Shown: positions 1 to 20,000 of the stretch, piece by piece
Layout of the letters: each line of letters opens with the position of its first letter
Numbering within the stretch: position 1 is the first letter of the stretch
Assembly (NCBI GenBank): GCA_003614675.1
Contig: ML002228.1
Location: 49,260-69,259 of the forward strand
Direction: 5' to 3'
Source of the DNA: Dimargaris cristalligena
Lineage: Eukaryota
Length of the DNA stretch: 20,000 nt
Position numbers and translations under genes: made by a program
Notes under the pieces: model-generated
The model's database searches: none
What the model was told of the DNA's origin: nothing
What the model saw: only the letters and a program-made list of their open reading frames with translations

Positions 1-22
1 CATCTCTATCCATTCTATACAG

Positions 23-91
23 GCACGTCGACTATACGAGGCCTTTCACCAGCCCTTCGTTTCAGGTACCAAATACGATGATTCGACCTAG
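23..91 (+). CDS. Possible terminal exon of a gene starting before the window (ARRLYEAFHQPFVSGTKYDDST*)
   Basis: Pyrimidine-rich tract plus CAG acceptor at 20-22, then an open frame to TAG at 89-91. Frame cannot be confirmed, and an alternative donor (CAG|GTACCA at 66) exists. Confidence 0.3.
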   Translation, partial: ARRLYEAFHQPFVSGTKYDDST

Positions 92-414
92 TATCCGCAG
101 ACTTATTCGTTAACCCCGCCTACCTATCTATCCTGCTACCCTTATACTAGCCGTATTTTTATCGCACTAACCCGTAACTTTAAATCAATTTGTTATTCGG
201 ACATCAACAGTAAACAAAATTAGCCAGAATTACCCAAATATACAGCATACTTGTAATGCAAGGGTGTTCCATCGGTGCGCAGTGCGCTCACTACCTTATG
301 GCAGGTAGACCGCTGACTAATAATGGTCTTTGAAGTAGCGGGCCATACAATAATAATAGTAATCTATTTACGATTAACAGAATCCACCTTTCCTCTGGGG
401 GATTTAAGAGAAGG

Positions 415-2234
415 CTAGATTATGTCAGTGGACGTGGGGTGTGTCCATTTCAGGCCCATGTACCGGGATGTAGGGGCTTCGTAAGTGGCCAACTGCGCCA
501 TGGCCTCGTCCACGGTGCCACATGCTACCAGAATATTCCGGTTTCCGGCAGCCAGGAAGCCTTCCTCCACGGCACGGTCGATCCACAGTAGAAGGGGGTC
601 GAAATAACCCCGGATGTTAAGTAGGATAATCGGTTTGGAGTGGATATTCAGCTGCGACCTATTGGCGAAGACGGCGCGTGCATTACAGGCGCGATTATCC
701 CATTCAATAAATATAGGAACGGGCGGCCACCATTAGCTAATATTAGTAATGAATAAAGTACCCCTTGGTAGCATAGACCGGGGAGTCAATAAATAGGTGT
801 GTCGACTTTTCAAACAAATGGTAAATATATTGGGCACATAACTTACCACGTCGTAATCTCCAAGAGTTCTTCCATGGTGCCGTAGCCACCGGGTAGTACA
901 ATAAATGCGCTAGACTAGAATTTGGTTTATAGCCCGCACGCACACATGTCGTGGGTTCGGTCAATGTATCCAACATGCATAAACAATTGCAAATCTATCA
1001 TCAGAACCCCATCTTGTGCGAACTATACAGTAAATCTAAAGTGGAGCAGTAGCGAAAACATGGACTATATTTTCTAACCCGGCTGGGGAATGACCTGCCT
1101 TTTCGTTCATCATGCTCTTGCGCGTATGCATATCCGGCACTTCTATATTGGAACCGATTGCCTCACCGCTCACTTCAACTGTTTATCGTCCCCATAAACC
1201 AAGGTACAGAACATAACCCACCCAGTTCTTCAGGAATATTAGTACTTCCAGTAATGTGGTAGGGATTTATGTAGGACTGCTAAGACATAATAGGCGCATG
1301 CAGCCCGCCCACCCAACGCCGTCGAAAATTAAAGGTGGGGTAGGCTCTCTTACCTGGTGCAAGCGCTTTGGGGGTGATGCCGATGACGTGTCCACCGCTC
1401 TAGAGAATTAGAAGGAGTGACGAATAGTGTAGTTCGATGGAAATGTAGATTAGTCTTGGCATTTCGATGCTTCAGGAAATGTAACCGAGGCGTTTAATAG
1501 TGCCAGGTAACCTAAACACAGCCCCCCCCTCCGATAAGGACCGGAGATCAAGCCGGCCCAAAGGTCGAACAATCAGGTGTTAACTATACTTACCTTCGAT
1601 ACCGACTGGGCAACGCAGCCCATTAGGCCTTTAGTACCTCCGCCTGATTGAGAGTATACGTGTGACAAAGGCGTCCACCGTAAGGAGAAATAGGGCCAAG
1701 GTTAGGGGATAAATGAATTAGCCCTCTATGCAGGGGTAATCGGAAAAATTATCTATATCGCCCAGTAGTATGGTATGGCCTGTGTAAAGGGGGGGTTTAG
1801 TATCGACCAGATTAGTGCCCAAGATGCATAGGACGGGGAACACTTACCGTAGACTAGTCCGTAGCCGTGGCTGACAATGCTTTGTCCGAGTTCTAATAGA
1901 TTCATTTGGGACGAGGGGTACACATTGATGTTAAGGCGGTCAGACCAGTTGATTAGGCCATGTCCAGGTGTATAGTCGTTGGTAGGCCTGATATACGGTA
2001 TAGTTTGGGACAACTCGAGGACATTCCCCCTCCCGGCACTAGGCTTAGTTAAGTTGGCAGCCCAGTAGTGCAATCATGGTATTTATGTATTGTTATATAC
2101 TGCTCCCTCCCGTCACACTGCTCTCCCTGTGAAAGGAAATTGGACTTACTCTCTGCCATTTCCGCGTATGCAGGGTGCTTCCCCTGAGCCGATGCACAGA
2201 ACACGCAAATATACCGTTGCTCCGTGGCCGTCAT
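415..2234 (-). CDS. LOG1: LOG (LONELY GUY) family nucleotide/cytokinin riboside 5'-monophosphate phosphoribohydrolase, 205 aa, 7 exons
   Basis: Exons 2234-2150, 1892-1848, 1643-1594, 1399-1354, 1178-1099, 914-847 and 658-415 splice in frame (618 nt). Translation has ICVFCAS, LVYGGGTKGLMG, DMHTRK, the LOG signature PGGYGTMEE and WSQLNIHSKPIILLN. Confidence 0.93.
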
Positions 2235-4768
2235 AGTGTATACCGAATGTATGTATATCTATCTATATATATAAAACGACCCGGTTGGTCGGTTGTTGTA
2301 GACAACGTTTAAGGTGTTGCTAAAAGGGTGCAGGAGACGTCAGGGGTTGGTCAATTATGGATAGATACGGGAGTTGACCATGGGTAAGTCAGTGCTGCAG
2401 TTGGTTTCGGTGGTAAGCTCGGGTGTGTGTCGGCTGCAGAGAAGAAAAGTGCAGGTAGCAGCAGCAGTAATTGCTTTAGGTACCGAGAAGATTGGCTCAT
2501 TCCAAGGACGGCATGCGCCTCAAGAGGAAGAGATTCCGGGCAGGCCCGGGGTCATGCATGCCCCTTACCCCGCGACGTCCTTGCTAATCGTATACCGCCT
2601 CTCATTCCCTCATTCCCCCGAGGTATAACCTAGACTTTACCTACCTTAAAAGCGTAGCCGAGTATTGTGTGGTAGTGGATATAGGTAACAAAACAATGTG
2701 GTTCGTCTTACTAAAAGGGCAACCCGATGTTGGAAATCCTGAGATATTTAAATGGCGTTGAGAGTGCCACCAGTTTAGTTACATAGCAGTATGGGCCAAT
2801 GAGCGCTGATATTGCGCACTCATTTTTAAAAGCATTGGGTGTGTGCTCTTTATTGTGTGGGGCATATTGAGTCCCAAAAATAGCGTAAGGCCTTCCTCCT
2901 TCTCTCCCTTTCTTCCATCTTTCATGGCCTCCTTATTATACACTGCCTCCAACTTCTTCACTGAGCAAACCACCGTGGCACAGCAAGTTGCTCTAACTCG
3001 TGAGATTCGCCACTCTCCAATGATACCAAACTTTATCGTAGGGCTGAGCTTATTAGGTGGACGTGGGATTGGCCAACCAAACGCAGGCGGCTACATAATG
3101 ATAGGTGTTGATGCCCCTAATAAATAGAAGTGTAAACGGCGGCGTAGTAAATAAAACAACAGACACTGGAAATGATTCTTCCAGGTATTTCTTTATCAAA
3201 TACTTTCCAGTTCTGCAGGCATGGTGCAAATTCGGATCACTAAACCGATTAGGAGCAGCCCGCTGGGAGAAGAGGGGGGTGCTCTTGCTGCACAGACCCG
3301 ACGCTCTCGGGTCCATGCAAGTAAATCTTTCTTCTTATTACGAGAAACGCCTTGTCAGGAAGGAGCTCTTAGGCCGGTGGTAGCCCCCCCTCCTTTACCA
3401 CTTCCCGAGCAATTTCCTAGACAGCGAAGAGGAGATGAAAGATGCGGGGTATAATTTGCCAGCCTTGTTTACCCCTTCCCTTCGAGGCTTGTACTACAAC
3501 TATACCACCTACCCCACACAGGGGCTTACTTTAACGTAACTCAATCGCCTCTCGCCTTTGTAATTTTTTCCTTTCTATTTCCAAGACCCCACATACTGCC
3601 CATTAAATAGCGCCCTTCGCATTTGTGTGTTGTTTTGGCCAGACCCCTGTAAATGGATGAACTATGTAGTCGGCGTAGTCAAACAGTTCGCTCCCGATCA
3701 TATGGGTAAGCCGTAAGACCTAAACAAATATGCGTCGGATTTTGGGTTTCATGCGACCCGCCTTTTTTTATTTTGCATCAGATCGGCTTTGATTTAGCCA
3801 CTAGAATATGTCGGTAAATAGGCCGGCCGCTCATGTGGTAGCTAAAAACACTCTTAATTAGGTCTTTATGTGACTCCCACCTTGCTTAGATTTTAGTATA
3901 TTGAATGTAACCATATCTTATATACCCTGCAGCCATCCGCCAGTTTCCGGCTTAGATCATATTCCCATGACTTTAGCCTAAAATACCTTTGGTGCATTCG
4001 GCAGCTTTACACAGGCGGACTTGGGGCAAATGAAATGCAATAATCGGGTTACCCAAGCAGGGTTAAGAACCTCCGCAGGTACAGTCAAAATGTAAGTAGT
4101 GTGGGAAGCGCCGGATTCCGCCCAAAAGTGGTCTTGGCCCACTTTATGCACCCGCCCTAAGGATAAATTCCCCACATGATGTCAACGAGGCCCCCCAAAT
4201 TGGCCTAAAGAAACTTTAAAGAAATACCACTGAAAAATGGTGACAATGTTATTGAGACGGTGGGGCCTTGGGGTCTGATCAGCTGCAATTCCTCTCCGTG
4301 ACACCAGGGAGTCCGCCCTCTACACTCATCGGTGAATACAAGTATAACCAAACTACCATTTCAGGCTTGCCTTGTTCTGGCCCGACTCCCCAGAACCCAA
4401 CAGCTTTCTAGACAGCTGTCAGCTGGTTGGGTAGACGAAACCGATTAGATTGAATCCACCCGCCGGCTAGTTTAGCGCACCCTTAGGTAGTAGTAAAATG
4501 GAGTCAACGATAAAATCACCTACTGCCTTTATACCCCTCCTGTGCATTTTATATTACTGACCTTGGGACTCGTTGAAGTACCATTTACCCGGTGATGTAA
4601 AGCATTATATCCAAACCGTCACGCTCACAACCGTTGACCCAATTAATATGCCACAGCCACTCATTTAAAAAAACACATTTTATTTAGTACATCATCGAAA
4701 AATAGAAAGCGGAGAAATCTTATTCGGTACTTATAATCGGCACTATAGCAGCCCCGCCATCATGGGGG

Positions 4769-5987
4769 TTACTGAATTGGCACATACAAATTGTCGATAA
4801 AGGGAGTGACAGGCTCTGTATCAAACAACATTAATGCGAGGGACTCTTCTTTGGTCATCGCATAATGTACATAGGACAATCCGGTGGGTATCTTATTGGG
4901 GATTAGACCGCATTTGAACCCCATCTGCAAGTTAATACAGGCGGTGCTAACCTCCACCGCCTGTTTCCCTTCCACTTTGGAGGCCAGAAACTCGGCAATT
5001 TGGGGTCGGTCTAGATTCAGGGCCCAATAGTACAGGGCGGCCAGGTTCATTTTAAGTTTCCAGTTTTCCAACAGGCGGCTTTCTATGGCATGGGGGTCCC
5101 GCACCACGAGGAAACGGACAATATCGAGTTGGTTGTGAACAATAGCCACCCGGGCGAGATCGTGCGCTACGCGAACGGAAGTGTCCATCGTCAAGAGGGG
5201 TTGGATGCGTTTGTGCAGTTTATCAAAAGTCATTTTACTGATCCGATCGGTAATGAGATGAACGAGGGGGGTGCACAAGGTCGTGAATACGGCGGGTTGG
5301 CTAGCCTTTAAATCAGCCACAGTCAAGGTGTTGTAACGAGCCATCGTTGGCTGGAGTTTAGCCCAAGCCACGGGGCCGTTCTGGAGGAGGAGTTGGCGGG
5401 TCGTGTAAGCCGTAAAGATCCGCTGGGTGGCCGAGTCGTCGAGATTTCCGTCGTTATCAACGTGTCTCCTCAGCTAGGGTTCAAGGACACGCGATTTAGG
5501 TCATTAAATCAATGAAATAAAGTAGTGTAAATGGGCAGTTTCGGACTAATATAATGGATTGAGGGATATATACCTGAACCATCCGGTTTATCTGCCGATT
5601 GTCTATCAGTAAAAAATAGATGAATCTCCGGGCGAGTGAAGTGATTCCCTCCTCTAGATATAGATAGCTACTTACATCATAGGGGTTATATTTTTGCGCT
5701 ATTTCTTTCATGCCTGGGATCCGCAAAACTCGAATGAACTCATCCGGGTGAAGCTTGCCCAGAATCGAGAACATTATTTCTAAAGGTAGTTGGCCACGCG
5801 GAATAATGTTTTGGGTAGTCTTATTTACTTTGTTCGCTTGGGGCATTGGTTTCTTTATAGTACCAGGACTAGGTTCCGAATTAAGGTTTTGATGGTTGGG
5901 AACGGGGACGGCCGAGGAAGCTGTGAAGAGCTGGACCAGGGCTAGAAGTCCGAGTCCCAGAGTGAGGTTCTGAATTGGGCGAACCAT
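4769..5987 (-). CDS. Secreted protein with F-box-like motif and degenerate ankyrin-like repeats, about 372 aa, 2 exons
   Basis: Exon 1 5987-5574, GT-AG intron 5573-5474 (phase 0), exon 2 5473-4769 joins two ORFs of the track in frame. Signal peptide (LTLGLGLLALVQLFTASSA|VP), LPLEIMFSILGKLHPDEFIRV (F-box-like), LARVAIVHNQLDIVRFLV and LYYWALNLDRPQIAEFLA (ankyrin-like). Confidence 0.78.
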
Positions 5988-6169
5988 GTTGTATTCTATA
6001 GACGAAGAAAAAAAACCGGGGCTAGTAAACTTATCGAAACTTAACCCTTTGGTAAAGTATCGGGCAGAGCGTAGGGTGGTGAAGCGGGTTATCTAATAAA
6101 GTATTAGGTATAATGTACGTGTAGAGTATATTGTGATGGTCATAAAATGAGTAGGCGGGTCCACCCCTC

Positions 6170-6177
6170 TATTTATA
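6170..6177 (-). promoter_or_regulatory. TATA box candidate of the secreted F-box-like gene
   Basis: TATAAATA on the minus strand about 180 nt upstream of the ATG at 5987. Confidence 0.45.
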
Positions 6178-8813
6178 CACTTCCGAATCAACCAGAATGG
6201 TGTCAGTAGTAGTGGAAACAGCCGTTGTCTGCTATAGTGGGTGGTATATTGCCAATGCCCACTCTAGACCCTGACGAGTTAAATGGCAGGACGGCAAGCC
6301 TTCTTACCATCCGAAAAAGGCCTGGGAGCACCACCAAGATGGCCCTTTCACTGTAGCAGCCGTTAGCGCACCCATTTAGGAGGACCTATTCAATTCTTTA
6401 GTCCACTTGGTCGTACAGCCATTTGCCATTTCCATTGCTGGGGTACAGTCACGGTATCCCCCCAAGGCGTATAGGCAGCCCCAAATTATACGTCTGCGGC
6501 GGCGGTGGCCGCCACTGGCCCTACGGTTAGGTTGAAACGCTTCTAAAAGAGTGGAGTACAAGCCGACGTTGCCACTGTATGGGGTATAAAGTGACTGAAC
6601 TGGTACGACGAAATCAGAGGGAGCTTATGGTCATAGTATTAAGTGGGCTCACCATTGTTCCTTTTTCAAATTATTTCGAAAAGAAAACCACGACACTCCC
6701 GATATCCGCCCTACCCTCCCCCTCCCACACACACATTTTATCTGTCACCGCCAATAGTCTTTCATAATTGGCCAGTCTGACTTCAACTCCACAGTTCTTA
6801 TTGTAGGATATAATTTGTAATTTTTTTTGAGGCGTTTTATAAAAGGTACACGGATATGTAGACAACGGGGCTATTTCGATACGACTAGCAGTGACCTATT
6901 TATGAAGTACGCCCCGTTTTATTATCACGATAATACTCAACAAATAGATTAGGCCATTTAGATAAGCGCTAACGGCCACGAGTTTGGGGAGTGTTCAACA
7001 AAGCTAGGCTCAAAATCCCCCGCATCGTCGGCAAGTTTTGCGGATGGAGCGGCGTCAGCTGGCTTTGCAGTTCCGATTTCAGTGGTACAGCCAAGCATGA
7101 GTCGGATCAGCTCGCGCAGCAGTCGGCTCTTGACGGACTCATACATTTTCTATTCTATCGCCTAATTCAGCAGCCAGTTCGTGCCACAAATTAGTACTAC
7201 CAAGGGGGGGAGGGAGCCTTTTCCCTATGAAGAGGTTCAGCGAGTCAGTCACTCCCCTCACTCTTTGCTCACTTTCCCTCAGCATGCTCTGGTTCGGTCT
7301 CAACAACGACATTTCATCGCCTTTTTTTATATATATTATTAATCATTGTTAGGTGTCTAAATTGATATGCTGCCAATCGTATACATATGAGTAAGGTCAT
7401 GAGGGGTCGCACAACTCTATATCAAGTGGCTACCAAGAGCCACTGCGACCCAGCGCAGCCTGTTTAGCAGCGCTGACCCTCCGTGTAACGGGGCACCGGT
7501 TGGACTACCGCATTAATTCGGGGGGATCGTTTTAAAGTGAACGCCATTTAAACCAACGGCATCTCGATAAGTGAGTTCTGATCATCCAAGCGCCACTTGT
7601 TGCCGCCTGGTACATGGTATTCTATAGTCCCCATGGGCCGACCCTAGAGCATAATTTCAACCGTGCTAGTTTCTCAGTCCCCCGTACTAGAAAAATAGGG
7701 CTGGGTATCGGCGGGCTCTTGCTTAGGTATCTCAGTGTCATTCTTGAACCATAGACATGCACCTGTGTGTGTGGGCGGGGGGGGGCAAGCTCCAGATTAG
7801 TATAAGTCCTGTCATACTAGACTCACAGATTGTTTCAGGTCGACCATTCTTTATAGGGATTTTATATAAACCGCCTTAATGCTACACTTGCGATGTGTGA
7901 CTTAACGGTTGGCCCTATTTGATGGCTACCGCCGAAAGGTTATTATTAGAATTGCTCTTAAATGCCAGTGGTCACCTAAATTGTCTGAACCATTTTTATG
8001 GCACAATCCGCAACCAATAAAGTGGGCCCTTAAGGTGGCACATATTTTCCACCATTTCAGTCGATGCGGTTTTTAAAGGCCTTTGATATTCTAGTCAGAT
8101 CATTGGTCCAGTAAATGTGGCTTCTGAAAAATATATTATACAATTGCCAACTCGACCCAAGTGGTGCGCCCCTAGTATTGACAGTCTAGTCGGTTACAAC
8201 GAGCAGCAATGGTGAATCACTCGTGTTAGTCATTTGAGCATGCCCCGCACTTTGTCAAAGTCAATTCATATTTTTAGTAAATGCTAATATTGTTAAAATG
8301 TGATTGCCATATCAATTTCCATTTACACTATATCTACTTAACACTGTTATAATTACATATTTTCTTTCATTAAGTGAAGCTATCGAATTTTTATATTAGT
8401 ATTGGAATCTGAACTTCAACTTCGTCCAAAAATATTGGAGGGTGTGGTAATAGCCGCCCAAAAAAATGACAGGCCTGTAGATGGTCACATGATATGAAGG
8501 CCAAGCGAAACCCACCACTAAAATACTGACAGCAGTAAATTAGAGTCGAGCAACAAATCCGGTTGCCTTAAGACCTGGTGGTAAAGTAAACTAAGTTTAG
8601 CATTTCAAAATGCTATGAGTGGCGGGAAACTCCTTTCGTACATCACTAACAACTGCTCAATGTTACCTTGCTATCGCACATTCCTATTGAAACCATCCCT
8701 TTTCTTCTAAACCATTACTTGACCCGGCTATTGGAACCTTTTGTGCCCATTACCAAACCCCGCCGACTGCATTTCCCTTTGCACCTACCATTCCGTGTTT
8801 TTTTTTACCAGCC

Positions 8814-10007
8814 ATGGCTAAGCAGGACGCCCATTTCTCAACGGGCCGCGTGGCGGCGTCGTTTACATCCACATCGCTTACGCCGGTCACGGTGACGAAG
8901 GCAGCGGAACGCGATGCGGAAGAAGTCATGTTCGAGAATGTCAAAGGAACCGGCCTGGTGAAAATCCAAACGAACCTGGGCGATATTGACGTGGAACTGC
9001 AGTGTCAGATTGTAAGTTGGAACCTCTTTCCCAAGCAGACTACTACACGTTTGACCATTCCATAGGTGTTATAGTGTTGCCGTCTTTTCTTTCCGAAAAT
9101 TTAACGCCGGCTTGGTTCGTTCTACCATGCTATTGAGACTCGTCTTTCCGGTCTAAATTTTAAACAATGTACTAACCTTTAAGATTTTTTCTGCTCTATT
9201 CCTCACATTCCACTGTTCTAGGCCCCCCGAACCTGTTACAATTTCATTATGCTGGCCAAAAGCGGTTACTACCGGAAGGTTCCTTTCCACCGATCCATTA
9301 AACATTTCATGATCCAGGGGGGCGACCCCACCGGTACCGGCCGAGGCGGCGACTCATACTGGAAGCGGGAATTTCCAGACGAGATCCGCGGTAAACGCCT
9401 CTCCCACGACCGACGGGGTATTCTAAGCATGGCCAACCACGGCCGGGACACCAACGGCTCCCAATTTTTCTTCACGTTCCGACCGTGTAAACATCTCGAT
9501 GGCAAACACACCATCTTCGGCCATATCGTGGGCGGTCAGGCCACCTTAGACACCATGGAACTAGTCCCCGCTGACCCCACCACCGACCGGCCCAGTCGGG
9601 ACATTCATATCATTGACTGTAAAGTGTTGGAAAATCCGTACGAGATATACCAGCAGCGGATGGCCCGGAAGGAACGTCATCTAAATACTGCGGCGGCTAA
9701 GAAAGGCCAGGACAGCGGGAGCCAATCCCTCTACCATAAAGCAACAGCAGCAGGGGCAGCAGTCCCGGCTTCCGTTGATAATACAACAACCTGGTTCGGT
9801 ACGTCCGTGGGAAACCCCCGTTCGACATCGTCGGCCGGGTCTGCGGGGGGTGCTCGGGTAGGAAAGTACTTGGCGGCTAAACGAAAGGCCCTAGCAGATG
9901 CCAAAGAGGCGGGTGAAACTCTGACGGGGTCGGGGATTACACCGACACCAGGAGCAAAGAAGTCGAAACCCTCCGGCTACCAATTTGGCGATTTTAGTAG
10001 CTGGTAA
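8814..10007 (+). CDS. PPIL2: Cyclophilin-type peptidyl-prolyl isomerase, PPIL2/Cyp60/Cyp8-like, C-terminal half only (about 327 aa), 2 exons
   Basis: Exon 1 8814-9011, intron 9012-9221 (GTAAGT..ACTAAC..TAG), exon 2 9222-10007. Cyclophilin motifs APRTCYNF, FHRSIKHFMIQGGDPTGTGRGG, SMANHG, NGSQFF, HLDGKHTIFG. PPIL2-type linker AHFSTGRVAASFTSTS and C-terminal FGDFSSW. Confidence 0.9.
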
Positions 10008-12316
10008 AAGCACCCCCTCCTGCCCTCTCCATGACTATGTTCCCCCATTTTTTTTTATTTTGTGTTTATTTTCCTTGTCTATCGGGTTAAAATGCCACAC
10101 TGTATAAATACTTGAATTATTGCTTACAAAATGCCCACCTCTCACGTTGAGAGGGACTATTCAAGAGAGAAACCCAGCTGGTGGAGGTGTCATCTTGGAA
10201 GTAAGCATTGCAGGGTGTTTTCTGTAAACTGAATGATGGTTCTTTTTCGCAATCGATAGTGAGTCCCGAGTTAACACCCGGAGTGGAGTCCATTGTGGCA
10301 TCTTCTTTCAAGTCTCTAATGACCTATATTCTCGATCGTCGGCCTTTGGTGCAAAAAATACATATGAAAAACAGTGTCTATGGTCAACCTGTCCCTCCAA
10401 CCACCCCCTTTTTATTACCATACAGCCTACATCAGTTTCAACTATGGATGCGGGGGTTTCGAAATAAGTGACCAAATCTTGTACAGTGGATGGTTGTCTT
10501 CTCCACCCCCCTCCCCCCCCCCCAAAAAAAAAGATTATAATAATAAGATTGTCCTCACTCATTCCATTTCACTCAAGAAGCGATTCGTTCCTTATTCTAT
10601 AAAGCAGATGTGGCGAATGCCGGTATGTTTTGACCCTTGACTGTCGAAAGACACCCGCTGATAGTGCGCCGTGCATACCCATAATTAGCAGTGCAGCGAG
10701 AGTGTGGGGCGCATTAGGTAAGGTACAGGTCGAATTGTCCCTCGGTTATGTGATGAATTCTTCCTACCTAACCCATGCTTGCTTAAACTGGGAATGCCTA
10801 TACTGACAACAACACGAAAGGTGTGGGCAAAGGGCTCTCGCTCGGGGAAATAGGATTCCCCGACCTCGCCACCTTTGTAACTACCCCCCTCCCCCTTCTT
10901 TGGGCTTCTGTACTGAAGCCGCTCCGGCATGACGGACATCCTGCGCCGTCGAATCGAAATCCATGGGTTATTTATTTGTAGATGTACCATTGGCTATTTG
11001 GGCTTATCGGGTCAAGAGTCCAAAGATGTATCTATTCAAGCCATAAGGTAAACCAGGGGTGATTTTGGTTTTTGTATAGCAGCCGTTCCAGAGGTACCTG
11101 CTCTTAATCGTTTGTATGGTGATGGTTATAGGAGGTGGGGGGGAGGAGGAAGAGTGCGCCCTGAGAACCGGACATGTCGTTTACGTCCATCCCCTGCATC
11201 CTTGCCTTTGCCACCTAAATTGCTGTGGGATCCTTCTTTCGTCTGTGTAGTTTTCCTATTGGAATTAATCGCTTGTTCTACAGCGTGATAGGCTGTCCGT
11301 TCCCCGAAAATAAACACAAAGGCAAGCAGGCGTCCCTTCCGGAGTTGAAAACCGGGAACCGTTAACCCAATTGGATGACATATAGGAGTGGGGGGGGTTC
11401 ATTTTCATGATTGTCGTGGTAGGGCGAGTGGTTCAAAGTCACTCGAGTTACCCACACTGTGGTGGGCATATCGCTTAGAGCTGGGACCCAGCATTGTGCA
11501 TTTTTTATATATAAAACCTTGGCGGAAAATAATGGAAATATAACCCAAGAGGCAATGTAATATAAAAATCCTGGCTAATAGTTAATCTGGGCGAATTTCG
11601 GCCCCGCTGTAAAAGGGTAGACATGATATGGATATGGGTAGGGGATGTTAGGCGAGCGATTCATTCGCAATCAATAATGGTTGCCTCACCCAACAGATTT
11701 TTCAGTATACAGCCTAGTTGAACCTCTCCCATCTTTACGGTAGTAGGGCGCGCTCTTAGGGCCGACTGATATACAGGACAAGGTGAAGTTAACCTTTTCA
11801 CCCAGTGCCATTATTGACCGGAGCCCCACTTTCTGTAGTTGACAGAGGACACCATCTGTGGCCTCCGACTGGACAGGAGGATTGATATAATTATCCATAT
11901 AAAAGGCCCCGACTACCTGGTCCTTTTCGATTGTCTCCCTTGGCCACTAGGCGGGACAGTATGTCAAAGACGTGTGTCCGTTGATCGGAGTTTGCTGACT
12001 TCATATTGAGTATTTGCGCTAGGCCCCGACGAATGAAATGGCAAGTACATTAGGGGCCGCGTTAGTCCCAGGCCACCCAATTGCGGGCTTCTTTAAACTA
12101 TCGCCAACAGTGGCCCACCTTCAACTATAAGCGCTAGGGAGGGTGGAGAGGGGCGAAGAGCCAGAGGAAAACAGAGGGGGGGGGCATGGGCACCTGTGGT
12201 CCAGCTGGAGCAAAGGAACGGGGGGAGGGAATTGGCAAAAAAAAAATGGGGTTGGCGGCATTGGTGACGGGGAGTTCCTCACTGCTGGAGATGCCAGTGT
12301 ATCCCGGTCGCAGCCG

Positions 12317-12324
12317 TATATAAA
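12317..12324 (+). promoter_or_regulatory. TATA box candidate upstream of the expansin-like gene
   Basis: TATATAAA 360 nt before the ATG at 12677, between a G-rich tract and a pyrimidine-rich leader. Confidence 0.35.
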
Positions 12325-12602
12325 CCCCAGTGGTTCCCCCCCTTTCATGACTCGACATTCCATTTCTTCCTACCTTCATTTGAATAGCCCCCTGGTCTGC
12401 TCTTGCGCGACTAGTTTCCACTGCTTTGACATCGCATCCAGCTTGTATTTATAGTGTCCATCATTTTCTCCCTGGTGAACCCCGTTTGCCCTACGTAGCT
12501 AACACCAACATATTTTAATCCCAATATCTCTCCGTCTCTCTTCTTCAATTCGTTTAAGTTACAGTGGTAGTGTCCGTATCTATTGCCTGCATCCCCTCCA
12601 AT

Positions 12603-12624
12603 TATATATATATATATATATATA
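12603..12624. repeat. (TA)11 microsatellite
   Basis: Seen directly, about 50 nt upstream of the ATG at 12677. Confidence 0.9.
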
Positions 12625-12676
12625 AAAGAAGGAAAATAACTTTATCTATCCCCCAAGTACGCCCCCCCAATCTACC

Positions 12677-13123
12677 ATGCTGCCAAACCTCTTGCTCGCA
12701 ACGCTGGCCGTTGTGGTCCTTTCGGCGTGTTCCACCTTTGCCTCGCTCAGCGGGAACCAAGTAATTACCCCCCATAACTGGGTGATTATGCATGATCAAT
12801 TAGCTAATAATCCCCCAGCCTGCGAAATGCCCTACGCCGAGCTTCGCCTGGAACGTATCACGGCCGTCCAGGGCCTGGTCAAGGGCAGTATGTGCGGTAA
12901 ATGCATCAAAGTCGCCAATGCCGCTGATCCCCAGAAATCCATGTACGTTCTGGTAGTTGATATGGGAGGCCGCGGCTTGGATGTCAGTACCGTGGCTTAT
13001 AAACAAATCTTTGGGCAAGACACGGATCCGGCCAGTGCCGTTTGGACCGAGGCCCCCGATAGCGCATGCGCCGGAGTCTGGAATAAGAGGCGCTCGAGCA
13101 CTATCAATACGAGACGTCGCTAG
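12677..13123 (+). CDS. Secreted RlpA-like double-psi beta-barrel protein (expansin domain 1 / loosenin / cerato-platanin-like), 148 aa, intronless
   Basis: Signal peptide MLPNLLLATLAVVVLSACSTFA, then PAC, ITAV, MCGKCIKV, YVLVVD, GLDVS and a terminal W..C pattern typical of DPBB expansin-like proteins. GC-rich third positions. Confidence 0.82.
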   Translation: MLPNLLLATLAVVVLSACSTFASLSGNQVITPHNWVIMHDQLANNPPACEMPYAELRLERITAVQGLVKGSMCGKCIKVANAADPQKSMYVLVVDMGGRGLDVSTVAYKQIFGQDTDPASAVWTEAPDSACAGVWNKRRSSTINTRRR

Positions 13124-14048
13124 GTGCCGCCCTCATCATTGAATCCTGTCGTATCAATATTATGATTTCATTACCCCATCGTATTCGGTCAATTGTATCA
13201 TCAGGTCTAGCGTGAATGGGATCGTCGACATGTCCTTTATTGGTCTGCTAAACCCCGCCGCCCTGATTATCGTTATTGACCGGCCCTCCCTTCTGACCAT
13301 GATTCAGATATTTTAAAACGCCCTGGATGTTTCAGGGCCATTCCCAATAAACCATTTTTTGCAGTCAATAGACACGATTGAGAAAGGTTATCCACAATGT
13401 GGCCAGAGGTGGGCAATTGGCGGCCCAGGGAAAGGGTGTATTTTGGAGTCCACGATCGAGAATACGCTAACGAACTTCGTCATGAATAGCCATGTTTCAC
13501 CAAGAAAGCAGCGTATATAAAAGGGTAATAACGGGCAGGTAGTAATGGCATGCCAAACCCTTTGACCGGGGAAAATATCCTCCTATCACACTCTTCAGGC
13601 CCATTCGTTCAGCCAATTGGCCATCGTTCGATTGACCAACTCATACTTTAGCATCGGATAATTGGAGGGCATAAGTGCGTAAATTTCCGTAGTTTATAAT
13701 TTAGCCTCAACCAGTTTGGGGAGCCATAGTCCAGTTTGAGGTAGATAAACAATAATAAGACGCACCATAGCCGCGGTTAACTCAAACCGATTATCCCTTC
13801 AGCTAGCCAATCATAACTGCTTAACTGTTCTTTACCCATTCAACCAAGTATCACGGATATTGATTTGTAGTACACGTGGGAGGTAGACGATTTATTTAAA
13901 CAGACGCGATGATATCAATACGGCGATGCTTGCTCGTATTCGACGCTATCGGCTAGTCTCCTGGTTAGTAGAAACTCCCTATTCGATATAATGCCTAATA
14001 TCTTCCCACAAAAAATCGAGCAGGTTGACGGGGTGGGGTATAGCGTAA

Positions 14049-14700
14049 TTACTTCTGCTTGGATTGTTCTTCCATCATGGCGGCATTCTGCTCAGCGAAC
14101 CGCTGGCCAACACGTTCAGCGTGTTTCATGAATTTGTCGGTGCACCGGGACACGCAGCCCTCCTGAAGCGTTCGATTTGGTAAGTGTTTAGGATATAGTA
14201 GATTAGGGATAGCTGGTTAGAAACAGCGGGCATGGTCAGACAATACATCGAGGACCGTAATTTGAAGACTCGCGCAGCTAGGGGTTTAGGTCGTGGCGTA
14301 TATAGCCGTTAATCACCAGGTTCAGGTGGGTAATAATAATAATATCCTACTAAATCCGCAAAACTAGTCAACTTACCTCACGGGAAGACATGGTCTTGGA
14401 AGTAAAGTCGCTAACACAGCTATCGAAGCAGCGTTGGACCAGATTCGAGTAGAGGCGCATGAAGTCACGCATCTAAGGGAAGGTAACGGGGGCGATCGAA
14501 CAATGGATAAACGAGGGACATTAGTTGGGGGCCTTGGGGTGGGATAAGGGAGGCGGGTGCACAGGTTCACGTCTCCCCATTGATCCAGGCAAGAGGTGTT
14601 AATGACAGGTAACCGCCTGGAATGAGATCCATACCTGATTGCGTTCCATGAGCTGCTGCATGCGCATGCTATCGGCTTCGTTGAATTGACTGAAATCCAT
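14049..14700 (-). CDS. TIM9: Mitochondrial intermembrane space small Tim chaperone Tim9, 91 aa, 3 exons
   Basis: Exons 14700-14635, 14472-14377 and 14162-14049 (GT-AG, phase 0) give [91 protein letters not shown]. Twin CX3C motif. Confidence 0.95.
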
Positions 14701-15327
14701 TGTGAGTAAAAGAGGGGGGATACTTGAATCAAGGGACGGGAAAATGTACAAAACAAAGAAGGAATAGTATACCAATAGACGATATATCTTAATGGAAGGA
14801 ATGTGGGAATAGGCGATTAACTGATTCAAGGCAAAAGGGGGAGGATTGGGTGACGGAAGGCGCAGGCAAAGCGTAGGTTACGCCGGCCAGAGCATTTAGT
14901 CCAGGAGATTCGTGTTAGTTTAAACCGCCTCTGAATTTCGCATACCTTCCTAATGAACCCTCCTCCCTCACTCAGCTTTTCACGATGGGTGCGGCTCCCA
15001 TTCTTAGGCTCCGCGATACTGTCGTTTACTACCCACGTGATCATATAATCGTTAAACCCCACTGTATATGGGAGCCCAAATGTGGGGGCTCAAAACGATA
15101 GGAGTAGTGCAGCAGTCTGTATTCCTCTCCTTCGAGCCCATCAGGCTCCTACACTCTCAACCTTGTCAAAGCGAAGCAGATTCGGCTGAACTTACATTTC
15201 GAAAGGTCAGCGGTAGAGCTCGTCTGAACGCCTAGAAGCTAGCCGCATTTACCCCGTTACCCCCAACCTAGCCTTCCATTTACCTATAGTATCCTTTTAG
15301 TGGCTAATTACCCAATTCCACCGAGCG
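14701..15327. promoter_or_regulatory. Divergent (probable bidirectional) promoter region of TIM9 and the ASNSD1-like gene
   Basis: 627 bp between head-to-head start codons. No specific element identified. Confidence 0.45.
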
Positions 15328-17737
15328 ATGTGTGGAATTCTCTTTGGTGCTAGTCCCGCTTCGTTTCAGGCCCCCGAGAAGGCTCAGTGGGAAGGGCTTA
15401 AGACTGCTCTGAATCGACGGGGGCCCGATGCTCAAAAAGAGGTATGTTTGACCGAGCCAGCGCAGTTGTCAGACCCGGCCGAACCCCAACTGTCTCTATA
15501 CGGCTATGCCACCGTGCTTCACCTCCGGGGGGAGCAGACTGTAGCCCAGCCCTTACAAGACCCGAACAATAACTACATCTTCTTTTGGAATGGGGAAGTG
15601 TTTGACAGTTTACAAGTAAGTGTTGGCATCATACTTACAACTGCTATAATTAGACCCCGCCCTCAGTTTATGAAATGGCTCGGGAGCGTCACGAAGTACT
15701 CCTTCACTTATTCACTTTCAAAGGCCTTTCCAAAAACCATTCAATTGAATCCTAGATAGACCCTCATTGTAATGACACCACCGTGGTTTTCGATGCCCTG
15801 GTAGCGGCGTCGAATAACTCTGACCCCACAGTCGCACGCCGTTTCTTTCTCGACGCTATCCAGCGAGTTGGTGGGCCGTTTGCCTTTGTATTTTATAATG
15901 TAAGTGTCCAGATTTGGTGATAGTATTAAAGGAAATTACGTCTGTCCGTGGCCTAGGACGTAGTGAAATATCTGCCCTCTTGCACCCTTAAATACTGACA
16001 GCGTATAGATGGTCGCATCCGCCTTGTTGTATTATTTGATGTGTATTAGTGCCGAACTGGGGATGTATGGTTTTCCCGCGACTGTCTAGGAAGACGATCA
16101 TTATTATGGCGACTGCCTGATTCTGATCATCCCAGTTTTTGGTTGAGCTCCGTCATTTGTACTGAGGGCGAGCCAGCTCCTAGCGGTCAATGGCAAGAAG
16201 TATCCGCCCATGGCATTTATCGACTGGATACTCGCCAATGGTTGTCAAATCCGGAGAAATTTAGCGAATCCCTGACCTGCTATCGGTGGTCCTCTTTGCC
16301 AGCAACTCCAACTTCCCTATCGGGCATCTCGGGGATCGAAGCGGTACCCCAACTCCAGTTGCCCTACCAATCTGTCAATAAGGAGGAACCCCTGTCCACC
16401 CAGTTAGTGGGAGCCCCGGCCTCTCAATCCGCACCAGATTCAGGCTCATCCCAATCGAACAGCTGCCCCTCGCTCGATGAACTGGTTTATCCCCTGGATA
16501 TGCAGCAATACGCTCAGGCATTTATAGGCATACTACGGCAAGCCTTACGCGAGCGGGTCGAAACCATTCCTTCGACCCTATCCTTGCTGGGTCCGGACTC
16601 GACCCGAGTGGCGGTCCTATTTTCCGGGGGCGTCGACTGCCTGTGCCTCGCGGCCCTGCTCCACCAAATACTTCCTCCGGGAGAGCCCATCGACCTCATC
16701 AATGTGGCATTCGAAAACCCTCGCACAACTCAATTGCCCGCGTCTTCCCAGGGTCCGAAACACCGCGGGTCTTTCTACCATGGCCCACCCTACCAAATGA
16801 CCCTACCCTCGGGGGAGGTATACTTATTTGATGAGAAGGAGTACCATCGGTTATTTGATGTCCCCGATCGCCTCACGGGTCGGGCCAGCTTTAGGGCCCT
16901 CGCCGAATGGGCCCCCCAGCGTACCTGGCGATTCGTAGCCGTTAATGTCCCGTACAGTCAAGTCGAAGTGCAGCGGACCCGGATCACTCAGCTCATGCAA
17001 CCTGCCCATACCGTCATGGATTGGAGCATCGCTCTGGCCCTGTGGTTTGCGGCCACTGGTGAAGGCTATTTGGAACCTTGGCAGACCGAGCATGAGGTGC
17101 CGATATCCCCGACTATTCAACTCCAGGCATACCGCTCACCGGCACCGGTGCTGTTGCTCGGAATGGGTGCGGACGAGCAATTGGGTGGGTATTCTAAACA
17201 CCGCGACCGGTTTGAAGCCCAGGGCTGGGTTGGCCTGGTGGAGGAGGTAGGTTGATTCATTTTCCCATATTATATCAATACTTACAAATGTACACCATTA
17301 TTTTACTATGCACGCTCCTATTGTGCCGAAAGTTCTCGGTTGATTATCCCATTAACTGTATTTTACCCACCGAGTACTAATCGATGCTTGTTTTTTTCTC
17401 TCTATTATCGATTGGTCATTAGATGCAAGGCCAAATTGATCGAATCGCTATCCGCAATCTCGGACGCGATGATCGAATTATTAGTGACCATGGTAAGGAG
17501 TCCCGTTTTCCCTTCTTGTCCCACCGGGTCGTGGATTTCCTCTGCTCCGTCCCCGTGCACTACAAAGCCGACCTGCGCTTCCAGCGTGGGATCGGTGAAA
17601 AGATACTGCTGCGCTATGCTTTACGCCAACTCGGGTTGCCGCTGTCCGCATGTCAACAGTGGAAAAAGGCTATCCAGTTCGGCGCCCGAACCGCCAAGAT
17701 GACCTCGGGAAAAGATAAGGGCACTGATAAAATATAG
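15328..17737 (+). CDS. ASNSD1: Asparagine synthetase domain-containing protein (ASNSD1/YML096W-like), about 647 aa, 4 exons
   Basis: Exons 15328-15615, 15756-15899, 16050-17246 and 17423-17737, all phase 0 GT-AG. Motifs MCGI (Ntn Cys2), RRGPD, VLHLRG, WNGEVF, NDT, RDCLGRRSLL, AVLFSGGVDC, IDLINVAFENPR, VPDRLTG, GMGADEQLGGYSKH, RNLGRDDRIISDHGKESRFPFL, KKAIQFGARTAKM. Confidence 0.93.
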
Positions 17738-18845
17738 AATGTAATGGCTATTCACTACCTTGCTAAAAAATTATGTTGCTAAATATTATAATGGTTTGAA
17801 GGGGATAGATGGAGAAAGTCTCGCTGGAAACAAAATGGGCCATAGGAAACCACCAATGGCCTGTAAGCCCTTAACATATCCGATGGCAAGTTGGTCTTAT
17901 TCAGACGACTGCAAGATTTATTAAGCGATACCACCAGCTCTTTAATCGAATGGGTTACTTTTTGACTACTAGATAATCATCATGCTATCCTTTGGCGGAA
18001 AGTTGGGGCGGGGTGACGGGTGACCTGTGATAATACAATTTGCATCTATGTTTCTACATGTCGGGATGTCAACATTCGAGAACGGCACAGGGTGTCAAGG
18101 TTCAGTAAACATATGAAGTGTCGCGAGACAGTCACCAATTGGTTTCAAATGCCCGGCTATCAATTATTTGGATGTTGGCTACTGATTTTCAATGGTATGG
18201 TGATTCTGGTAAATATTTCCACACTTTTAGAAAGGCTATGCCCTGACTGTTATGCACACAATTGGTTGAATTGTAATGCGTTATGCCAATTTTATGACGC
18301 CTATTTTAAATATGGAGTGCAATTCGGTATATTTAAACAATTGTTTCGAGACCCTGGTTCGATAAGCCACCTTAAAAACGCGTTGTGGTGTTCTATGTGT
18401 AGTGTGGTGAGCACATCAGTGATCAGCCTTCACTGTTTAGCTATCAGTTCATCTGGTGATAGTAATGCCAAAGTGACGATTATCGACTATTTTAATGATT
18501 CCAGCTGATATGACGAGTTTTATGAGAATGTTTCCACGCCTTTCGGGGAGTCAACGCCCGACTAGTGATTCTGATTTTATGATAATGACCATGCGCTATG
18601 ATGGATTTATGACGACAATTGGAAATGTAAAATACAATTTTTAGGGTATTTAAATGCCTGCTTTATAACCTCAGTTCAGGGAGTCCTCTTCCTCCCAGGA
18701 AAGCGATATTATTTTGCTCATACCTTCCCATTGCTTTCACGACCTTAGAATTCCATTGCAATAATCATTCGTAAATAAATATTTTATTCATTAAAATCGG
18801 CTTGTTTCTACTAGTATATGGGAGTAGTTCAACAAGGCTGTATAA

Positions 18846-18916
18846 CGAAAAATCCATTTGATGAGGCAAGTACTGCTGGTTGAAAATAAACATCCCACCG
18901 ATTTTCCCATACACAT
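18846..18916 (+). repeat. Left arm of long inverted repeat
   Basis: 18853-18916 is the exact reverse complement of 19930-19993 (64 bp). 69/71 matches when extended to 18846 / 20000. Confidence 0.95.
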
Positions 18917-19720
18917 ATCGGTTAAACCCCTATACAACCAAGCTGAACTTCACCCATATTTATTGTTTCTGTAGCCTGATTGTTATTATGCCACCCCCCT
19001 CTTTTGATCCTTCCGGGGCCAACGTTCCTTTCTTGGTCGGTCAGGAAACGCCCCCATCGACGTCCTCTACAGGAGCCCGTGACTCCTACTTGTATCCCCC
19101 AACCTGGCACCGCGAAACCCGAAAATCATGGCAACATAAAAATGTAGCTATGCGAATTAGCCCGTCGATATATAACCGGGAAGACTAATGATTACGGTTT
19201 TGAAATAGCGAATAATCTATTCGAAAACGCTACAAGATGATTCAACAAATAACTGATAATAATAGAAGGGAATGCTGAATGTTATATCGAATGTGAAAAA
19301 AGAGGCAGAAATAGTTAAAGAAAGGGTGTCATTCTGTGGTCGGATTCCCGCGCTTTAATGAGGGAACTAGGTAATGTCGACACCTGGTTCTCAAAGATCA
19401 GTCGATTTTAATCGCACCGACTACTAAGCATAGTAACGAGCATGACACCAAGCATAAACCAAAAGAAAAACATATGAACAAGTGGACTACCATACTCATT
19501 TTATTAAATAAATAAATGACGCCGTTCGACTAGACAGGGTGTTCTGGGATTGTTTGCAAAATCTATTATAAACCCACAATATTAACTGTAATATGGCAGT
19601 GGCGAGGTGAATTATACAGATAATTATTTTATTCTCTATACTAGTATCGATAAAAAGCGAAAAATTACAAACAATAAAAAAATAATCAAATTATAAGATG
19701 TATTAATGCGGAGTAAAAAT

Positions 19721-19770
19721 ATGTAAGTGATTAGAAGTGAAATGAAGTGAATTGAAGTGATTTGATTGAA
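19721..19770. repeat. Degenerate 10-bp tandem repeat (nnnGAAGTGA-like, about 5 units)
   Basis: Units atgtaagtga, ttagaagtga, aatgaagtga, attgaagtga, tttgattgaa. Confidence 0.7.
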
Positions 19771-19929
19771 CCTACTTTCATAAATAACTACCTCTAAGAA
19801 AATGAGATTTGGTGGAGTAAATATACTGGAACAACGAAGTCGGATTCAATAATATTTATGGGCCTATGGAATAACCAGCAAGTAATAATAGCTCTCCAGC
19901 GCTATGGCCTGGATTCTTTTTCCATCGGA

Positions 19930-20000
19930 ATGTGTATGGGAAAATCGGTGGGATGTTTATTTTCAACCAGCAGTACTTGCCTCATCAAATGGAATATTCG
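19930..20000 (-). repeat. Right arm of long inverted repeat (truncated by window edge)
   Basis: Reverse complement of 18846-18916 with 2 mismatches, at 19994 and 19996. Confidence 0.95.

Follow-up and report, generated by a model that had tools for sequence, protein, structure and literature searches.

A two-exon gene of the mycoparasitic fungus Dimargaris cristalligena encodes a 338-aa protein in which an N-terminus with signal-peptide anatomy is followed by a polar linker, a stretch that matches the F-box at sub-threshold level, and a conserved, little-known helical domain at the C-terminus. The reading that we consider best, with a probability of a little over one in three (about 0.37), is that this protein is a candidate host-delivered adaptor for the SCF ubiquitin ligase of the host fungus. 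Dimargaritales parasitize Mucoromycota and some Ascomycota by means of an appressorium and a biotrophic haustorium, and the parasitic fungus that the initial annotation had proposed as the source is indeed a haustorial mycoparasite of this order (PMC9866270, PMC10386755).

The gene and its flanking signals

The gene is located on the minus strand of the analyzed window, the term used here for the whole stretch of 20,000 nt. Its parts and flanking signals are as follows:

5676..5987, minus strand: exon 1, aa 1-104 (signal-peptide-like N-terminus, polar linker and F-box-like segment), start context ACAACATGG
5474..5675, minus strand: intron of 202 nt, GTAAGT...TAG, phase 0, GC 0.39
4769..5473, minus strand: exon 2, aa 105-338 and the stop codon TAA
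6170..6177, minus strand: candidate TATA box TATAAATA, 183 nt 5' of the start codon, read from the sequence
4679..4684, minus strand: candidate poly(A) signal AATAAA, 85 nt past the stop codon, read from the sequence

The ATG start codon corresponds to positions 5987-5985 and the TAA stop codon to positions 4771-4769. The splice donor GTAAGT starts at 5675, the acceptor TAG is at 5476-5474, and reading through the intron leads to a stop after 59 codons. The translations of the two exons correspond to residues 1-104 and 105-338 of the public protein P0003 (NCBI H4R33_001466 of D. cristalligena), which is 100% identical to the product over its full length and is named 'F-box domain-containing protein' in UniRef. 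The splice that was implicit in the initial annotation thus holds, with donor GTAAGT, acceptor TAG, phase 0 and a product that reproduces the public protein, and the coordinates given there, the stretch aa 67-97 and both strings described as ankyrin-like match the sequence exactly. Inspection of the sequence ahead of exon 1 revealed no in-frame ATG upstream of the start codon; one upstream ATG is present at 6143. The neighboring genes are housekeeping genes (LOG-like, cyclophilin, asparagine-synthase domain), with no effector cluster.

A small family sharing the C-terminal domain

An exhaustive phmmer search over 1.84 billion representatives returned three relatives besides the protein itself (P0004, P0006 and P0007), whose matches are all confined to the C-terminal domain. 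The conserved features are as follows:

4778..5344, minus strand: conserved all-alpha domain, aa 148-336, delimited by phmmer coverage and the alignment of the four members
4910..4939, minus strand: cysteine pair C283 and C292, invariant in all four members of the alignment (A1)

Besides the two cysteines, the residues that are invariant in alignment A1 include W242, K243, N247, W254, A255, N257, L258, F329, N332 and L333. In a BLASTP comparison, similarity to P0004 extends over aa 147-336 (32% identity, E 3e-28). P0006 and P0007 keep the signal peptide and the C-terminal domain and lack the approximately 75 residues that make up the linker and the F-box-like segment. The named relatives are both from other Dimargaritales, P0004 being from Tieghemiomyces (IWQ60_004299) and at least one signal-bearing relative from Dispira. 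A tblastn search of the window gave no match below E 0.4 other than the gene itself, and hence no paralogue. As judged from these searches, the family is small and all its named members belong to the Dimargaritales; the expanded lineage-specific family envisaged previously is not seen, with three relatives among 1.84 billion representatives and no paralogue within the window. We also considered that P0004 might keep the last F-box helix at its N-terminus, encoded by a missed 5' exon; BLASTP gave no significant similarity before aa 147, and the idea is retained as a lead only.

The family also bears on the gene model. The model is ab initio, and exons 1 and 2 might not belong to one transcript, in which case the conserved domain would be translated from M148 and the frame of exon 1 would be separate or non-functional. 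The significant homology with P0004 sets in at M148, which is also the first Met in exon 2, and the sole match to the branch-point pattern CTRAY lies 136 nt from the acceptor. We nevertheless regard such an artefact as very improbable: the donor is a canonical GTAAGT, the intron is in phase 0 and the frame is open from the acceptor onward, between 70 and 90 residues precede the conserved part in all three relatives, and the core of the signal peptide encoded by exon 1 recurs in P0006 and P0007. Because these signal-peptide-bearing relatives share that core, exon 1 is linked to the family encoded by exon 2.

A signal-peptide-like N-terminus

5910..5987, minus strand: signal-peptide-like N-terminus, aa 1-26 (R3, apolar core L8-F21, T-A-S-S-A before V27)

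The signal peptide was judged by rules (hydrophobicity and charge counts). The elements sought were a basic n-region, a hydrophobic h-region some 7-15 residues long, and small residues in positions -3 and -1. All three elements are present. One basic residue, R3, lies ahead of the apolar run 8-27, and the small residues S24 and A26 precede V27. The best 15-residue Kyte-Doolittle window, 1.98 at residue 8, is the highest in the whole protein, and residues 8-24 form its best hydrophobic window. The net charge is +1 ahead of the apolar run and -1 over the 15 residues after it, and this balance therefore favors translocation of the C-terminal part. Two of the three relatives, P0006 and P0007, have K2 and an apolar run of 16-18 residues with a core nearly identical to that of P0003, whereas P0004 as annotated has no signal peptide. 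The classical signal peptide proposed initially (ASSA|VP) is thus present in its anatomy by this rule-based check and is common to two of the three relatives; because of the near-identical core in P0006 and P0007, we read it as a functional coding element that belongs to one gene with exon 2. The predicted cleavage after A26 would release a secreted protein. The signal-peptide-like N-terminus and the F-box-like segment are both encoded by exon 1, and the odd pairing of the two is therefore independent of the intron call.

F-box proteins are, as a rule, cytosolic or nuclear. This would agree with a protein that is not secreted at all and is an ordinary adaptor of the fungus's own SCF, with the hydrophobic helix kept as a membrane anchor, or with translation starting at the internal Met at position 47 to yield a cytosolic F-box protein. 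If residues 8-27 are all counted, the apolar run has a length of 20, close to the shortest that spans a membrane, and cleavage of the signal is only predicted. However, the strong core is limited to some 14 residues (L8-F21), with small polar residues behind it, as is typical of cleaved signals, and even with the helix kept as an anchor the charge balance would place the F-box on the lumenal side. Moreover, A at -3 and G at +4 flank the first ATG, versus C at -3 for M47, and the N-terminal core is kept in relatives that lack the F-box. We therefore consider a non-secreted adaptor unlikely.

A divergent F-box-like segment

5688..5792, minus strand: F-box-like segment, aa 66-100 (LPxE start and three predicted helices, 69-77, 81-88 and 93-100)

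The F-box pattern consists of an LPxE start followed by regularly spaced hydrophobic residues. Here, L67-P68-L69-E70 is followed by the hydrophobic residues I71, I75, L76, L79, F84, V87, L88 and I90; the Trp that is usual in the third helix of an F-box is absent from the translated segment. In the Pfam scan, PF12937 (F-box-like) is the sole family reported for the protein, and no match to PF00646 was reported. The PF12937 match scores 13.9 bits with exon 1 and 12.5 bits with the whole protein, below the cut-off of 24.3 bits. It covers aa 66-88, corresponding to profile positions 3-25 of 47, with an E of 0.047 over 24,736 models and 10 bits below the gathering score; by our own arithmetic, this E corresponds to a probability of about 2e-6 for one family named beforehand.

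The predicted structures contain the three helices in both AlphaFold2 runs (69-77 or 79, 81-88 and 93-100) at low confidence, with a pLDDT of 44-56 or lower. An ESM-Atlas structure search with aa 60-135 returned F-box families in nine of ten rows, with TM 0.46-0.56 over stretches of only 51-62 residues and a query structure of low confidence from a language model (mean pLDDT 0.43), and the part search with the same residues gave an F-box cluster as the top feature match (0.89). Foldseek found no F-box resemblance in the PDB, and when the PDB sequences were searched with each exon, with aa 60-104 and with the family profile, nothing meaningful came up (the best matches being a designed protein at E 0.8 and a glycosyltransferase at E 0.65). 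The F-box-like segment annotated initially is thus present, with an LPxE start and three helices predicted at low confidence, and falls short of the Pfam cut-off. In our view, aa 66-100 is probably a weak but real F-box.

Alignment, Pfam and BLASTP detected no F-box in the three relatives. Because of this, and because homology with P0004 begins only at aa 147, the segment could be a lineage-specific insertion without a role in SCF. This leads to a different view of the protein, in which the secreted product works extracellularly, or at the haustorial interface or wall. The helical domain would then carry the function, and the F-box-like stretch, a lineage-specific lookalike insertion or a relic, would never come into contact with Skp1. 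In agreement with this view are the two relatives that have a signal peptide and no F-box-like stretch, the F-box score below the Pfam cut-off and the invariant cysteines, which are as expected of a disulfide in a protein of the secretory pathway; a C283/C292 disulfide is possible from their conservation. On the other hand, even when a complete fungal proteome is considered, the per-family probability remains low, F-box families dominate the Atlas structure rows, and the start of the segment fits LPxE, with the hydrophobic spacing kept through two helices. An exclusively extracellular role is, in our judgment, somewhat unlikely.

The linker and a possible Kex2 site

5796..5909, minus strand: polar Pro/Asn/Lys-rich linker, aa 27-64, ending in IIPR (by composition)

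The polar linker ending in IIPR that had been noted initially is borne out by its composition, with seven P, six N and four K among 38 residues. It has no secondary structure and a pLDDT of about 30 in both AlphaFold models. To judge from the motif, the linker could be a pro-domain that ends in an extended Kex2-type site (IIPR); a four-residue motif of this type is at the level expected by chance. IIPR at aa 61-64 fits the K2PP rule, in which P1 is Arg, P2 is one of the accepted residues (here Pro) and P4 is aliphatic (PMC8528282). The K2PP fungal effectors have a signal peptide and a disordered N-terminal stretch, followed by a Kex2-type site (PMC8528282), an arrangement that the protein described here would share. 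However, those effectors were described from plant pathogens, and here the IIPR site is not conserved in the relatives because these lack the linker.

The fold of the C-terminal domain

4970..5173, minus strand: ankyrin-like stretch, aa 205-272, of which only aa 212-238 measurably match an ankyrin repeat

A single-sequence AlphaFold2 model of the protein had a mean pLDDT of 38.5, too low for use. The model built from the four sequences reached a pLDDT of 58 and a pTM of 0.60, with a pLDDT of 80-88 over aa 200-280. With the latter model, Foldseek found no significant neighbor in the PDB (best E 0.43, TM at most 0.23), and likewise none in BFVD (best E 0.062). The PDB is rich in ankyrin structures, and its DARPin and FEM1B rows appeared only at E about 3.

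Sequence comparisons give a similar picture. The Pfam ankyrin families (PF00023 / PF12796 clan) were found in none of the four members, P0003 being scanned at E up to 10 and P0004, P0006 and P0007 at E up to 1, while the true ankyrin protein P0005 scored 4e-142 in the same scan. A phmmer match to P0005 (E 2e-11) is summed from ten stretches of 1.7-8.3 bits on one query region. When the ten repeats of P0005 were collapsed to one profile, P0003 matched only at aa 212-238, with 14.2 bits, and the scores of the other three members were 0 or less. In a shuffle control, the score was 86.4 bits versus a maximum of 15.5 in 200 shuffles, which shows only that a short motif is non-random. We thus rejected the phmmer match as proof of ankyrin repeats: a single 27-aa motif, found in one of the four members, was counted ten times. 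Aligning A1 with P0005 by hhalign paired two units at E 0.011 and a probability of 3.9%, and no ankyrin protein turned up when the PDB sequences were searched with the family profile. The ten best family-bearing matches of the Atlas feature search all belong to the ankyrin family or clan (0.92-0.94), with the rows shown sharing only 119-136 of 256 features.

Membership of the ankyrin family, as claimed initially, could therefore not be demonstrated: with no Pfam match in four members and one 27-aa match, what is left is a weak resemblance. As modeled, the C-terminal domain does not appear to be a recognizable ankyrin or other known interaction fold.

A possible mechanism and its significance

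If the protein is a host-delivered SCF adaptor, the signal peptide (aa 1-26) would direct it to the parasite's ER, which would separate the F-box from the Skp1 in the parasite's cytosol. Cutting at IIPR would possibly remove the disordered linker (aa 27-64) and leave the F-box at a new N-terminus; the signal peptide, perhaps together with a Kex2-removed pro-domain, would in this way shield the parasite itself from the effector. Once secreted at the haustorium, the protein would pass into the host hypha, where its divergent F-box (aa 66-100) would dock on host Skp1. Because Skp1 is highly conserved among fungi, a parasite F-box would fit the host ligase without mimicry. The helical C-terminal domain (aa 148-336) would then bring a host protein for ubiquitination, or the protein would merely titrate Skp1. 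We know of no route of protein uptake into a fungal host. In favor of an SCF adaptor delivered to the host are the parasitic way of life of the fungus, the signal-peptide anatomy and its recurrence in two relatives, the Pfam match and predicted helices of the F-box-like segment, the giant-virus neighbors in BFVD and the precedents of SSGP-71 and RipG7. The F-box match that is sub-threshold and partial, the lack of any PDB match by sequence, the low model confidence, the relatives in which an F-box is undetectable, the C-terminal domain that resembles no known interaction fold and the housekeeping-gene surroundings all speak against it.

The F-box may have been gained in the Dimargaris lineage by insertion between the signal peptide and the binding domain of a secreted helical family that binds host proteins, thereby converting a binder into a degrader; the protein would then be the first fungal SCF-hijacking effector, and the first used by a fungus against a fungus. 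We regard this scenario as possible, and on balance doubtful.

To our knowledge, the effectors of early-diverging mycoparasites are essentially unknown. Viruses have F-box effectors that use the host SCF ligase. Such effectors have also been described for bacteria and an insect (PMC4617103). In the literature searched, we found no fungal example, no occurrence of the phrase 'secreted F-box', and none of 'Dimargaris cristalligena' together with 'F-box'. Judged by title, none of the papers retrieved with mycoparasit, F-box, signal peptide and ankyrin is about Dimargaritales, and neither 'F-box' nor 'ankyrin' occurs in a comparative paper on Kickxellomycotina (PMC9866270). If true, the host-delivered adaptor would provide a point of entry for studying how one fungus, living as a biotroph, manipulates another, and a clear case of a degrader that arose by domain accretion. 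Should this reading be refuted, the protein would be one more orphan secreted protein.

Comparison with known systems

The SSGP-71 effectors of the Hessian fly form a very large, expanded family with a classical signal peptide. As proposed for the protein described here, a secreted protein of a eukaryotic parasite has an N-terminal F-box (or F-box-like segment) followed by a further domain, and the repeat domain of SSGP-71 is thought to pick the host target. The SSGP-71 proteins of Mayetiola destructor have an N-terminal F-box, and members interact with host Skp proteins (PMC4617103). They differ in having leucine-rich repeats and in being used by an insect on a plant, whereas the Dimargaris protein has an all-alpha domain, three relatives and a sub-threshold F-box, and would be used by a fungus on a fungus.

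The architecture that the initial annotation had in mind is that of AnkB of Legionella pneumophila, in which an N-terminal F-box is followed by true ankyrin repeats, and which is delivered to the host cytosol and works with the host SCF ligase. The order of an N-terminal F-box (or F-box-like segment) and a helical domain is the same here. However, AnkB is bacterial, exported by a type IV system and has true ankyrin repeats, in contrast to the putative ER signal peptide of the Dimargaris protein and the absence of a Pfam ankyrin match in its family. The RipG/GALA effectors also have an N-terminal F-box with a domain behind it, which in their case consists of repeats. RipG7 of Ralstonia solanacearum interacts with SKP1-like proteins of Arabidopsis, and virulence depends on the F-box of RipG7 (PMC4617103). 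Unlike the Dimargaris protein, the RipG/GALA effectors come from bacteria, reach the host by type III injection and have LRRs as their repeats.

Viral proteins offer another comparison. Among the whole-protein feature matches in the Atlas, the top one is a cluster of Nucleocytoviricota with Ank_2 in 24% of its members, and giant-virus proteins named F-box or ankyrin make up 31 of the best 50 BFVD rows, all with E of at least 0.06. Such proteins of Pandoravirus and Pithovirus are the nearest named BFVD neighbors of the model, with none counted at E of 0.001 or less and with TM of at most 0.21 among the best 50 rows. In contrast to the Dimargaris protein with its signal-peptide-like N-terminus, the viral F-box/ankyrin proteins are synthesized within the host cell itself and hence have no signal peptide. 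In the ankyrin/PRANC proteins of poxviruses, the domain order is the opposite.

Finally, the ordinary F-box proteins with which fungi equip their own SCF share with the protein described here the LPxE start, three short helices, which are predicted here at low confidence, and a C-terminal domain that possibly binds substrate. They have no secretory signal, whereas the signal-peptide-like N-terminus of the Dimargaris protein is one that it has in common with relatives.

Gene Structure and Genomic Surroundings

The gene under study lies on the minus strand at window positions 4769-5987 and has two exons. The translations of exons 1 and 2 are identical to residues 1-104 and 105-338, respectively, of the public 338-residue protein P0003, which is listed in NCBI as 'hypothetical protein H4R33_001466 [Dimargaris cristalligena]' and in UniRef as 'F-box domain-containing protein'.

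Features of the gene
6177-6170, minus: TATA-like box TATAAATA, upstream of the start codon
5987 (ATG) to 5676, minus: exon 1, 104 codons
5675-5474, minus: predicted intron, 202 nt, donor GTAAGT, acceptor TAG, phase 0, GC 0.39
5473 to the stop TAA at 4771-4769, minus: exon 2, 234 codons
4684-4679, minus: AATAAA, downstream of the stop

The context of the start codon is strong (A at -3, G at +4), and the window sequence contains no in-frame ATG upstream of it. The predicted splice of 5675-5474 is canonical, and, without splicing, a stop would be reached after 59 codons of read-through. A single upstream ATG, at 6143 on the minus strand, is located downstream of the TATA-like box and ahead of the start codon, and opens a short reading frame if transcription begins upstream of it.

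The neighbours of the gene are ordinary and do not form an effector cluster.

Other genes in the window
415-732, minus: C-terminal fragment of a LOG/'possible lysine decarboxylase' protein (PF03641, E 2.7e-12)
8691-10007, plus: cyclophilin-type peptidyl-prolyl isomerase gene (PF00160, E 8e-44)
12677-13123, plus: small gene with a signal-peptide-like start, MLPNLLLATLAVVVLSACSTFA, and sub-threshold Cerato-platanin and Barwin matches
about 15301-17737, plus: multi-exon asparagine-synthase-domain gene; two different frames match the domain (E 2e-4 and 7e-10)

The frame at 12677-13123 matches Cerato-platanin with E 4.5e-4 (20.8 bits against the 24.4 required) and Barwin with E 5.7e-3; it lies 6.7 kb away from the gene at 4769-5987 and may encode a second secreted protein. 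The cyclophilin gene seems to be interrupted by an intron, and its product has a long C-terminal tail rich in Ala, Ser, Gly and Lys. Towards the right-hand end of the window, over 18000-20000, the G+C content drops from about 0.48-0.55 to 0.38-0.40.

P0003 Belongs to a Small Family

A phmmer search of all 1.84 billion representatives returned five proteins at the threshold of E ≤ 0.001: P0003 itself, P0004 of Tieghemiomyces parasiticus (E 9e-18), the large ankyrin protein P0005, P0006 (E 4e-6) and P0007 of Dispira parvispora (E 7.5e-6). Tieghemiomyces and Dispira both belong to the Dimargaritales. The family is narrowly distributed and small; the initial annotation had imagined an expanded lineage-specific family, which is wrong, given three relatives (P0004, P0006 and P0007) among all representatives and no paralogue within the window.

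Homology between P0003 and its relatives is confined to aa 147/148-336. Invariant positions of the family include W242, K243, N247, W254, A255, N257, L258, F329, N332 and L333, and the cysteine pair C283/C292 is also invariant in the alignment. No F-box is detectable in any of the three relatives, and the linker plus F-box-like segment (about 75 residues) so far appears unique to Dimargaris. The annotated N-terminus of P0004 has no signal peptide. MAFFT aligns its residues 1-33 with the final helix of the F-box-like segment in Dimargaris, and BLASTP over these residues found no significant similarity to P0003; the Tieghemiomyces gene may possibly have a missed 5' exon.

A Conserved Signal-Like N-Terminus and a Polar Linker

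As first annotated, P0003 begins like a signal peptide, with one basic residue (R3), a strongly hydrophobic core (L8-F21) and then T-A-S-S-A, after which V27 follows. Whether taken over 9, 15 or 19 residues, the most hydrophobic window of the whole protein falls here. Among the three relatives, P0006 and P0007 have K2 followed by an apolar run of 16-18 residues, with a core nearly the same as the one in P0003. Signal peptides are fast-diverging sequences, and a core common to the three proteins therefore argues that the segment is coding, functional and of the same gene family as exon 2.

This common core also bears on the possibility that exons 1 and 2 were wrongly joined in the model. Although significant homology begins only at M148, as a mis-join would have it, 70-90 residues precede that point in all relatives and the core binds exon 1 to the family, so that we regard this explanation as very improbable.

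The net charge of P0003 is +1 ahead of the apolar run and -1 over the next 15 residues. By the positive-inside rule, it is thus the C-terminal part that is predicted to be translocated, with the signal cleaved or left in place. This speaks against a protein that is not secreted at all, in which the helix would be an anchor, or translation would start from M47, and P0003 would be an ordinary endogenous SCF adaptor. The charge balance would place the F-box in the lumen regardless, the hydrophobic core is short, the context of the first ATG is better than that of M47, and the N-terminal core has been kept in relatives without an F-box. We consider this reading unlikely.

The polar linker that had been noted was also recovered: aa 27-64 contain 7 Pro, 6 Asn and 4 Lys among 38 residues, end in IIPR, and have no predicted secondary structure (pLDDT near 30 in AlphaFold2 models). 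In the excerpted text of PMC8528282, the P1 residue of a fungal Kex2 site must be Arg, Pro is accepted at P2 and P4 is preferably aliphatic, and 'K2PP' effectors carry a disordered pro-domain ahead of the Kex2 site; IIPR fits the rule described there. Putative cleavage at this site would leave the F-box-like segment as the mature N-terminus, but this is a lead only, because a motif of four residues is bound to arise by chance and the linker is missing from the relatives.

The F-Box-Like Segment Is Sub-Threshold and Probably Genuine

The single Pfam family reported for P0003 is F-box-like (PF12937), at aa 66-88, which scores 13.9 bits with exon 1 (E 0.047) and 12.5 bits with the whole protein (E 0.13; E-values over 24,736 models). 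The gathering score is 24.3 and the match spans only profile positions 3-25 of 47, so the segment fails formal F-box membership. Since the F-box family had been named beforehand, the per-family probability of the match applies, which by our own arithmetic is about 2e-6 and is low even over an entire fungal proteome.

An F-box typically starts with LPxE, shows a characteristic hydrophobic spacing and usually has a Trp in its third helix. Read from the translation, the segment starts with LPxE and preserves the spacing over two helices, and the typical Trp is absent from it. Both AlphaFold2 runs placed helices at 69-77(79), 81-88 and 93-100, with a pLDDT of just 44-56 in the better model. An ESM-Atlas search with aa 60-135 gave an F-box cluster as the top feature match (0.89, below the 0.9 line), and nine of the ten structure rows were F-box families (TM 0.46-0.56 over 51-62 residues); these matches are not independent of the sequence motif, because they rest on a low-confidence language-model structure and short stretches. 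A PDB sequence search with the region found no matching chain. Taken together, we consider that the region is quite probably a true, divergent F-box, as annotated, even though the Pfam threshold was missed.

The Pfam match probability and the F-box neighbours in the Atlas oppose a reading in which P0003 is secreted and acts outside cells or at the interface, the F-box-like stretch being an inserted segment that plays no part in an SCF ligase. In favour of this reading are the relatives and the invariant C283/C292 pair; we hold it to be doubtful.

Ankyrin Repeats Are Not Established in the C-Terminal Domain

The ankyrin repeats of the initial annotation could not be established. Pfam ankyrin models match none of the four family members. 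P0005 is a true ankyrin protein of 1,424 residues (Ank_2 E 4e-142) that matched P0003 with E 2e-11 in the exhaustive phmmer search, a score to which ten stretches contribute 1.7-8.3 bits each, all on query aa 207-259. When its ten 115-residue repeats were merged into one profile and the family members were rescored, P0003 matched at aa 212-238 alone, with 14.2 bits, and none of its relatives scored above 0. The E-value is therefore ruled out as proof of ankyrin repeats: one short motif was tallied ten times. The ten super-repeats of P0005 are near-identical, with an anchor motif spaced at exactly 115 residues, and no other ankyrin protein in the set of 1.84 billion representatives reached E 0.001 with the query.

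An hhalign comparison of the family alignment with P0005 aligned two helix-turn-helix units at aa 186-272 (E 0.011, probability 3.9%). In the Atlas whole-protein feature search, the ten best family-bearing matches all belonged to the ankyrin family or clan (0.92-0.94); ten of ten is, as the tool cautions, also obtained by a third of shuffled proteins, and the rows shown had just 119-136 of 256 features in common with P0003. The core of a four-sequence AlphaFold model was fairly confident (pLDDT 80-88 at aa 200-280, pTM 0.60); Foldseek against the PDB gave nothing better than E 0.43 and TM 0.23, and a search of PDB sequences with the family profile returned no ankyrin chain. Of the 50 top-ranking BFVD rows, 31 were proteins of giant viruses with F-box (11) or ankyrin (20) in their names, each with E ≥ 0.062 and TM ≤ 0.21. 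Our conclusion is that an all-alpha domain with one ankyrin-like motif and no recognised fold occupies aa 148-336; an ankyrin-repeat domain is not demonstrable.

Discussion

Thus, what had been observed in the sequence is largely real, and the labels given to it were too strong. In P0003, the signal peptide is directly upstream of the F-box-like segment; exon 1 holds both, so this combination is independent of the intron call. No partner for an F-box is known, either within the secretory pathway or extracellularly. Dimargaris is a member of the Dimargaritales (Kickxellomycotina), and its attribution to a parasitic fungus was right: according to excerpts of PMC9866270 and PMC10386755, Dimargaritales are mycoparasites of Mucoromycota and some Ascomycota that use a penetration cell and a biotrophic haustorium in their attack. 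The parasitised organism is itself a fungus, neither plant nor animal. For a haustorial biotroph, host delivery is the simplest way to supply the missing partner, and we tentatively favour P0003 as a host-delivered adaptor that docks on host Skp1, with a probability of roughly 0.37.

What the analysis shows directly are the gene model, the anatomy of the signal and its retention in relatives, the sub-threshold F-box and how narrowly the family is distributed; from cleavage on, the mechanism is inferred. The signal would withhold the F-box from the parasite's own Skp1. Inside the host hypha, the F-box would dock on host Skp1, and the conserved C-terminal domain might recruit a host protein for ubiquitination, or P0003 might titrate Skp1. 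Skp1 is highly conserved and both partners are fungi, so special mimicry would be unnecessary. Relatives with the signal peptide and the domain and without an F-box suggest a possible evolutionary route, in which a degrader module was added to a secreted binder, unless it was Dispira that lost the module. An effector role is consistent with the organism and can be put to the test.

Our literature search, the Kickxellomycotina paper included, found no published account of P0003. Legionella AnkB and the poxvirus ankyrin/PRANC proteins are among the closest to it in mechanism, as are the giant-virus F-box/ankyrin proteins, which are non-significant BFVD neighbours of its model, and Ralstonia RipG7 and the Hessian-fly SSGP-71 effectors, both described in the excerpt of PMC4617103. 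In contrast to all of these, P0003 has an F-box below the Pfam threshold and a second domain in no recognised repeat family, and it is fungal and, as proposed, aimed at a fungus.
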